Shown: positions 1-64,000 of the stretch, in pieces
How the letters are laid out: every line of letters begins with the position of its first letter
How positions within the stretch are numbered: position 1 is the first letter of the stretch
IMG/VR virus record: IMGVR_UViG_3300033518_000398
Span: 14,764 to 78,763 of that record
Strand: one strand, 5' to 3'
DNA from: a virus
Taxonomy: Duplodnaviria; Caudoviricetes
DNA length: 64,000 bases
Made by a program: the position numbers and the translations under genes
Notes under the pieces: model-generated
Database searches by the model: none
What the model was told of the DNA's origin: nothing
The model's input: only the letters and a program-made list of their open reading frames with translations

Positions 1-356
1 AGTCTTCCGATTTTATCACTTAAATCCAATAGTGTTGAAACACCAGTTAAAACACGTAGAGTTTCTTTTTCGCTCTCCATCCATTGACGACCACGTTCTT
101 CTTCTCTGCTTAACATTTCAATTCTAATTTTTTCCAGTGTATCAGCATGTTCTTTTCTTATTGTGTCGATTCTTGCCACATTTTGTTGTTGTTGTAATAT
201 TGCTTCAGCACCTCTTCTTTTCATTGCATTCATTGTAATACCAATAACAAATGAAAATATGAGAAACACTATAATAAACAGATAAAAGAAAACATTATCC
301 CATATGGGGTGCACATGTGAAGGTATTTGTAAAAATATTGACAATAGTTGCATCAT
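1..356 (-). CDS. Partial membrane-anchored coiled-coil protein (runs off window start)
   Basis: Hand-translated MMQLLSIFLQIPSHVHPIWDNVFFYLFIIVFLIFSFVIGITMNAMKRR...; one TM segment then a charged helix; CTATTTAT motif upstream. Confidence 0.6.
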   Translation of the reverse strand, partial: MMQLLSIFLQIPSHVHPIWDNVFFYLFIIVFLIFSFVIGITMNAMKRRGAEAILQQQQNVARIDTIRKEHADTLEKIRIEMLSREEERGRQWMESEKETLRVLTGVSTLLDLSDKIGR

Positions 357-426
357 AATTTGCTTTTAAATAAATAGTCAAAAAAACATCAATTGATTGC
401 ATATTAATTAAGTTTTTTATAACTTT

Positions 427-434
427 GTATTTAT
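427..434 (+). promoter_or_regulatory. Recurrent phage late-promoter-like motif GTATTTAT (first instance)
   Basis: Found about 10-35 nt upstream of more than 20 starts on both strands, e.g. + 19483, 23072, 23975; - 11128, 15901, 18070, 19451. Confidence 0.75.
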
Positions 435-450
435 AATAAAATTTATTCAC

Positions 451-3400
451 ATGCATCCTAAAATTAAATATATTGAAGACCCCAATGCGGTTAACCTTAG
501 AAATCAGCATGGAGAAAATACTATTACAAATGCCGTTGCTAATTATCAGGATATGAATATATTTGCAGAATTGACTGCAAGTAGAAGAGGAAGAAGTGTG
601 ATTGTGACTGGAGAAGGAATGCAAAAAACTGGCACTGAAAAAACACTGAAAGTTAATTTTATTGGAAATAATCAGAATAAAAACAATTATGGTGACGATA
701 ATGACATTAATAATCCCAATTATTTAAATTTTACAACTAACTATTATGATGGTAGTACCCCTGATAATCAAATACAATATGAATCTTTTGGTATAACAAG
801 TATTAAAGTGGTAATAAATTCATCATATGTACCACAAGTTAATATTCAATTCGTTGATATTAGAGGCTTGTCGTTTTTTAATCAAGAAAATTCACCATAT
901 AGAATATTGTTTGACTTTCCACCACCAATTTTTAATTTAAAAATTAAAGGATATTATGGAAAACCTTTGGAATATAACTTACATTTGGTTAAATATACTA
1001 CGGAATTTAAAGCAGAAAATGGTAATTTTGTGATTGATGCGCAATTTGTTGCACTCACCTTTGCACCGTTAAGTGATGTGTTGTTCAGATACGTCATTAA
1101 TTTTCCATTGATGATTGATGGTATTTCAAATCCAGAACCGAATCAACCACCAAAAAATACTAATGAATTAATATTGAAAATAAAATCACTATATTCATCT
1201 GGTAATACGCCAATTGATACAGATATTGAAAATCAGGAATTTAAAAATGTTTCAGCAACATTAACTACGATTCAAGATGCAATAATAACGCTTTCTGGAT
1301 TTAAAAATATTTTGGATGGTAATTCCTATGCTTTTGTTAATGACATAACCGAAAATGATTTACCTAAAATCACTCAATTAGCAAACAACAATATATATGG
1401 ATATAATGAATATATAAAATCAATGACAAATCTGGATAAACCTGAGACGATTAATCAGAGATTATGTATTGGATATATTGGTAATGGGAGTGATAAAAAC
1501 ACCATATATGAAAAATTATCTGATTATAGAACAACAAAATTGCTAATAACAACAATTAAAATCAATGGAGGAATTATTGATACTGATGTATCTGAGCCAC
1601 AAACGATTTATAATTATTATAATCTAAGTACGAAAAAAACAAATATTAGTGGTACAAATCCATTGGCTGAATTTAAAACCACTTATTATATTATAGACAT
1701 AACAAATTATTATGTTAAATTATATAAGAATAAAAAAATTGCCGAAGATACTAAACAAAGATTGGGTGAAAGCATGGCACTTAAAATCAACAATAATGTT
1801 GAAAGTATACTTGGCATGAAACCAACAATATATAATATTTTTAAATTAATTTTAGATGATGTTGATACATTTTTTAAAATATTAAGAGATACATCTAAAG
1901 CAGCATATGACCATCATAATAAACAGGGTATTAAGGAGGTTATTTTAAATAATAACTTAAAGGATTCTGGTGATGAAAATGTTGAAATATTCGAATTTCC
2001 ACTACTCATTAAAAATGTAACTGAGGGGTGTTCGGTTACAGAAGTAAAAGCATCACCAATGGAATTAAATAGTTTATTGCCATCAGACCCATTCCCTGAA
2101 CTAAAATTAATTGAAAATTTCATTACGACATTTTCTAACCAAAAAATACAAACAGAACAATATCTCGCAAAAGCTAATGAAAATGAGGATGGTGAGAAAA
2201 GATGGATTCCAATATCACCAATAGATTCTACATTGGCTGGAATTGATGGTATTGCAACACCATATTTAGGTCGCAGTAATTTAAGTGAAATGTTTAATGT
2301 TTTTTTAAAAAGATTTTATATACTAACACAAAGTTCACTTCCCATAAATTTTTATAAGAGTTATGATGACATTAAAGATACATATGTTGAATTATATTCT
2401 AAATCAGAAGCATTGAATTTAACAATGTCATTATTGGGCAACGAAAAATTAATTATGAGCGTTCAAGAAGCTGCTAAAAAATATAGTCAAAATATTGACG
2501 ATTTTTACACATTTCTTGATACTAATGTTACTGAACAATATGCATTCACATCTGGAAATCCAATTGTAATTGATAATTCATATATCGATAAGGAAAACCC
2601 AAACTATATTGGTTTAAATATATATCGTGAAGAAATTAGTACACAATCAACAGATGTTGAATCTGGTGATGGTCTTATTGATAAATTCACCAATGAAATT
2701 CAAAAAAACATATTTCAAACATTATTTGCTAAAGATATTCCAAATGAATCATATTTATTTACTGATGATAATATTTTATATATCAAAGATACTTTTGTTA
2801 GAAAAAATGAGGAAAAATCAAATAAATTGGCTGACTATCAAGGCATTCCACTTGAAACAAGATTTTTGTGTGATTTAAATCAAATTTATTCTGATAATAC
2901 ATTTCTGTTTAATAAGAGTAGAATTATATTTTATAGTCAAGCAGAATTATTTGGGGGGGTGGTTACTAATAAATTTCATCTACTTTCGGATGACACAATC
3001 AAAGACAAAGAATCGTTCTTAAAGGAAGAAATACCACTAAATGGAAATCATGCGATAAAAATTGATGTTGGTGGTGCAGTTAAATTAAGGAATTTTCAAA
3101 ATATTATTGATGTATGGGTTGATGTATTATCCAAAAATGATGTTGCTATTTATAATGATGTAATTTCACCTAATGCAAGTGACGTACTATTTATTTCAAC
3201 AATAATTTTATCCAATTTCGGATATACGTTAGGACCTTACAATAATTATCCAAATTATTTGCAAATGGGAGTTTTTTTAAATCCAGCTGCAATTCAAGTG
3301 CCATTATATCTTCCAGCGTATATTGGTGCACTTGTTGATGCAGATACTAATGGATTAAAAGAAAAATTGGAAAATTTTTATCTCACTGGTGGTGGTAAAG

Positions 3401-5673
3401 ATATAAATAGTTGTGGTGTTTTCACTCTTGCCGATATTAAAGATATTAATACTCATATGTCAGATAAAGATAAAGAAAAATTTTATGTGGATTATGACTC
3501 ATTTATGACAGATGGAACTTTTGCGAAAATTAAAAAGGGTATTCAAGATTTATATAATCGTGTTCAAAGTGAAAATCCAAAAGATGAAGATGAACGAAAA
3601 AAATTATATAAGAAATATCTTGAACCGGATGGTGATACATATTTCACATCAATATTAGCTGGATTAATGCGTAAATTAACTATTGTTTGTTTCAGTCAAA
3701 GCACATTCAGTAATGAAATAACTCCCACTCAATATAGTAGTTTAAAAAGTATTCGTGATAGTGATGAAGAATCAAACAAAAGAAAACAAGAAATAAATGA
3801 TACGTTTTTTAAGTCATTTTTTATTTCAGTAGATTTAAATATTGAAACAAAAAACGAAAAACAAAAAGAAATTGAAGAAGAAAATAAAAAATTATTGGGT
3901 GATGATGATATTATTACCCAATTATATTATTCTTTCAAAAATACTAATGATAAATGGTTGTGTAATCCAATAAGTGAACCATTAGAAGGTGGATATCCAT
4001 TTAATGGCGAAAAGGACTTAATTGATTCATTTGTGTTCGTGGATAGAGTAATGAGACCAATTGGTAATACCAATATAAATCCAGAAATATTGTTGGATTT
4101 GTTTGAAGATACAAACATTTCTGTTTTTAGTGTATTGTCACAATTATTGTCATTAAATGGATTTCTATTTTTTCCGCTTCAAAATTTTATTGTACATAGT
4201 GATGAGAGTTGGGAAGATTCATTTAAAATGAACCCTAATATGGACACCACCCAACAAGAAGCATTTGTGTGTTTATATGCAGGTGGTTCATCGAGCTATC
4301 CAAATAACCTAAAAAATGGTTTTCAGGATGATGGAATTGTTGATATTGCAACAACAGATGCAATTGATTTTAATACTGGTTGCGATGATTATGATAACTA
4401 TGATGATGAAAACGATAAACAAATTAAACGTAATTCGGAATATAATAAGAGTATTTTTAATAAGGTAAGAGCATTTAGAGTAATGTTTGGTCAACAAAAT
4501 CAATCAATGTTTACTGATATAAAAATTGATAGTAAGGAATATCCAGAAACAAGCGAATCACTTAAGATTCTTTCGAGATTGGCTGGTGATGGAGCACAAT
4601 CACCACCAACACCAAAAGGTCAAAACCTATATAATTTATATGAAAATCGTGCGTATGGTGCAACAATTACTGGACTTGGTAACGCTATGATTCAACCTAC
4701 GCAATATTTTCAATTAGATAATGTTCCGCTTTTTAATGGTGCATATCTTATAACAGGTGTTGAACATAACATGACTGCAAATAAAATGGAAACTAATTTC
4801 ACTGGTACTAAAATTTTAAAATATCCGATACCAAGAGTAACAACCCCTGCTGCATCAATGAAATTACTTGGTGATTTTGGTCAATATGTAAAACCAGATT
4901 CTAATCTAACAACACCTGCAACTGAAGCAACAATGATAACCGATGATAGATTGAATGAATTAAATACTGTTCTTGGTGTAGACGTATCTAATTATCAAAG
5001 AAATGTTGATTGGAACAAGGCAGTAAAATCTGGAGTTAAATTTGCATTCATTAAGGTTACTGAGGGTACTTGGTTCTATGATGAAAATTCTGCCAATTAT
5101 GAACTTCTTGGAAACATTAATAGAGCAATTGGTAATGGTGTTAAGATTGGTTATTACCACTTTGCAAGACCCGGGTCTTCAACCGACCCAGCAGCAGATG
5201 CAACTGAGGAAGCAAATTGGTTCTTATCTAAAGTAGAATTACTACCCAAACCAAGCTTTCCGCTTGTATTAGATGTTGAATCATTTATTGATAAAGCATA
5301 TGAAACTAAAAGAAAACCTGTTGCTTGGACAAATCGAAAAGCAAGTATGCCAATATATATAAGAACATTTATTGATGTTTTAAAAGATGGTGGGTATGAT
5401 ACGATAATATATTCGTATTCAGACTTTTTAAATAGTAATGGTGTTACTGATTTCAGTAAATATCCATTGTGGTTAGCTAACTACATGAATATTCGAAAAG
5501 GAATTAATCCAGAAACACATTTACCAAGTGTGCCAAAGGGATGGCAATCAAAATCAGATGAACATATTCCTTGGTCAACGTGGCAATTTACATCACAGGG
5601 ACAAGTGGCTGGTATTAGTGGTCGTGTTGATATGAATGTTATGAAAAAGGATTTTTTTGATAATTATGTTTAG
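451..5673 (+). CDS. Large virion protein (baseplate hub/tail-associated) with C-terminal GH25 muramidase
   Basis: 1740 aa; C-terminus GVDVSNYQ...FAFIKVTEG...GYYHFARP...LVLDVE...WQFTSQG matches GH25; hub-like TITGLGN...QPTQYFQL segment; GTATTTAT at 427-434. Confidence 0.8.
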   Translation: MHPKIKYIEDPNAVNLRNQHGENTITNAVANYQDMNIFAELTASRRGRSVIVTGEGMQKTGTEKTLKVNFIGNNQNKNNYGDDNDINNPNYLNFTTNYYDGSTPDNQIQYESFGITSIKVVINSSYVPQVNIQFVDIRGLSFFNQENSPYRILFDFPPPIFNLKIKGYYGKPLEYNLHLVKYTTEFKAENGNFVIDAQFVALTFAPLSDVLFRYVINFPLMIDGISNPEPNQPPKNTNELILKIKSLYSSGNTPIDTDIENQEFKNVSATLTTIQDAIITLSGFKNILDGNSYAFVNDITENDLPKITQLANNNIYGYNEYIKSMTNLDKPETINQRLCIGYIGNGSDKNTIYEKLSDYRTTKLLITTIKINGGIIDTDVSEPQTIYNYYNLSTKKTNISGTNPLAEFKTTYYIIDITNYYVKLYKNKKIAEDTKQRLGESMALKINNNVESILGMKPTIYNIFKLILDDVDTFFKILRDTSKAAYDHHNKQGIKEVILNNNLKDSGDENVEIFEFPLLIKNVTEGCSVTEVKASPMELNSLLPSDPFPELKLIENFITTFSNQKIQTEQYLAKANENEDGEKRWIPISPIDSTLAGIDGIATPYLGRSNLSEMFNVFLKRFYILTQSSLPINFYKSYDDIKDTYVELYSKSEALNLTMSLLGNEKLIMSVQEAAKKYSQNIDDFYTFLDTNVTEQYAFTSGNPIVIDNSYIDKENPNYIGLNIYREEISTQSTDVESGDGLIDKFTNEIQKNIFQTLFAKDIPNESYLFTDDNILYIKDTFVRKNEEKSNKLADYQGIPLETRFLCDLNQIYSDNTFLFNKSRIIFYSQAELFGGVVTNKFHLLSDDTIKDKESFLKEEIPLNGNHAIKIDVGGAVKLRNFQNIIDVWVDVLSKNDVAIYNDVISPNASDVLFISTIILSNFGYTLGPYNNYPNYLQMGVFLNPAAIQVPLYLPAYIGALVDADTNGLKEKLENFYLTGGGKDINSCGVFTLADIKDINTHMSDKDKEKFYVDYDSFMTDGTFAKIKKGIQDLYNRVQSENPKDEDERKKLYKKYLEPDGDTYFTSILAGLMRKLTIVCFSQSTFSNEITPTQYSSLKSIRDSDEESNKRKQEINDTFFKSFFISVDLNIETKNEKQKEIEEENKKLLGDDDIITQLYYSFKNTNDKWLCNPISEPLEGGYPFNGEKDLIDSFVFVDRVMRPIGNTNINPEILLDLFEDTNISVFSVLSQLLSLNGFLFFPLQNFIVHSDESWEDSFKMNPNMDTTQQEAFVCLYAGGSSSYPNNLKNGFQDDGIVDIATTDAIDFNTGCDDYDNYDDENDKQIKRNSEYNKSIFNKVRAFRVMFGQQNQSMFTDIKIDSKEYPETSESLKILSRLAGDGAQSPPTPKGQNLYNLYENRAYGATITGLGNAMIQPTQYFQLDNVPLFNGAYLITGVEHNMTANKMETNFTGTKILKYPIPRVTTPAASMKLLGDFGQYVKPDSNLTTPATEATMITDDRLNELNTVLGVDVSNYQRNVDWNKAVKSGVKFAFIKVTEGTWFYDENSANYELLGNINRAIGNGVKIGYYHFARPGSSTDPAADATEEANWFLSKVELLPKPSFPLVLDVESFIDKAYETKRKPVAWTNRKASMPIYIRTFIDVLKDGGYDTIIYSYSDFLNSNGVTDFSKYPLWLANYMNIRKGINPETHLPSVPKGWQSKSDEHIPWSTWQFTSQGQVAGISGRVDMNVMKKDFFDNYV

Positions 5674-5675
5674 AC

Positions 5676-5707
5676 AAAAAAGGACATCGAATTCGATGTC
5701 CTTTTTT
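5676..5707. terminator. Bidirectional intrinsic terminator
   Basis: Palindrome AAAAAAGGACATCGAATTCGATGTCCTTTTTT between convergent genes. Confidence 0.85.
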
Positions 5708-6501
5708 TATAATAAATCTCTTTTTAATTCGTGTAGTCTAATAATGTCATCAACGACACTGGTTTTACTATACTTCATTTCCTTTATTTTCTGAATAGCT
5801 TTTAAGATATTTTCTTTAACACTATCTTTATTAATTGCTTCTAACAATGTAAGACTTTCAGTTCTATAACTTTCTAAAAGTTCTTTTTTCTCTTTATCGT
5901 TGGTTTTTATTAATAATTGAAGTAAATTTTTCTCGTCTTCGTTTAAACCTGCATATTTTTCGTTAAATTTATCAACAGCGATTTCGAGTATTTCTTCACC
6001 AACGTCTTCACTTTCGACATTTTCAATAAGATTTTGTTTATATTCTTTCACATGATTTAACACAACAGTAAATGATTCGTAAATATTATCGACATCAACT
6101 TTATCATAATCATTAAGTGATTCAGTAATCAATGTATCAATTGCATTATAGAGTTTAATTCGTTCCAAATCATAATTAGCTTCTGTTATATTACCAATGT
6201 TTTCCTTGAGGAAGATATTCAATTTTTCACGTTCGGCATCAATTTCAGCAATGGTGTATACTTCAAATAACTTAATGTTATTATCAATATAACGAGTAGC
6301 AGCCAAATCATTGACAATATGTTTATTTTCGAGATTATTAACAACCTTGAATTCTAATTGTAATATTGGTGAATTCTTAATAATATTTAAAAAATCGAAA
6401 GTAACTTTCTTCGACTCATCGAGAGAATTGCCATTGAAATATGATTCTCTCAATTTATTCAAAATTACTAAATTAGCTACTCCAATGTTAGTGTTTTTCA
6501 T
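5707..6501 (-). CDS. Hypothetical helical protein next to portal (possible head assembly role)
   Basis: 264 aa ORF, late-promoter motif upstream, many (I/L)xE motifs. Confidence 0.7.
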   Translation of the reverse strand: MKNTNIGVANLVILNKLRESYFNGNSLDESKKVTFDFLNIIKNSPILQLEFKVVNNLENKHIVNDLAATRYIDNNIKLFEVYTIAEIDAEREKLNIFLKENIGNITEANYDLERIKLYNAIDTLITESLNDYDKVDVDNIYESFTVVLNHVKEYKQNLIENVESEDVGEEILEIAVDKFNEKYAGLNEDEKNLLQLLIKTNDKEKKELLESYRTESLTLLEAINKDSVKENILKAIQKIKEMKYSKTSVVDDIIRLHELKRDLL

Positions 6502-6570
6502 AATGATATTATTCGATTTAATATAAATACTATAATTAACTGTAAATGTTTCTAATCAACCTCATTTAAA

Positions 6571-8580
6571 TTATTCGGTTAACTCAATGCCTTCAATGTC
6601 CTCAAGATTAACATCTTCTGCTTCCATAATTTTTTGCGTTGTATTAAAACTTTGTGTTCCATTGAGTAATGAATCGATTTCATTAATCATGTCTTGGGCA
6701 TTTTTATTCAATTTATCATTAATCTCATTATTTTCACTAATGATTTTTTTATTCTTCTTTTCTTTCTTGTGCTCTGGTTCTGGACTATTTCCAAAGACCA
6801 TTTTCTCAACATGTTGACTAAATTCTTCTTCACTTAATTTAGAATGTCTTTCAGATAATGGTGGCATTCCACCCATGTCACCTCCTGCTGGTGCTCCACC
6901 TCCTGCTGGCGGTGCTCCACCCATATCACCACCTAATGGTGGCATTCCACCCATATCACCACCTAATGGTGGCATTCCACCCATGTCACCTCCTGCTGGT
7001 GCTCCACCAGCTTCAGTTCCACCACTTCCAACAACATCTTCTGGTGCACCAAATCGTTTATCGATATCTGCAAAAAGTCCAGTCTTTTTAATGCTAACTG
7101 GTGCATCTGCAAGTTCTTGCATAACTACTTTCTCCATTTTCTGTTGTTTCAAATCATCAACAATTTCTCTATCACTCATATTAAAGATTTGACGTTTTGC
7201 TCTTGTATGTGACATTGCAGCAATACCGCCTTCACCACGAGTTAATTCTGAATATGTTTGTGCTTTGTCACGCATTAATTCAGATTTTAATAGTTCTTGT
7301 TGTGTAGAGGGATTCGTTAGCGTTAATTCAAAGCTACTTAGGTCATCTCCAGTATAACCCAATAAATATAAATGAATCATTGCCATTTTATTGAGTTCTT
7401 GAACCATCGCTTGTTGAATACGGCTAATTTTTTTTGCAAATCTGATGTCGTATTGTGCCATGTTCTTACCTGCACCTGCTGCATCCTGAAAGCTTAAGAA
7501 TGGTTTTGGAACACCTAAACCAATAAATAAATTATCTCTGAGATATTCAATATCCTGAATTGCATCGAGATTCGATGCCCCGGGAAGCGTTTCTACTCCA
7601 GTTTGAGTATTTGCGTTTCTTACGGGTAAAAAATAATCTTCATCATTTCCCATTATATTAAAACGATAATCTATTTGACCGTCATTTGGTTGAACCTGTG
7701 CAACTTTTTTAAACTTAGTAGCTACTTTATAGATGTAGTCCTCGATATCATCTTCATCAATGTTACCTACATCAATTTTAAATACCTTTTTTTCACCTGC
7801 TCTGATAATACGATAGGTAAGCATAGCATCTTCAGCCATAACTAATTGACGAAATACTCTACGAACTTTATTTAAAATTGATGAACCGTATGGTAAATAT
7901 TTATCATCACCCAATAACCTGAAGTGTGCGATTTCAAAGACATTAAATTCATCACCAGTCATTCTTTCTTTGAATTTCACAATTGGTTTACTGTTTTGAA
8001 TCCTTTCGAAACGTTCAATTTCATAATTTACCAATTGTTTAACATGTGTGATACCCTTTTTAGGTTCTCCATAAAGTAATACGAAATTATCGCCATACTT
8101 TACAGTATTCCTCACCCAGAAAGGTAGGTTAACATTTACATTAACAATATCGAAGAAAAATTCTTCTAATAATGTTTTTATTCTTTCCTTATTTGAATAT
8201 ATATTTAACATTTTTCCATTAATTCCAATGGTTGTGGCTTCTTCCATGAAAAGGTCTAATGCCGAAGAAATAATTGGGTAATATTCCATACCTTCATAAT
8301 CCATATATGCTGGAAGTCTGGCTGCTTCATATTGTAATGCCTTTTGAAACCCTCTATCGGTTGTTCTAAAAAATTTATTCTGGAGTTCACGTTTTTGTTC
8401 TAACTCTAATCCTTTTCTATGAATTTCTTCTGGAGTATTACCCTTAATAACCACTTTAGCTTCTTTCGATGGTGTGCTTTGTGATATAGATGGTTGTGCA
8501 TCTTGAAATCCCATTCCATCAAGATTCATCAACTTATTAAGTTGTTGATATATAGTACCCTTTTTTTCTTGTTCAGCCAT
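6571..8580 (-). CDS. Portal protein (T4 gp20-like)
   Basis: Motifs EDAMLTYRIIRAGEKKVFKIDVGN, EDYFLPVR, DIEYLRDNLFIGLGVPK; adjacent to terminase. Confidence 0.9.
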   Translation of the reverse strand: MAEQEKKGTIYQQLNKLMNLDGMGFQDAQPSISQSTPSKEAKVVIKGNTPEEIHRKGLELEQKRELQNKFFRTTDRGFQKALQYEAARLPAYMDYEGMEYYPIISSALDLFMEEATTIGINGKMLNIYSNKERIKTLLEEFFFDIVNVNVNLPFWVRNTVKYGDNFVLLYGEPKKGITHVKQLVNYEIERFERIQNSKPIVKFKERMTGDEFNVFEIAHFRLLGDDKYLPYGSSILNKVRRVFRQLVMAEDAMLTYRIIRAGEKKVFKIDVGNIDEDDIEDYIYKVATKFKKVAQVQPNDGQIDYRFNIMGNDEDYFLPVRNANTQTGVETLPGASNLDAIQDIEYLRDNLFIGLGVPKPFLSFQDAAGAGKNMAQYDIRFAKKISRIQQAMVQELNKMAMIHLYLLGYTGDDLSSFELTLTNPSTQQELLKSELMRDKAQTYSELTRGEGGIAAMSHTRAKRQIFNMSDREIVDDLKQQKMEKVVMQELADAPVSIKKTGLFADIDKRFGAPEDVVGSGGTEAGGAPAGGDMGGMPPLGGDMGGMPPLGGDMGGAPPAGGGAPAGGDMGGMPPLSERHSKLSEEEFSQHVEKMVFGNSPEPEHKKEKKNKKIISENNEINDKLNKNAQDMINEIDSLLNGTQSFNTTQKIMEAEDVNLEDIEGIELTE
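6858..7010 (-). repeat. Gly/Pro/Met-rich coding repeat in portal C-terminus (GGDMGGMPPL x3)
   Basis: Approximately 30-nt tandem units ggtggcattccacccat(a/g)tcacc. Confidence 0.85.
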
Positions 8581-8651
8581 TTTATAATTTTTTATATTTT
8601 TTTATAAATACTTTAATTTTTCGCAAAAGTTGATTTAACTATAAATACATT

Positions 8652-9953
8652 CTATCTTTTGTTTTTATCTTTCAAGCCATTAAATAGCCAAGAGTTTGCA
8701 ATATAGGAATTCAGATGTGATGCACTGTTTGGTGAAATCATTGGTTTGTTTTTTATACCTCTTGTTTTTTCTATATTATCGATATCGTTAAGAGTAATTA
8801 TAGAATTTAATAATTTTTCGGTAACACCTTTACTTTGCTTATATCTTGCCATGTCGAAATTAACAACATATAAACCAATTGAAAGTCCCATAATACTATC
8901 ATCATGGAAGCTACGTTTATGGTCTGCAACTCGATTTCCTGCAACAGTAACAAATGTCTTTAACTCATTCAATAATCTAATTGACCTAATAATAACGTCT
9001 TCCATATGAATAGCTCTTTGCATTTCAAGTACCACTGATGCACGATTATTACCAATGAAGAATCCGGGGATTAAATCCACATTAATTGTCACCCCATCTG
9101 GCATTACTTTTTGCCCTCTTTTCACATAACCACTTAATCTATCTCTGGTTGGCTTATGTGTCACCTCTGCATAATGCACATTTTGGTATCCAAACTCTAA
9201 AAGTTTTTCGATACTTTGAACACCATAACCACCAGTGACATCTACAATAGTATATGCATTATTATATCGTCTACCGTATTGATATGCGATTTCGGCAAGT
9301 ACTTGTGGAACAACTTTTCCATAATATTCTGCAACTTGTAATAGTTTATGTTTTTTTATTTTAACTTTTTTTACTTTATCACCTTTGGTAATAACCTTTT
9401 CTTCAATAATTTCGGTGTTTTTCAGGATATTAATTGTTGAATTATCCTCACCATGACCCGGTGACGCATCTATTGCCATAATATAATCTTCACCAACAAT
9501 TGGGTCTTCCCATATCCACATATTTAAGTCCATGTATTCCTGACGAATAGGTGTGGTTACTTCATGTTCTTGTATACGTAAAAGATATTCTTCAGCAATG
9601 AAGTTATCACCTGAACCCAAAAACGAACAATTGTGATTTACAAAGCCATCTGCGTAATAGTCACAATCTTTAGAATCCACAATATCATAAAACTCAGATT
9701 CATCTACAATTTCTACGGATTTCACATAAAAATCGCCATCGCTAGTTGTTAAATATGAGACGTTAGGTATTAATGTTTTTGCATACATATCACAACCATT
9801 GGCTAAAAATATATGGTCTCCACTAACCACAATCGAAAAATCGTTTTCTAACGTTATTTTATAACCAATTTCTTTAAATGATTTTTCAATTCCAAGGAAG
9901 TCAACAAATTCATTTGAGCTATTTAAAATCTCATACTCGGTATTAATTAACAT
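8652..9953 (-). CDS. terL: Large terminase C-terminal (nuclease) half with N-terminal C-intein
   Basis: 108-aa IntC ending VNHN then C+1 SFLGSG; nuclease motifs MAIDAS and HDDSIM. Confidence 0.9.
   Translation of the reverse strand: MLINTEYEILNSSNEFVDFLGIEKSFKEIGYKITLENDFSIVVSGDHIFLANGCDMYAKTLIPNVSYLTTSDGDFYVKSVEIVDESEFYDIVDSKDCDYYADGFVNHNCSFLGSGDNFIAEEYLLRIQEHEVTTPIRQEYMDLNMWIWEDPIVGEDYIMAIDASPGHGEDNSTINILKNTEIIEEKVITKGDKVKKVKIKKHKLLQVAEYYGKVVPQVLAEIAYQYGRRYNNAYTIVDVTGGYGVQSIEKLLEFGYQNVHYAEVTHKPTRDRLSGYVKRGQKVMPDGVTINVDLIPGFFIGNNRASVVLEMQRAIHMEDVIIRSIRLLNELKTFVTVAGNRVADHKRSFHDDSIMGLSIGLYVVNFDMARYKQSKGVTEKLLNSIITLNDIDNIEKTRGIKNKPMISPNSASHLNSYIANSWLFNGLKDKNKR
9630..9953 (-). mobile_element. 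C-fragment of atypically split intein (108 aa)
   Basis: Block-B-like SGDHIF, block F YDIVD and block G GFVNHN; Cys+1 codon at 9627-9629. Confidence 0.85.
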
Positions 9954-11110
9954 GTTAAAAATTTAATACAATCATTAATTATTTTTAAATCCTTTTTATT
10001 TCTATTATATTCTGTAGATGTTACGATTTTTAAGTTATAACCCATTTCCCTCAATATTTTATATCTTTTTTCATCATTTTCAAATGAATGCCAATAATTA
10101 CCGTTATATTCAATAATGTTATTCCCCTGTTTAAAATCAAACATCATTACCGTATTATCATAATTATATTCAGGTGGAATTCTTAAAACAAATTCTTGAT
10201 TTAAATCGTGAAAATATATATCTTCTTTTCTCTCCAATAATTCATATATACTCCAAAACAAATCTTGAGATATGACACTGAATTTATTTGCCTTTAATTT
10301 CGATAATATATTCATTTTCCTTTCAACACTATTTTCATAATTTTTAACGCCTACTGAAATACCATATTTTTCAATATACCATTTTCTACTATTCGTTTTT
10401 ATTTCACTCAATTTTTCTTTTCTTTTATCTACATGCGTTTCCCACTCACTTCCATATTCTTTTTGAAACCATTCTTTTGAAGGGTATCTTGGATTACATT
10501 TTGAACATAATACAATAATTTCATTATTTCTCATCTTCCAAAATTTCAAATTTTTATGTGTTTCACAATAAATGTTAATTTTATTAACGAAGAAAAATAA
10601 TCTATAAGAAAATTTATTTAAATTTTTATTAAGACTATTAAATTCTTGAGTATGTGAATATAAACTCAAATATAATTTTTTATCATCCTTTAATAATCTC
10701 CTATTTCCAGATTTACCGTAGTATTTTTTATAATCGTTTTTAAGTATCTCTCTAGTTAATTCTTCATCATAAAGATTTTTAATTTCATTTAATTCTTTAT
10801 TACATGCATTCCACTGCTTTTGTGCTGAATTTATATTAGCAATCTTGAAAATTTTACTTTTTTTATCAAATATTAATATTTGATTATTCTCCGTTATTAA
10901 ATTTATATCCCCATTATATTTTATTAAAAATTTAATCTTCGCCTCTAAAATTTTATTTGAGCTATATTTTTGTATATCATACGTATATGCATTAATTAAA
11001 TTCAATAAATTGGGATAGTCTTTATTAAATTTCGATGTCCCACCTTTTATAAAATATTGATTTAGATTTTCAATCGATTTTAAAAGTTTTATTAGTATGG
11101 TCTTATCCAT
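9947..11110 (-). mobile_element. Vsr/EDxHD-like homing endonuclease in frame with TerL-N, with its own start
   Basis: ATG at 11110 (MDKTIL) preceded by GAGTATTTAT at 11128-11137; C-terminal FDFKQGNNIIEYNGNYWH. Confidence 0.75.
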
Positions 11111-12325
11111 AAGTATTATATTTTTAGATAAATACTCGCAAGAATTATTTTGTTCTTCGAACCTCGCATATAAATCAGAAATTTTAATGGTTTCGATAAT
11201 TCCACTATTTTTATTTCTAACGGTAATCATCGAATTTTTTCCAACACAAAGTAATTCCTGTGCAATTTTACGCATGTCACCGTTTGCATCCTTAACTTGG
11301 TCTTCAAACCAAGGACTACTGGCTTCCCAACCATCATCCATCATTTGAATTCTGGTTTCATTGCTCCAATTTTGGTCAACTAACCTTTTTTCATTTTCCT
11401 TACCCTTATTTTTTAACCAAGATAATTCTTTGTTATATCTTGGGTCGTTATACCACCAAAGCTCAACCGCTTTGAAATTATTTTCTTCTCTACGTGCACC
11501 ATCAAATGTTTTATAGAATACTGCATCGAGACCAGAAGGTGTTGATACCATGATTGCTGCACCACCTGTTTGAAGTGTTGGTTTAGCTGATGTCCAAAAT
11601 TTATCACCCTTTTCTGTCCATGCGGTTTCATCCCAGAAAAGTAATGTGGGTGTATAACCACGAAGACCTCTTGAAGAAAACGCACCTAATGATGAACCAT
11701 TATCATAGCGTTTTAGTTTTTGAGTGTCCTTGAATTTATCATCAGATTCTTTACCAGTTTTTGGTCTAAGCCATTCAGGACAACCTTCAATGAACATAAC
11801 CACATCATTCATTAATTCATCACGTGCGGTTTCGAGTTTATCTGCAACAATAGCAACGCTTCTGTTTTGATTAAACATTACATACCACGCAATATATGCA
11901 CAAGTTGTTGTCGAAACACCCGCCTGACGATATTTATTAGCTACAACAAATCTGTTGTTTACATAAGTATCAACTAATGTTTTTTGAAAATCAAATAATT
12001 TAAAATTAACAATTTGACCAGCTTTACCCCGTGTCTGGTCAAATATTGTTAAATAAGTTTCTATAAAATAAATTGGATTTGTGGCACAACGAACAAATTC
12101 GTATTCTTGTTCTAAAATCGTTAATTCACTGGCTTTCTTTGCGATTCCGTCTCTTGTAACGATAACTAGTTCAATTTTTCCAGATTTTTTTCGAAGTTCT
12201 TCAGCTAATTTTTTAACTGCTTTTTTTTCCTTTTCTCTTTGAATATCGTATGGTAGTACGGGTATGTGGTCGGGAAATTGCGATTCGTCATCTGGAATAA
12301 TATCTTGATTTTTCTTCACACTCAT
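9947..12325 (-). CDS. terL: Large terminase N-terminal (ATPase) half fused to N-intein and homing endonuclease
   Basis: Walker A KYRQAGVST, Walker B LFWDE; ...QELL/CVGKNSMIT intein start at aa 360. Confidence 0.9.
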   Translation of the reverse strand: MSVKKNQDIIPDDESQFPDHIPVLPYDIQREKEKKAVKKLAEELRKKSGKIELVIVTRDGIAKKASELTILEQEYEFVRCATNPIYFIETYLTIFDQTRGKAGQIVNFKLFDFQKTLVDTYVNNRFVVANKYRQAGVSTTTCAYIAWYVMFNQNRSVAIVADKLETARDELMNDVVMFIEGCPEWLRPKTGKESDDKFKDTQKLKRYDNGSSLGAFSSRGLRGYTPTLLFWDETAWTEKGDKFWTSAKPTLQTGGAAIMVSTPSGLDAVFYKTFDGARREENNFKAVELWWYNDPRYNKELSWLKNKGKENEKRLVDQNWSNETRIQMMDDGWEASSPWFEDQVKDANGDMRKIAQELLCVGKNSMITVRNKNSGIIETIKISDLYARFEEQNNSCEYLSKNIILMDKTILIKLLKSIENLNQYFIKGGTSKFNKDYPNLLNLINAYTYDIQKYSSNKILEAKIKFLIKYNGDINLITENNQILIFDKKSKIFKIANINSAQKQWNACNKELNEIKNLYDEELTREILKNDYKKYYGKSGNRRLLKDDKKLYLSLYSHTQEFNSLNKNLNKFSYRLFFFVNKINIYCETHKNLKFWKMRNNEIIVLCSKCNPRYPSKEWFQKEYGSEWETHVDKRKEKLSEIKTNSRKWYIEKYGISVGVKNYENSVERKMNILSKLKANKFSVISQDLFWSIYELLERKEDIYFHDLNQEFVLRIPPEYNYDNTVMMFDFKQGNNIIEYNGNYWHSFENDEKRYKILREMGYNLKIVTSTEYNRNKKDLKIINDCIKFLTC
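11111..11248 (-). mobile_element. Short N-fragment of split intein
   Basis: CVGKNSMITVRNKNSGIIETIKISDLYARF; Cys1 codon 11246-11248; block A only. Confidence 0.8.
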
Positions 12326-12431
12326 TTATAAATATTTATAATAAATACTTATGTGATATAAAACAGCAAAGTACACTACATATCTAGACGTAGTGTACTT
12401 CGATTTCCTTCTCCCAAGTGGTGAGATGAAC

Positions 12432-12914
12432 TTAAAATTTTATTGAAGATGTTTCAACAAACTCATTGTTTTTTAATATGATTTTTCTACCATCAAATAA
12501 ATTTTTTATTTGTGCGAGTGTCATGCCGTAATGAAAAACCAATAATGGAACATCTTCATTATTTTTTTCAAACATCTTTTCATAATCACCGAAACCCTCA
12601 CCATTAACTTCTCTTTCTATTTCATATGCCAATGCGTGAATAGTATGATAGCCATGCATATATTCTCTATCAACTGCTTCGTGTAGACAAAACAAATCGA
12701 AAGAACTTGTTTTAAGACTAACTATCTTATTGATATATTCTTCTGTTGGTGGTACTGCATTATCACAAGCAGGTGAAATATCCCAAAGCCAACTCTCAAT
12801 ATCAATATTTTCAGGGTCTAATGAAAATATGAACTCATATAATCCCTCATCTTTGGAATTGTATCCAATTTTTAAAACAAAAATCAGCTTTAGTTTGTTA
12901 TCATCGTATTCCAT
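12432..12914 (-). CDS. Hypothetical protein
   Basis: 160 aa ORF; AGTATTTAT motif upstream. Confidence 0.75.
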   Translation of the reverse strand: MEYDDNKLKLIFVLKIGYNSKDEGLYEFIFSLDPENIDIESWLWDISPACDNAVPPTEEYINKIVSLKTSSFDLFCLHEAVDREYMHGYHTIHALAYEIEREVNGEGFGDYEKMFEKNNEDVPLLVFHYGMTLAQIKNLFDGRKIILKNNEFVETSSIKF

Positions 12915-12966
12915 AATGTAATTTTCTTATAAATACTGATGCATATGAAAAGCCATGTGACTTGAT

Positions 12967-13383
12967 TTAGTTTTTACTTAATTGAAATCCAGTTTGTTTT
13001 TGAATTTCACTTAACGTAATACTCAAACCAATATCATAATTTATTGAATGACGATTTATTATGAAACTCAAAATACGACCCATGATTTGTAGTATAATGC
13101 CAATACCAATTAATATGAAAAATAGAAACATATTTTTATGTGACAATATGCTGAGAATCAAAAAGAAATAACTTAATTCCAACATCAATGTTTTCCATGA
13201 AAGTAGTACATGAAGTTTATCGTTAAAATATTCTGTAAATATTCTTCTATATTCTAACCAGTCGCATTCTGAATTATCTTCTTTTGTGCCTTGCACATTT
13301 AAAAAGATTTCAAATTCCTTTTCTTTCGTACCACCAATATAGGTTCTACGATATTTCTTTCCTTCAAAATTTCTAATTATCAT
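12967..13383 (-). CDS. Hypothetical membrane protein
   Basis: Two hydrophobic segments. Confidence 0.65.
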   Translation of the reverse strand: MIIRNFEGKKYRRTYIGGTKEKEFEIFLNVQGTKEDNSECDWLEYRRIFTEYFNDKLHVLLSWKTLMLELSYFFLILSILSHKNMFLFFILIGIGIILQIMGRILSFIINRHSINYDIGLSITLSEIQKQTGFQLSKN

Positions 13384-13433
13384 AACATATATTTTTGCAA
13401 TTATACGAAAAATTTAGAATATATGTTACAAAA

Positions 13434-13458
13434 AAACCCGAATTTCTTCGGGTTTTAA
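13434..13458. terminator. Intrinsic terminator
   Basis: AAAAAACCCGAA-TTTC-TTCGGGTTTT. Confidence 0.75.
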
Positions 13459-13462
13459 TTTT

Positions 13463-15859
13463 TTATTTACCAACAGTTCCACCAAATTGTGTTTTACCTT
13501 GAGTTCCACCACCAGCAAAAGGACTTTTTATTGCATTATTTTTTATTGATTTAGGTGCGAATTGAATTCCATTTTTACCCACTCTCAATGTACCACCACC
13601 TTCTTCAACAAATTGTTTCAGCATTTCATATCTTTGTTGAATATTTGTTTCTTTTGCTGCATTAGCGATTGCACCCATTTGTGGGTTAATTAATATGTCT
13701 CGAAATGCTTTATAAAATAAACGATTTACTTCTTTTGGATTATTTGGGTCAAGTTTTGCAAACTTTTCCTTCATACTCCAGCCAAAAATTTCGTTTACTT
13801 TTTCTTCATTAATTATTTTTTTTACTGCAACTGACTCATATAATTTTAATTGTTTGTCAATTGCTGAGTCAAGTTTTTTAATCGCTTCTGATTTTTTACC
13901 TTCAGCTAATATTGGTTTTCCTATACCAACCTTTTCTTCAAGACGTGCACGAATATATTTTCTAAGTTTCTGTTCGCTTTCACTCATTGTGACATTAACA
14001 CTACCTTTAGTTACTTCAACAGTTGTGGTTGCAGCACCATCAGGTTTAGTTACTCCACCACCCAATGATTGAGCAGCAGGTGCAAAACTAATTTCTTCTG
14101 CGCCACTTTCTGTATCGTCACCAACTTCAACTTCTTCATCTTCTTCGGTTAATGGTGCTTCTACTTCAGTTTCATCACTTTCTGGTTCAATTGGAGGTTG
14201 TGTTTCAAGACTTGCTGGGTCGATTGGTGCATTTGTTGCATTTACTCCACCGAAAAGTTCATTAAGTTTAGCAATATTGTCTTCATCACTACTTTCATTC
14301 ATACCAGTAACAATCGGACTAAGCTTTTCAGCATATTCTTCATGTCCATAATCACCTTTTAATTGATTTAGAATTTCTGGATTAACTACTTTAATAACTA
14401 AAGCAACGTTTTCCATATCACCATCGTTCATACCATCATTATGTGCATTTGCATATCCACTAACTAAACTACTAACTTCTTCTTCACCACATTCCATAAG
14501 TGCTTCTGCACTATTATAACCACGTGATTCAGCAAATTGTGCAAAACCGCCACATTCAGCACACTGACTTTCACCAATTGCCGTTTCTTCACCACCTTTT
14601 GGTTTACCTGTGAAAAAATATACATCATCAATAGAGAAATGGTCTGGAAATGCTTTAGCAAGTTTCATTTTATTACTAGCATCTGCTTTCAAAAACAATT
14701 GAACTAAGCCAGTAGTAAACGAACCTTCACCTTGACGTTCACCATCATACCACTGCATAAACAATGACTTTCTACCACCTTCAACACCTTCGGCAGCCAT
14801 CTGCATATCAGATTTATTGGTATCCATTTTAATTGTTTTGGGTTCAATACCTGCAGCAGTTTCACTATCTTCAACGCTTTGTCCCAAATCTGCAATATCT
14901 TCGGGTGAAACAATTTTCGTGATTTTTTCTGCAATTTCTTTTCTATCTTCAATATCAAGTTCAGGAAGTTTATCCTTAAACGCTTGAATGAATGATTTAA
15001 GATATGATTCAGTTTGTGATGGTTCTAATTCAGTTTTTCTAATAGTATTTGTTATTTTACCAATTTGTTTTTCAAGTTCTCTTGTTGTTTCTGTTGCAGG
15101 GTCTTCAACCGCAACTTCTTCACCATCTTCTTCGGGCATTTCTTCTTCACCCTCTGGTGCTTCTTCACCATCTTCTTCATCACCTAATGATGCTTCTAAA
15201 TCAGCAGCAGCGTCATCTCCACCTTCTGGTGATTCTTCACCATCTTCTTCACCGCCTAATGATGCTTCTAAATCAGCAGCAGCGTCATCTCCACCTTCTG
15301 GTGCTGGTTCTTCTGCTGGCATTTCTTCACCACCTTCTGGTGCAGCATCTACTGGTTCTGATTCAAGACCAGCTTTCATTTCTTCACCACTTGGTTCTTG
15401 TGATGGCATTTCTTTAGCTGCAGTAGCAGCATCTAAATCACCTAACATGCTTTCAGCACTACCAATTTCTTGAGCAGCCTTATCTTCATTTAAGTTTATT
15501 TTTTTCTTACTACCATTTGGATTTACTTTTGTTACAACCGCTTCATTAATGGTTTTTAACAACATATTTCTGTTTTTATCTGCTTCAGCCAATTTACTGA
15601 ATTGATAATCAGTTATATTACCCAATCCACCAATATATGCGAAATCAGATGAATCTGGGTCAGATTTAAGACCACCTTTTTTAATGTAATAGTGGTGGTT
15701 TTCTTTAATGATACCATAAGCAACACCATCTGCTGCTCTCTTATAGTCAATTAAAGTACCCAATGTACGATTTTTTGATTCCTTAATAGAAACTTTATCA
15801 ACTTGTGCTAAGTTTTTTAGTCTTTGGAAATAAGCTTCTTGTGATGTATGTTTTGCCAT
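13463..15859 (-). CDS. Very acidic putative prohead core/scaffold or internal head protein
   Basis: 798 aa, Glu/Asp-rich, many (L/I)xE motifs typical of gp21-type protease substrates; late motif at about 15901. Confidence 0.7.
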   Translation of the reverse strand: MAKHTSQEAYFQRLKNLAQVDKVSIKESKNRTLGTLIDYKRAADGVAYGIIKENHHYYIKKGGLKSDPDSSDFAYIGGLGNITDYQFSKLAEADKNRNMLLKTINEAVVTKVNPNGSKKKINLNEDKAAQEIGSAESMLGDLDAATAAKEMPSQEPSGEEMKAGLESEPVDAAPEGGEEMPAEEPAPEGGDDAAADLEASLGGEEDGEESPEGGDDAAADLEASLGDEEDGEEAPEGEEEMPEEDGEEVAVEDPATETTRELEKQIGKITNTIRKTELEPSQTESYLKSFIQAFKDKLPELDIEDRKEIAEKITKIVSPEDIADLGQSVEDSETAAGIEPKTIKMDTNKSDMQMAAEGVEGGRKSLFMQWYDGERQGEGSFTTGLVQLFLKADASNKMKLAKAFPDHFSIDDVYFFTGKPKGGEETAIGESQCAECGGFAQFAESRGYNSAEALMECGEEEVSSLVSGYANAHNDGMNDGDMENVALVIKVVNPEILNQLKGDYGHEEYAEKLSPIVTGMNESSDEDNIAKLNELFGGVNATNAPIDPASLETQPPIEPESDETEVEAPLTEEDEEVEVGDDTESGAEEISFAPAAQSLGGGVTKPDGAATTTVEVTKGSVNVTMSESEQKLRKYIRARLEEKVGIGKPILAEGKKSEAIKKLDSAIDKQLKLYESVAVKKIINEEKVNEIFGWSMKEKFAKLDPNNPKEVNRLFYKAFRDILINPQMGAIANAAKETNIQQRYEMLKQFVEEGGGTLRVGKNGIQFAPKSIKNNAIKSPFAGGGTQGKTQFGGTVGK
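15183..15303 (-). repeat. 72-nt-period direct repeat (PEGGDDAAADLEASLG x2)
   Basis: cctaatgatgcttctaaatcagcagcagcgtcatctccaccttctggtg at 15183 and 15255. Confidence 0.85.
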
Positions 15860-15935
15860 TTGAATGTATTTTAGTTCTTTATTATTTTATTATGCTTGTT
15901 TATAAATACTTTATTATGAACAAAAAGTAATGTCA

Positions 15936-16184
15936 CTACAATATTTCATAATTTTCATTAATTATTTTATTGCTGACAAGCATTTCATAAACCCTTGGTG
16001 TTATTAAATTTTTTCTTTTTAGGTCATCGATAACCGATTGATTTGCTTTTTTATTTGAAACATTTTCAGTTAAAAACTTTGTATTAGCGTGCAAACGTTC
16101 AACAATGTCATAGAAAGCCTTATCGGATTTTTTTCTCTCGACATATTCATTTAATTGTTCTTTTTTAACTATAAATGTTTTCAT
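15936..16184 (-). CDS. Hypothetical protein
   Basis: 82 aa, in the late operon. Confidence 0.7.
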   Translation of the reverse strand: MKTFIVKKEQLNEYVERKKSDKAFYDIVERLHANTKFLTENVSNKKANQSVIDDLKRKNLITPRVYEMLVSNKIINENYEIL

Positions 16185-16185
16185 A

Positions 16186-16998
16186 TTACATTAAAAATTC
16201 GTTTAGACTTAATTCTTGAGTAAGATAATCGTTTTTCATACTAACCATTTTTTCGAGATACCCAGTGTTTCTTAAAACTTTAAATACAAGATTTTCCACA
16301 GAATATTCACCACTTTTATCAAGACCACTTTGTCTATATTTTTTTATTTTATTTTTCAATACATCGTGTTTCTTTAAAAAATCTTCCTTACTTCTATTTG
16401 TTTCTAAGTCATCAATTGCATTCATGATGTCAGAAGATTTTAATTGTACATCTGCTGTATCAATATTTATAATTTTTTTTGTTGGTTTTCTTATCCAATC
16501 ATTTTTAATTAAAGAATATGTTCCAGAGGAATGATGTGGTTCGGCACTATCTTGAAAATACATTTCAACATCATGACCTTTAATCTGAATTGGAAGTTTT
16601 TCTGCCCATAATTGTTTTTTCATTTTAAAGAAATCGCCAACAAATTCCTTATTTTCTGAAATCTGATTGAAATCAAGAACAACATGAATATCTAAGTCAG
16701 AATTTTCGTTGTAATTATAGTTTGCCATGCTACCAGTAAGTATTATATCATTAAACTTAAGGTTTTCTGCATCACAAAATTCAATGAACCTCTTAGCATT
16801 CATTAATAAAGATTTTCTGACTTCGTTTTTTAATTTTTCGTCAGATTCCCAAATAAGTGGACTTAACGTATCGTGAGTTTGAATACTTGATACATCAACA
16901 TTATCAGGTTCAACAACTTCTTTCAGTGTATCTGAAATATTATGTCTTCTCCAATATCTGTTCGACCATGAACGTGGGTTTTTCTTATTTTCTTCCAT
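16186..16998 (-). CDS. Pol-beta-like nucleotidyltransferase
   Basis: LTGSMANY...SDLDIHV (GS...DxD) motif. Confidence 0.8.
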   Translation of the reverse strand: MEENKKNPRSWSNRYWRRHNISDTLKEVVEPDNVDVSSIQTHDTLSPLIWESDEKLKNEVRKSLLMNAKRFIEFCDAENLKFNDIILTGSMANYNYNENSDLDIHVVLDFNQISENKEFVGDFFKMKKQLWAEKLPIQIKGHDVEMYFQDSAEPHHSSGTYSLIKNDWIRKPTKKIINIDTADVQLKSSDIMNAIDDLETNRSKEDFLKKHDVLKNKIKKYRQSGLDKSGEYSVENLVFKVLRNTGYLEKMVSMKNDYLTQELSLNEFLM

Positions 16999-17000
16999 GT

Positions 17001-17543
17001 TTATCTTCTAAAATTCTGATATATGTTGTCATTTTCCATGTCAACGGGTTGTCCTTTTGGTGTGGAAACTGGAACAACTCGACCCATATCATATCCAAAC
17101 CAACGATTAGCTAAACCGTTCAACCAGTCTTTAGCTTCTTGTTCTGTATTATATTCCATTGCATTAGTTGACCACACATTTTCACCCTTACCAGTTACTT
17201 CTGCACGATATTTTTCACCCAATTCTTCTTCAATCCCTTGCTTTAGTCTTGGCGCAAATGTTTTATGTGCTGGTGGAAGACTCATTGGTTCAGTATCAAT
17301 CATGCTTTCATTAATTACTTTGCCACCATGTTCAATCCATGCAGTAAAACCTTCACCATATGATAGTTGTGCTTCGTTTTTTAAGACCTTTGCTTGATAT
17401 GGGTCTTGGGCAGTTTCTATAAGACGTGCAGACATTCCTTCATAAGAACCCATGATTTTATATTCTTCATTTAAGACTGGTTTTACATGATTGATTTTTT
17501 CAACCATTTCAAATAGTCTGGCTTTTGATGATTTAAATTTCAT
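17001..17543 (-). CDS. LFE-leader family protein (putative internal head protein)
   Basis: N-terminus MKFKSSKARLFEMVEKINHVKPVLNE. Confidence 0.7.
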   Translation of the reverse strand: MKFKSSKARLFEMVEKINHVKPVLNEEYKIMGSYEGMSARLIETAQDPYQAKVLKNEAQLSYGEGFTAWIEHGGKVINESMIDTEPMSLPPAHKTFAPRLKQGIEEELGEKYRAEVTGKGENVWSTNAMEYNTEQEAKDWLNGLANRWFGYDMGRVVPVSTPKGQPVDMENDNIYQNFRR

Positions 17544-17566
17544 TTTTGGTACAGTATTATATGTAA

Positions 17567-18055
17567 TTATTTACCAACCTTCGCAATTGCAGCTACAGGG
17601 ATTTTTTTACCAGCATTACCAGCTTCGTCAAGTTCATCTTTATCTTCTTTAGATGTTTCAGAGTCTTCGTCTTTCTTGTCATCTTTTTTATCAAAATTGA
17701 ACTGAGTTTTGCTTTTAGGTTTTTCATCCTTTTTCTCACCTTTTTTCTTATCGAAATTCCATTCAGTAAGTTCTGCTGGTTCTTGTGCAGGTTCTCCTTC
17801 CAATTCTTCTTCTTCTGCTTCAGCACTTTCTTCTCCTTCTTCATCACCGTGAACCATAGCATATAGACTATCGATTTTTGCTGTTAATGCAGCAAGTTTT
17901 TCTTCTGGTGATTTTTCTTCTGGAATTTCTTCCATACCGCCCATAGCAGGTTCTTCTGTTGCTTCTACGTCAAAATCTTCATTTAATTTGGGTTTGAATG
18001 TTTTATCGAGTCTACCCATAACTTCGAACAACCTTTGTTTACTATTTTTTTTCAT
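17567..18055 (-). CDS. LFE-leader family acidic protein
   Basis: N-terminus MKKNSKQRLFEVMGRLDKTFKPKLNE. Confidence 0.7.
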   Translation of the reverse strand: MKKNSKQRLFEVMGRLDKTFKPKLNEDFDVEATEEPAMGGMEEIPEEKSPEEKLAALTAKIDSLYAMVHGDEEGEESAEAEEEELEGEPAQEPAELTEWNFDKKKGEKKDEKPKSKTQFNFDKKDDKKDEDSETSKEDKDELDEAGNAGKKIPVAAIAKVGK

Positions 18056-18082
18056 TTTCTTGATTTTTTATATAAATACTTA

Positions 18083-19420
18083 TTAATGTTGAGATAGGAA
18101 TATTTTTCTAACATCAGGTCTGCGTGCTTCAATATCACCATCGCCTGTTGGCATAACAACAACGTTCCAAAATACACCCTCTTTTTGTGGGGTTTTCATC
18201 ATTTCATCATACGTTAAAATTGATTCATGTTTCATTCTATATTCTGGATATGCATCTTCTGCAATTCTTCTTTTTAGTTCAGAGACACCCGCCCAACCAT
18301 CGATAAACATAACCTTTCCTTTCTCATCGAGTGCATATTCTTCACCAGTTTTACCACCCTTTTTGGATTTTTTAATTAATAGGTCATGAAAATATTTTTT
18401 CTGTAAAAAATTAGATGTTTTTGCAGTTTCCCACAACCCATTTTCTTTTAATATATTGACTTGAATAGGATGTGCATTGGATGAAAACACAACTGTGAAA
18501 TTTGGTGTTTGATTTATATATACATCTGCCATTTTTGTATACGCATAGGATTTTGCATTATATCCCCTTTCGATTAATCTATTCGTAACACGCATTGCAA
18601 TATCATAATATACTTTTGTAAAGAAATCACCAGAATCATTCCATCTCATATATAAAGTAATATCATTACCATGCATTTTACACAGCGTTTCAAGTTCATT
18701 GTATATTTTTTCTTCATATCGTTCTGGTTCATTTAATAACCAATTCAATATTTGTGTTGCACGCAAGTATGGATTAGGATATTTGATATAATTTCCATGT
18801 CTGGCATAACAAGGTTTGATGCAGCTACCTGCACCGGGACAGGTCGTAATATAAATAAACTTATTTTTTTCTTTATCGTAAACCAATCCTTTAAACGCAG
18901 GTATACCAGTATTGTATGTTACAGAATCTTTAGTTGAAGACTTTTCCATCTTACTATTTGCATCGACAATATTTTTAGGTTCTTGTGAAATTTCTTTTAT
19001 AAATCTTTCGACATCAAAATCACCAAGTGCCTGTACGATTTCCTCATATTCTTCCCCACTAAGATTTAATGAACCAAGGTCACGAAATTTCAAATCTTTC
19101 CATATACCCTCTTCCCCCTTTTTACTTCTTCGTTTTACTAATCTTGGGTCACCAGCTTTATGTATTGTAGATGCATGAATCCAAGGTTTAGAAATTGGAA
19201 CTTCTGGTCTCTTCCCTGCAGACATTTTTTGTCTTTTTGCAAGAAAATTAAGATATTCAGCGAATTCCGTTGGGTCAATACATGTATGCTTATTTTCTAA
19301 ATCATTATATAATGTTTGAAAATTTATTTCGTATAACATCTCGGAATCATCTTCAATCAATGATGTACCATTAATTTTGTTCATCATTTCGAATAATCGT
19401 TGTCTACTATCTTTAATCAT
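18083..19420 (-). CDS. LFE-leader protein with Gp88-like/radical-SAM-like domain
   Basis: TCPGAGSCIKPCYA (CxxxxxCxxxC), RWNDSGDF and YAYTK motifs. Confidence 0.7.
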   Translation of the reverse strand: MIKDSRQRLFEMMNKINGTSLIEDDSEMLYEINFQTLYNDLENKHTCIDPTEFAEYLNFLAKRQKMSAGKRPEVPISKPWIHASTIHKAGDPRLVKRRSKKGEEGIWKDLKFRDLGSLNLSGEEYEEIVQALGDFDVERFIKEISQEPKNIVDANSKMEKSSTKDSVTYNTGIPAFKGLVYDKEKNKFIYITTCPGAGSCIKPCYARHGNYIKYPNPYLRATQILNWLLNEPERYEEKIYNELETLCKMHGNDITLYMRWNDSGDFFTKVYYDIAMRVTNRLIERGYNAKSYAYTKMADVYINQTPNFTVVFSSNAHPIQVNILKENGLWETAKTSNFLQKKYFHDLLIKKSKKGGKTGEEYALDEKGKVMFIDGWAGVSELKRRIAEDAYPEYRMKHESILTYDEMMKTPQKEGVFWNVVVMPTGDGDIEARRPDVRKIFLSQH

Positions 19421-19508
19421 GATACTTATTCTTAAATTTTGTTATTTTACATAAATACAGAACTATTAATTAAAGTCTTTGAGTATTTATTATAAATTCC
19501 ACTATAAA

Positions 19509-21563
19509 ATGAATTTAGAATGTTTAAATGATATAATTACCGATAATTTAGCAATACACATCGATTTAACAGATATTAAATCGTGGGTAAACTGGAATAC
19601 TGGTCTCACTGCGTTTAGTTTAACTAAATGGAATGGAGCAATTTCTGATAATATTAACTTAATTGATTTTGGACTAACTGGTTTCGATAACGGTAGAACC
19701 AATATTATGTGGAGTGGTATCACAGTCACACCGAAAGATACGTTCTTCACGATGTATAGAGTGGGGTTTAATGAAGTGCATAACCCAACAACAGATGAAA
19801 CGAGTGGTGTTACTGCTACAACATTTTATTATCCAATAAGTGCAATTACATCGGGTGATACCGAAAATTATTATTTTGACCTTACTGGTGGTTATTTACA
19901 AGGATTTTTTAAACTTCAAAATTATAACTACGAATTATTTCCATCAAGATATAATAAAGGTATAACAATTGAAACTATTGTATATTTACATCCTGATTCG
20001 CATGGAATATTTTTCATGATGGGCGCACGTGCTGAAGATAAATACAATCCGTATTTTAGTGGTGAGACAATTACTGGTACGACAACTATTGGTGTAGTAA
20101 CAAGTGAAGATAATTATTTGGATGCTATTACTGAATCCGAGGAATTGAAAACCGCTTTTATTCAACCCGAAGAAATGATGAAAACAGTTTATTCTGAAAT
20201 TCCACAGGTTAATAATGTGCGAAACAACGTAATTGCCTTTGAACTAACTCAAGATAAGAGAATTGCATATAAATATATTAATAATGAGGGACTTATCATA
20301 ACAAATAGCTCGCCAGCAATTGTTACTGCAACAGGTTTTACGATGATTGATATCGCATTTACCCCAGACATTATATTTAATAGTCCAACACAATTAGAAT
20401 GTGCACCACAAAGAACAGGTAAGTTAATTTTTTATATTAACGGGCGTGCCATGTGGATTGTTAAAGACTTTCCTGAGTTTTATTTTCATGCATTTAATAA
20501 TGATAGAGAAAAAGAAATTGGTGTACCGTATTCAATTAGCTGGGGTGGTGGTAGTTTTGGATTAAAACATTCATGGCATTACGATTATCAAACATATGTA
20601 ATGTATGATGGTCAAGATACTGATTATATTACTTCGAAATTCTTCGTAGAACCAGACCCAATTCCTACTGAATGTTATATTGCACCAACTGGTGACACAT
20701 ATTTGGCTGGGTTGTCATTAAGTGCAGATAGTGTGACGTTTAAATATGTTGATGAATGTGACCCAGATGTTGAATATCCACTTACAGTAATGAGAATTCA
20801 ATATACTGGTGGAACTGGTAATACATATTTTATAAAATTCAATCAACCGATTTCAGTACTTTCAAACCGTGATTATAATGTTAACCTATTATTATATAAT
20901 GATGATTTCTTTTCTGGTGATAGTATAAATAAGGTATCTATATTAATGTATAGTGACGTTGTTGATATCAATGTCATCAAAGATATTGAATACATGCATC
21001 CAATAACCAGCGAATATATTGCAAGTCTACAAGATGATACATTACATCCTTGGGGTGATGGTCAAGAATATCAATATAGTCTTGATGGTAAATTATATTA
21101 TGGTGATAGTGGTTTGCCTGTTACATTGATAAATTCAATGATTGTTGGATATGGTATGACTAATTATGGTTACTATGATGGTGGAGAAAATCATAGTGAT
21201 TTAATGACTGGTGATAAAAATTGGTTACCTATGTATAGTACATTTAGAATACCTGATAATACTGGACAAAAGGAAATATTTATGGGACTTTTAATTCAAA
21301 CTGATGGTGAATTTAATATAAACGGTAACCTATATATTAATGGATTCACTTATACTGCAGCAGATATTTTGGTACAAGATGAAAGAAAAGATGATTTAAC
21401 TATTCAACAAAACTTTGATTCTGGTTTTATTGGTGGTATTCAGAAACTTAGAATATATGATAGAGCATTCACTTCTCCAGAAATATTACATAATGCATTA
21501 ATTGAAAGAGAAAAGAATCCAAATATTATTGTAAGTAAAGGTGGTAGAATAATTTATAGGTAA
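19509..21563 (+). CDS. Virion structural protein with LamG/ConA-like elements
   Basis: FIGGIQKLRIYDRAFTSPEILHN; beta-rich; GTATTTAT at 19483-19490 places the start at 19509. Confidence 0.7.
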   Translation: MNLECLNDIITDNLAIHIDLTDIKSWVNWNTGLTAFSLTKWNGAISDNINLIDFGLTGFDNGRTNIMWSGITVTPKDTFFTMYRVGFNEVHNPTTDETSGVTATTFYYPISAITSGDTENYYFDLTGGYLQGFFKLQNYNYELFPSRYNKGITIETIVYLHPDSHGIFFMMGARAEDKYNPYFSGETITGTTTIGVVTSEDNYLDAITESEELKTAFIQPEEMMKTVYSEIPQVNNVRNNVIAFELTQDKRIAYKYINNEGLIITNSSPAIVTATGFTMIDIAFTPDIIFNSPTQLECAPQRTGKLIFYINGRAMWIVKDFPEFYFHAFNNDREKEIGVPYSISWGGGSFGLKHSWHYDYQTYVMYDGQDTDYITSKFFVEPDPIPTECYIAPTGDTYLAGLSLSADSVTFKYVDECDPDVEYPLTVMRIQYTGGTGNTYFIKFNQPISVLSNRDYNVNLLLYNDDFFSGDSINKVSILMYSDVVDINVIKDIEYMHPITSEYIASLQDDTLHPWGDGQEYQYSLDGKLYYGDSGLPVTLINSMIVGYGMTNYGYYDGGENHSDLMTGDKNWLPMYSTFRIPDNTGQKEIFMGLLIQTDGEFNINGNLYINGFTYTAADILVQDERKDDLTIQQNFDSGFIGGIQKLRIYDRAFTSPEILHNALIEREKNPNIIVSKGGRIIYR

Positions 21564-21763
21564 TGAGTCAATTGTCAGAAATTTTTGAGGGTTGGAAAAA
21601 CTATGCATTTCCAAATAAGGAGGTGGAAAATGAAGCAAAACGTAGAATGACAATATGTGTGGGGTGCGATAAACTAAAAAAGAATAAATGTGTGTTGTGC
21701 GGATGTTATATGCCAGCAAAAGTCAGAAGTCCTAAATCAAGATGTAGAATAAAGAAATGGTAG
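21563..21763 (+). CDS. Small Cys-rich putative Zn-binding protein
   Basis: CxxC...CxxCGCYMPAK...C. Confidence 0.7.
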   Translation: MSQLSEIFEGWKNYAFPNKEVENEAKRRMTICVGCDKLKKNKCVLCGCYMPAKVRSPKSRCRIKKW

Positions 21764-21766
21764 GAA

Positions 21767-22225
21767 TTAACCAACCATTTGATGTTCTTTTGTTTTTTCC
21801 AACCAATTTAATTTATTGCTTGTAACAAGAAGATAAGTATTTTCAAATGCTCTACCTTGGACATTATCGGAATCAACACATATTTTTGAATAGCCTTCAA
21901 GTAACCTATTTTTATTTTCAGTAACAATTTCTATAATTCCATTTAAACAAGTTACCCATCCAATATAGAAACGTTGTTTTAAGTCAAAATATGCATTTTT
22001 GGGAATGTAAAAAAACACAACACTTTCATTTGGATTATCAAGATTAGGTATTTTCTTATATTTAATAGTGCTATCGTCTTCGCAATTATCCCATTCAGTA
22101 AAAAAACGAATAATGATACCGTCATCAACATTATGAATCGATGGCAATTCTTTGAGTAATTCTGCTTTTCTTTTATTTAGCAGTACATCAATTTTGTCCA
22201 ATATCATTTTCTTTTCCTCTGTCAT
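21767..22225 (-). CDS. Hypothetical protein
   Basis: 152 aa ORF. Confidence 0.7.
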   Translation of the reverse strand: MTEEKKMILDKIDVLLNKRKAELLKELPSIHNVDDGIIIRFFTEWDNCEDDSTIKYKKIPNLDNPNESVVFFYIPKNAYFDLKQRFYIGWVTCLNGIIEIVTENKNRLLEGYSKICVDSDNVQGRAFENTYLLVTSNKLNWLEKTKEHQMVG

Positions 22226-22226
22226 T

Positions 22227-22844
22227 CTAACAATATGGTATGTTTTGAATCTTGTCTCGCATTTCTGGTGTACGAATTTCTAATCTTGTTGCGCTTTCGA
22301 TATATGTTTCACAAAAATGTCTGGTAAATAATGTCTGAATTTTTGGTGGTGCGTGTTTAAATGCAAGAAATTCGATTTCATCACCATCTTCGGTATTCAA
22401 TGTAACATCAATATCACCCCACTCAAAACCATCAAACCATGCATCTCCAGATGGTTCAATTGCATCTCCCATAGTACCACCCCAGTTCCCTTGGTCATAC
22501 CATCCACCTTCGGATATTGAAATATCGTCACCATTAAAATTTAAATTGAAGCTAATCGGTTGTTTTTGTTGGTCATATTTATATTCAACAACTAAATAAT
22601 ATTCAAGACTGAGACTTGATGCGTTTTCATAATCACCTTCCCAATCTCCACCAATTCTCGAATCATAAATCTTGGTTTTTACATTACTTTTACTCAATAA
22701 TGCATCACAAATAAATTGTTTTTGGAAATCTTCGTTTTTTAGTAAATTAATGGTTTCCATTTCCTTACTGTGCTCATCATTACCAAGAAAATCAAATTCT
22801 TGAATTTCTTCATTAATGATTTTTATAAATTCTTTTTTATTCAC
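22227..22844 (-). CDS. Acidic protein with IINEE-type N-terminus
   Basis: MNKKEFIKIINEEIQE; late motif upstream. Confidence 0.7.
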   Translation of the reverse strand: MNKKEFIKIINEEIQEFDFLGNDEHSKEMETINLLKNEDFQKQFICDALLSKSNVKTKIYDSRIGGDWEGDYENASSLSLEYYLVVEYKYDQQKQPISFNLNFNGDDISISEGGWYDQGNWGGTMGDAIEPSGDAWFDGFEWGDIDVTLNTEDGDEIEFLAFKHAPPKIQTLFTRHFCETYIESATRLEIRTPEMRDKIQNIPYC

Positions 22845-23093
22845 AGATAAAACTTTTTAATAAATACTAATAAATTTATATAAAATTGTTAGTTGTGAGT
22901 ATTTATATTTGAAAATCATTGCTTAATTCGTATTAAGTTATGTCTGAAAAAAATCAGAGTGATTTTTGAAATTTTATCGCCTGATAGGGGTTATGTAAAA
23001 TTTTAAGACTAACAAAGTGATTTATAACTGCACCGTTTTTATAGCGGTGCATTTTTTTATATGGGTTTTAAGTATTTATTGAAAATTGTTGAA

Positions 23094-23378
23094 ATGAAGA
23101 AAAAAACTAAAGAAATGCTTTTTGAAATGATGGAAAAATTAAATCCAGATTTCAATGTTCAAGAAGCTGGGGTTGCACCAGATGTTGTTAGTGCACAAAA
23201 AGCTACGACAACTAATGTGCAACGTGCTAATCAACGTATTGGTACACCACAAGAATTTCAAGATGGTTTTATGGCATGGCTTGGAACAACAGGCTTTGAC
23301 CCAGTAAAGAAACCATTAGGTATTTCTGATGCACAATCTCGTGTGAAAAACGCAATGATTGCACTGGGTTATAAATAA
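23094..23378 (+). CDS. LFE-leader family protein
   Basis: MKKKTKEMLFEMMEKLNPDFNVQE; GTATTTAT at 23072-23079. Confidence 0.7.
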   Translation: MKKKTKEMLFEMMEKLNPDFNVQEAGVAPDVVSAQKATTTNVQRANQRIGTPQEFQDGFMAWLGTTGFDPVKKPLGISDAQSRVKNAMIALGYK

Positions 23379-23435
23379 AAAATAATTATTTTTGAAAATA
23401 ATTTGAAATTTGTTTGTATTTATGATTTTAATGCA

Positions 23436-23443
23436 TATATTTG
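23436..23443 (+). promoter_or_regulatory. Bacteroidota sigma70 -7 element (TAnnTTTG) for attenuated tRNA cluster 1
   Basis: TATATTTG with TTTG about 20 nt upstream; same element at 24391, 26500, 42864, 47043, 52882. Confidence 0.75.
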
Positions 23444-23480
23444 CACTCAGAAGTTTTAATAAATGTTATTTGTAGTTGAA

Positions 23481-23555
23481 ATGAAAAATTTAGTGAACAT
23501 AGTGCCCCAACCGCAACAACATCCACAGGATGGTGAATGGGGAAAGTACGCTTAA
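23481..23555 (+). CDS. Attenuator leader peptide 1: MKNLVNIVPQPQQHPQDGEWGKYA
   Basis: Hand-translated 24-aa ORF; PQPQQHPQ run; GAATGGGG 23535-23542 complementary to the terminator 5' arm. Confidence 0.8.
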   Translation: MKNLVNIVPQPQQHPQDGEWGKYA

Positions 23556-23585
23556 TTTTTCAATTGAAGTTTTAAGTTAAACATG

Positions 23586-23614
23586 ACCCCATTCTGAAAA
23601 GAGTGGGGTTTTTT
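23586..23614 (+). terminator. Attenuator terminator 1
   Basis: ACCCCATTC-TGAAAA-GAGTGGGGT followed by a U tract. Confidence 0.85.
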
Positions 23615-23624
23615 ATTTTCATAT

Positions 23625-23702
23625 CTGGGTGTACTGCAGATGGCTATACTACGATGCCTTGGAAGCATCGGTCCGCAGGTTCGAATCCTGCCACTCAGAC
23701 CA
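23625..23702 (+). tRNA. tRNA-Pro(UGG)
   Basis: Cloverleaf; loop CTTGGAA; CCA encoded. Confidence 0.9.
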
Positions 23703-23706
23703 ATAT

Positions 23707-23784
23707 GGTGATTGTAGAGGAATTGGTAGACTCACCTGACTGTGAATCAGGAATCTTGCGGGTTCGAGTCCCGTCTTTCACCCA
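23707..23784 (+). tRNA. tRNA-His(GUG)
   Basis: Loop CTGTGAA; G-1:C73; two acceptor mismatches. Confidence 0.8.
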
Positions 23785-23808
23785 AATATCGTTCTTTTAT
23801 ATGGTTAT

Positions 23809-23882
23809 AGAGTAGTAGCGCAGTTGGTTAGCGTACCGCATTTGGGATGCGGGGGTCGAGAGTTCGAGTCTCTCCTACTCTA
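23809..23882 (+). tRNA. tRNA-Pro(UGG), second copy
   Basis: CCGCA-TTTGGGA-TGCGG anticodon arm. Confidence 0.9.
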
Positions 23883-23887
23883 CTGTG

Positions 23888-23958
23888 TTAGTTGTAGATG
23901 CTGGCATTCTACACGTGACTGTGAATCACGGATACGGGGGTTCGATTCCCCTCTAAAA
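23888..23958 (+). pseudogene. Degenerate tRNA-His(GUG)
   Basis: Intact anticodon arm CGTGA-CTGTGAA-TCACG and T arm; acceptor stem does not pair. Confidence 0.6.
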
Positions 23959-23997
23959 AATTTTTGTACTTAAAGTATTTATCTGAAAATTGTGTAT

Positions 23998-24360
23998 ATG
24001 AAAAAAGGTAATAAACAAATGTTATTTGAGATGATGCATAAGGTTGCAGGAATGCCTTTAAATGAAATGGCAAAACCAATAAAAGAATTTCGTAATACAA
24101 TTGGTGATAAAAAAATGGTTTATTATTTAATGCCAAATACTCCCAAAGCAGAAGAAAAGGGTTATGATACTTCAATATTTAAGGTTGATAATTATCATGG
24201 TAACGTGACATTATCATATTATTGGTTAAATAGAGAATCAGATGAAAATTGGTATAAACCCAAATATGGTACTCATGTAGATGAATATAAATCACAATAT
24301 ATTTCACAAAGTAGAGAACCAGAAAAAGCAAATATGTTAATTCAAAAGCATAATTTATAA
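23998..24360 (+). CDS. LFE-leader family protein inserted in tRNA cluster
   Basis: MKKGNKQMLFEMMHKVAGMPLNE; GTATTTAT at 23975-23982. Confidence 0.7.
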   Translation: MKKGNKQMLFEMMHKVAGMPLNEMAKPIKEFRNTIGDKKMVYYLMPNTPKAEEKGYDTSIFKVDNYHGNVTLSYYWLNRESDENWYKPKYGTHVDEYKSQYISQSREPEKANMLIQKHNL

Positions 24361-24406
24361 TATTATTGCATTAAATTATATTTATTTATATATATTTGCA
24401 TAATAT

Positions 24407-24479
24407 TGACCTGTGGTGTAATTGGCAACACGTCTCACTTTGACTGAGAAGAGTCCAAGTTCGAGCCTTGGCAGGTCAA
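24407..24479 (+). tRNA. tRNA-Gln(UUG)
   Basis: TCTCA-CTTTGAC-TGAGA; acceptor TGACCTG/CAGGTCA. Confidence 0.9.
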
Positions 24480-24495
24480 CTAATTTTCTTGGAAT

Positions 24496-24723
24496 ATGGA
24501 TGAATTGGAAAAATTACGAAAAGAAAATGAAGATTTGAAAGACAAATTAACTGATTTGACTTTTGAATTGAATTATAATAAACAAACCGAGTTAATTGAA
24601 TTCGTTCGTGAATTATATCAATCATTAGGTAATGTTGGTAAAAATCTTACAAAGAAAGAAATGATTGAAAATCTGAGAAACCATATTCGAGAGTTTACAA
24701 AAAATAATAAAATACAATTATGA
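24496..24723 (+). CDS. Small coiled-coil hypothetical protein
   Basis: 75 aa ORF. Confidence 0.65.
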   Translation: MDELEKLRKENEDLKDKLTDLTFELNYNKQTELIEFVRELYQSLGNVGKNLTKKEMIENLRNHIREFTKNNKIQL

Positions 24724-25124
24724 GTAATTATAATCTTTACCTCGATGACTTTCGTCAACCAATTGATAGTAGTTACTATCTTAATAATCCCATATATGGA
24801 AACTTAAAATGGGAAGTTGTTCGAAGTTATGATGAATTTGTGAAAATAATAACTGAAAAAGGTATTCCTGATATCGTGAGTTTCGACCATGATTTGGCTG
24901 ATGAACATTACGACCCAGAATTACATGGTAGTGAAACCTATAACGAAAAATACGATAATTTTGTATTTAAAACTGGATATGATTGCGCCAAATGGTTTAT
25001 TAATTATTGTATTGATAACCAAAAAGATGTACCAGAAAAAATTTTCATTCATTCTATGAATCCAGCAGGAAGTGCTAATATTAAATCGTTATTTGATACA
25101 TATAATAAGTATCGTAGAATTTAA
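24720..25124 (+). CDS. Cyclic-phosphate-processing receiver domain protein
   Basis: LYLDDFRQP...SFDHDL...TGYDCAKW...IHSMNPAG motifs. Confidence 0.8.
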   Translation: MSNYNLYLDDFRQPIDSSYYLNNPIYGNLKWEVVRSYDEFVKIITEKGIPDIVSFDHDLADEHYDPELHGSETYNEKYDNFVFKTGYDCAKWFINYCIDNQKDVPEKIFIHSMNPAGSANIKSLFDTYNKYRRI

Positions 25125-25853
25125 TTACCTTCCTCCAGCACTCCTTGAACCAGAAGTACCTGTTGAACTTCCAGCACTTCTTGTTGGTTGTGAATAACTA
25201 CGTGACGTTGTATTTGACGGTGCTCTTGTCGGTGCAGTACGAGAATATGAGGGAGCAGTTGAGGGTGCGGTTCTTGTTGGTGTATTATATGTACGTGATT
25301 GAGTATTTGATGTAGGTCTGGTTGTAGTATTTCTACTTCGAGTCACATCATTATTATATGTCGGACGTGTAGATGTTCGAGGTACAGTATAGGTTGGTTT
25401 ATATTCTCTTGTATATGTTGGTTTTGATTTGATGTTAACATGGTTTGAAACCACGTATCTATGTCCATAATAATGGTTAATATAATAGCTGTTACGACCC
25501 CAATATCCATAATAGTAGCTATTATAATATCTATTATAGTAATATGGTGTATACCAATAATTATAATAAAAGGGGTCATAATGGAGACAATAGGGACGAT
25601 ATACATATCCAAATGTTAATAAAACCCGATAATTTGGTTGGTCATTGTCTTCATAATAGTTGTTAATTATAACGGGTTCAGATTTTTCTTTAACAATTAT
25701 ATAAACAGTATCTGTTTTTGTCGTGTCAGGAGTTCCATATAATTCTTTATCTTTCTCAATACGATATTTTTCGTAATTTGAAAGTTCAGCTTCTTGTCCA
25801 ATTAAAACAAATGCAAAGAGAATTGCGAGTAGTGTTAATAGTATCTTTTTCAT
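25125..25853 (-). CDS. Secreted protein with Tyr-rich and Ser/Thr/Arg-rich low-complexity regions
   Basis: N-terminal signal peptide; composition. Confidence 0.7.
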   Translation of the reverse strand: MKKILLTLLAILFAFVLIGQEAELSNYEKYRIEKDKELYGTPDTTKTDTVYIIVKEKSEPVIINNYYEDNDQPNYRVLLTFGYVYRPYCLHYDPFYYNYWYTPYYYNRYYNSYYYGYWGRNSYYINHYYGHRYVVSNHVNIKSKPTYTREYKPTYTVPRTSTRPTYNNDVTRSRNTTTRPTSNTQSRTYNTPTRTAPSTAPSYSRTAPTRAPSNTTSRSYSQPTRSAGSSTGTSGSRSAGGR

Positions 25854-25935
25854 GACTTGTGTGTTTTTAATTAAAAGACAATTAACGTGCCAAAATTTTA
25901 CATGAAAATCAACTATTTATAGTAAATTTCATTAC

Positions 25936-26421
25936 ATGAAAAAACAAGATAGCAAACAAAGACTTTTTGAAGTTATGGGAAGACTTGACAAAACATTCAA
26001 GTCTAAATTAAATGAAAATATGGGTGTAGCACTTAATGAAGAAAGTAGACCATTATATGATATAGCTCAAGAAATATATCAAGACTGGAAACCAGTACAT
26101 CCTTATGCAAAAGAATATCTTGATGCAATGTCAAGTCTATCGTCAATAAATGATAAATATATGTTTGATTCTGGAAGTGAGATTGTAGCACGTTTTCTTT
26201 CAAATGCAAGTCAATGGAAAGGCGAAACAGCTAAAAGAATAAAGACCGAACTAAAACAAATGTTGGGATTGAAAGAGGGTTATTATGATGATGAGGGTGA
26301 TGACTCTGATGCTGGACATACAGTAAATGGTAAATTATTATCTCCAGATGAATATAGGAAATGGAAAGAAGAAGAAGGAGAATATGATGACATGGATAAA
26401 CTTAACAGACCAAGATATTGA
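25936..26421 (+). CDS. LFE-leader family protein
   Basis: MKKQDSKQRLFEVMGRLDKTFKSKLNE, nearly identical to the leader of 17567..18055. Confidence 0.75.
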   Translation: MKKQDSKQRLFEVMGRLDKTFKSKLNENMGVALNEESRPLYDIAQEIYQDWKPVHPYAKEYLDAMSSLSSINDKYMFDSGSEIVARFLSNASQWKGETAKRIKTELKQMLGLKEGYYDDEGDDSDAGHTVNGKLLSPDEYRKWKEEEGEYDDMDKLNRPRY

Positions 26422-26532
26422 AATATCATTAAGAATTAATTTTAATAAGCATATTTATTGATTTTTTTTGGAAAATGTTTGTATTTATGAAAAATTGATT
26501 ATCTTTGCAGAAGAAATTTAAAATTTAAAACA

Positions 26533-26622
26533 ATGAGAAATTTACTCGACATATTAATGGTAGCTTTGGAAGCAGTCCTATTATGGGCAGCAGATGAGGA
26601 TAAAATACGTTCAGTCGGGTAA
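26533..26622 (+). CDS. Attenuator leader peptide 2: MRNLLDILMVALEAVLLWAADEDKIRSVG
   Basis: 29-aa ORF after TATCTTTG promoter (26500); AGTCGGGT 26613-26620 complementary to the terminator 5' arm. Confidence 0.75.
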   Translation: MRNLLDILMVALEAVLLWAADEDKIRSVG

Positions 26623-26653
26623 TACAATATTACACACTCCTTTCTTTAATAAG

Positions 26654-26688
26654 AAAAACCCGACTCTCCACAATAAGTCGGGTTTTTT
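26654..26688 (+). terminator. Attenuator terminator 2
   Basis: AAAAACCCGACT...AGTCGGGTTTTTT. Confidence 0.85.
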
Positions 26689-26702
26689 GTTTTAGTGTGT
26701 AG

Positions 26703-26713
26703 GTTCTTTGACA
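26703..26713 (+). promoter_or_regulatory. boxA-like element
   Basis: GTTCTTTGACA; similar sites at 31619, 39194, 47286 and 48108, all in tRNA-bearing transcripts. Confidence 0.55.
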
Positions 26714-26725
26714 TGTTGGAAATTT

Positions 26726-26796
26726 GGTCTATTGGGGTATGGGTATCCTTGGTGGTTGTCGCCCACCAGAAGCGAGTTCGAGTCTCGCATAGACCG
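26726..26796 (+). tRNA. tRNA-Asp(GUC)
   Basis: Loop TTGTCGC; acceptor GGTCTAT/ATAGACC; G73. Confidence 0.85.
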
Positions 26797-26825
26797 CCTG
26801 ACTTATTTTCTTTTTCTGTGTATTT

Positions 26826-27545
26826 ATGTATATGGAAAAAGAAAATAAGTATTATTTGGTTTATAAAACAACCAATTTGAAAAATGGTAAGTTTTATATT
26901 GGTGTTCACGAAACATATAATCTCAATGACGGTTATTTGGGTTCTGGGAAAGTTCTTAGGAACAGCGTTTATTATCATGGGAAAGAAAATTTTAAAAGGG
27001 AAATTCTTGAATTCTGTGAAGATAAAAAAAGCATGTATCAAAAAGAAAAGGAATTTGTTACTGAAGAACTGATAATGAATTCTAAATGTATGAATTTAGT
27101 TGTTGGTGGAATGGGATTCATTAATGATGAAAAACATCGTGAGGTTTCACAATTAGGTGGTAATGCGACTTCATTGAAACTAAAAAATGACCCAGAATTT
27201 AGAAAGAGACATCAAAAAATTGTCTCGGAGAATATGAAAAAAGCGCATCAATTAGGAAAAATTATACCACCTGATTGGACTGGTAAAAAACATAAAGAAG
27301 AAACAAAAAGAAAAATCGGAATAAAAAATTCAATCAAACAAAGTGGCATTAATAATTCACAATTTGGTACTTGTTGGATAACAAAAAACGGTAATGATAA
27401 AAAAATAAAAAAAGAATACCTTCAAGAATATCTTTCTGAAGGTTGGATTAAAGGTAGATATGCTCGGTTCGAATCCGATATGGGGTACAAAGTATATTCA
27501 ATTTCACAGTGCTTTGGTGTGGTCATTACCTATTTTTTCAAGTAA
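26826..27545 (+). CDS. GIY-YIG homing endonuclease with NUMOD3 (Seg-like)
   Basis: YLVYKTTNLKNGKFYIGVH...YLGSG; WTGKKHKEETKRKIG. Confidence 0.9.
   Translation: MYMEKENKYYLVYKTTNLKNGKFYIGVHETYNLNDGYLGSGKVLRNSVYYHGKENFKREILEFCEDKKSMYQKEKEFVTEELIMNSKCMNLVVGGMGFINDEKHREVSQLGGNATSLKLKNDPEFRKRHQKIVSENMKKAHQLGKIIPPDWTGKKHKEETKRKIGIKNSIKQSGINNSQFGTCWITKNGNDKKIKKEYLQEYLSEGWIKGRYARFESDMGYKVYSISQCFGVVITYFFK
27462..27487 (+). pseudogene. 3' remnant of a tRNA (T arm plus acceptor strand), possibly tRNA-Glu
   Basis: TCGG-TTCGAAT-CCGA then ATGGGGT-A; no 5' half found. Confidence 0.5.
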
Positions 27546-27608
27546 TAATTCATGTCTTTTAAATGATTATTTGAATATTTTTTGTATTTATGATAAACAT
27601 AACAACCA

Positions 27609-27959
27609 ATGAAAATATTAATTGTTGATGATAATACATTAGTACACTATTTGATAAAAGCCATGATTGAAGCAATGATTGAAGAAAATGGTTTTGAATT
27701 GTTTGATGTATATAACGGTGAAGAAGCGGTTGATTTTGCATTAAATAATGAATTGGACTTGATTTTCATGGACATAATGATGCCAATATTAGATGGTATT
27801 GAAGCAACTAAAATAATAAAAAAATTCTCACCCAACATACCAATAATATGTATTAGTGCATATCAACAGAATCAAGAGATATCTCGTTTATTTGATGACA
27901 TAGTTCAAAAACCATTTGTAACTAAGCAAATAATAGGTAAAATTAAAAAATACGAATAA
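27609..27959 (+). CDS. Single-domain response regulator (CheY-like receiver)
   Basis: LIVDD, DLIFMDIMMP, LDGIEA, ISA and KPF motifs. Confidence 0.9.
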   Translation: MKILIVDDNTLVHYLIKAMIEAMIEENGFELFDVYNGEEAVDFALNNELDLIFMDIMMPILDGIEATKIIKKFSPNIPIICISAYQQNQEISRLFDDIVQKPFVTKQIIGKIKKYE

Positions 27960-27988
27960 CATCCAGTATTTATGATAAACCTAAAGTT

Positions 27989-28507
27989 ATGGATTATCAT
28001 ATAATGTTATTTCTGACAATGATTGCAGTATTTGTTTCATATATTGCTGCAGTATGGATTAAATTTGGCGTACAGCCATCAATAAGTGCAAGTTATGATT
28101 GTTGGAAAGGTAATTGGCAATCATTATTCACTCTTTTCTGTTGGGGATTTGCATTTCCTGCAATGATTATTGGTGTAGAGGTAACACCATTGATGTTTTT
28201 CGCAACTGCTGGAATAATGTTCGTTGGTGCTGCATATCAAATAAAAAATCCTTGGGTATATAAATATCACATGATATTTGCAGTATCAGGAATAATTTTC
28301 AGTCAATTAGCAATATATTTTGGTTATGATTTATTATGGTTAAACATTGTGTCTGTTGCGTTAACCGCATTAATATTATTAGCTAAACAATTTCTGGGTT
28401 TAAAGAATCACTTCTGGTGGATGGAGTTAGTGTACTTTGCTGCAATAGTTTATGCTATGGGAACTAAGATTATTCCTCTACTGTATCTAACAACATTTTT
28501 ATTTTAA
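27989..28507 (+). CDS. Multi-pass membrane protein
   Basis: About six hydrophobic segments. Confidence 0.75.
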   Translation: MDYHIMLFLTMIAVFVSYIAAVWIKFGVQPSISASYDCWKGNWQSLFTLFCWGFAFPAMIIGVEVTPLMFFATAGIMFVGAAYQIKNPWVYKYHMIFAVSGIIFSQLAIYFGYDLLWLNIVSVALTALILLAKQFLGLKNHFWWMELVYFAAIVYAMGTKIIPLLYLTTFLF

Positions 28508-28510
28508 TAT

Positions 28511-28581
28511 ACGTCTTTGGTGTAACGGTAGCACGATTCTCTCCAAAAGAATTAGTACTTGTTCGAATCGAGTAAGACGTG
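28511..28581 (+). tRNA. tRNA-Trp(CCA)
   Basis: ATTCT-CTCCAAA-AGAAT; acceptor ACGTCTT/AAGACGT. Confidence 0.85.
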
Positions 28582-28625
28582 CAATATTAAAAACATGCAT
28601 TTAAAATTAATCATTTATTTATTAA

Positions 28626-28934
28626 TTATAAAGTAAAACCCTTGGTAGATTGCCTTTTACCATTCAATACATGATATGTTGTTGTTTCATCTAATTTATG
28701 TTTTTTACAAAAATTTTTAACTGACTTAAATTGATATTTAATACCATTTCTATATAGAATATGTTCTTTATTGTTATATTTTATTCTATTTCTTAATTCG
28801 GTTAGTGTAAAATCATGTTTTTTAAAAACAGTCCAATTTTTAAAAAATGTCATTTTAAGTTTTCTTAACATTAATGACATTAACATCTTATCATTTAAAT
28901 TATTGTCTTTACAAAATTTGGAAAAATTATCCAC
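28626..28934 (-). pseudogene. Homing endonuclease DNA-binding (NUMOD-like) remnant
   Basis: FKSVKNFCKKHKLD...VLNGKRQSTKGF C-terminus; no catalytic domain. Confidence 0.5.
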
Positions 28935-29057
28935 CCCATAAAATTTATTCTTAGTTATAAATACGTAAATATTAACAAAAATTAAATAATATATAAAAAC
29001 TTTGTTTGTTTTTATATATTATTTACATATCTTTGTAATTATTAATAAATTCTTTAT

Positions 29058-29795
29058 ATGCTTATAATAAATCATAAGAAAAAGGATTATTATGATGGTG
29101 TTGCTGGTACTACTGGCATTGATAAGACCATTGTATATCATCGTGAAGTAATTGAACTTGAAGAAGATAAACTACCCAAACAATTTAGAAGAAAAAGTAA
29201 TTGGAGAAAAGAAGATATTAATCCATTACGTGAGTTGAGTACATTTAAGTTAAAAAAAGAATTTCATGATGTTTGTGAAGACTATTCATATTTTATAATT
29301 GGCTTTTGTGGTAAACTATATATAGGTTGGAAACTTTATCGTGAGGAAATATTCCCATACATGGTCGATACTGAAATCACATTTGATTCCGAGTACATGA
29401 AATCTATTTTAGAACCAAAATCTTGGTATAATAATCTCGAAGATAATATTAATTATATTCAGAAGTTTGATGCGATTCAGATTTTCAGAGATTTAAAAAC
29501 ACCAGTTTTTGTATTTGATAATGATTATAGTAGAACACAACTTGATACCAAACATTATTCGATTAGAAATTATAATCCGAAATTTTTCGTAAACCCAGTT
29601 CTAAAAGAGTATCAATTTTATAAAGTGTTTGAATCATTTCAAGCTTTTCAAGAAATTCAGATGTTTCTTGGTGGTGTACTTGGTAGTGGTGAAAAAAACA
29701 TTGTAGAAGTGGCTGATAAATATAAAATTACCCAGCATGGGTTTGATAAATGGAGTTTTAGAAAAATGTCTGAAAATGGAAAAAGAACTACATAA
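29058..29795 (+). CDS. Hypothetical protein
   Basis: 245 aa; TATCTTTG promoter at about 29028. Confidence 0.75.
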   Translation: MLIINHKKKDYYDGVAGTTGIDKTIVYHREVIELEEDKLPKQFRRKSNWRKEDINPLRELSTFKLKKEFHDVCEDYSYFIIGFCGKLYIGWKLYREEIFPYMVDTEITFDSEYMKSILEPKSWYNNLEDNINYIQKFDAIQIFRDLKTPVFVFDNDYSRTQLDTKHYSIRNYNPKFFVNPVLKEYQFYKVFESFQAFQEIQMFLGGVLGSGEKNIVEVADKYKITQHGFDKWSFRKMSENGKRTT

Positions 29796-30060
29796 TATTT
29801 ATATAATACCAGCAGTATTTGTTAGATACAGAGAAGATGGCAACGTGATTTTAAGATGTTTACAGGGTAAAGAAACTGTTGACAGGGCATTTGAACCCAA
29901 TTTAATAAAAGGTATTGAAAACCCAAAGTATTTATTGCTGGGAATCATGGCTGGTGTTGGATACATGCAGTTAAATGTTTGCGATGGTGAAGAGTTTGTG
30001 AATTTATTCATAAAAAAATGGAATGTGTTGTATCAGGATGTTAATTATAAATTAAAATAG
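29776..30060 (+). CDS. Hypothetical protein
   Basis: ORF track; start moved to the second ATG. Confidence 0.6.
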   Translation: MEKELHNIYIIPAVFVRYREDGNVILRCLQGKETVDRAFEPNLIKGIENPKYLLLGIMAGVGYMQLNVCDGEEFVNLFIKKWNVLYQDVNYKLK

Positions 30061-30175
30061 TGTTGCTAACCACTCTATAGGAGAACGTGACTTACGGACA
30101 TTGAGTGATTAATGGTTTCAGTATGTAAGAAGCGCACACGATTTCCGCAACATTATTTTTGTTCATTGATATTAT

Positions 30176-30540
30176 GGGGGCGACTTGGATTTGATTAGAT
30201 GTCAGATTGGTAAAGTAAGCAAGTCTTAGTTGAATCAGACTAAGTAAAAAAGGTTCAAAGCAGAAATGCAAACAATTTTTCAGAGGACATGATGTCCTTC
30301 TCAACTTCTGTAACAAGAGGTATCACCGTTTTCGAGAGTGCTGAACTCGAAATGGCTGCTTGAGAACAATAAACGGCAAAAACTTCTGGTGAAGTAAGTT
30401 ATGAATAAGTTAGTAACGAATCCCGAAGCGAAACTAATATTAAACTGTTATATTTTGCTGATTTAGAAAAATCGGATAAACTTGTAGAAAACCTATTAAT
30501 CACATTTAAGACGAGGGTTCGAATCCCTCCGCTTCCACCA
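30176..30540 (+). ncRNA. ssrA: tmRNA
   Basis: Acceptor GGGGGCG/CGCTTCC-A-CCA with G3:U; T arm GAGGG-TTCGAAT-CCCTC; tag ORF 30268-30363 ending MAA-stop. Confidence 0.9.
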
Positions 30541-30562
30541 ATTTATTTAAAATCAATTAGTT

Positions 30563-30991
30563 ATGAATTCGAAGTTTGAAGAAATGAGTAAGAAATTGCA
30601 AGAATTTCTTGACTCAGCAGAAGGTGATGAATATTTTGAAAAACTGGATAGAAAGAATAAAATTCAGGAAGGTCGTTATAGACGTTTCGAAAAATATCTT
30701 GAAACCCATGACTTTGATAAACTAATTTATCGTTTAATTCTGGAACACGGTGAACAATGGCGTGAAAAATGTTATCATAATGGCTGTGAGGTTTATCCAA
30801 ACAATAAACTACAATTTATCATTGACTACGTTTTTGAAACCTTTGAACCAATTAGTGTATCTCAAATCGAAACTATGTTTAATACCGACATCAGGTTCTT
30901 TAGAGGATATTTTTTCAGAATAATGCATGGACAGGGTTCTGTTTTTGATTTGTATAATGGTGACGATTTTAGGCATTTATTAAGTGCTTGA
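30563..30991 (+). CDS. Hypothetical protein
   Basis: 142 aa ORF. Confidence 0.7.
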   Translation: MNSKFEEMSKKLQEFLDSAEGDEYFEKLDRKNKIQEGRYRRFEKYLETHDFDKLIYRLILEHGEQWREKCYHNGCEVYPNNKLQFIIDYVFETFEPISVSQIETMFNTDIRFFRGYFFRIMHGQGSVFDLYNGDDFRHLLSA

Positions 30992-30994
30992 TTT

Positions 30995-31024
30995 GGCGGG
31001 ATGGTGAAACTGGTAGACACGCTG
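30995..31024 (+). pseudogene. 5' fragment of a Leu-type tRNA
   Basis: GGCGGGA-TG-GTGAAACTGGTAGACAC-GCTG, truncated before the anticodon loop. Confidence 0.6.
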
Positions 31025-31068
31025 TAATCTTTTTCCTGAGTGTGTAGTATTTATGAAAAATAAATATT

Positions 31069-31535
31069 ATGCCGAAACAGATTAAAAGTAGAATTAATGA
31101 TGAATATTTTATCTCAGTATGTAAATCATCAAAGACTATGGCGCAAGCAGCAGCCACATTAAAGATACATTTCAATAGTTTTAGAAGACGTGCAATTATT
31201 TTAGAATGTTATAAAACAAATCAAAGTGGAAAGGGAACGAGGAAAAGACCTTCGAAACTAATACCAATAGAAGATATAATATTTGAAAATAAACACCCTG
31301 AATATCAGACATTTAAATTAAAAAAAAATTAATTAAGGAAGGATATAAAAAAAATGAATGTGAAGAATGTGGACAAAAAGAAGTGTGGAACAATAATAAA
31401 CTTGAAATGGAATTAGACCATATTGATGGCAATAGAACAAATCATTTGTTGACGAATTTAAAAATGTTATGTCCTAATTGTCATAGTCAAACAAAAACAT
31501 TTTGTGGTAAAAATAAAAATGGGGATGTGTTGTAA
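31069..31535 (+). CDS. HNH homing endonuclease split by a -1 frameshift in an A9 tract
   Basis: Frame 1 ends FKLKKN* at 31332; -1 frame gives KLIKEG...CEECG...ELDHIDGNRTN...LCPNCHSQT and ends at TAA 31533-31535. Confidence 0.8.
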
Positions 31536-31606
31536 CTGGTAGCCAAGACGGACTTAAAATTCGTTGTTCAGAAATGAACGTGTGGGTTCGACTCCCACCA
31601 TCCCTA
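31521..31606 (+). tRNA. tRNA-Leu(UAA)
   Basis: ACGGA-CTTAAAA-TTCGT; long variable arm; A73. Confidence 0.9.
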
Positions 31607-31645
31607 CAAACACTATCGCTCTTTGACATATAGGAGAATTTTATA

Positions 31646-31957
31646 ATGGATATACAATCATTTATTTTAGGAATGTGTGCTGTATTGGTAATTGCGTTAG
31701 TGATTGGCAGTGTAGTTGCACTTATTAGGGTGATAAAATTGAAAAAACTTGTCGAATTATCAACAAGTACTGCCTTAAGACTCATAGAAGATGCTGGAAA
31801 TGAAACCATAACTATGATTAATCAATTACGCACTGAAATTGATGGTGTACATAGAGAAATCAATGAAGTGCGTAGAGAAATGGATTCGAGATACGATAAA
31901 TTAAAATCAACGTTTTCTAAGGAAATTGAAAACGCAGTGAAACATAAAAATAATTAA
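31646..31957 (+). CDS. Membrane-anchored coiled-coil protein
   Basis: N-terminal TM plus heptad region. Confidence 0.7.
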   Translation: MDIQSFILGMCAVLVIALVIGSVVALIRVIKLKKLVELSTSTALRLIEDAGNETITMINQLRTEIDGVHREINEVRREMDSRYDKLKSTFSKEIENAVKHKNN

Positions 31958-32001
31958 TATTAAAAGTTGTCAAGGTCGGTAGTGTTTTTTAAATAAAATG
32001 T

Positions 32002-32268
32002 ATGAAAGAAATTAAAGCAGCAATACGCAAAGAACTTCGTAAAGAATGTCGAGAAGAAGCACTAAAAATTCTTATACTCGGTGATGATAAAGACCGTGAG
32101 GATTTTCTTAAATATCATAATGAGGATAAGGGTAATATTTGTTGTTTGGTTCTGGATTATGCTAAGAAAAAATTAATTGAAGCCAATAAGTGGGAATTTA
32201 ATGCTGAAGACTGTTTTAATGACCCATTCAAACATTTTGAAGACGATGATACCATACGGGAAGAATAA
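32002..32268 (+). CDS. Hypothetical protein
   Basis: 88 aa ORF. Confidence 0.6.
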   Translation: MKEIKAAIRKELRKECREEALKILILGDDKDREDFLKYHNEDKGNICCLVLDYAKKKLIEANKWEFNAEDCFNDPFKHFEDDDTIREE

Positions 32269-32425
32269 AAAATTACATAAAAATTACACCGATTGTCATC
32301 CTAAAAAATTAGGAAAAGGTTGGGTGAATTGGTGGGAAGCAGAACTTGGTGGAATTGATAAGGGTAGTGAACGTCAAGAAGCTAAGAAAGAAATTAGAAA
32401 AGAACTCGATGAAAAAGTTAACTAA
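32246..32425 (+). CDS. Small basic hypothetical protein
   Basis: MIPYGKNKK...NWWEAE...ERQEAKKEI. Confidence 0.55.
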   Translation: MIPYGKNKKLHKNYTDCHPKKLGKGWVNWWEAELGGIDKGSERQEAKKEIRKELDEKVN

Positions 32426-32518
32426 AAACGATGATTGTGGGTGCGGTAGACCACTTAAAATAACTGACCCAAGAAGAAAAAAGGCTGGTATAAAAAAAAC
32501 CACACCTAAAAGAAATAC

Positions 32519-32592
32519 CCCCAGATGATGTAACTGGCAAACGTGTTCGGCTCAAACCCGAAATTTTGTGGGTTCGAATCCCACTCTGGGGA
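32519..32592 (+). tRNA. tRNA with CAA anticodon (Leu) lacking a long variable arm
   Basis: TTCGG-CTCAAAC-CCGAA; variable loop ATTTT; acceptor CCCCAGA/TCTGGGG; A73. Confidence 0.8.
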
Positions 32593-32670
32593 CATATGGC
32601 TCAACTAATATAGGTTTATGGCTCAATTTTGAGCTATTTTGAGCTACAAAGAGTATTTATATTTGTGAAC

Positions 32671-32838
32671 ATGAAAGAAAAACTATTAAAAAAAAGAAAC
32701 GAATTATTACAACGACTTGCAGATTTTATATACGAAAGACTGAATGCATCTAAAACTGAACAAGAGTTTAGTTTTTGGATGTGGCAGGGTTTAAGTCTGA
32801 ATTATTGGTGTGTTGAACGTAAAATTTGGCTTAACTAA
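32671..32838 (+). CDS. Small hypothetical protein
   Basis: GAGTATTTAT motif upstream. Confidence 0.55.
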   Translation: MKEKLLKKRNELLQRLADFIYERLNASKTEQEFSFWMWQGLSLNYWCVERKIWLN

Positions 32839-32840
32839 TT

Positions 32841-33020
32841 ATGGTTAATAGAGAACGTGTAAAACAAATGTTAAGTCACTATAAAAAAAGACTAAAGAAA
32901 TATGGTCTTAAAGAAAGTGACGGAAAAATGTATGCTTTCAGAACAACTGGAAGTCCTTGTAGTTGTCCAGCATGTAGTGGTAATAAATATAGTAGAAAAC
33001 AAAAACATAAAAAGCTATGA
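32841..33020 (+). CDS. Small basic protein with PCSCxxC motif
   Basis: Hand-translated 59 aa. Confidence 0.55.
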   Translation: MVNRERVKQMLSHYKKRLKKYGLKESDGKMYAFRTTGSPCSCPACSGNKYSRKQKHKKL

Positions 33021-33069
33021 AAGAAAAATTTAAAGTCTTGTAAATTGCTCTAATGCAATTTCAAGACAG

Positions 33070-33363
33070 ATGACAAATAAAAAAATTGTAGACAAAACCA
33101 CCAATCGTGGGGAATTCAATCGTGCGTATAAAAGGCATCTTGAAAGCAAAGGTAAAATCCGTTGTACTTATTGTCGTTATCATCGTAATGAAAATGGTAA
33201 AGGCAGAGGATATTATGGTGGATATGATGATGACAACATCAAATACCCAAACTGGAAATTGGTTTCAAAACAACCAAAACAATGGATGAAAAAACCAATG
33301 AAAATCGTTGAACAACCTACACGTTGGTATGGTAGTCAAATTTATATCGACATCAAATGGTGA
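33070..33363 (+). CDS. Basic hypothetical protein with CxxC
   Basis: 97 aa ORF. Confidence 0.65.
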   Translation: MTNKKIVDKTTNRGEFNRAYKRHLESKGKIRCTYCRYHRNENGKGRGYYGGYDDDNIKYPNWKLVSKQPKQWMKKPMKIVEQPTRWYGSQIYIDIKW

Positions 33364-33374
33364 TGTCGATAAAT

Positions 33375-33447
33375 GGCGGGGTAGCTTAGTTGGTAAAGCA
33401 CTTGAGTCATAACCAAGAGACCGAGGGTTCGAGTCCCTCTCCCGCTA
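33375..33447 (+). tRNA. tRNA with CAU anticodon (elongator Met, or Ile2)
   Basis: Anticodon CAT; acceptor GGCGGGG/TCCCGCT; A73. Confidence 0.8.
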
Positions 33448-33454
33448 CAAACAA

Positions 33455-33480
33455 AAAACCTATCGAATTCGATAGGTTTT
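33455..33480. terminator. Bidirectional terminator
   Basis: AAAACCTATCGAATTCGATAGGTTTT palindrome. Confidence 0.8.
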
Positions 33481-33494
33481 GATTTCCAATATGT

Positions 33495-33713
33495 TTATTT
33501 TTTCATGAATAATTTCCATCCAGCATATCCAATGGATGTAAATATCCACAGTCCAAGTAATACTTCAGCTAATACAACACCGTCTTTTTCATAGACGTTA
33601 TTATATGCTAATATTATTACAAGATAATTTACAATAATCATCCAATTTTTCTTTAACCAAGGCAATGCTTTTTGCATAAACCATGTTTTAATCTTTTCCC
33701 AAAGTTTTTTCAT
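33495..33713 (-). CDS. Small membrane protein
   Basis: Two hydrophobic segments. Confidence 0.65.
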   Translation of the reverse strand: MKKLWEKIKTWFMQKALPWLKKNWMIIVNYLVIILAYNNVYEKDGVVLAEVLLGLWIFTSIGYAGWKLFMKK

Positions 33714-33725
33714 TTTATTTCTATT

Positions 33726-34565
33726 TTAAATTATAATTATTTCTTCCCAATTTCCAGCATCATTTTCTGTTTCTGAAATTCCCTTTTCACCACCCAATTG
33801 AAATTCTCTTTTATCGATTACCGTGTCTTGAAGAAGTTGATTAAGTAGTTCATCAGAAAGCGGTGCATATGCTATACCATTGGCATATGACTTGCCCATT
33901 CTATATTTAAGTAATTCTCCATTTTTAGATTCGACAGCAGTTATTTTAACACTACGATATTTTCCACGACTCACAAGATTGTTAAATATTCTATATATAT
34001 TATGACTATCTCTTTGAAATACAGTTGGTGTAGTCACAGATAAAAATTTTTTGTTGTCAATTTCTAAAATAATTGCAATCAATATTTTATTATTTCTTAC
34101 TGTGTCTGATACACCGAGTTGTTCTTCACTACTCTTCGTAATTTTATAACCTAAACCCATACCGTTAATTCTATTGGCTTCCCTAAAAAAATTAGAATCA
34201 TGTGGGTCATAGACGTTATGTTCTCCAGTACTTAATAATTTTATATGAATCATTTCGTGTGCCAAAGTGTTTTTAAAAACCATATATGGCATAGCGTAAA
34301 AACCTGAAATTGCAAGATATTGTATTTTACTCTCATGGGTTAATCTATTAATATGTGCACTAACATGACCTAAATTACTTTTTCGATTGCTCCAACGCAT
34401 TGAAACTCTGGGTAATTGGTTGTTAAATAGTTCACTATTTAATTTAGAATATTCATTATATAAATCGATTTTTGACTTATTGATAACATCATTGTCCTGA
34501 TATTCAATTTCATTTAGAAACCTATCAAGTTCTTCTTTGACTATGGATTTTAAACTTTGACTCAT
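33726..34565 (-). CDS. SprT-like zinc metalloprotease
   Basis: NTLAHEMIH (HExxH)...PHDSNF; N-terminus IVKEELDRFLNE. Confidence 0.8.
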   Translation of the reverse strand: MSQSLKSIVKEELDRFLNEIEYQDNDVINKSKIDLYNEYSKLNSELFNNQLPRVSMRWSNRKSNLGHVSAHINRLTHESKIQYLAISGFYAMPYMVFKNTLAHEMIHIKLLSTGEHNVYDPHDSNFFREANRINGMGLGYKITKSSEEQLGVSDTVRNNKILIAIILEIDNKKFLSVTTPTVFQRDSHNIYRIFNNLVSRGKYRSVKITAVESKNGELLKYRMGKSYANGIAYAPLSDELLNQLLQDTVIDKREFQLGGEKGISETENDAGNWEEIIII

Positions 34566-35056
34566 TGTTCTACACTATTAAATTTGACAGTACAAAGGTT
34601 AGCACTAAAATCGAATAATATTTCTTCTACAAATAAACTTCCACCAACTTTCATCATAGTGTCCTCATCTACTTCAAATTTCCATTGATTGTCACCAATG
34701 TTTTTATCTGTAGTCTGAACTACTTCATCTGATTGTTTATCATGCATTTCAATTCTATATTGTCCCTCAACCTTTTCAATATTAATGAAAAAGTTTTTAA
34801 TACCATAGCTATTTGCTTCAAAACCAATTTTCCATGTTACATATAGATAAGCGTCAATTATATCAACATCATAATCACTGGAAAATGTACTATAGTTTTG
34901 AAATATGATTTGCATTTCAGTTGTACCGTTAACATTATTATACATTTTGAGTTCATTGGTAAACCTGAAATTGTCTTCATTCCCAACAACATCTTCGTTT
35001 AAAAATTTTTGATATTCTTCGTTAATGATTTTTGAAATAATATTCTGAGTATTCAT
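34562..35056 (-). CDS. Protein with IINEE-type N-terminus
   Basis: MNTQNIISKIINEEYQKFLNE. Confidence 0.7.
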   Translation of the reverse strand: MNTQNIISKIINEEYQKFLNEDVVGNEDNFRFTNELKMYNNVNGTTEMQIIFQNYSTFSSDYDVDIIDAYLYVTWKIGFEANSYGIKNFFINIEKVEGQYRIEMHDKQSDEVVQTTDKNIGDNQWKFEVDEDTMMKVGGSLFVEEILFDFSANLCTVKFNSVEQ

Positions 35057-35130
35057 TAATTAATATTTTTTATAAATACTATTAAAAATTTTAAAATTGT
35101 ACATGTAAATCGTGTGCATCTAAAATTAGA

Positions 35131-35841
35131 ATGAGTAATCCCGAAGCAAGAAAAAACATTTCAAATAAATTGTTAGGTGAGAAGAATCATTTTTATAATA
35201 AAAAACATTCCGAAAATTCTAAAAATAAGATTAGAAACAAATGTGTTATTTTGTTTTCAGGCAATAAAAACCCCATGTATGGGAAAACTGTCTACAGCAT
35301 ATGGGTTAAAAAATATGGAATTGATGTTGCCAACGAAAAATTACTTTCATATAAGAATAAATTATCAAAAAGATTTAGTGGAACAAACAATCCAATGTAT
35401 GGTAAATTATCTCCACAAGGTTCTGGCAATGGATGGTCGGGTTGGTATAATGGATGGTTTTTTAGAAGTCTAATGGAATTAACTTATATGATAAAATTTA
35501 TTGAAAAAAATAATTGGATTTGGGAATCTGGTGAGACAGAGAGATATAATATAAAATATTTGGATTATCGAGGTAATGAAAGAACATATCACCCAGATTT
35601 TATCATTAATAATAAAATTATGGTTGAAATAAAACCAATAAAATTATGGAATTCAGATGGTGTTCAAAGAAAAAAAAATGCTGCAGAGTTATATTGTGTA
35701 AAGCACGGAATGATATATGAATTAATTAATATTGATGAAATTATTGATATTAATGAATTAATTAATAAAAAATTACTTACATTTACAAAAAAATATTCAG
35801 AAAAATTTAAATTACTGATTGAAAAACAAAATCAATATTAA
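35131..35841 (+). CDS. Homing endonuclease, NUMOD3 plus TnsA-like PD-(D/E)xK domain (possibly 5' truncated)
   Basis: NHFYNKKHSE, NPMYGK repeats; YHPDFII...MVEIKP. Confidence 0.8.
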   Translation: MSNPEARKNISNKLLGEKNHFYNKKHSENSKNKIRNKCVILFSGNKNPMYGKTVYSIWVKKYGIDVANEKLLSYKNKLSKRFSGTNNPMYGKLSPQGSGNGWSGWYNGWFFRSLMELTYMIKFIEKNNWIWESGETERYNIKYLDYRGNERTYHPDFIINNKIMVEIKPIKLWNSDGVQRKKNAAELYCVKHGMIYELINIDEIIDINELINKKLLTFTKKYSEKFKLLIEKQNQY

Positions 35842-35851
35842 CTGTAACATT

Positions 35852-36151
35852 ATGCCTGATTATTCTTACAAATTATTCAGACAATTAAAGTCTGGTGAAA
35901 TTACATCCTTATTTATTAATAAAAAGGAACGATTACAAAAAGGTGTTTGGATGGAAGCACAAGAATTTCCAACAAAAGGATTTAAATTTAGACCATTTTG
36001 GCATTGCACTGAAAAACCCGAAGCACCACACTTAAGCGAGAAAAACCGAGTGTGGTTAAAGGTAGAGATGGAAGATTTTGAAATCTTTGAAAGACCAGAG
36101 CATCAGGGTGGTAAATGGTTTTTGGCAAAACGAATTAAAATCGTAGAATGA
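35852..36151 (+). CDS. Hypothetical protein
   Basis: ORF with FRPFWHC motif. Confidence 0.65.
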   Translation: MPDYSYKLFRQLKSGEITSLFINKKERLQKGVWMEAQEFPTKGFKFRPFWHCTEKPEAPHLSEKNRVWLKVEMEDFEIFERPEHQGGKWFLAKRIKIVE

Positions 36152-36331
36152 TAAAATATTGTAAATTTATTGATTTTAAAAAAATAAATACTCAAATAGA
36201 AAGCATCAAATATACACTAAATTAAATGCTGAAATTATTAAAATGGTTGATGATGGATTTTCTCCAAAAGAAATTAGTGAATCATTAAAGATTAAGAGAA
36301 TGACTATATATAATTTAAAACGCAATAAAAA

Positions 36332-37420
36332 ATGGAAGAAATACTTATTAAAGTTGACTGGAAAGTATTACAAAATTATATTGATAATAATTTAATTATT
36401 GCTAATAAACATCCAGAATATAATCTTTGGATACTTAATTATAGCTCTAAAACACAATCAAAAAATTTTTGGGATTTATATACAATATCATGTAGAGGAT
36501 TGATTGTTGATGAAAATGGCGTTGTTGTTGGTAGATGTATGAGAAAATTTAAGAACTATGAACAGCATGACCCATCAGAAATTGATATGTCGAAGAAATT
36601 CGAAATTTTTGAAAAGATGGACGGCTCATTAATTATCTTATTTTATTATGAACCACGTATGAGGTGGATTGTAGCTTCAAGAGGTTCATTTATCTCAGAA
36701 CAGTCACTCCATGCTGAGAAGATGATTGATGCAAACGTGTATAAGTATTTAAACACAAAGTCAACATATTTGTTTGAAGTAATTTATCCTGAAAATCGTA
36801 TAGTTGTTGATTATGGTGATAGAAATGAACTTGTATTGCTTGGAAATATAATCACAGCAACTGGTGAAGAATTACCATACGATAAGTTGGTTAGTATATA
36901 TTCTAAGTTTTTTACTGTTGTCGAAAGGTTTGAAATTGAAAACATAAACTTTTTAAAGAAATTGAAGGAACTTGAAGAAGATAATAAAGAGGGTTTTGTT
37001 GTACGTTTCGAAAATGGTTTCAGAGTAAAAGTTAAGTTCGAAGAATATATCAGATTACACGGTATTTTAACAAATGTATCAAACTTAACTGTTTGGGAAC
37101 ACTTGAAGAATAACTATAATTTTGATGAACTTCTCGACAGAGTTCCAGACGAATTTTATGACTGGTTAATGAGAACAGTAAAAACATTACAGTCAGAATA
37201 TAATGAAATCGAAAGAGTGGCATTATTAGAATTCGTGAAAATATATCACATTAATGGAATTACTGACCGTAAAGATTTTGCAACAGAAGTAATAAAAACT
37301 GAACATAGTTCAATATTGTTTAAATTGTATGATAAAAGGTCATATGGTGAAATTATCTGGAAGCAAATCAGACCTGTATACAGCAAGCCATTTAAGGATG
37401 GCTTCGAGTATATTGCATAA
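36332..37420 (+). CDS. RNA ligase (T4 Rnl1-like)
   Basis: CRGLI, KFKNY, EKMDGS (adenylation motif I), LFEVI, EGFVV, KVK. Confidence 0.9.
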   Translation: MEEILIKVDWKVLQNYIDNNLIIANKHPEYNLWILNYSSKTQSKNFWDLYTISCRGLIVDENGVVVGRCMRKFKNYEQHDPSEIDMSKKFEIFEKMDGSLIILFYYEPRMRWIVASRGSFISEQSLHAEKMIDANVYKYLNTKSTYLFEVIYPENRIVVDYGDRNELVLLGNIITATGEELPYDKLVSIYSKFFTVVERFEIENINFLKKLKELEEDNKEGFVVRFENGFRVKVKFEEYIRLHGILTNVSNLTVWEHLKNNYNFDELLDRVPDEFYDWLMRTVKTLQSEYNEIERVALLEFVKIYHINGITDRKDFATEVIKTEHSSILFKLYDKRSYGEIIWKQIRPVYSKPFKDGFEYIA

Positions 37421-37421
37421 T

Positions 37422-37453
37422 AAAAAATGGCTATGAATTTCATAGCCATTTTT
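37422..37453. terminator. Bidirectional terminator
   Basis: AAAAAATGGCTATG-AATTT-CATAGCCATTTTT. Confidence 0.8.
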
Positions 37454-37461
37454 ATTTTAAA

Positions 37462-38043
37462 TTATCTGCTAAATCGACTCGCTTGTTCGCCTTCTCCCAA
37501 ATATTGAAATTTAAAGTTTGGGTTAACTAAGAACGCTCCACCTGCTGCAATACCTGCAATACGTTCTTCTAACATAGGAATAACTGGTGGTGCAAATCCA
37601 GATGCTGGGGAAAGATGCTGTGCAACTTCTTCATAAGGTACTATTTTCCAATCCAATGTATATATGGTATGAAATGTTTTATCTTCAACAGGAACTATGG
37701 GAAAATAAAGTCCGTTCGGTCCTTCCTGCATGATTTTCACACCTTCAACTGGTTTATATTCAGTAGTACCACCAACAAATTGATAATCTGGGTCTTTACG
37801 CCTCATTGATTCTGCATATGTTTCTGCCCATCTAAATTTATATGGTTTGTGTTTAAAAACTCTACCAAAATATGGATTTGGATTTTTTCTGTCGCCAGCA
37901 ACTGTTTTTGGTGCTTTAGCTGGATATGTGTAATACACCCATCCCCAAGTATATTTTTGTGGGTCTCTACCCATAAATTCAAGAAAGTCTTCAATTGTTG
38001 TAATATCACGACCTTCACTAAGTTCAAACATAAAATTTCCCAT
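37462..38043 (-). CDS. Hypothetical protein
   Basis: 193 aa; late motif upstream. Confidence 0.7.
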   Translation of the reverse strand: MGNFMFELSEGRDITTIEDFLEFMGRDPQKYTWGWVYYTYPAKAPKTVAGDRKNPNPYFGRVFKHKPYKFRWAETYAESMRRKDPDYQFVGGTTEYKPVEGVKIMQEGPNGLYFPIVPVEDKTFHTIYTLDWKIVPYEEVAQHLSPASGFAPPVIPMLEERIAGIAAGGAFLVNPNFKFQYLGEGEQASRFSR

Positions 38044-38141
38044 GTTCTATATTTTCTAATTAATCGCTATTTTTTCATAAATACTTGAAACATTTCAAAA
38101 ATAATCCTGCTGTTTTTTGTATTTATAATAAACAGAAAATT

Positions 38142-38954
38142 ATGAAAAAATGGAAATTATTTAATTGGTTCATAAAACCAAAAAAAGGAGAGGCACGAAT
38201 CAAGTTTGGTTGGAAAAGAGATTTACCTGACCATAGAGATTTTAAATTTAAAATAACAATACCAGTTGAATTACCAACTAAAGTAGATATGAGGGATTTA
38301 TGTCCACAAGTTTATAATCAGGGTCAACTTGGAAGCTGTACCGCAAATGCATTAGGTGCTGCGTTTCAGTTTGAACAAATGAAACAAAATAAACCAAATT
38401 GGATTCCTTCAAGACTTTTCATTTATTATAATGAAAGAGCAATGGAGGGTAACATTAATGAAGACTCTGGTGCAATGATTCGTACTGGTATTAAGACAAT
38501 GGTAAAAGATGGTGTTTGTCCTGAAACCATGTGGAAATATATTGAACATAAGTTTAAAGTGAAACCAAATTCATTATGTTATGATGAGGCATTAAATAGT
38601 CAGATATTGGAATATCAGAGAATCACACCACATACATTATACGAAGTGAAATATGCGTTGACTCAAGGTCATCCAGTTGTATTTGGTTTCATGATTTATG
38701 AATCCATGATGACTGATGATGTTACCAGAACAGGACATGTACCAGTTCCAAGGTCAAATGAAAAACCAATTGGTGGACATGCAGTAATGGCAGTTGGTTA
38801 TGATGACAGCAAAGAATGTCTTATCGTTCGTAATAGTTGGGGTACTAATTGGGGTATTAATGGTTATTTTTATTTACCATATTGGTATGTTTCAACACCC
38901 AATGCATCAGCCGATTACTGGACAATTAAATTGGTTGAATCAGAGAATAAATAA
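38142..38954 (+). CDS. Papain-like (C1A) cysteine protease
   Basis: QGQLGSC, GHAVMAVGY and IVRNSWG catalytic motifs. Confidence 0.9.
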   Translation: MKKWKLFNWFIKPKKGEARIKFGWKRDLPDHRDFKFKITIPVELPTKVDMRDLCPQVYNQGQLGSCTANALGAAFQFEQMKQNKPNWIPSRLFIYYNERAMEGNINEDSGAMIRTGIKTMVKDGVCPETMWKYIEHKFKVKPNSLCYDEALNSQILEYQRITPHTLYEVKYALTQGHPVVFGFMIYESMMTDDVTRTGHVPVPRSNEKPIGGHAVMAVGYDDSKECLIVRNSWGTNWGINGYFYLPYWYVSTPNASADYWTIKLVESENK

Positions 38955-39040
38955 AATAGTTTAAAAATAATTACACTTTTATTTGGAAATCTCGTATTTA
39001 TATCTTTACTTTGTATTCAGAATTTAAATATAAAAACGCA

Positions 39041-39130
39041 ATGAGAACATTTGGAACATATTATCTTTATAAATCTTATAAGAAAACTCTTATGAGAATC
39101 GGGATTTTTATGTCCAAAACGCAAAGATAA
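39041..39130 (+). CDS. Attenuator leader peptide 3: MRTFGTYYLYKSYKKTLMRIGIFMSKTQR
   Basis: 29 aa with YYLYKSYKK run; GAATCGGG 39096-39103 complementary to the terminator 5' arm. Confidence 0.8.
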   Translation: MRTFGTYYLYKSYKKTLMRIGIFMSKTQR

Positions 39131-39156
39131 GCAATGATATTTGTGTATTGAAACAG

Positions 39157-39185
39157 AAACCCGATTCGTAAGATTCGGGTTTTTT
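39157..39185 (+). terminator. Attenuator terminator 3
   Basis: AAACCCGATTC-GTAA-GATTCGGGTTTTTT. Confidence 0.85.
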
Positions 39186-39225
39186 GTTATATTATTCTTT
39201 GAAGATTTGAAAGCGAAATGAAATT

Positions 39226-39314
39226 GGGAGTACGGCAACGATGGTGGTGTTGCGCTAAACTGTAAATTTAGTCCCTTCGGGTAAACATTGGAGGTTCGAA
39301 TCCTTCTGCTCTCA
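39226..39314 (+). tRNA. tRNA-Tyr(GUA)
   Basis: CTAAA-CTGTAAA-TTTAG; long variable arm. Confidence 0.9.
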
Positions 39315-39319
39315 CAAAT

Positions 39320-39393
39320 TCCCTCGTAGTTTAATTGGTAAAACCCCATACTTTTAATATGCGAAAGTCCCAGTTCGAGTCTGGGCGAGGGAA
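39320..39393 (+). tRNA. tRNA-Lys(UUU)
   Basis: Loop CTTTTAA; acceptor TCCCTCG/CGAGGGA. Confidence 0.85.
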
Positions 39394-39517
39394 CTCTGTG
39401 ATTTTCGAGTCTTAATCATGTGTTAAATTTATTTAGTTTATAAAAAAATCCTTGCATTTTTAAATAAAATGTATTATATTTGTTGAAAATAACTTTAAGC
39501 TAAAGTAATTTGAAAAA

Positions 39518-40282
39518 ATGGCTAATAAAAAGAAAAAGGTAACAACTACTATTACAACAACAGTTACGGAGGAAATTGTAAATATTCCTTCAAACGAAAA
39601 AACTCACATCATCTGTATTTTAGACCAAAGTGGTTCGATGGCAAGTATTATGTCGGACAGTATTGGTGGTTTTAATGCATTCTTAAAAAAACAAAAAGAA
39701 TTACCTGATGACGCAACAATTACTGTTGCATTATTTGATGATAAATATAAACTGCTTTATGATAATGTTGATATTAAAAAAGCGGAAGAACTTACAAGTA
39801 CTGTTTGGTATCCACAGGGAATGACAGCACTTTATGATGCAATTGGTAAAACAATTAATGTCGAAAAACGAAATTTTGAAAAACTTGGCAATGAAGCACC
39901 TGCAAAGGTATTGTGTGTTATTGTAACAGATGGAGAAGAAAATAGTAGTAAAGAATATAAACTTGAAGATATCAAGAAACTTATTAAGAAATGTGAAAAG
40001 GATGACTGGAACTTCATGTATTTAGCTGCTAATCAAGATGCTTTTGCTGTTGGAACAAGTTTTGGTGTAAGTGCTGGAAATACATATTCATATACAGCAA
40101 CTGCTGATGGTGTATTTAATATGTCCAACACACTAAATAATGCGAGTGTAAGCTATAGGTCAATGAACACTACATCTGCAGATTTCAAGGAAAAGTCGAA
40201 ATCATTGGTTGATGATGTTGATGATAAACTTGATGAAAATGGTATTATAACCACAAGTAATTCATTTACTGTTTCTAACTAA
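39518..40282 (+). CDS. vWA domain protein
   Basis: ILDQSGSM (DxSxS), TALYDAIG, VTDGEEN MIDAS motifs. Confidence 0.9.
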   Translation: MANKKKKVTTTITTTVTEEIVNIPSNEKTHIICILDQSGSMASIMSDSIGGFNAFLKKQKELPDDATITVALFDDKYKLLYDNVDIKKAEELTSTVWYPQGMTALYDAIGKTINVEKRNFEKLGNEAPAKVLCVIVTDGEENSSKEYKLEDIKKLIKKCEKDDWNFMYLAANQDAFAVGTSFGVSAGNTYSYTATADGVFNMSNTLNNASVSYRSMNTTSADFKEKSKSLVDDVDDKLDENGIITTSNSFTVSN

Positions 40283-40343
40283 AAATTTTCTGTTTTGTAT
40301 TAATTTCCGTTTTTTTGGAGGGGTGTTTTACGACACCCCTTTT

Positions 40344-42674
40344 TTATAATCTGAATTTAGCTAATTGCCTCATTCTCTCAAGTTGTTCGTTTAATACTTT
40401 CATTCTTTCAACATCTTCTTTAATTGGTTTTTTTCCAGTCTCTGGTGCGCTTGTATTTTTCTTTTTATCTAAATATTGGAATATGTTTACGAGTTCAGAA
40501 ATAAATGAAATTATTTGTTTTTTAAATAATAAAATATTTCCAGCATCTTTTTTAAATGATTTATTTGGTTCATCCATATTATATCCTTTAGCTTCTTCAA
40601 GCTTATTAATATTTCCTTTACTACCAAGTGTACCAATTTTATCAATAATATTCATAAATTTATATTGACCAGAATATAATGTTTGTAATATATCATGCAT
40701 CGAAAGACCAAGTTGTTTAACCTTTTCTGCATCTTTTGATGAAACATCAAACATTGTTTTAAAATCAACATTCATAATTGGGTTACTTCTTAATTTAGCA
40801 ATTTGACCGTCAAGTACCCTATCACCAGTATTTTTCATTTTCTTTACAATATTTCTAATTATTTCTAATCTGGTTAGAAATTCTTCGAATTTCTGAACAT
40901 TGTCATAACCCAATCCTCTTTGTTTCTTCAAGTATTCAATAGTACGTGGGTCTGTAAAATATTTACCTTCTTCCAGTTGTACTTCTTCTTTAATTGGGTT
41001 TGGAATTGGCATGGTATTTCCTTTTCTACGAACATTACCATCTTTGTCTTTAACTTCATAAGGACTACTATATTCTGGCTTCGTATAATTTCCTCTTGCA
41101 GGTCCTTTACGTGCATCAACAGTACTTAATTGTTTTTCATTATTTTTAACAAACTGAAAGAATTTCTTCAATTGATTATATAAATCATCTGTTGACATTG
41201 GTTTTGTTCCACCAGAAGTTGCTCCAGAGGTAGAAGCAGTATCACCATTGGTTGTAGTGGTTAAATCAACAACTGGTTGATTTTCTGCACTTGCTTCGAC
41301 AGGTTGTATTGATTGAAATAAATCGTTAAGCGTTTTTGCTCTCGATTGTTTTTGACCTTTCATTCTCATTAATTTAACTAATGCACCAGTACCAATTAAA
41401 CCAATTCCAAGTGGTAATAATACTGACCCAATACCAGCAACACTTGCAGCAATACCTGCTCCAGCACCAACGCCAGCTTTAACTGCCTGTTTCACCACAA
41501 CGGTTGCCACAAAACTACCTGCTTTAGAAATTCCAAATAAGTTTCTACCACCTTTCATATCACCAAAAGTATCTGCTCTGAATAGTTCTCCAACAGATTT
41601 ATTTGCACCATCACCACTAACTAATTGCTGTAATAATTGACCTTGCTGTTCAACAGTTCCACCGCCATTATTCATGAACATTTGTTGAACATTTTCGATT
41701 CCGAATTTATCGATAAATCCTTGAACATCCGCACCAGTTTGAATTGGACTACCTTGTATCTGACTTGCCCAATGTACAAACCCTTGTGCATCTGGTGCAC
41801 CACCATTGATGGTTTGTGTGATGGCATCAACACCCGGGGTGTTTCCTCCAAATATGCTTTGAATCAAATTAGCCAACCATTCTGTTTTTGCTAACCAACC
41901 AAGTGCACCAAGTGCAGTACCAACACCAAGTAAAACTGCTGGTAATTTGTTTGATTTAAGTGTTTGCATTCTTTGTGAATCTCTTGCAGTTGCACCTGCA
42001 CCAGTTTTTGCTTGAAGTTGTTGTCTAACAGCACCTGCAGCATCTGGTTTTTTACCGCCAGCAGGAGGTGTTGCTCCAGCAGGGGGTGTTGCTCCAGCAG
42101 GGGGTGTTGCTCCAGCAGGGGGTGTAGCTGAATTTCTTGATGGGTCGGCATATACAACAGCTTCATCCATTGTAGAATAAACTGCAGCAAGGTCAACATC
42201 GAGATATTTTTTAACATAGGTTGCGAGGTCTTCAATAATACCATTTGCAACATCAATAGGTAAAAATCCTTTATCTTCTGATTTTAATTTGGTTGATGCA
42301 GCAATAGAATCATAAACGGCACTAATTTCTAATATAGTTGCTAAAAATTGTTCTTGTTTTTCGTTGTTTGGAAACTTTGGGTTAGTTTCTTTAATTTTTG
42401 CATCTAATGCTTTAATTAATTCATTACCCTTTTTATCTACAATTGCTTTGATTTGTTCTGCAGCAGCTTTATCAACACCACCCTTACCTTTTATTTTACC
42501 ACCAGCTTTATATCTACCAAGCTTAGATAATCCATATTTAATTTTTTCCCATAAATCTTCGTTGAGTTGTTGCATACCTTCTTCGTTAAGACGGTTTTGG
42601 TTTTCTGAATAAGTATTACAGTCTTTAATGAAACCTTCTACGAATTCTTGTATTTTTTGTTCTTCATTAATCAT
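40344..42674 (-). CDS. Large putative virion/ejection protein with hydrophobic segments
   Basis: 776 aa; two Gly/Ala-rich hydrophobic stretches; LNE motifs; late motif at about 42707. Confidence 0.65.
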   Translation of the reverse strand: MINEEQKIQEFVEGFIKDCNTYSENQNRLNEEGMQQLNEDLWEKIKYGLSKLGRYKAGGKIKGKGGVDKAAAEQIKAIVDKKGNELIKALDAKIKETNPKFPNNEKQEQFLATILEISAVYDSIAASTKLKSEDKGFLPIDVANGIIEDLATYVKKYLDVDLAAVYSTMDEAVVYADPSRNSATPPAGATPPAGATPPAGATPPAGGKKPDAAGAVRQQLQAKTGAGATARDSQRMQTLKSNKLPAVLLGVGTALGALGWLAKTEWLANLIQSIFGGNTPGVDAITQTINGGAPDAQGFVHWASQIQGSPIQTGADVQGFIDKFGIENVQQMFMNNGGGTVEQQGQLLQQLVSGDGANKSVGELFRADTFGDMKGGRNLFGISKAGSFVATVVVKQAVKAGVGAGAGIAASVAGIGSVLLPLGIGLIGTGALVKLMRMKGQKQSRAKTLNDLFQSIQPVEASAENQPVVDLTTTTNGDTASTSGATSGGTKPMSTDDLYNQLKKFFQFVKNNEKQLSTVDARKGPARGNYTKPEYSSPYEVKDKDGNVRRKGNTMPIPNPIKEEVQLEEGKYFTDPRTIEYLKKQRGLGYDNVQKFEEFLTRLEIIRNIVKKMKNTGDRVLDGQIAKLRSNPIMNVDFKTMFDVSSKDAEKVKQLGLSMHDILQTLYSGQYKFMNIIDKIGTLGSKGNINKLEEAKGYNMDEPNKSFKKDAGNILLFKKQIISFISELVNIFQYLDKKKNTSAPETGKKPIKEDVERMKVLNEQLERMRQLAKFRL
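42058..42129 (-). repeat. 18-nt tandem repeat encoding (ATPPAG) x4
   Basis: ccagcag(a/g)gggtgttgct-type units. Confidence 0.85.
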
Positions 42675-42903
42675 GTGGAAATATTTTATAGTTATAATGA
42701 TTTACCTATAAATACAAGAAAATTTCGAATTAGAATTAAAATTAAATAACAAATTATTTTCAATCAATTTTTCGTAAAATTCTATGACACATCAACTTAA
42801 AAAATATTAAATAATTCTTCCTAAAATAATTTAAATCACTTGTATTTATTCGGACGATTCAATATATTTGCAAACATAAATTTATAAAAAATTACTATTC
42901 ACT

Positions 42904-45900
42904 ATGGCACAAAAAACCCTAAAAACCTACACAAAACAAGAAGTTGAAAAAGCAACATTAAACTATTTTAAAGGAGATGGATTAGCTACCGATGTATGGA
43001 TGAAAAAATATTGTTTAAAGGATGAAAACAATTATTACGAACTCACTCCTGATGATATGCATAAAAGAATTGCAAGTGAACTTGCAAGAATAGAAGCTAA
43101 ATATCCAAACCCACTTACCGAAGAACAAATTTTTGAAACATTGAAAAATTTTAAGAGAATTGTACCACAAGGAAGTCCGATGTCAGGAATTGGAAATAAT
43201 TTTCAGGTAGTATCTATTGGTAATTGTTTTGTTATTGGAAATTATGGTGATGGTGATTCTTATGGTGGAATATTGAATATCGACCAAGAACAGGTTCAAT
43301 TAATGAAACGCAGGGGTGGCGTTGGACATGATTTATCACATATTCGTCCAGCAGGTAGTCCAGTAAAAAATAGTGCAATTAGTAGTACAGGTATCGTACC
43401 CTTTATGGAAAGATATTCAAACAGTACCAGAGAGGTTGCACAAGACGGTAGACGTGGAGCACTTATGCTCAGTGTGTCGATTAAACATCCAGATTCTGAA
43501 GCATTTATTGATGCCAAACTTGAATCTGGTAAGGTAACAGGTGCTAATGTTTCAGTTAAAATCACCGATGAATTCATGAAAGCAGTAATGAATAATAATA
43601 TGTTTCAACAGCAATATCCAATAGATAGTGATAACCCTAAATATGTTAAAAGCATTGACGCTCAAAAACTTTGGAAGAAAATTGTATATAATGCATGGAA
43701 ATCAGCCGAACCCGGTATCTTGTTTTGGGATAAAATAATTGGTGAATCAATACCTTCTTGTTATGGTAAGGAATGGATTGAAAGAAGTACTAATCCATGT
43801 GTTAGTGAAGATACATTAGTATTAACACATCATGGTTATTATGAAATTAGTGAGTTAGTAGATAAGCCAACATTTGTTTGGAATGGTATGAATTTCTCCG
43901 AAGTTACGCCAACAATTACTGGTTATAATCAGAAAATGTTAAAAGTTATCTTTAGTGATGGTTCTGAATTGAAATGTACACCATATCATGGATTTTATAC
44001 TTGGGAAGGTTTTGAACGTGATGGAAAATCAATAAAAAAGGAAGCTAAAGATTTAATCGTTGGAGATAAACTCGAAAAACATGAATTTCCAACACTTTTT
44101 GACCATCAAGTTTTTCATGTCGATAAAACTTTTTATACGTTAGGATTTTTTGCTGGTGATGGTTTTGTGAAAAGAGATAGCACAGCACATGTATCGTTAT
44201 ATGGTGCAAAGAAAAATCTTCTTGATAAATTAGATGTAATTGGTAATGTTTCTGAAGATATTGAAAATGATAAATTAACAATACGTGTTGACTTACCTGT
44301 AGATTATTTTGGAATTGATTTACATGAACTAAAAAAATATGTTCCTAAACGTCATGATAATAATTCATCGGCAATGATGTCATGGTTGGCAGGTATTATA
44401 GATTCTGATGGATGTCGTAATTCAGAAGAAGGTTCAATTTCAATATCATCAATAGATAAACAATTCTTAATGGATATTAAGTTACATCTTTTGAACGTAA
44501 TGGGTGTCAGTGGTAGTGTAATTGATGAAAAAGAAGGTGGGTTACATGAAATTAAAGGCGTTAAATATGATTGTAATAAATCATATCGTTTAATAATTAG
44601 TGCATATAATGTTAAAAAACTTTATGATTTAGGTTTACGTACCTATCGTGTTAAAATCGATGATGTTAATCCGAACCGTGATGCAAGTAGATTCATTACT
44701 GTGAAATCGATTGAGGAAATAGAAGATGCTGAAAAGGTTTATTGTTTTACTGAACCAGAAAGAGGTCGTGGATGTTTCAACGGTATTGTTACTGCGAATT
44801 GTGGCGAGTTACCACTCCCGCCATATGATAGCTGTAGATTACTTGCAATTAATTTATTTGGTTATGTGAGAAATCCGTTTACCAAAGAAGCATATTTTGA
44901 TATGGAAAGTTTTAAGGGCGATGTGATTATATCTATGCGATATATGGATGATATTATCGATTTAGAACTCGAAAAAATCGATAAAATATTAGAAAAAATC
45001 GAATCTGACCCAGAACCTGAAAATTTAAAAAGTGTAGAAAAAGAATTGTGGAATAATATTAGAAGAAAAGCTGAGTTAGGTCGTAGAACTGGACTTGGTG
45101 TTACAGGTGAAGGTGATATGATTGCTGCAATGGGACTACGTTACGGTACTGATGATGCCACCGAATTTAGTGAAGAAGTTCATAAAACATTGAAATTAGA
45201 AGCATATCGCTCAAGTGTTATTATGGCTAAAGAACGTGGTGCATTTCCGATATACGATTGGGATAGAGAAAAATTCAATCCATTTATTCGTAGAATAATG
45301 GATGAGGATACTGAATTATATAATGAAATGGTAACTTTTGGTCGTAGAAACATTGCATTACTTACAATCGCACCGACTGGAACAGTTAGTATTATGACAC
45401 AAACTACATCTGGAATTGAACCAGCATTCTTACCAGTATATATGCGTAGGCGTAAGATTAATCCGCAGGAAAAGGACGTTCGAATTGATTTTATTGATGA
45501 AGAAGGTGTTGCTTGGATGGAATATCCAGTATTTCACCATAAATTTGAAATGTGGTTAGGAATCAATGGCTACGATGTTGAAGTGGTGAAAACCATGAAT
45601 AAGGAACAACTGGATGAAATTGTTAAAAAATCCCCATTTTATAAAGCAACTTCCAATGACGTTGATTGGGTAAAAAAGGTTGAAATGCAAGGCAGGGTTC
45701 AAAGGCATGTTGACCATTCCATAAGCACAACTGTGAACGTCCCTAATGATACAACAGAGGAACTTGTTGGTAAAGTATATGAAACGGGTTGGCGTAGTGG
45801 TTGTAAGGGTATTACTATTTATCGTGATGGTAGTCGTAGTGGTGTGTTGGTTAGTCAAAAAGAAGAAAAGAAAGTAGAAGAACTCCAAGACGTGCATGCA

Positions 45901-46473
45901 CCAAAACGTCCCAAAAGATTAAAAGGTGAAATACATAGGTTTCAGAACAATCTGGAAAAATGGATAGCTGTTGTTGGTATGAAAGATGGTAGACCATATG
46001 AAATCTTTACTGGTGTTAATGCTAATGGTCTTAGTAATTTACCAACAAACGTTAAAGACTGTGAAGTCGTTAAAAATATTATCGAAGTCGAAGTTCTTGA
46101 TGATAACGATAAACCAATTAAAATAAAGAAAAAAAGATATGATATTGAATATGTTGATGTTGATGGCATTAAACAAGTACACACTGGTTTAAATCATGCA
46201 TTCAATCCAGAGTTCTGGAACTATGCCAAGTTAATCTCTGGTATAATGAGACATGGTATGCCAGTTCTTAAACAATACGAATTAATTGAGTCATTGAATT
46301 TTAAAGAAGACTATATTAATACGTGGAAAAATGGTGTGGCACGTGTAATTAAAAAATATATTAAGGATGGTGTTAAAAGCAAAGGAACGTGTCCTGAATG
46401 CGGTGGTACTGATTTTATTTTTCAAGAAGGATGTGTTAAATGTAGTAGTTGTTCTTGGACGAAATGTGGATAA
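42904..46473 (+). CDS. nrdJ: Class II (B12-dependent) ribonucleotide reductase with intein
   Basis: PQGSPM, NPC..E active site, TIAPTGT, C-terminal TSCPD-like region and Zn ribbon; Bacteroidota-like N-terminus. Confidence 0.9.
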   Translation: MAQKTLKTYTKQEVEKATLNYFKGDGLATDVWMKKYCLKDENNYYELTPDDMHKRIASELARIEAKYPNPLTEEQIFETLKNFKRIVPQGSPMSGIGNNFQVVSIGNCFVIGNYGDGDSYGGILNIDQEQVQLMKRRGGVGHDLSHIRPAGSPVKNSAISSTGIVPFMERYSNSTREVAQDGRRGALMLSVSIKHPDSEAFIDAKLESGKVTGANVSVKITDEFMKAVMNNNMFQQQYPIDSDNPKYVKSIDAQKLWKKIVYNAWKSAEPGILFWDKIIGESIPSCYGKEWIERSTNPCVSEDTLVLTHHGYYEISELVDKPTFVWNGMNFSEVTPTITGYNQKMLKVIFSDGSELKCTPYHGFYTWEGFERDGKSIKKEAKDLIVGDKLEKHEFPTLFDHQVFHVDKTFYTLGFFAGDGFVKRDSTAHVSLYGAKKNLLDKLDVIGNVSEDIENDKLTIRVDLPVDYFGIDLHELKKYVPKRHDNNSSAMMSWLAGIIDSDGCRNSEEGSISISSIDKQFLMDIKLHLLNVMGVSGSVIDEKEGGLHEIKGVKYDCNKSYRLIISAYNVKKLYDLGLRTYRVKIDDVNPNRDASRFITVKSIEEIEDAEKVYCFTEPERGRGCFNGIVTANCGELPLPPYDSCRLLAINLFGYVRNPFTKEAYFDMESFKGDVIISMRYMDDIIDLELEKIDKILEKIESDPEPENLKSVEKELWNNIRRKAELGRRTGLGVTGEGDMIAAMGLRYGTDDATEFSEEVHKTLKLEAYRSSVIMAKERGAFPIYDWDREKFNPFIRRIMDEDTELYNEMVTFGRRNIALLTIAPTGTVSIMTQTTSGIEPAFLPVYMRRRKINPQEKDVRIDFIDEEGVAWMEYPVFHHKFEMWLGINGYDVEVVKTMNKEQLDEIVKKSPFYKATSNDVDWVKKVEMQGRVQRHVDHSISTTVNVPNDTTEELVGKVYETGWRSGCKGITIYRDGSRSGVLVSQKEEKKVEELQDVHAPKRPKRLKGEIHRFQNNLEKWIAVVGMKDGRPYEIFTGVNANGLSNLPTNVKDCEVVKNIIEVEVLDDNDKPIKIKKKRYDIEYVDVDGIKQVHTGLNHAFNPEFWNYAKLISGIMRHGMPVLKQYELIESLNFKEDYINTWKNGVARVIKKYIKDGVKSKGTCPECGGTDFIFQEGCVKCSSCSWTKCG
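43798..44799 (+). mobile_element. 334-aa intein with LAGLIDADG endonuclease at the NrdJ active site
   Basis: NP/CVSEDT...GIVTAN/CGE; TLGFFAGDG and WLAGIIDSDG motifs. Confidence 0.9.
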
Positions 46474-46619
46474 TTGGGAAATTTTTAAAGTTTTGATGAA
46501 AATCAACTCACTGTGAATTTCGATGGTCAGGATTTGAATATCACCTTCGCATTAGAAGAAAAAGAAGAAAAAATCTAAACTTCCGATAAAGGTTAGTAGT
46601 CAAATGATTTTTCATTTGG

Positions 46620-46651
46620 AAACCCATCATTTAATATTTGATGGGTTTTTT
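46620..46651 (+). terminator. Intrinsic terminator after nrdJ
   Basis: AAACCCATCA-TTTAATATT-TGATGGGTTTTTT. Confidence 0.75.
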
Positions 46652-46793
46652 TATAACAATAAATTAACGTTTGTTTATTTCCATTTACTTTTTTTCAAGT
46701 AATTATATTTGTCAGGTCGGAAAGTGCCTTAAATGTTCCAATAGAGGAAGAGCCTGATTCCTATTTTTTTCGTATTTATAATAAAAGATTATC

Positions 46794-47009
46794 ATGAAAA
46801 AGAAATTATTTATATTTTTACTATTATTAACATCTGTAATATTTACTAGTTGTGCTACTCAAGAATATGCTACAACATATAAAAAACAAAAAAGTCTTAT
46901 GTTATTGGATAATACTAATTTAAGTGGAAATAATAAGTATTATCAACAAAAACATACTCGTTATAATAAGAGTAGTTATAACAAACATATAAAAAAATTT
47001 AAAAAATAA
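46794..47009 (+). CDS. Small putative lipoprotein
   Basis: Signal peptide with FTSC lipobox-like sequence. Confidence 0.7.
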   Translation: MKKKLFIFLLLLTSVIFTSCATQEYATTYKKQKSLMLLDNTNLSGNNKYYQQKHTRYNKSSYNKHIKKFKK

Positions 47010-47102
47010 TTGAAAATAATTTGGAATTATCAAAACTTTATTTACCTTTGCAAAGTATTTAGATGAAAGAGATTTCAAATTTAATCAAAACATATTAAAA
47101 TA

Positions 47103-47231
47103 ATGAAAGCACAGGTATCCAATATTAATATTTCGTCAACGATTAATAGTCGTAATGGAAATGGTATATTCTGTTCAAGTTTTACAGGCAGAAATATAGC
47201 AGATACGGGTTCTGGTTTTCATGAGTCATAA
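47103..47231 (+). CDS. Attenuator leader peptide 4: MKAQVSNINISSTINSRNGNGIFCSSFTGRNIADTGSGFHES
   Basis: 42 aa after TACCTTTG (47043); 8 Ser, 6 Asn, 5 Ile, 5 Gly, 1 Cys; CGGGTTCT 47206-47213 complementary to the terminator 5' arm. Confidence 0.8.
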   Translation: MKAQVSNINISSTINSRNGNGIFCSSFTGRNIADTGSGFHES

Positions 47232-47255
47232 ATAACTCATAAAAATATTAAAAAG

Positions 47256-47285
47256 AACCCGAATTCACAAGATTCGGGTTTTTTT
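47256..47285 (+). terminator. Attenuator terminator 4
   Basis: AACCCGAATT-CACAA-GATTCGGGTT followed by a U tract. Confidence 0.85.
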
Positions 47286-47299
47286 GTTCTTTGAAATAT

Positions 47300-47983
47300 T
47301 TATAATAAAATTTTGGTGCGGATGATTTCATCGATAATTGTGAAATATGTGTATGCCCTATCTATTTTAAAATTAATGAATTTTGATGTGTCTATAATAC
47401 ATAACTCAATTCCCTGTTCTAAACAGGCTTGAAATTTACGGTTATCGTTATTTTGAATCTGGTTTAGTTTATCTTCACCATAAATTGGTTCATAATGAAA
47501 AACACCATTAAGTTCGAATGCAAGTTTAAGTTCTGGAATATAAATATCAAGTTCAGAATTTATAGTAGTTTTATCATTGAAGAAAAAGTCAATGTTTGGA
47601 TATTTTTTTATTAATTCAATGGCAATCCATTTTTCAAGTTTTGAAATTCGAGTACCTTTAGTCTTGTGTGTGTTATTATATGTAATAGAACAAGACCTTG
47701 AGCAGAAATTTTTTGTGGATTTAGAATTTTTTATTTCATAATTCGTTTTAATAATTTCTTTTCCGCAATTACCACACATCACTATGTGTCTTTTAGTTAA
47801 AATTTGATATTGATGTGAACAATTTTGTGAACAAAATTTTGCCGAATTTCTTTTACAATTAATTGCATACATAATTTGTCTTTTTGTTGTATGAAAAGGG
47901 TTACCACAAAATTCGCATTTACATTCAAATAAATCTGTTACTTTTCCAGATATTAATTTTTCATTTTCAAATAATGGTATCAT
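47300..47983 (-). CDS. Homing endonuclease with Zn fingers and PD-(D/E)xK domain, antisense to the tRNA cluster
   Basis: CxxC repeats; ELDIYIPELKLAFELNGVFHY. Confidence 0.85.
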   Translation of the reverse strand: MIPLFENEKLISGKVTDLFECKCEFCGNPFHTTKRQIMYAINCKRNSAKFCSQNCSHQYQILTKRHIVMCGNCGKEIIKTNYEIKNSKSTKNFCSRSCSITYNNTHKTKGTRISKLEKWIAIELIKKYPNIDFFFNDKTTINSELDIYIPELKLAFELNGVFHYEPIYGEDKLNQIQNNDNRKFQACLEQGIELCIIDTSKFINFKIDRAYTYFTIIDEIIRTKILL

Positions 47984-48130
47984 ACGTAAATTTTATTATA
48001 AATACTTTAAAAATTGAATTTCTATTCAGTTTTTAAACTCAAAATAAAATATAACTCTTACTGGTTATAAACATCAAATATAGCCTCTACAGGTTATACC
48101 GTAAGACGTTCATTGACATGCTGGTTTTAT

Positions 48131-48211
48131 GAAGGGTTGCCTGAGTGGTCGAAAGGGACTGTCTGCAAAACAGTTAGGAAACTCACGTGGGTTCAAATCC
48201 CACACCCTTCT
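48131..48211 (+). tRNA. tRNA-Cys(GCA) with extended variable region
   Basis: ACTGT-CTGCAAA-ACAGT; U73; variable TAGGAAACTCAC. Confidence 0.85.
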
Positions 48212-48339
48212 CAAACATTATTTAGTAGTCGTATGCTATAGGACACTCTGGGCGATTGGACACCAGAGTCAACAGAGATAGACAGACAAAAACGTAATGG
48301 GCATGCGTATCGTACAATCCGCAATGGCATGCTAAATAT

Positions 48340-48420
48340 TGTGACGTGGATGAATGGTTTAGTCACCACGCTGATACCGTGGGTCGCAAGACAACGTGGG
48401 TTCGAGTCCCACCGTCACAA
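48340..48420 (+). tRNA. tRNA-Ile(GAU) with long variable arm
   Basis: CCACG-CTGATAC-CGTGG; variable GTC-GCAA-GAC-AAC; A73. Confidence 0.85.
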
Positions 48421-48437
48421 CAAAGTGTTGCAACACT

Positions 48438-48526
48438 GAATGATTAGAATTTCGTAGCATAGTGGTAATGCTGCCCGCAAGAAAGGGTGAAGATTGGTTC
48501 GAGTCCAATCAAAATTTTAATCATTC
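48438..48526 (+). ncRNA. tRNA-like element with about 17-bp extended acceptor stem and atypical anticodon loop
   Basis: D and T arms intact; loop GCAAGAAA; GAATGATTAGAATTTCG pairs with CAAAATTTTAATCATTC (one mismatch). Confidence 0.5.
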
Positions 48527-48532
48527 GTTAAT

Positions 48533-48623
48533 GGATAGGTACTCAAACTGGTTAAGAGGATAGTCTTGAAAACTATTAGGTCGGTTAATCCCCGATGTGT
48601 GAGTTCGAACCTCACTCTATCCG
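48533..48623 (+). tRNA. tRNA-Ser(UGA)
   Basis: ATAGT-CTTGAAA-ACTAT; long variable arm; G73. Confidence 0.9.
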
Positions 48624-48679
48624 CATTATATTATTCGATTATTTAAAATATTTAGAACTATATTTAAATATTTTTTACT

Positions 48680-48751
48680 GCGAGTGTAGCACAACGGCTA
48701 GTGCGTCTGGCTTCCACCCAGAGGATGAGGTTTCGACTACCTCTACTCGCT
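48680..48751 (+). tRNA. tRNA-Gly(UCC)
   Basis: TCTGG-CTTCCAC-CCAGA; U73. Confidence 0.9.
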
Positions 48752-48837
48752 CAACAATGTCTTCCACGCCTCTAAATTATGCGCATCTGGAAGGCTACTT
48801 GTAGAATCCAATCATAGTACTGTGATTGGATTCATAT

Positions 48838-48910
48838 AGTGATGTGGCGCAACGGTCAGCGCAGGACGCTTATATCGTCAAGGTTGTGGGTTCGAATCCC
48901 ACCTTCGCTA
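48838..48910 (+). tRNA. tRNA-Ile(UAU)
   Basis: GACG-CTTATAT-CGTC; A73. Confidence 0.8.
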
Positions 48911-48917
48911 CAAATAT

Positions 48918-49004
48918 GACTTCGTTGCTTTAGTTGGTCGAAAAGTCCAGACTGTTAATCTGGTGAACAATGTTCCATCGCAGGTTCGAATCCTGCCGAA
49001 GTCG
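48918..49004 (+). tRNA. tRNA-Asn(GUU) with long variable arm
   Basis: CCAGA-CTGTTAA-TCTGG; variable T-GAAC-AAT-GTTC-CATC; G73. Confidence 0.85.
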
Positions 49005-49008
49005 CAAT

Positions 49009-49083
49009 GCACCAGTAGCTCAGGGGTAGAGCGTTTGTCCGTTAAACAAAGGGTCGGGATTTCGAAATTCTCTTGGTGCGCCA
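49009..49083 (+). tRNA. tRNA-Asn(GUU), second copy with C33
   Basis: TTTGT-CCGTTAA-ACAAA; CCA encoded. Confidence 0.75.
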
Positions 49084-49141
49084 AAAACGTTTGCAATTAT
49101 AAAATAAATAATTATCTTTGTTTAAAATTAATTTTATTATT

Positions 49142-49354
49142 ATGAGTGAAAATTGGAAATACGTTTTATTGGAATATACCTACACAACATATTGTCAAGG
49201 AAGTGCTGATAGGAATTTAGGACAGGCTTTAATTCATTGTCCCGAAGATTGTAGCTTCAATAATATTAGGTCAACACTGTTTAATAAAAAACATCGTGAA
49301 GGTGTTTATGAAATTGATATTAATAGTGTGAAAGATGTAACAATAGAATGGTAA
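49142..49354 (+). CDS. Hypothetical protein
   Basis: ORF; TATCTTTG promoter upstream. Confidence 0.6.
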   Translation: MSENWKYVLLEYTYTTYCQGSADRNLGQALIHCPEDCSFNNIRSTLFNKKHREGVYEIDINSVKDVTIEW

Positions 49355-49393
49355 GATAATTAAAAATTATACTATTTATATGAAAAATATTAT

Positions 49394-49612
49394 ATGAAAA
49401 AAATATTAAATCTTATTAAGTTAAATTTCATAACGTTCATTAAGTCAGCTTGGTATGCAATTATTGCAGTATTAATTGGGGTTGTTATTGGAATTATATG
49501 TGGATTTCAAATTGGATTTCTAACATTTTTTACGATTTGTAGCACAATCGTTTTGTTTGTTTGGTTAAGACAATTATATTGGTGGATTACTAAAACAGGT
49601 GATTATAAATGA
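49394..49612 (+). CDS. Small membrane protein
   Basis: Two TM segments. Confidence 0.65.
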   Translation: MKKILNLIKLNFITFIKSAWYAIIAVLIGVVIGIICGFQIGFLTFFTICSTIVLFVWLRQLYWWITKTGDYK

Positions 49613-50124
49613 AATTAGTTATACATAAAAACAAAAGAAGACCATTTCCTTATTTTGGAATATTCTTGCCAGTTTTAATTAGAAAAGATAAATCATTCAT
49701 AATTACGAAAAGTTTTAAGTTCACCGAGTCCACGATTTATCTGTTTAATGACGAAGACCAATATGATGTGAATAAATTATTTGGATTTAGTGTTGGTATG
49801 CATCACAACAATTCATTTAGATTTGGTTGGAGACCAAATACTGATTTGAGTAAAATCGAAATCGTTGGTTATGAATATCATAATAAACTAAGAATACCGA
49901 CAATACCAATTTGTGAAATTGATTTGAATAAATGGTATGAATTCACGTTAAAATATAATCATAAAACCAATTATATCGAATATCGTGTGACTGATGGTGA
50001 ATATACCAACAGTACACAACACCCGATTAAGCTAAAGGATAATATAAATTTTGGATACAAACTTGATTTATATTTTGGCGGTAATAAAACCGCACCACAT
50101 AAAATGATTTTTTATAAGGAATAA
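49609..50124 (+). CDS. Hypothetical beta-rich protein
   Basis: 171 aa; LYFGGNKTAPH C-terminus. Confidence 0.7.
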   Translation: MKLVIHKNKRRPFPYFGIFLPVLIRKDKSFIITKSFKFTESTIYLFNDEDQYDVNKLFGFSVGMHHNNSFRFGWRPNTDLSKIEIVGYEYHNKLRIPTIPICEIDLNKWYEFTLKYNHKTNYIEYRVTDGEYTNSTQHPIKLKDNINFGYKLDLYFGGNKTAPHKMIFYKE

Positions 50125-50125
50125 T

Positions 50126-51037
50126 ATGGGATTAGATATCAATAAAAAAACTGGTCAACATGTTGACGAATATGGAATGATGATGGGTGAAAACCCTTCG
50201 TGGAATCCTAATGGTGATGCTGGAATGGGTGATAGTATTGGAACAACACTTGATGCTTATTTAGCATATGATTATGAACCATTTGTTGATGCCGTTAAGT
50301 GTTGTTATGACGTTAAGCACGATGAGAATGGACTATTATATATTCAAGGCTATAGACATCCATCGTTAAAATATGATGAGTATAATACGCTTAGTCGAGA
50401 CCATATTCTTAATACATTAATATTAATGAAGGTTAGTAATAATAAGAAATTTCTAATGACATTATCCAATAATTTAAGGTGGAAAATTAGTGACAAATAT
50501 TGTTTTACTATTGACTTGTGGCTTTGGATGAAAGGTATTACTGGAAATCGATTCTATATGTTCCTCTATTATTTAATTGATTTACCAATAATGTTTTTTT
50601 CGATAATTTGGAATAAAATTATTAATTGTTTAGGTGGTTTTGGTAAAGAAAGTCCACAAGATGAATTTATTATTGTTAGCAACGATAAAATATCGAAAAA
50701 AAAACAATATCTTAGGGGTTTAAGATACCCTTTATATACTATTGCACAAAAATCCTTCATGATGTACGTTTCATCAAATTCTTTGGGAAAGTGGTTAATG
50801 AAGAAAATCTGTCTTTGGGGTGTTGATGAGCAGAATTTTTTGTTGAGGGTAATGTTTGGTGGCAAAATAACTTCCGTAGAAGTATATGGTTATAAAGCAA
50901 TGAATGGCTGGCGTTGGACTACACATCTTAATGAATTAAATGATAGGGAATTATATGTTATAACCGATTCGAAAAGACTTGAATCTAATGTGCTTGATGT
51001 CGATTTATTGAGAAAAATGTATGAAAAATTAAAATAA
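50126..51037 (+). CDS. Hypothetical protein
   Basis: 303 aa ORF. Confidence 0.7.
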   Translation: MGLDINKKTGQHVDEYGMMMGENPSWNPNGDAGMGDSIGTTLDAYLAYDYEPFVDAVKCCYDVKHDENGLLYIQGYRHPSLKYDEYNTLSRDHILNTLILMKVSNNKKFLMTLSNNLRWKISDKYCFTIDLWLWMKGITGNRFYMFLYYLIDLPIMFFSIIWNKIINCLGGFGKESPQDEFIIVSNDKISKKKQYLRGLRYPLYTIAQKSFMMYVSSNSLGKWLMKKICLWGVDEQNFLLRVMFGGKITSVEVYGYKAMNGWRWTTHLNELNDRELYVITDSKRLESNVLDVDLLRKMYEKLK

Positions 51038-51046
51038 TTAAATAAA

Positions 51047-51238
51047 ATGAAAACAATAAAAATTCTATTTTTCGCTATTTTACTAATTGGATTTTCAACA
51101 AATTCATATGCAGTAGTTTCTAAGGTTAGGGGTAATAATAAAGCAGTTGGTGCACCCTTGGATGGTGGATTGCTTTCAATACTTGGAGTAGCTGGTGTTA
51201 GTTATTATCTCGTTAGAAAAAAACAAAATCTTAAATAA
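51047..51238 (+). CDS. Small secreted protein with PID-CTERM-like sorting signal
   Basis: Signal peptide then APLDGGLLSILGVAGVSYYLVRKK. Confidence 0.7.
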   Translation: MKTIKILFFAILLIGFSTNSYAVVSKVRGNNKAVGAPLDGGLLSILGVAGVSYYLVRKKQNLK

Positions 51239-51247
51239 AACAATAAT

Positions 51248-51321
51248 GCCTGATTAACTTTAATTGGTAGAGTGCCACACTTGTAATGTGGAAGTTGGGG
51301 GTTCGAGTCCCTCATCAGGCT
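51248..51321 (+). tRNA. tRNA-Thr(UGU)
   Basis: CCACA-CTTGTAA-TGTGG. Confidence 0.9.
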
Positions 51322-51374
51322 CAAACGGCTCATAGTGAAAAATAACTTTATTAATTTTAATAACATGGAAGACA

Positions 51375-51599
51375 GTGATGCGAATAACCAAAGAAAAAAC
51401 AGCAACTTGGTTTCTATTCTTAGGAACTTTTTTCAATCCTTTGGGATACGATGCTCTTCTGAAGTGGCTAATGGATACAACAGGCAGTTATTGGTTTTCA
51501 ATTTCAATTTTCTACCTATTATCAGTATCATGCTTTATCTCATACTTCTTATTGGCTAAAGTAAATCCACTCAAAATCTTTACAAGAAAAAGGAATTAA
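51375..51599 (+). CDS. Small membrane protein
   Basis: Two hydrophobic segments. Confidence 0.65.
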   Translation: MMRITKEKTATWFLFLGTFFNPLGYDALLKWLMDTTGSYWFSISIFYLLSVSCFISYFLLAKVNPLKIFTRKRN

Positions 51600-51631
51600 T
51601 GTTGGATATTAATTCCTTTTTTCTTACATTT

Positions 51632-51703
51632 GCCCTCATGATGTAATGGATAGCATACAATTCTTCTAAAATTGTCGTTCAGGTTCGAATCCTGATAAGG
51701 GTA
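51632..51703 (+). tRNA. tRNA-Arg(UCU)
   Basis: CAATT-CTTCTAA-AATTG. Confidence 0.85.
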
Positions 51704-51809
51704 CTAATTAATTGATATGACAACAGTTATTTGTCCAAAGTGTAAACAAGTAGTAATTGCAATAGATAAAGATTATGTTATTTGTTGTGATGAAGTAATA
51801 TATGTAAAC

Positions 51810-51883
51810 GCACCTGTAGTTCAATTGGATAGAGCGTCAGTTTCCTAAACTGAAAGTTATGAGTTCGAGTCTCATCAGGTGTA
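51810..51883 (+). tRNA. tRNA-Arg(CCU)
   Basis: TCAGT-TTCCTAA-ACTGA. Confidence 0.9.
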
Positions 51884-51896
51884 CAAAAATATTAGT

Positions 51897-52277
51897 ATGA
51901 TAAGGATTTTAAATAAAAAAGACAACAAGCAATTAAGTGAATTAATAAAAATCGCACTTATTGAAAACGTTTTTATTGTAAAAAAGAAAAATCATCATTT
52001 TTTTGGCTATTTTATCGATGATAAATTAGTTGGTATTGTTGGCTATTTTACAATGAAAAAATATAAAACCATTGGTTTTATTAACGCATTTGTTTTACCT
52101 GAATACAGAAAATCAGGTATTTATAAAAAACTTACAGAAGAAAGATTCAATTATTGTGTTGAAAATTATAAAGGATTTAAAATTTTTATATCTGTGAACA
52201 GTAAAAGTAGACCACAAATAGAAAAATTAGGTTTTAAATTAATCGAAGAACAATATAGAATGTGTTTAAGTATTTAA
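51897..52277 (+). CDS. GNAT-family acetyltransferase
   Basis: FVLPEYRKSGI acetyl-CoA-binding motif. Confidence 0.8.
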   Translation: MIRILNKKDNKQLSELIKIALIENVFIVKKKNHHFFGYFIDDKLVGIVGYFTMKKYKTIGFINAFVLPEYRKSGIYKKLTEERFNYCVENYKGFKIFISVNSKSRPQIEKLGFKLIEEQYRMCLSI

Positions 52278-52281
52278 TAAT

Positions 52282-52354
52282 GCCCTTGTAATTCAATGGA
52301 TAGAATGCTTGGTTTCGACCCAAGTCGTTGCGGGTTCGAGTCCTGCCGAGGGTA
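52282..52354 (+). tRNA. tRNA-Arg(UCG)
   Basis: CTTGG-TTTCGAC-CCAAG. Confidence 0.85.
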
Positions 52355-52365
52355 CAAAATAATAT

Positions 52366-52442
52366 GCACCTGTAGCATAATTGGATTAATGCACTTCGCT
52401 ACGAACGAAGAGATTTTGGGGGTTCGAATCCCTTCTGGCGTA
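52366..52442 (+). tRNA. tRNA-Arg(ACG), weak acceptor stem
   Basis: CTTCG-CTACGAA-CGAAG; two acceptor mismatches. Confidence 0.75.
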
Positions 52443-52455
52443 CTAAATTAAAAGT

Positions 52456-52692
52456 ATGAAAACAAAAATTTTGAAGAAAATTAACGAGAGAATCAGAATC
52501 ATGCCAAAAAATGATTCGTTTGTCGTTGAACACCGACCATTAGGTAGTAATGAATGGCGTGAACTTAATATCTTCTCTACACTTTCTGCAGCAATTAACA
52601 AAAAAAATAGTTATATTGTTATGGTAATTATGAGAGATTTGGGTTTTCGAAACGAATTTGTTAAAAGAAGAGTTAAAAGAAACGACAAATGA
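52456..52692 (+). CDS. Hypothetical protein
   Basis: 78 aa ORF. Confidence 0.6.
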   Translation: MKTKILKKINERIRIMPKNDSFVVEHRPLGSNEWRELNIFSTLSAAINKKNSYIVMVIMRDLGFRNEFVKRRVKRNDK

Positions 52693-52880
52693 TTCAAGCT
52701 TTATATGCAAATACTTGGGATGACTTAACTGTTAAGATGATTGGTTATTATCATGACCATTGTCATCATCATTATATTGGTAGTGCCGATGGTGTTCCAG
52801 AAAAATATAAAAAATTTAGAAAAAATGATGTAAAATACATTTTTATTTATGAAGAAGATACTCCAATGAAAAAGGTGTGA
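52689..52880 (+). CDS. Hypothetical protein
   Basis: 63 aa ORF with ATGA overlap. Confidence 0.55.
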   Translation: MIQALYANTWDDLTVKMIGYYHDHCHHHYIGSADGVPEKYKKFRKNDVKYIFIYEEDTPMKKV

Positions 52881-52908
52881 TTATATTTGTAGACCGTGTC
52901 ACACTATA

Positions 52909-53022
52909 AAAATAACACAGAGGATTCATCGCTGCAGCAATGCAGAGGAAGTTCAAGACTCAAGTGCTGAAAACGGGAGACTTTGGTCGAAAAATGGAAA
53001 AGAACGAATTTATGGTTATTTT
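52909..53022 (+). ncRNA. Candidate miniature RNase P-like RNA
   Basis: ATCGCTGCA-GCAA-TGCAG-AGGAAGTTC (P3 and CR-I-like), GAAAAATG (CR-IV-like), AAAGAAC-GAATTT-AT (CR-V-like), 8-bp closing stem; TATATTTG promoter at 52882. Confidence 0.5.
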
Positions 53023-53129
53023 ATAAAAAATGTTGCAGATTGAATTTAATTTAATAAATTTGTGTCATGGAAAACGCAATAAATTAACGTTATAGCCATA
53101 TTTTTCTGTATTTATAAAAAACGGAAATT

Positions 53130-53300
53130 ATGTGGGAATATAAAAGAACTGATATTAAATTCAAGTCATATTTAGAATTAATTGAGGTATTGAACGCTGA
53201 AGGTAAGGAAGGTTGGGAAGTTATTCACTATGACGAATCCGTACCTGAAAAGTTTGATAATAATTTCACTGCCAAAGCATTATATAAACGAAATAAATAG
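53130..53300 (+). CDS. Small DUF4177-like protein
   Basis: MWEYK...LNAEGKEGWEVI; GTATTTAT upstream. Confidence 0.6.
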   Translation: MWEYKRTDIKFKSYLELIEVLNAEGKEGWEVIHYDESVPEKFDNNFTAKALYKRNK

Positions 53301-53307
53301 AACCAGC

Positions 53308-53520
53308 ATGAGTACAATAAGAAAAGCCATTACAATCAGTGAAGATGATTGGGCAATAACACTACTTAAACCATTTTCTGGTCAATACCAAAACCATTTG
53401 TTTGTTCTTAATGAAGATGCTTATGGTGAAGTAATCATAACTGTTGAACAAATAGATGACCTTCGATTTAAATTAAGTCTAAGTGACGAAGAATTTCAAG
53501 AAATATTAAATAGCTTATAA
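53308..53520 (+). CDS. Hypothetical protein
   Basis: ORF track; start moved to MSTIRK. Confidence 0.55.
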   Translation: MSTIRKAITISEDDWAITLLKPFSGQYQNHLFVLNEDAYGEVIITVEQIDDLRFKLSLSDEEFQEILNSL

Positions 53521-53567
53521 AATTAAGTTATTGATTTTTGTAACATTTTCAAATTAATATCCGTATA

Positions 53568-53870
53568 ATGACAAAACGATATGATATGAAGAAGAATTTG
53601 AAAATAGAGTTAACAGAATTGTTTATGGCACAAGCCAGTATGGACAGATGTTTTTACGGTATAATCAAAAAGACTGTAAGTGAAAATAATTTAGTTTCCC
53701 ATTTCAGTAAAATCAAAGTAAATGACGGATATATTGTTTCATGTGCAGCAGACCGAGATACACTTGGTAAGCAACTCGATGAAATGTGTGTTATGGTATT
53801 AGATAAAAAATTACATGAGCACGGTGGTGTTTATACTAAGTATCTTGGTATGAAAATGTATCTGAATTAG
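53568..53870 (+). CDS. Hypothetical protein
   Basis: 100 aa ORF. Confidence 0.6.
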   Translation: MTKRYDMKKNLKIELTELFMAQASMDRCFYGIIKKTVSENNLVSHFSKIKVNDGYIVSCAADRDTLGKQLDEMCVMVLDKKLHEHGGVYTKYLGMKMYLN

Positions 53871-54140
53871 ATGAAAGATTTTGAGCTATTAAAACGAACT
53901 TATCCTGTTTCAGAATTCGACAGAAATTGTGATGGCTACGATTATATTGTGAAAAATAGTACTGAAGATGAAAGACTGGAATGTGGAATAAATCTTAATG
54001 ATTTACAGAGAGTTATTAAAGCTGGTGAGAAATACATATATCAGGTGGCAAAAGAAGGAAAGGAATTTAAAATAATGTGTTTGTGCTTCAATAATTATGC
54101 GATAATAAGAAAACATATATTTAAACTTGATGATGATTAA
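53871..54140 (+). CDS. Hypothetical protein with Cys motifs
   Basis: 89 aa ORF. Confidence 0.6.
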   Translation: MKDFELLKRTYPVSEFDRNCDGYDYIVKNSTEDERLECGINLNDLQRVIKAGEKYIYQVAKEGKEFKIMCLCFNNYAIIRKHIFKLDDD

Positions 54141-54289
54141 ATAAATTAAAGGTATGGAAAACAAATGGTTAATGTTTAAGAATTACATGCATAACGAACT
54201 TGGCATTTTAAATTTGAATAAAACTACTTGTATTTGAAATTTATTATATGTAGATTTACAAAAAATAATTTTATGTTGATTGTTAACGA

Positions 54290-54880
54290 ATGACAGGGAC
54301 AACGAAATATAATGAATTTACTGTTGAAGAATTTGAGAAAATTTTTAATGAAACGGTGGGTCATGAAGATTTTGTTGTATATCCAGATATTCAACTAACG
54401 GTTGACGACATTAAAAACTATATGAATATGTCAGAAGAATTAGAACGTGGTGTAACTTTCACAACTGAAAGCATTATTTTACCCGAAGTAACTAATGTTG
54501 CAGAAACTACCATCGCAGAAGAATTAGAAGAATCACTTGTTGATGAAATTTTTGTGGATGACCTTAATAAAAGAAATTATGTAAAAATCACACCAACATT
54601 TTATATTAAATCTGTTGAAAGTGAAAAGCTTAATGCTGATGGTGAAAAGATTGAATTGTTTCAAATCTTAAATCCAGAAACACAGTTTGTTGAAACAAGA
54701 GAACTTAGTGATGACGAAAAACGTGAAATTCTTGCACACCAATTAAAGGAATCTCACATTATGTTTAAACCAATTAAACATAAGGGTAAGGTTACCACCA
54801 ACCAGTTTGGTGCTGATTATAGAAAAAAACGTCAGCGTAAAAATAAGATGGCAAAAGCCAGTCGTAAAGCTAATAGGTAA
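54290..54880 (+). CDS. Hypothetical protein, acidic N-terminus and basic tail
   Basis: 196 aa ORF. Confidence 0.65.
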   Translation: MTGTTKYNEFTVEEFEKIFNETVGHEDFVVYPDIQLTVDDIKNYMNMSEELERGVTFTTESIILPEVTNVAETTIAEELEESLVDEIFVDDLNKRNYVKITPTFYIKSVESEKLNADGEKIELFQILNPETQFVETRELSDDEKREILAHQLKESHIMFKPIKHKGKVTTNQFGADYRKKRQRKNKMAKASRKANR

Positions 54881-54882
54881 TC

Positions 54883-55206
54883 ATGGAAAGACAAGAAATT
54901 TACAAACGTATTGATAGTGAGAGAGACTATCAGGATGCAAATTGGGGTATGCGCAGACAAGCCGATGGAACTCCTGATGAAGAAAAACCTGTTGCTGAAT
55001 GGATAAACTATATGGAATATCATATAAGTAGAGCCAAGGATAGAGTTTATCATCTTGACACCGAAGGTGCAACAGCAGAACTTCGTAAAGTTGCTGCACT
55101 TGCAGTACGTGCGATGGAGATTCATGGTTGTCCAGAAAGAGTAGTGGTGTTAGACCATAATCCTAATGAGAGTTGTTGCGGTAGTTGTGATTGTAAATCA
55201 GAATAA
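54883..55206 (+). CDS. All-alpha MazG-like (NTP pyrophosphohydrolase-like) protein
   Basis: IDSERDYQD...ELRKVAALAVRAME. Confidence 0.5.
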   Translation: MERQEIYKRIDSERDYQDANWGMRRQADGTPDEEKPVAEWINYMEYHISRAKDRVYHLDTEGATAELRKVAALAVRAMEIHGCPERVVVLDHNPNESCCGSCDCKSE

Positions 55207-55363
55207 TTATGTGGCGACACATTAATAAATTAATTAAAAATTTCTTCATTAAAGAAGAATTTCCAAGTCACATGGTATTTGGTGAACGTTTTAGTGTTAC
55301 ACGAAGAATTAAAACAGATAATATTGCACTAATTATTTCTATTATAGCATTAGCAATCATATT

Positions 55364-55726
55364 ATGGAAAATATAAATTTAGATGACACGTATTGGGATA
55401 GACTCAGGGGATATGTGACTGAACTACGTGTAGATGCTCGTTGGATACTTCGTAAAGACGAGGATGATAAGCCATATGGTTCATTGAGAATTGTGAGTCA
55501 TCCTGACTTGAAACCGGGGTACTTGCGTGCAATTTTCACTTACGTAACCACAATTAGACCAAAATCCAGAGAAGAAAAGCTTCAGACTATTGAAGACTAT
55601 CAGATGGAAATTACTGAACTCGAAGTATATTCGATTAGTGAAGACATTAAAACTGAAAATAAAACATATGAAGCACCATACAAGGAACTTGAAGAACTTT
55701 TTGGTGTAAAAGTATTTGAAAAATGA
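55364..55726 (+). CDS. Hypothetical protein
   Basis: 120 aa ORF. Confidence 0.65.
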   Translation: MENINLDDTYWDRLRGYVTELRVDARWILRKDEDDKPYGSLRIVSHPDLKPGYLRAIFTYVTTIRPKSREEKLQTIEDYQMEITELEVYSISEDIKTENKTYEAPYKELEELFGVKVFEK

Positions 55727-56838
55727 ACAATATATTTGAAAAGTATGTAGTAGAAAATGAAATACTTGTAAATGGGGATGATTGGACAAATATTGTTAAC
55801 ACCCATTCACAAGAATTTATAATTAAACAGATTTCAGATGCCGTTGTTTTATTCAACATTGAACTTCCATATCGTAAGATTACTTTAGATGAAGTTCAAG
55901 CCGAATATAATGCATTATTAAATAAAACCGATTTACTTCAAGAAGGTAAATGGGTAAATAAATTTGATTATAAATATCCTTATCTTGATAATTACATTGG
56001 TATATCGAATGTTGGAAATATTAGTTCTGATTATTTCCAACAAACTGAACGCTGGAAATGTGATGCTACTGGCTATCCATCGCCACATAAAACTTGGGAA
56101 ACTGAACGATTCAGACTCACCTTATTTAAGGCATTATTTAGCCTCAAAGTAAAGGAAATCAATCCACAGGTTTTGCGTAACATAATCTCACTTAGAAAAT
56201 ATATTGCTTCGCAATTCAGACCAAGTGCTGCAAAAACGATATATGATTATTTTCAAGCCGAAACCGTACTGGATTTTAGTATGGGTTGGGGTGATAGAAT
56301 ACTTGGTGCACATGCCAGTAAATATGTGAAAAAATATGTTGGAATTGACCCAAACACCAACTTAATTCCAGCACATGCAAACCAGATAAAATATTATAAT
56401 TCAATTGGAACTCCAATGGAATTTTCTTTATATCCACATTGTGCTGAAAATGAGAAGATTTATTTAACCGACAAATTTGATTTAGTCTTTACATCGCCAC
56501 CGTATTTTGACAAAGAGAAGTATGACCAAGGTAAAAATCAGTCGTATAAAAAATACAAGTCATTTGATAGCTGGATGAAAGATTTTTTATTTAAAACCAT
56601 TGAACTTAGAACCGAGAATCTTAAATCTGGTGGGCATCTGGTGATTAATATTAGTGATATCTATACAAGAAAGAAATTATATAAAATTTGTGACGGCATG
56701 AATGATTATATTGCCAGCACAAATAAGTTTGAGTATGTCGGTGCAATGGGATTAAGAATGCCAAAACGACCGATGAGCATTTCATCAGATACTGTTGGCG
56801 TTTTTGGAGAGCCGATATGGATACATCGTAAAAAATAA
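55723..56838 (+). CDS. SAM-dependent DNA amino-methyltransferase
   Basis: LDFSMGWGDR (motif I), FTSPPY (motif IV). Confidence 0.85.
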   Translation: MNNIFEKYVVENEILVNGDDWTNIVNTHSQEFIIKQISDAVVLFNIELPYRKITLDEVQAEYNALLNKTDLLQEGKWVNKFDYKYPYLDNYIGISNVGNISSDYFQQTERWKCDATGYPSPHKTWETERFRLTLFKALFSLKVKEINPQVLRNIISLRKYIASQFRPSAAKTIYDYFQAETVLDFSMGWGDRILGAHASKYVKKYVGIDPNTNLIPAHANQIKYYNSIGTPMEFSLYPHCAENEKIYLTDKFDLVFTSPPYFDKEKYDQGKNQSYKKYKSFDSWMKDFLFKTIELRTENLKSGGHLVINISDIYTRKKLYKICDGMNDYIASTNKFEYVGAMGLRMPKRPMSISSDTVGVFGEPIWIHRKK

Positions 56839-57025
56839 TCTTTTAGTAGGTATTAGTGAAAAAAGTAAAATAGTTCAACAATATGACAGAGAAGGTAATT
56901 TTATTCAAGAATATGATAATTGTAGAATTGCTTCGGAAAAATATAAGTGTAATCGTGAAAATATAAGAAATTGTTGTAATGGTCATTCAAAAAGTGCTAA
57001 AAATTATATTTGGAAATATAAATAA
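56795..57025 (+). pseudogene. NUMOD1-type homing endonuclease remnant
   Basis: VQQYDREGNFIQEY...IRNCCNG..KSAKNYIWKY. Confidence 0.65.
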
Positions 57026-57056
57026 TTAGATAGATTAATAATTAAATAAATTAAAA

Positions 57057-57663
57057 ATGAAAAAAGTTAAAAATAAACGACCCCCTCTTATCGGAGTTTC
57101 TGGTAAGGTGGGGTCGGGTTGAAGGCAAAGACACATTTGCTGACCTTTTTATCGAACATGTTCGTACTGAATACGGAATTGAGTTCGAAAATAAAAAATT
57201 TGCATATAATTTAAAGAAAATTGTTAGTGTATTAACTGGTGCAAGTATGGAAGACGTGCTATCACGAGAAGGTAAATTAAAATATTTACCTGAATGGGGC
57301 ATGACTATTGGCGAAATGCAGCAAAAAGTAGGCACAGAAGCAATACGAAATAATATTCATAATAATGCATGGGTGCTTTCATTATTTGGAACGTATAAAG
57401 AAGATGAAGATTTTTGGGTTGTTACTGATGTCAGGTTTAAAAATGAAGCTAAAATCATAAAAGAAAAGGGTGGAATAATAATAAGATTAAACGGTGACCC
57501 GTTGAATTCTAAAAAGAATGACAATCGAAATATGGAACATCAGTCAGAAATCGATTTAGATGATTATACTGATTTTGATTACGTATATGATAACGTACCA
57601 CCAATATCAAGTCTAACTGAATTTGTTAAAACAATTGCAAAAACACTTTTAAATGAAAAATAA
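57057..57663 (+). pseudogene. dNMP kinase with a frame disruption in the P-loop
   Basis: IGVSGKVGSG* then +1 frame GKDTF...MQQKVGTEAIR...VVTDVRFKNE; 7 extra nt. Confidence 0.7.
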
Positions 57664-58168
57664 ATCACTGAAAATTGGATTAGATATTGATGGTGTTCTT
57701 GCTGACTTTACTGGTGCTTGGCATGAATTATATCCCGAAATTAGTCCAACCCCCTCAACATGGTATCTTGACCCAAAAATTGGTGAGAGATTTAAGGCAA
57801 TGCGTGAGGCAAATGCACTGGATGAATTTTATTTAAACATTAAACCATTAATAAATCCAACAGATATTTCTTTTGAACCACATTGTTATATTACATCAAG
57901 ACCAGTTTCAAAAGAAATTAGTGAACAATGGTTAAGTAAAAACGGATTTCCGAAAAAACCTGTGTTTAGTCTTAATATCAGAGAAAGTAAAGTAGATGCA
58001 GCAAAAAATGCTGGAATCGGGGTATTTATTGATGATTTTTATGAAAACTTTATTGAGCTTAATACCAACAACATATTTACATTTTTATATACCGCATCTT
58101 GGAATGTACAATATGAAGTTGGACACATGCGACTCAACTCATTGAAAGACATTCCATTACTTAAATAA
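57653..58168 (+). CDS. HAD-family 5'(3')-nucleotidase-like protein
   Basis: LDIDGVLADF (DxD), YITSR, FIDD. Confidence 0.8.
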   Translation: MKNKSLKIGLDIDGVLADFTGAWHELYPEISPTPSTWYLDPKIGERFKAMREANALDEFYLNIKPLINPTDISFEPHCYITSRPVSKEISEQWLSKNGFPKKPVFSLNIRESKVDAAKNAGIGVFIDDFYENFIELNTNNIFTFLYTASWNVQYEVGHMRLNSLKDIPLLK

Positions 58169-58227
58169 TAAATTTGCATTATTTTTGTTGTGTTATTCAA
58201 CTAACTACTGTTTTTGAGTATTTATAG

Positions 58228-58866
58228 TTGTATAATATAAAAGATATGGGAAATATTTTAAACGATATTGTTGAAGAGGTTAACATTAAGCCAAATAAAA
58301 ACAAGCTTGTACTTAAGTGGGTTATTAGTATTGCTGGTGGTTTAATTACAATTGCTTTTGTATTTGGGCAATTTAAAGCATCATTCTTTAATAGAATGGA
58401 TAAGTTTGAGACTACTGTAAATAGAAATACTGTGGCAATTAATGAGTTAAAATATGAAATGAGTGCGAGATTTGTTAAAATATACGAAGATGGATACAGT
58501 ATATTTGATGATTTTCAAGAATATAATAATAAACAACTCACATTAATTGTTGACTATGGTAGTACTAATAAAGATTTGTTGAAAAGAGTTTTAGAAGTTA
58601 ATTCCATAGAAAAAAATAAAAACATTGAAAATCAGATACAATCAGCAATGAACGAAAATGTGTCAGGAACTGCTGAACCCCAAACAATGGAATATGTTAA
58701 TTTAATTAAAATTATGCCTAATAATAGTAAGGATACTACCTTTATTGTGAAAGGTGCTACAGAAAATTTTGTGAATAAAATTGATATTAATAGATATGAA
58801 ATTGTTAAAAGAATTACCAATGTTGACAACCCGATGTTAATTGATATATCCTATAAGAATAGATAA
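58228..58866 (+). CDS. Membrane-anchored coiled-coil protein
   Basis: One TM; late motif upstream suggests the start may be about 58255. Confidence 0.65.
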   Translation: MYNIKDMGNILNDIVEEVNIKPNKNKLVLKWVISIAGGLITIAFVFGQFKASFFNRMDKFETTVNRNTVAINELKYEMSARFVKIYEDGYSIFDDFQEYNNKQLTLIVDYGSTNKDLLKRVLEVNSIEKNKNIENQIQSAMNENVSGTAEPQTMEYVNLIKIMPNNSKDTTFIVKGATENFVNKIDINRYEIVKRITNVDNPMLIDISYKNR

Positions 58867-59183
58867 TGAATACACACACCGAAAATTATACTAAAGAAAG
58901 ATTTTTAAAATTTCTTGAAAAAAATAGTGTTAATGATATAATAATTAGTAGATTTGTAAAATTACCTAAAACTGTTCAACGAAGTGGAAGTATTTTCAAA
59001 TTAGATATTAACACAACGTGGTATCCTGACGGTGATACTCACTATAATTTTGAATTAAATTATTATTCAGAAGAACTTGTTGAATATCGTTTTAGTTCAA
59101 AAGTTTTTGGAGATGTTGAAGAAAGTATCAATTATCTACTTTGTGAGTTAATGATTAATAAACTAATTGAAGGAAGTTGTTGA
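58866..59183 (+). CDS. Hypothetical protein
   Basis: 105 aa ORF. Confidence 0.6.
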   Translation: MNTHTENYTKERFLKFLEKNSVNDIIISRFVKLPKTVQRSGSIFKLDINTTWYPDGDTHYNFELNYYSEELVEYRFSSKVFGDVEESINYLLCELMINKLIEGSC

Positions 59184-59845
59184 TGAAATTGATAATTATC
59201 TCGGACACCCACAATAAGCATAAGCATTTGGGTAAGTTACCTGAAGCTGATGTTATTATTCATTGTGGTGATATGACCTCAATGGGTAGAGAACATGAAA
59301 TCCGTGATTTCATGAAATGGTACTCCAATTTAGAACAATTTAAGTATAAAATTTGTTGCGCTGGAAATCATGACTGGCTCTTTGAAAGAGCGGGAATTCA
59401 TGCAAGAAGTTTAGTTCCTAAAAACGTGATTTATCTTCAAGACCAAGAAGTTGTCATTGAAGGCATTAAGTTCTATGGAACACCAGTTAATTTACCATTT
59501 TTTGATTGGGCGTTTAATCGTCCAGAAGAAAAACTTGTACAACACTGGCAAGCAATTCCTGATGACACAGATGTACTCATCACACATCAGCCACCATTCG
59601 GAATTATGGACTGGAGCGTGTATGATAAGAAAGCCACTGGTTCACCAAGTCTATATAAAGAAGTGTTAGAACGAATCAAGCCATCACTACACGTGTTTGG
59701 TCATATCCACTCTGGACATGGGGTTAAAGTCATTGAAGACACCACATTTATTAATGCCAGTAATCTTGATGAAGATTATATGTGCGTCTATGACCCAATA
59801 CTTGTCGAGTTGGTTGATGGAAATGTTACAATTCTTAATCAATAA
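59177..59845 (+). CDS. Calcineurin-like metallophosphoesterase
   Basis: SDTH, HCGD, AGNHD, LITH, VFGHIH. Confidence 0.9.
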   Translation: MLMKLIIISDTHNKHKHLGKLPEADVIIHCGDMTSMGREHEIRDFMKWYSNLEQFKYKICCAGNHDWLFERAGIHARSLVPKNVIYLQDQEVVIEGIKFYGTPVNLPFFDWAFNRPEEKLVQHWQAIPDDTDVLITHQPPFGIMDWSVYDKKATGSPSLYKEVLERIKPSLHVFGHIHSGHGVKVIEDTTFINASNLDEDYMCVYDPILVELVDGNVTILNQ

Positions 59846-59920
59846 ATAATTATTTTTTACTTTTCGAATAATATCTTCTATTTATGGGTAAAATTATATA
59901 AATATAATAAATTTACTTAC

Positions 59921-60268
59921 ATGAATATGAATATCAACGAATTATTTGAATACATACAAGAAAGATTTATCCCAGAAGACTTAAGTGGCGAATTTCAACT
60001 ACATGGCAATTGCATTATTTGGACATTTAATCTCGATAATAATGTCGAAGAATTACCAAATTATCCCCGTCACGATGACGAGGACAATGACGAGGAAGTA
60101 TTGCAGTTTGATTTCGAATCATTAAGCTCAGAAGAAATACTACAAGAAGCATACGACCACGATAAAGAAAAGATTGAAGAAATGCTCGACCTTCTTGATG
60201 AATCAGACAATTGGTCATTCAGCGAATCAGACATCAATGAAAACGTAATTTCTTTCAAGATATTCTAA
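59921..60268 (+). CDS. Acidic hypothetical protein
   Basis: 115 aa ORF. Confidence 0.65.
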   Translation: MNMNINELFEYIQERFIPEDLSGEFQLHGNCIIWTFNLDNNVEELPNYPRHDDEDNDEEVLQFDFESLSSEEILQEAYDHDKEKIEEMLDLLDESDNWSFSESDINENVISFKIF

Positions 60269-60320
60269 ATTTTTTGTAACATATTGGATTAGTTTTCGTA
60301 TTATTGCAAAAACAAATCCT

Positions 60321-61355
60321 ATGGGCGGTAAAGCATTAAATAGATTCGGTGTATTCACCGAAAGAAAAAACACTGAAGAATTTCTGAGAATCGGAGAAGA
60401 AATTCAAGAATCACTATACGTTTATTTGTCAAAACAATACGGTGTTCATATTGAAACTCACGTTGTCACTTGTTATCGAAACAAAGCTGACCACGGTGAT
60501 TTGGATTTGCTTATAAAGATAACTCCAGAAATGAATATTGATTATAGGAAAGAAATTGAATTATTTTTTCTTCCCAATGCAATCAATTCTAATGGTGGTG
60601 TATATTCTTTCGACTTTCAAGGATTTCAAATTGATTTTATTCCAGTTCCTGAATCTAAGTGGGAAACCGCAAAGACTTATTATTCATATGACCCACTTGG
60701 TAATATTATGGGTAAAACCTTTCACAAGTTCGGGTTATCATATGGATGGGAAGGTTTGTTCTATAAGTTCAGAAACTTTCATGGTAGTAATTCTAAAGAT
60801 ATTCTGCTTACTAATGATGCAAGAAAAATCTTTGCATTTGGTGGATATGATTATGACAGATACCTAAAGGGTTTTGACACTCTGGAAGAAATCTTTAACT
60901 TCTGTATTGATAGTAAATATTTCGATGCAGAAATGTTTCAAATGGAAAACCTTAAGAGTATTGATAAAAAAAGAAATCGTAAAAGGGGTTCATATCATTT
61001 GTTTTTGAACTATTTGAAGGATAATAATATCAATACTAAATATCCTTTTGAGAAAGAGAAACATACCTATCTTCCAATGATTGCTGAATATTTTATTGAA
61101 TCTGGACTCAGAATACAATTAGCTAAATTGCAAGAAGAAGATAGACAAAACAAAATCATATCACAAAAGTTTAATGGCGATATGGTAATGCAATGGTTGC
61201 CAAATCTTCAAGGTAGGGAATTGGGTGCTGCAATGTCAAAATTTAAAAATACATTCAATGACGAAAATTTCAATTATTACATTCTCCATAGTAGCTATGG
61301 TGATATTAAAAACTTTTTTATGTTAGTATATAATGATAGACTTGAGCAAAAATAG
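60321..61355 (+). CDS. Nucleotidyltransferase-fold protein
   Basis: KADHGDLDLLI (DxD), FQIDFI. Confidence 0.7.
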   Translation: MGGKALNRFGVFTERKNTEEFLRIGEEIQESLYVYLSKQYGVHIETHVVTCYRNKADHGDLDLLIKITPEMNIDYRKEIELFFLPNAINSNGGVYSFDFQGFQIDFIPVPESKWETAKTYYSYDPLGNIMGKTFHKFGLSYGWEGLFYKFRNFHGSNSKDILLTNDARKIFAFGGYDYDRYLKGFDTLEEIFNFCIDSKYFDAEMFQMENLKSIDKKRNRKRGSYHLFLNYLKDNNINTKYPFEKEKHTYLPMIAEYFIESGLRIQLAKLQEEDRQNKIISQKFNGDMVMQWLPNLQGRELGAAMSKFKNTFNDENFNYYILHSSYGDIKNFFMLVYNDRLEQK

Positions 61356-62220
61356 AATCAGAAATAATATATTAAAAGTCGGTAGTAAAAATCTCAATGC
61401 AGAAAATTGGGAGGTTTATCATCCCAATGGAACTCATATGTTTACTTGTGGTGAGAAAAAAGCTACTTGGTATCTGGAAAGAAATCTTGCTACAAGAACT
61501 GATGATGGTAAAATTATGTTGACCTTTGAACCCAAAGGAAATGGTTTCGAATCCAATGAAATATTTGGTAAGAGTATTCGTGAGGCAATATGTGTTGTTA
61601 CTGGTCTTGAAGAAGGTCTGCAACGACATCATATTGTTCCTTATTGTTATAGAACCCACTTACCAGAAGCATTTAAATCGAAGAATCATCATGATGTTGT
61701 TTTGATTAATCATGGAAAACATTCTGAATATGAACAACTGGCAACCCAATATAAAGATGAAGTCGCTGTGATGTTTGGTGTTAAAACAATTCAAGAACTC
61801 AATATTGAATATACTCGAAAATTGCGTGAAATTGGTAGAGATAATGCAATATTAATTAACAATATATTATCAATATTTAAAACCTATGGTAGAATATCAG
61901 AAGAAATTAAATTGAAGAAACTTCAACAAATTTCAATAGAATCTGGAATTCCATTTGAAACAATTTGTAGTTATAATTATATTCAATTATACAAATTGTA
62001 TGATTTATTAAGAGAAGTACATGTAAAAAATCAGTACGAATTTAAGGTAAAATATCGAAAAGAATTTGACCACGGGTATCATGTAGTTAAGCAATTGGAT
62101 AGTGAAGAAAAAATTAAAAACTTCGTTAAGTTATGGAGAAATCATTTTATTGACACCATGCAACCCCAATTTATGCCAATTGGATGGTCAATTGATTTTA
62201 GAATAAAAACAAAAATATAA
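61333..62220 (+). CDS. HNH-like protein resembling the EXD2 C-terminal domain
   Basis: FTCGEKKATWYL...TFEP...ICVVTG...RHHIVPYCYR...KSKNHHDVVL. Confidence 0.6.
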   Translation: MIDLSKNRIRNNILKVGSKNLNAENWEVYHPNGTHMFTCGEKKATWYLERNLATRTDDGKIMLTFEPKGNGFESNEIFGKSIREAICVVTGLEEGLQRHHIVPYCYRTHLPEAFKSKNHHDVVLINHGKHSEYEQLATQYKDEVAVMFGVKTIQELNIEYTRKLREIGRDNAILINNILSIFKTYGRISEEIKLKKLQQISIESGIPFETICSYNYIQLYKLYDLLREVHVKNQYEFKVKYRKEFDHGYHVVKQLDSEEKIKNFVKLWRNHFIDTMQPQFMPIGWSIDFRIKTKI

Positions 62221-62275
62221 AATACTTGCATCTGTCATAAATTATACATAATATTGCATTATTAAATTCAATCAT

Positions 62276-62770
62276 ATGAAACTATACAAAGCATTAAAAT
62301 TAAGAAAAAATTTGGTTGGTGAAATCACTAAATTAAAACAACAAATCAAGGAAAAAAATTCCTATCTTGAGGGTTCAAAAAATGGTGAAAAGTTCGATGT
62401 GAATCAAGCATATGAAAAACTTCTAACTAAAATTGAAGAACTCACTGCATTAAAATTCGTCATAAATGAAGCTAATCGTGAAATTCAATCCAAAATATAT
62501 GTGCTTGGTGAATGCAAAGCACTTATTGCTTTCTGGAATGAAGTTAGTGTTGTAGAAGGAACACAAGTCGCTGGATATTCAGATAAGGTTCAGAATTACG
62601 TAGTTCAATTTGATGAAGCGAAGCGTAATGAAATCGTTACTGGATTCCAAAAAAGAGTCAATGCACTTCAAGATGAACTTGATGGGTATAATTTTACCAC
62701 TGAAATTCCTTGGGGTGATATGACAGAAGAAGAAATTCAATCCACAGAAAAACCTGATTTCGAAGTATAA
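62276..62770 (+). CDS. DIP1984-like coiled-coil protein
   Basis: MKLYKALKLRK...INEAN...LQDELDGYN. Confidence 0.6.
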   Translation: MKLYKALKLRKNLVGEITKLKQQIKEKNSYLEGSKNGEKFDVNQAYEKLLTKIEELTALKFVINEANREIQSKIYVLGECKALIAFWNEVSVVEGTQVAGYSDKVQNYVVQFDEAKRNEIVTGFQKRVNALQDELDGYNFTTEIPWGDMTEEEIQSTEKPDFEV

Positions 62771-62953
62771 TAATATTGGGGTGTGTTCGAGTATTTAAGA
62801 AATGTGATTCTACAGACAAATTGTATTGATAGAGATTGGAATGTTCAAAATTTCTGCTATTCATGCTATAAAAACTTAAGAATAAAGAGTTAAGACTCAT
62901 TTACTTTCACAATTTCTTTAAGAAAGAGACACACCCCTTTTAAATAAAAATAA

Positions 62954-64000
62954 ATGAAAAACATACAATTTAAATTCGACTTTGATGATATTCTAATTAT
63001 TCCAAGCACTAAAACACATGTTTCCAGTAGATATAAAGACATAACATTACCTAAAAATCTTCCATTGTTTACAGCACCTATGGATACTGTTGTTAATCTT
63101 GATAATATGGATTATTTTATATCACAAGGAATTAATGTCACGTTACCAAGAACTATTAGTTATAAGCAATTTATTGATTCTGCATGTTTTGATTTAGATT
63201 GTGAAAAAACATATAAAAATGTTTTTGTTAGTTTTGGCTTTGAAGACCTTGATGCTTTCTATAAGAATAATTTCAAAGACCTACATGCCGATGCACATAT
63301 TCTTATTGATGTAGCTAATGGTCATATGCAAAAAATTGTTGACTATTGTCGTGAAATAAAAAGACTAAGACCTGATATAATTATCATGGTGGGTAATATT
63401 GCTAATCCAGAAACTTACTGGTGGTATGCTGAAAACGATTGTGTTGATTACATCAGAATAGGTATTGGCAATGGTAATGGTTGTCTGACCACTAAACAAA
63501 GTGGTATTGGTCATCCAATGGCTTCACTTATACATGAAGTATATGAGCAAAAACAAAAATTCATAAAATACAATACCCCTGATAGTAAAGACCCTTCACA
63601 AGCACGTGTTATGCCTGAAGAAAAACGACAACCAGTTAAACACATACCAGCAATTGTTGCCGATGGTGGTATGAAAGATTATTCAGATATTATTAAGTCT
63701 TTAGCTTTGGGTGCAGATTATGTAATGGTTGGTTCAATATTTAATAAAGCATTCGAAAGTTCAGCAGACATGTATTTATGGGGGATGAAAATTGAAAACA
63801 GAAAATCTGCAAAATATTTTTTTGATAGGGGAATGCCAGTTATGAAACATTTCAGAGGTATGAGTACTAAGGAAGCACAAAAAGCGATGGGAAAGACCGT
63901 TTTTAAGACATCTGAAGGTGTTGTGAGGTTTAGACGGGTAGAATATCATCTTAGTGGTTGGGTTGAAAATTTCGAGCATTATCTTAGAAACGCAATGAGT
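62954..64000 (+). CDS. guaC: GMP reductase/IMPDH-family protein (partial, runs off window)
   Basis: Hand-translated FDFDDILIIP, APMDTV, IDVANGH, RIGIGNGNGCLT (catalytic Cys), IVADGG, FRGMST; no CBS insert. Confidence 0.75.
   Translation, partial: MKNIQFKFDFDDILIIPSTKTHVSSRYKDITLPKNLPLFTAPMDTVVNLDNMDYFISQGINVTLPRTISYKQFIDSACFDLDCEKTYKNVFVSFGFEDLDAFYKNNFKDLHADAHILIDVANGHMQKIVDYCREIKRLRPDIIIMVGNIANPETYWWYAENDCVDYIRIGIGNGNGCLTTKQSGIGHPMASLIHEVYEQKQKFIKYNTPDSKDPSQARVMPEEKRQPVKHIPAIVADGGMKDYSDIIKSLALGADYVMVGSIFNKAFESSADMYLWGMKIENRKSAKYFFDRGMPVMKHFRGMSTKEAQKAMGKTVFKTSEGVVRFRRVEYHLSGWVENFEHYLRNAMS

Follow-up and report, generated by a model that had tools for sequence, protein, structure and literature searches.

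A probable leader-peptide attenuator ahead of a tRNA array in an uncultured giant phage

Why would a phage place a promoter, a short open reading frame (ORF), and a transcription terminator ahead of a block of tRNA genes? What purpose phage tRNA genes serve, and how their expression is timed, is still an open question; the current proposals are compensation for codon usage and escape from host tRNA degradation or tRNA-targeting defenses. We studied such a locus in the window, by which we mean the whole 64,000-nucleotide stretch that was analyzed. The window derives from a 78.8-kb IMG/VR virus record whose CheckV completeness of 23% points to a giant phage. It contains 25 tRNA genes and one tmRNA, as detected with ARAGORN and Rfam, and four units in which a leader is followed by a terminator. 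The unit described here, unit 4 (47020–47285), had been proposed in a sequence-only reading to be an attenuator whose leader peptide senses several amino acids and controls the tRNA cluster downstream. BLASTN comparison of positions 46500–48200 with public phage records gave no match.

The unit comprises the following elements.

47020–47050, plus strand: Bacteroidota-type promoter, found by pattern scan, with a -33 element (TTTG, 47020–47023) and a -7 element (TACCTTTG, 47043–47050)
47103–47231, plus strand: leader ORF of 42 sense codons, with its stop codon at 47229–47231
47131–47160, plus strand: hairpin P1 (12 bp), inside the leader ORF, from minimum free energy folds and the RNAalifold consensus of seven homologues
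47162–47201, plus strand: hairpin P2 (13 bp), inside the leader ORF, from the consensus fold, near-invariant in sequence
47202–47265, plus strand: 64-nt antiterminator, with an outer helix pairing 47202–47213 with 47254–47265 and a nested hairpin at 47215–47246
47251–47285, plus strand: intrinsic terminator, with a 15-bp stem, a 5-nt loop, and a run of 7 T

This layout is that of a leader-peptide attenuator. A promoter precedes a short ORF that has a start codon, both lie upstream of the putatively regulated genes, and an intrinsic terminator separates the ORF from those genes, with a 684-nt antisense gene also intervening in the window. An alternative antiterminator shares a strand with the terminator. 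Transcription would start near 47057. On the plus strand, the pattern scan found no TAnnTTTG box between 47051 and 49112, and the interval 47290–48131 contains neither a terminator nor a TAnnTTTG box. The terminator (-17.5 kcal/mol, z -5.7) is one of only three terminator-like sites within 9 kb. Its hairpin is flanked by T runs on both strands and could also terminate the convergent minus-strand gene. Over a 241-nt stretch, the unit folds much more stably than shuffled sequences (z -4.9).

When the RNA is folded at the length it would have while the 3′ arm of the terminator is still untranscribed, it adopts the antiterminator, which has a predicted energy of -18.1 kcal/mol (z -4.6), similar to that of the terminator. 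The pairing on which the attenuator proposal was built is real: CGGGTTCT (47206–47213) is the exact reverse complement of AGAACCCG (47254–47261), and together they form the 8-bp core of the outer helix. The extra hairpin that had been noted across the stop codon is also present, with ATGAGT (47221–47226) and ACTCAT (47235–47240) flanking 47229–47231, and the stop codon lies in the loop of the nested hairpin. An 8-nt complement to the 5′ arm of the terminator arose in 155 of 20,000 shuffles of the upstream 149 nt and in 20 of 858 natural windows; for unit 4 alone, this is modest evidence (P ~0.01–0.02). The same arrangement of a complement to the terminator recurs in all four window units. Comparing the units, we observed that the terminators of unit 3 (Tyr/Lys; 39151–39185) and unit 4 (47250–47284) are 83% identical over 35 nt and that units 4 and 1 have similar promoter-proximal sequences (repeat families D9 and D13). 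Duplication may have spread the units, which would make them paralogues.

Two further ORFs lie upstream. Directly adjacent to the unit, a 71-aa ORF (46794–47009) has a lipoprotein-type signal, with a Cys following a hydrophobic stretch. It gave no family match, occupies the same place in a related phage (G001, below), and also occurs in another locus (L003:4594–4832). Farther upstream, positions 42904–46473 encode a 1189-aa ribonucleotide-reductase-like ORF with a seemingly intein-like insertion, judged by eye from the translation, which consists of a Cys-led block and a homing-endonuclease-like middle.

To find homologous units, we searched a viral collection with an alignment of two leaders. 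The sole match was G001, a 72-kb fragment of a related phage with 47 tRNAs, whose unit is 83% identical to that of the window. Using a neighboring 303-aa protein as an anchor, we found homologous leaders in five more lineages (L018, L029, L020, L030, and L062), giving seven lineages including the window. The 303-aa protein also has 13 homologues on long contigs, one of 531 kb; the comparison covers the seven lineages named. L062 is a distant lineage, with an anchor protein only 32% identical.

At the level of sequence, the attenuator reading is supported by this comparison. Promoter, ORF, antiterminator, and terminator are kept in all seven lineages, with the promoter box (TAnnTTTGC) present in the six homologues whose alignment reaches it; the L062 stretch begins downstream of the box. 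A two-tier antiterminator folds in all seven (-13.7 to -24.6 kcal/mol) despite unrelated sequences in the nested hairpin, so that the structure of the inner hairpin is kept where its sequence has changed. In L030, segments 2, 3, and 4 have changed together. The core helix is shorter in L018 (6 bp) and L029 (5 bp). Column-wise covariation of the 8-bp core was not significant (164 of 500 shuffles) in a MAFFT alignment in which L020 and L030 are misaligned at this position; folding each sequence separately is more informative for this helix.

Whether the unit acts on the tRNA genes depends on what lies between them. Downstream of the terminator we identified the following features.

47300–47983, minus strand: inserted antisense gene encoding a 227-aa zinc-finger protein, HNH/homing endonuclease-like
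~48016–48041, plus strand: decayed 3′ remnant of tRNA-Thr(GGU) at the right edge of the insertion, from alignment with G001
48108–48124, plus strand: 17-nt motif, GTTCWTTGAC followed by RTRYTGG, 23 nt upstream of tRNA-Cys
48131–49083, plus strand: putatively regulated tRNA array, from ARAGORN and Rfam: Cys, Ile(GAU), a tRNA-like gene, Ser(UGA), Gly(UCC), Ile(UAU), Asn, Asn

The distance from the terminator to tRNA-Cys is 845 nt in the window and includes the convergent gene, which could share the attenuator hairpin as its terminator. Taken alone, this gene would weaken the link between the leader and the tRNAs; the relatives appear to resolve the matter. The gene is absent from the homologous site in all six, where the first tRNA lies ~10–40 nt past the T tract of the terminator. 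With so short a gap there is no room for a promoter, and transcription of the array must pass the terminator, which supports, at the level of sequence, the proposal that the unit controls the cluster. The arrays in L018, L029, L020, L030, and L062 begin with Thr or Cys directly behind the terminator. In G001, a tRNA-Thr(GGU) gene is found ~20 nt after the terminator, followed by a spacer that matches the one before tRNA-Cys in the window; the array reads Thr(GGU), Cys, Ile, Ser, Asn, Phe, Phe, Gly, Thr, Ile, Asn, Asn. As the window retains both this spacer and, at the right junction, a decayed T-arm of the tRNA-Thr(GGU) gene, the endonuclease gene must have been inserted later, taking the place of that tRNA gene. 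In two mat metagenomes, contigs connect 47284/5 with 48101/48046, bypassing the gene; a search for RNA runs containing this DNA found none. Its product matches PHROG HNH and homing endonuclease families (E 5e-11 to 9e-6) and, in Pfam, only zf-FCS; these profile matches, together with the presence/absence polymorphism, suggest a mobile endonuclease gene. Given the distance and the convergent gene, the unit may be partly decoupled in the window phage, in which control of the array would require read-through across the inserted gene to tRNA-Cys.

ARAGORN recovered the downstream tRNAs that the sequence-only reading had listed, and the array has several peculiarities. Between tRNA-Ile and tRNA-Ser is a tRNA-like gene (48447–48518) with an 8-nt anticodon loop, to which ARAGORN assigns the 4-base anticodon aaga and which Rfam does not report at the gathering level. 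This gene is absent from that position in G001 and varies among mat strains (differences at 48450–48484); a pseudogene and a frameshift-type tRNA are both conceivable. Three genes are long for their isoacceptors: tRNA-Cys (48131–48212) and tRNA-Ile(GAU) (48340–48421), both 82 nt, and tRNA-Asn (48918–49005), 88 nt. Some tRNAs are separated by structured spacers of ~130 nt (for example, 48213–48339).

The 17-nt motif ahead of tRNA-Cys is also found elsewhere. It occurs 22 times in 0.83 Mb of related loci; 10 of these copies are 23–24 nt before tRNA-Cys, tRNA-Asp, or tRNA-Arg genes called by ARAGORN, and several more precede tRNA-like sequence that was not called. Copies are located, for example, at 26703–26719 (before tRNA-Asp), in degenerate form at 47286–47294, and at L042:11536, L062 (minus strand), L079:12066, and L080:12238. 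In distant phages as well, the motif often sits directly behind attenuator terminators or between tRNAs within arrays, and it lies between terminator and tRNA in L018, L062, L042, and window units 2 and 3. By eye, the motif lacks the -7 TA and a correctly spaced -33 element, and we rejected it as a host promoter. A literature search for GTTCWTTGAC found nothing.

A phage-specific promoter at this motif would let transcription of the tRNAs bypass the switch, and the unit could then be a self-contained small gene or small RNA beside independently transcribed tRNAs. In the window, promoter, ORF, and terminator do form a complete unit that is followed by a convergent gene, and both the strongly structured fold of the unit and the placement of the motif 23 nt before tRNA-Cys would suit such an arrangement. 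We nonetheless consider it unlikely, as the terminator adjoins the first tRNA in six relatives and a promoter at the motif would make the conserved terminators and antiterminators of L018, L062, L042, and window units 2 and 3 pointless. Motif copies also occur between tRNAs inside arrays and do not fit the host -33/-7 spacing, and the ORF, as described below, has no family match and a substitution pattern unlike that of a protein selected for its sequence. The regular placement of its copies, after terminators and in the gaps between tRNAs, would better fit a signal for processing or antitermination. The motif perhaps resembles the boxA antitermination elements of rrn operons.

We next asked whether the leader ORF is matched to the tRNAs that follow it. 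Our recount reproduced the reported composition exactly: 8 Ser, 6 Asn, 5 Ile (3 ATT and 2 ATA), 5 Gly, 1 Cys, 3 Thr, 3 Phe, and 2 Arg, with no Leu, Pro, Tyr, or Trp and with Lys at position 2 only. Codons 6–32 specify almost exclusively Ser, Asn, Ile, Thr, Gly, Phe, Cys, and Arg. Residues cognate to the downstream tRNAs make up 25 of 41 in the window leader (61% vs 30% expected from long ORFs of the phage; binomial P=2.9e-5) and 32 of 41 in the G001 and L029 leaders (78% vs 40% expected; P=7.7e-7). Of the 297 small ORFs in the genome, only 2 reach the share seen in the leader, and the leader is one of them. When matching was restricted to codons by strict wobble rules, the window leader scored 17 of 41 (23% expected, P=6e-3), which is weaker than the match at the residue level, while the G001 leader scored 26 of 41 (P=1.6e-4). 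In L029, 35 of 41 leader codons can be read by tRNAs located within 8 kb downstream.

The window array lacks tRNAs for Phe, Thr(GGU), and Ser(GCU), and the leader still has their codons. The arrays of relatives explain this, since they carry Phe and Thr tRNAs and, in L029, a Ser(GCU) tRNA that accounts for the AGT codons of the leader. One observation counts against the match: the L030 leader has seven Ile codons, yet no Ile tRNA was detected in its array.

To determine if the match is specific to each array, we compared six unrelated leader families, consisting of units 1–4 of G001 and two families from more distant phages (represented also in L050, L059, L079, and L053).

L080:11798–11908: leader family 5, before an Arg-Pro-His-Ala-Gln-Gly array
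L042:11358–11453: leader family 6, before a Cys-Thr-Gln-Pro-Leu-Glu-Tyr-Phe-Met array

Each of the six families scored best on its own array (Fisher combined P=9e-20), and the true pairing of leaders with arrays was the best of all 720 permutations. Thus, the match that the multi-amino-acid sensor claim relied on is array-specific, and the cross-matrix and permutation test led us to reject generic AT-rich composition as its source. The L080 leader is spelled in Arg, His, Met, Pro, Ala, Gln, Leu, Gly, and Ser; we found no simple antiterminator complement for leaders of this type. The L042 leader is spelled in Thr, Leu, Tyr, Gln, Pro, Phe, Met, Cys, and Glu, and its array holds exactly those tRNAs.

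The way in which the leader varies bears on what is selected. The reading frame is open in all seven lineages, at 40–49 codons. Substitutions among close homologues fall at the three codon positions in a ratio of 7/10/9, showing no third-position bias, and ~10 of 15 replacements stay in or move into the cognate set (for example, Asn/Ser, Ile/Thr, and Gly/Ser). Together, these patterns indicate selection on composition and on RNA rather than on the peptide sequence. The ORF has no Pfam or PHROG family match, and with this and the absence of third-position bias, we rejected a functional small protein as the main reading.

We then modeled how a ribosome on the leader would affect the two structures, masking a 30-nt footprint at each codon in turn. 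In this thermodynamic model, the probability of the antiterminator is >0.9 with the A site at codons 1–30, 0.7 at codon 31, and 0 at codons 32–41. The cognate-rich stretch (codons 6–32) ends at this folding boundary between codons 31 and 32, and the cognate stretch ends at the folding boundary in all four window units. The regulatory codons are therefore both enriched and placed so that, in the model, a stall leaves the antiterminator and a ribosome at the end of the ORF leaves the terminator. A ribosome at the stop codon would sit inside the antiterminator loop and, on steric grounds that the model does not capture, block closure of the outer helix. With no ribosome, the model gives the antiterminator a probability of 0.95, which implies that read-through is the predicted default and that termination would occur only if translation is completed in time.

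From these results, we think it likely that the unit is a ribosome-mediated leader-peptide transcription attenuator that gates the phage tRNA array. The leader ORF would be translated, and the outcome would be set by a kinetic race between the ribosome and formation of the terminator. Host RNA polymerase would initiate at the 47020–47050 promoter and transcribe the leader, and the antiterminator (47202–47265) would fold before the 3′ arm of the terminator is synthesized. If the antiterminator persists, the terminator would be blocked and transcription would continue into the tRNA genes. A fast ribosome would reach codons 32–42 and the stop codon, inside the antiterminator, and melt or split this structure; once it is opened, the terminator (47251–47285) would form and transcription would stop. 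A ribosome delayed anywhere in codons 1–31 would arrive too late to prevent read-through. As nearly all of this stretch encodes amino acids that the downstream tRNAs carry, slow decoding would raise transcription of exactly those tRNAs, constituting a negative feedback on decoding capacity. Because the quantity measured would be the total transit time over ~30 test codons, the design suits a sensor of many amino acids, and unit 4 would be among the most multivalent, sensing 7–9 amino acids through ribosome transit time.

Extending this to the whole clade, whose members are uncultured giant phages that come from mats and sediments and have Bacteroidota-type promoters, we lean toward a view in which each array is gated by its own attenuator, with the leader serving as a codon-by-codon test of the tRNAs it controls, such that the phage tops up those that are depleted. 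The depletion sensed would be that of the host tRNA pool, through phage takeover or through host defenses that cleave tRNAs. This would be the first known case of translation-coupled attenuation acting on tRNA genes.

A different reader of the switch, acting through the hairpins inside the ORF, deserves consideration. The nucleotides of P1 and P2 are nearly unchanged even in L062, their conservation far exceeds that of the neighboring proteins, synonymous sites included, and P1 has a few compensatory pairs in the RNAalifold consensus. This very high conservation hints at an additional RNA-level function. P1 is possibly a site of RNA polymerase pausing or a ribosome brake, and we would guess the same for P2. 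The choice between antiterminator and terminator might instead be made by a protein or RNA that binds P1/P2 (for example, a phage factor or an uncharged tRNA), leaving the ORF secondary, and the lack of third-position bias in the ORF would be compatible with such a reader. We regard this as quite improbable. It leaves unexplained why six unrelated leaders spell the amino acids of their own arrays, why a frame of 40–49 codons is open in seven lineages, and why the run of cognate codons stops just at the point from which a ribosome would occlude the antiterminator. Moreover, units 1–3 have no counterparts of P1/P2, Rfam gave no T-box match at E values as high as 10, and no family model reached its gathering threshold over the unit, the best being Thr_leader (RF00506) at 29.4 vs 55 bits, mainly over the terminator.

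Chance, in the form of a bidirectional terminator shared by the lipoprotein-like and endonuclease genes beside an accidental AT-rich ORF, is already disfavored and in our view highly improbable: T runs do accompany the hairpin on either strand, an AT-rich phage such as this one uses Ser, Asn, Ile, and Gly frequently, and the 8-nt complement alone is only of P ~0.01–0.02, but a conserved promoter separates the lipoprotein gene from the ORF, the unit is kept where the convergent gene is absent, the composition (P 3e-5 to 8e-7) is specific to its own array, and the antiterminator is retained despite sequence change.

The attenuator proposed here can be compared with several known systems. Enterobacterial leader attenuators include the multivalent thrL (Thr and Ile) and ilvGMEDA (Ile, Leu, and Val) leaders, as well as trpL, hisL, and pheL, for the last of which the mechanism is described in PMC3082878. 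The phage unit shares with the thr and ilv attenuators a promoter, a short ORF enriched in regulatory codons, and a pair of hairpins, antiterminator and terminator, that exclude each other; as in those systems, the position of the ribosome would decide the outcome and more than one amino acid would be sensed. It differs from the enterobacterial attenuators in its phage location, its Bacteroidota-type signals, and its targets. In classical attenuators, the regulated genes supply the sensed amino acid through biosynthesis or transport; here the targets are tRNAs rather than biosynthetic enzymes, and the feedback would act on decoding capacity rather than on amino-acid synthesis. Also, in place of the short run of regulatory codons in enterobacterial leaders, 7–9 amino acids are represented over ~27 codons, and the predicted default without a ribosome is read-through, whereas trp without translation terminates.

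T-box riboswitches of Firmicutes likewise choose between a terminator and an antiterminator and thereby report tRNA charging. A T-box recognizes a single uncharged tRNA by direct contact, for which it uses a specifier codon and the T-box sequence, and it needs no translation; the phage unit has a conserved ORF. In translation-sensing leaders of antibiotic-resistance genes, of the ermC type (mentioned in PMC2965389), a slowed ribosome on a short ORF switches RNA structure, as it would in the phage unit. There, a drug-bound ribosome stalls at a specific peptide, and in ermC translation is controlled, in contrast to the tRNA-matched codons and transcription termination of the phage unit.

The nearest published functional analogue that we found is the trn operon of Anabaena sp. 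PCC 7120, a long tRNA array that is silent and becomes induced under translational stress (PMC8421152); this paper does not mention an attenuator, leader peptide, or terminator. The Anabaena array is repressed by the ribbon-helix-helix protein TrcR (PMC10272220). Both systems have an accessory tRNA array whose transcription rises, or in the phage is predicted to rise, when translation is impaired. They differ in that Anabaena uses a protein repressor at the promoter, whereas the phage unit has a cis-acting leader ORF and alternative hairpins, and would be specific for the amino acids of its own array. Our literature search, which covered phages and bacteria, found no account of tRNA genes under leader-peptide attenuation. 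In the 1980s, leaders resembling attenuators were discussed for the tRNA-Phe genes of E. coli.

Overall, the comparisons support a form of control that is already known in kind, in a variant that appears new and that a mobile endonuclease gene seems to have partly disrupted in the window. The arrangement also suggests an annotation rule, in which a short ORF followed by a terminator and a tRNA array marks such a unit and the composition of the leader predicts the tRNAs that the array once contained; the Phe and Thr codons of the window leader would thus point to tRNAs that this phage has lost. If our reading is correct, leader-peptide attenuation would extend from amino-acid metabolism to the decoding machinery, and a single short leader would integrate many amino acids via ribosome transit time. 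The supply of phage tRNAs would then be driven by demand, with each block of tRNA genes switched on only when its own codons are slow to be read.

Follow-up and report, generated by a model that had tools for sequence, protein, structure and literature searches.

A probable RNase P RNA pseudogene fused to the tail of a protein gene in a tRNA-rich phage

We analyzed an element at 52882–53022 of a 64,000-nt stretch of DNA from a tailed virus (hereafter the window; positions 14,764 to 78,763 of IMG/VR record IMGVR_UViG_3300033518_000398) and conclude that it is very probably a pseudogene, namely a decayed rnpB that a deletion fused to the final 19 codons of the neighboring gene. The two halves of the element are homologous to two different genes, they meet at a 6-nt TGGTCG, and the 3' half of the RNA gene is absent from the record. 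An earlier note, made from the sequence alone, had described the element as an RNA of about 115 nt resembling a minimal catalytic core of RNase P and had offered a reduced ribozyme, a decoy and a decayed rnpB as three options. The outcome is negative for the claim as made, because there is no 115-nt RNase P here, and it is the last of the three options that agrees with the origin of the halves.

Two gene fragments joined at TGGTCG

The IMG/VR record comprises 78,763 bases, with a CheckV completeness estimate of 23%, and the part of it covered by the window contains 22 tRNA genes and a tmRNA gene. Records of related phages are tRNA-rich and 300–365 kb in length, and the present virus is therefore a jumbo phage. 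The element is located in a 250-nt gap between a 63-aa open reading frame (ORF) ending at 52880 and a DUF4177-like ORF starting at 53130, with two tRNA-Arg genes approximately 440 nt upstream. As an IMG/VR query, the 63-aa ORF retrieved no relatives, Pfam assigned no family to the two small upstream ORFs, and a 'distant' BLASTN search of GenBank phages with 52400–53400 gave no match. RnpA (PF00825) is absent from the 78.7-kb record. Within the tRNA array, ARAGORN placed at 48447–48518 a tRNA of no assigned type whose anticodon, aaga, has four bases; it is not listed by the Rfam tRNA model at the gathering score and could be frameshift-suppressor-like or aberrant.

All motifs on which the original interpretation was based are present in the sequence. 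These are a promoter-like TATATTTG (52882–52889, plus strand), a P1-like AAAATAAC/GTTATTTT (52909–52916/53016–53023), a P2-like TTCAT/ATGGA (52925–52929/52994–52998), P3 as CTGCA-GCAA-TGCAG (52932–52945), a CR-I-like GAGGAAGTTC (52945–52954), a P5-like AAGACTC/GAGACTT (52955–52961/52977–52983), a CR-IV-like GAAAAATG (52989–52996), a CR-V-like AAAGAAC (52999–53005), and GAATTT (53006–53011) as a P4-like 3' strand. The claim that these elements occur in RNase P order holds for P1, P2, P3, CR-I, and the 5' strand of P4, which are of RNase P origin, whereas the elements of the 3' half are codons.

The 5' half, at 52900–52989 on the plus strand, matches the profile of a family of phage-encoded, reduced type-A-like RNase P RNAs described below. 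An nhmmer profile built from 13 members of that family aligned with 52900–52987 (E = 3.8e-15), the sole match in the 78.7-kb record, and by this comparison the resemblance of the 5' part to RNase P RNA is above chance. The match spans model positions 10–106 of 280, such that the 5' 40% alone is homologous, and all invariant family columns within the fragment are kept. In order, the plus strand carries the P1 5' strand (52909–52916), the inner P1 GAG (52920–52922), the P2 5' strand UUCAUC (52925–52930), a complete P3 hairpin with a GCAA loop (52932–52945), J3/4 with the CR-I AGAGGAA (52944–52950), the P4 5' strand AG[U]UCAAGA (52950–52958), the P5 5' strand CUCA (52959–52962), a P7-like 5' strand AACGG (52972–52976), and a conserved GGAG (52976–52979). 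The CR-I region following P3 reads AGAGGAAGUUC at 52944–52954, is GAGGAAAGUCC-like, and is identical to the invariant family columns. What had been taken for a P5-like helix, AAGACTC/GAGACTT, consists of the 5' strands of P4 and P5 together with the conserved GGAG, and the P4 and P5 partners found in intact relatives are deleted here.

Thus truncated, the stump retains P3, CR-I, and the 5' strands of P1, P2, P4, P5, and P7, and none of their homologous partners. The P4 pseudoknot requires both homologous strands, of which the window has the 5' strand alone; a P4 can be drawn only by recruiting the Y-G-Y codons of the truncated protein gene. The conserved 3' motif of the family, AATTCTGGSTACGCTCA, is absent from the window even when 3 mismatches are allowed. 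J2/4 (ACAGAA; AACA..A in the family) is missing, and in its place the covariance model (CM) puts the AGAACGAAU of the coding tail, in which the invariant A is changed to G. Also missing from the element are the L15 GGU site, the P15–P17 module, and the S-domain (CR-II/III). Rfam RNase P models yielded no gathering-score match in the window and none at E ≤ 10 on 52780–53140, RF00010 had no match in the whole 78.7-kb record, and no second copy of an RNase P RNA was found in that record (~23% of the genome).

The 3' half belongs to a protein gene. On the plus strand, 52984–53043 encodes 19 codons (WSKNGKERIYGYFIKNVAD) and a TGA stop, corresponding to the C-terminus of a protein of ~150 aa, and this tail holds the motifs previously labeled "CR-IV" and "CR-V" along with the 3' strands attributed to P4, P2, and P1. 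The codons behind "CR-IV", "CR-V", "GAATTT", and "GTTATTTT" read K-N-G-K-E-R-I-Y-G-Y-F-I. The "CR-IV", "CR-V", and P4-like strand are hence coding sequence within 52984–53043, homologous to the C-terminus of the ~150-aa protein, and a complete minimal core of ~115 nt is not supported, its 3' motifs being part of the last 19 codons of the truncated neighbor.

The tail matches many members of the ~150-aa protein family at their very C-terminus, including P0087, in which SREGK-RCVYGYYVKNVAD is 63% identical over 19 aa. The family has more than 3,500 members and a conserved C-terminus ending in ...DCSREGKRCVYGY(Y/F)IKNVAD, and its gene follows the RNase P RNA, in the same orientation, in two distinct relatives (L015/L039 and L043/L072). 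In L015, the ORF that directly follows the RNase P RNA occupies 1257–1718 including the stop and encodes 153 aa ending in ...AVIDGVINDTHDCSRDGKRCVYGYYIKES. Pfam recognizes no domain in the ~150-aa protein or in any member of its family. Across the homologues of the L015 protein (>3,500, P0001–P0120 among them), which are ~140–160 aa long, the motifs GDC...H...DGV..D..DCSR.G.RCVYGY are conserved, and because of these motifs the sequences suggest a Cys/His enzyme. A bL12 (L7/L12)-like protein, recognized by eye (…LSKLTVLEAKEL.NILENDYGIKP…), is encoded shortly downstream of the RNase P RNA gene in relatives (L015, 1896–2276; L010, from ~1686; L004, from ~826).

The boundary between the two halves falls within TGGTCG (52984–52989, plus strand), where RNA-derived sequence extends to 52989 and ORF-derived sequence begins at 52984, so that the two overlap by a 6-nt microhomology; a conserved UCG is found at the corresponding point of the family RNA. 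Contigs from other public sequencing runs (X6 and X10) separate the two parts. An X6 contig follows the window over 52920–52989 and then continues with 81 letters unlike the window; the contig with an intact RNA in a close relative has a depth of only 2. Conversely, other contigs of X6 and X10 agree with the window from 52984 onward and are preceded by coding sequence unlike it, of which the last 30 letters before 52984, translated by hand, give IDGVIHDTED, where the protein family has AVIDGVINDTHD. Two further contigs, from the runs X4 (record 10, 612 nt) and X7 (record 26, 422 nt), cross the junction without any difference and were assembled independently, and the junction is therefore real DNA and not an assembly error. 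Among other variants, a 13.7-kb X4 contig comes from a co-occurring relative whose upstream ORF has ~88% identity; here that ORF and the RNA gene are separated by 807 additional bases (window 52871–52893). Its P3 differs after 52933, and X7 also includes a variant with another P3, so that several alleles of the locus coexist in the microbial mats.

The RNase P RNA family of related phages

Relatives of the locus were retrieved through a conserved 89-aa protein encoded 0.9 kb downstream of the element (16 loci), among which the 5' part of the element is conserved by both BLASTN and nhmmer, with 92% BLASTN identity over 63 nt in L013. In these relatives, the RNA extends another 150–200 nt past the part conserved in the element, and the P3 stem displays a compensatory change from CUGCA/UGCAG to CUGUA/UACAG. 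Further members were collected by an exact-word scan of IMG/VR with the 15-mer AGAGGATTCATCGCT followed by a filter for the downstream CR-I motif; 50 of the 68 matches to the 15-mer lacked the strict CR-I pattern, and most of these looked like chance occurrences and were dropped, whereas five with a variant CR-I (L020, L042, L048, L050, and L070) were retained after inspection. The resulting family comprises 13 intact distinct members of 190–300 nt and two more that are interrupted by ORFs.

The family has a uniform architecture. A variable P1 is followed by an invariant GAG...CUC, P2 (UUCAUC/GAUGAA), and a variable P3, often with a GNRA loop; the middle part consists of AGAGGAA, a P4 5' strand with a bulged U, P5, a P7-like long-range helix, and GCAA...AAACAG...GGGUU(G/A)G; and the 3' part contains UAGAUAAAUGAUGAA, AAACA(G/A)AA, the P4 3' strand, ACGCUC, and the P1 3' strand. 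A covariation test of 34 pairs in P1, P2, the P4 pseudoknot with its bulged U, P5, and the P7-like helix, with P4 written as a pseudoknot, found that 96.6% of cells pair and that 18 of the 34 pairs have compensatory changes. None of 500 shuffles equaled the family on any of five measures, and pairing was 36% to 43% when partner columns were slid by 1–3. The P15–P17 helices were left out of this formal count; they covary sequence by sequence, but their columns were misaligned by MAFFT.

Rfam models match members of the family over their full length, in all cases below the gathering score (100 bits for RF00010): RF00010 (RNaseP_bact_a) scored 43.5 bits on the record of L050 (E = 8e-14) and 48.7 bits on L005 (E = 9.4e-14), and RF00373 (RNaseP_arch) scored 26.7 bits on L015 (E = 8.9e-6). 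The layout and part of the sequence agree with bacterial class A RNase P RNA, apart from a specificity domain that is greatly reduced, and, as judged from these comparisons, the family is a genuine RNase P RNA of a reduced, type-A-like form. We found no paper in the literature describing phage-encoded RNase P RNA genes. A CM, R1, was built from nine members (261 positions, 28 pairs) and run on the window and six loci. Full-length copies scored 92–189 bits, with three members outside the training set at 174–189 bits, and the element scored 27.4 bits, 30 nt taking the place of 135 model positions. The checks proposed in the earlier note thus gave a divided answer: there is no Rfam CM match to the element, and the structure for which the relatives' covariation speaks is one that the window copy is unable to adopt.

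Some relatives have interrupted genes. In L005 (521–1520; also in L006, L007, L009, and L023), parts of RNase P RNA are nested. From the outside in, an 'outer' 5' part (P1, P2, P3, CR-I, and the P4 5' strand) is followed by an ORF of ~0.65 kb (MAKYYHKCSICNKRVKRKK...) that is mobile-endonuclease-like by eye, a complete 'inner' mini RNase P RNA with its own P1–P3 (1274–1479; the RF00010 match of 48.7 bits, E = 9.4e-14), and the outer 3' strands of P2, P4, and P1. This arrangement has the appearance of a mobile cassette within rnpB or of a partial duplication there; the nested locus had no group I intron match. In L013 (1740–2420; identical to L074), a GIY-YIG-like ORF, again recognized by eye (MKNKIYYVYQL...IFYIGKG...), lies between the P2 3' strand and J2/4, and P4 covaries despite this insertion (AGUUCAAC/GUUGACU). 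In L037, an additional hairpin of 41 nt occupies that position.

Upstream of the RNA, a stem GUGUGA...UCACAC encloses TATATTTG (52875–52904, plus strand). The corresponding GUGUGR-N(18-25)-YCACAC is located directly 5' of P1 in one subclade (window, L004, L005, L013, L026, and L070), with a loop carrying TTATACA and CTACCCC motifs. By inspection only, the pairs covary in this subclade, reading GUGUGA/UCACAC in the window and L013, GUGUGG/CCACAC in L004, L005, and L070, and GUGGC/GCCAC in L026, a compensatory change from G-C to A-U. The stem may be a promoter, leader, or processing element. TATATTTG fits the Bacteroidota-type −7 promoter consensus TAnnTTTG and is a possible promoter of the RNA remnant; it is not conserved at the corresponding spot in relatives, and a scan with sigma-70 promoter and terminator consensus sequences found nothing at the element. 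As a promoter signal in general, TAnnTTTG (TANNTTTG) was rejected, being not enriched in the window (84 occurrences against 114 expected). The motif occurs at 30154–30161, 24391–24398, and 51625–51632, 0–15 nt before the tmRNA gene (30176) and two tRNA genes; for the copies at 30154 and 24391 the distance is 9–15 nt. Although the motif is not enriched overall, this placement is suggestive of promoters of the Bacteroidota type and thereby of a Bacteroidota host.

Origin of the element and alternative readings

We propose that an ancestor of this jumbo phage had a reduced (~200–300 nt) type-A-like RNase P RNA gene beside its tRNA genes, followed by the ~150-aa gene, and that ~0.6–1.1 kb, a size estimated from the layout in relatives, was deleted between two copies of TGGTCG; the shared hexamer at the boundary is a signature of deletion between short repeats. 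Such an event would have removed the 3' two thirds of the RNA gene (~150 nt), ~130 codons from the start of the downstream gene, and the spacer between them, where L043 has a small ORF. Left behind would be 90 nt from the 5' half of the RNA, attached to the 19 codons of the protein tail. The lost parts of the RNA would include the 3' strands of P7, P5, P2, P4, and P1, P15–P17 with the GGU site for the tRNA CCA end, and J2/4 ACAGAA. We infer the direction of the event, that is, deletion from an intact ancestor, as well as the loss of function and the present state of transcription of the stump. The deletion looks recent, because relatives at ~96% identity still carry longer forms, and a recent deletion would explain why the invariant positions of the 5' stump are intact. 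The fused remnant would be unable to form the P4 pseudoknot or the other long-range helices of the family and therefore should not cleave pre-tRNA; judging from its sequence, it is almost certainly non-functional. For its 22 or more tRNAs, the phage would then depend on the RNase P of its host or on a copy in the unsampled 77% of the genome.

The intact invariant positions fit a recent deletion, but they also fit continued constraint, and the stump might have been kept for another job, as a decoy for host RnpA, a leader or regulatory RNA arising from the retained upstream region, or a piece of a split RNase P RNA with its counterpart in the unsampled part of the genome. We consider this quite improbable. 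The upstream stem and the promoter-like motif are retained, L005-type relatives have an 'outer' 5' part ~0.7 kb apart from the rest of the RNA, and the record covers just 23% of the genome; however, no 3' piece occurs in the 78.7 kb, and intactness is what a recent deletion predicts, given the longer RNA in relatives at ~96% identity. Taken together, the chance that the 90-nt stump is transcribed and functional, be it as an RnpA-binding decoy, as one half of a split RNase P, or as a ~120-nt P1–P4 mini-ribozyme helped by fortuitous complementarity of the tail, appears slight.

It is very unlikely that the tail supplies the 3' strands of a working minimal ribozyme in which a P1–P2–P3–P4 core would cleave phage pre-tRNAs, perhaps together with host RnpA. 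A P1-like AAAAUAAC/GUUAUUUU, a P2-like UUCAU/AUGGA, and a P4-like pairing can all be drawn, and R1 can place UUAUGGUU, from the Y-G-Y codons, as a P4 3' strand that forms 7 of 8 pairs and retains the bulged U, because of which a P1/P2/P3/P4-like mini-fold is thinkable. Adding the tail also produces a gain in minimum free energy (MFE) that is borderline unusual compared with shuffled tails (p = 0.026). Yet shuffled tails form a duplex with the 5' part as well as the real tail does (p = 0.19), and the fold of the element as a whole is not unusually stable and not above chance (MFE −26.1 kcal/mol, z = −1.06, with 31 of 200 shuffles folding as well; the minus strand folds more poorly than the plus strand). 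The P4-like and P1-like 3' strands share GGUU and are mutually exclusive, the invariant J2/4 AACA..A is altered, and the L15 GGU site, P5, P7, and P15–P17 are gone. Rfam has no RNase P match here at E ≤ 10. The 3' strands are conserved in relatives as protein codons and not as RNA, and a second phage with the short architecture was found neither in IMG/VR nor in JGI metagenomes: the pattern AGAGGATTCATCGCT-N(4-34)-GAGGAAGTTCAAGAC had 0 occurrences in JGI metagenome contigs, and back-translated tail patterns had 0 in IMG/VR and 0 in metagenome contigs. Given that the P4 3' strand and the P1-like one overlap, that J2/4 departs from its consensus, and that relatives carry this tail as plain coding sequence, we read the complementarity between tail and stump and the threading of UUAUGGUU as probable coincidence.

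That reads of the RNA gene and of the downstream gene were wrongly joined at TGGTCG during assembly is so improbable as to be nearly negligible, for even though the junction coincides with a short repeat and the same habitats harbor related strains in which the arrangement is intact, the independently assembled X4 and X7 contigs cross it without differences and six bases are far too short to mislead an assembler.

Relation to known RNase P RNAs and meaning for the phage group

The intact relatives resemble bacterial class A RNase P RNA (E. coli M1 RNA/rnpB; RF00010) in the order P1-P2-P3, in a CR-I of the form GAGGAA(A/G)(G/U/C)UC, in the P4 pseudoknot with its bulged U, in J2/4 ACAGAA, and in UAGAUAAAUGA, which we take to match the UAGAUGAAUGA of E. 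coli. As in class A, a GGGU(U/A) loop adjoins a short, P15/L15-like helix that, by inspection, appears to covary. The relatives differ from class A in their length of 190–300 nt, in a drastically cut S-domain, and in scores of 43–49 bits against a gathering score of 100, whereas the window copy keeps 5' strands, P3, and CR-I and has neither the 3' half nor an Rfam match.

RNase P RNAs reduced by nature or by design include the type T of Pyrobaculum, the yeast mitochondrial Rpm1, and the C-domain-only and 'Micro P' constructs, in which the S-domain and much of the periphery are dispensable, and such RNAs made the idea of a minimal ribozyme reasonable. To our knowledge, all of them keep both P4 strands and the CR-I/CR-V core. 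In contrast to each, the window element has no homologous P4 3' strand and no CR-V. Its closer likeness is to the remnants that microhomology-mediated (illegitimate) deletions leave in phage genomes, with two unrelated genes joined at 6 nt and the intervening DNA lost; compared with these, there is nothing unusual about it, and the interest lies solely in which gene was lost.

For motif-based calls, the element is a caution, since a chain of "RNase P-like" motifs in AT-rich phage DNA here combined a real 5' fragment with chance matches in coding sequence. The comparison indicates that a group of jumbo phages, with tRNA-rich records of up to ~365 kb, carries its own slimmed-down RNase P RNA. 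A lineage of this group can apparently lose the phage rnpB, which would make it an accessory rather than an essential gene. The event itself is ordinary, and its moderate interest is as evidence that phage rnpB genes exist and can be lost.
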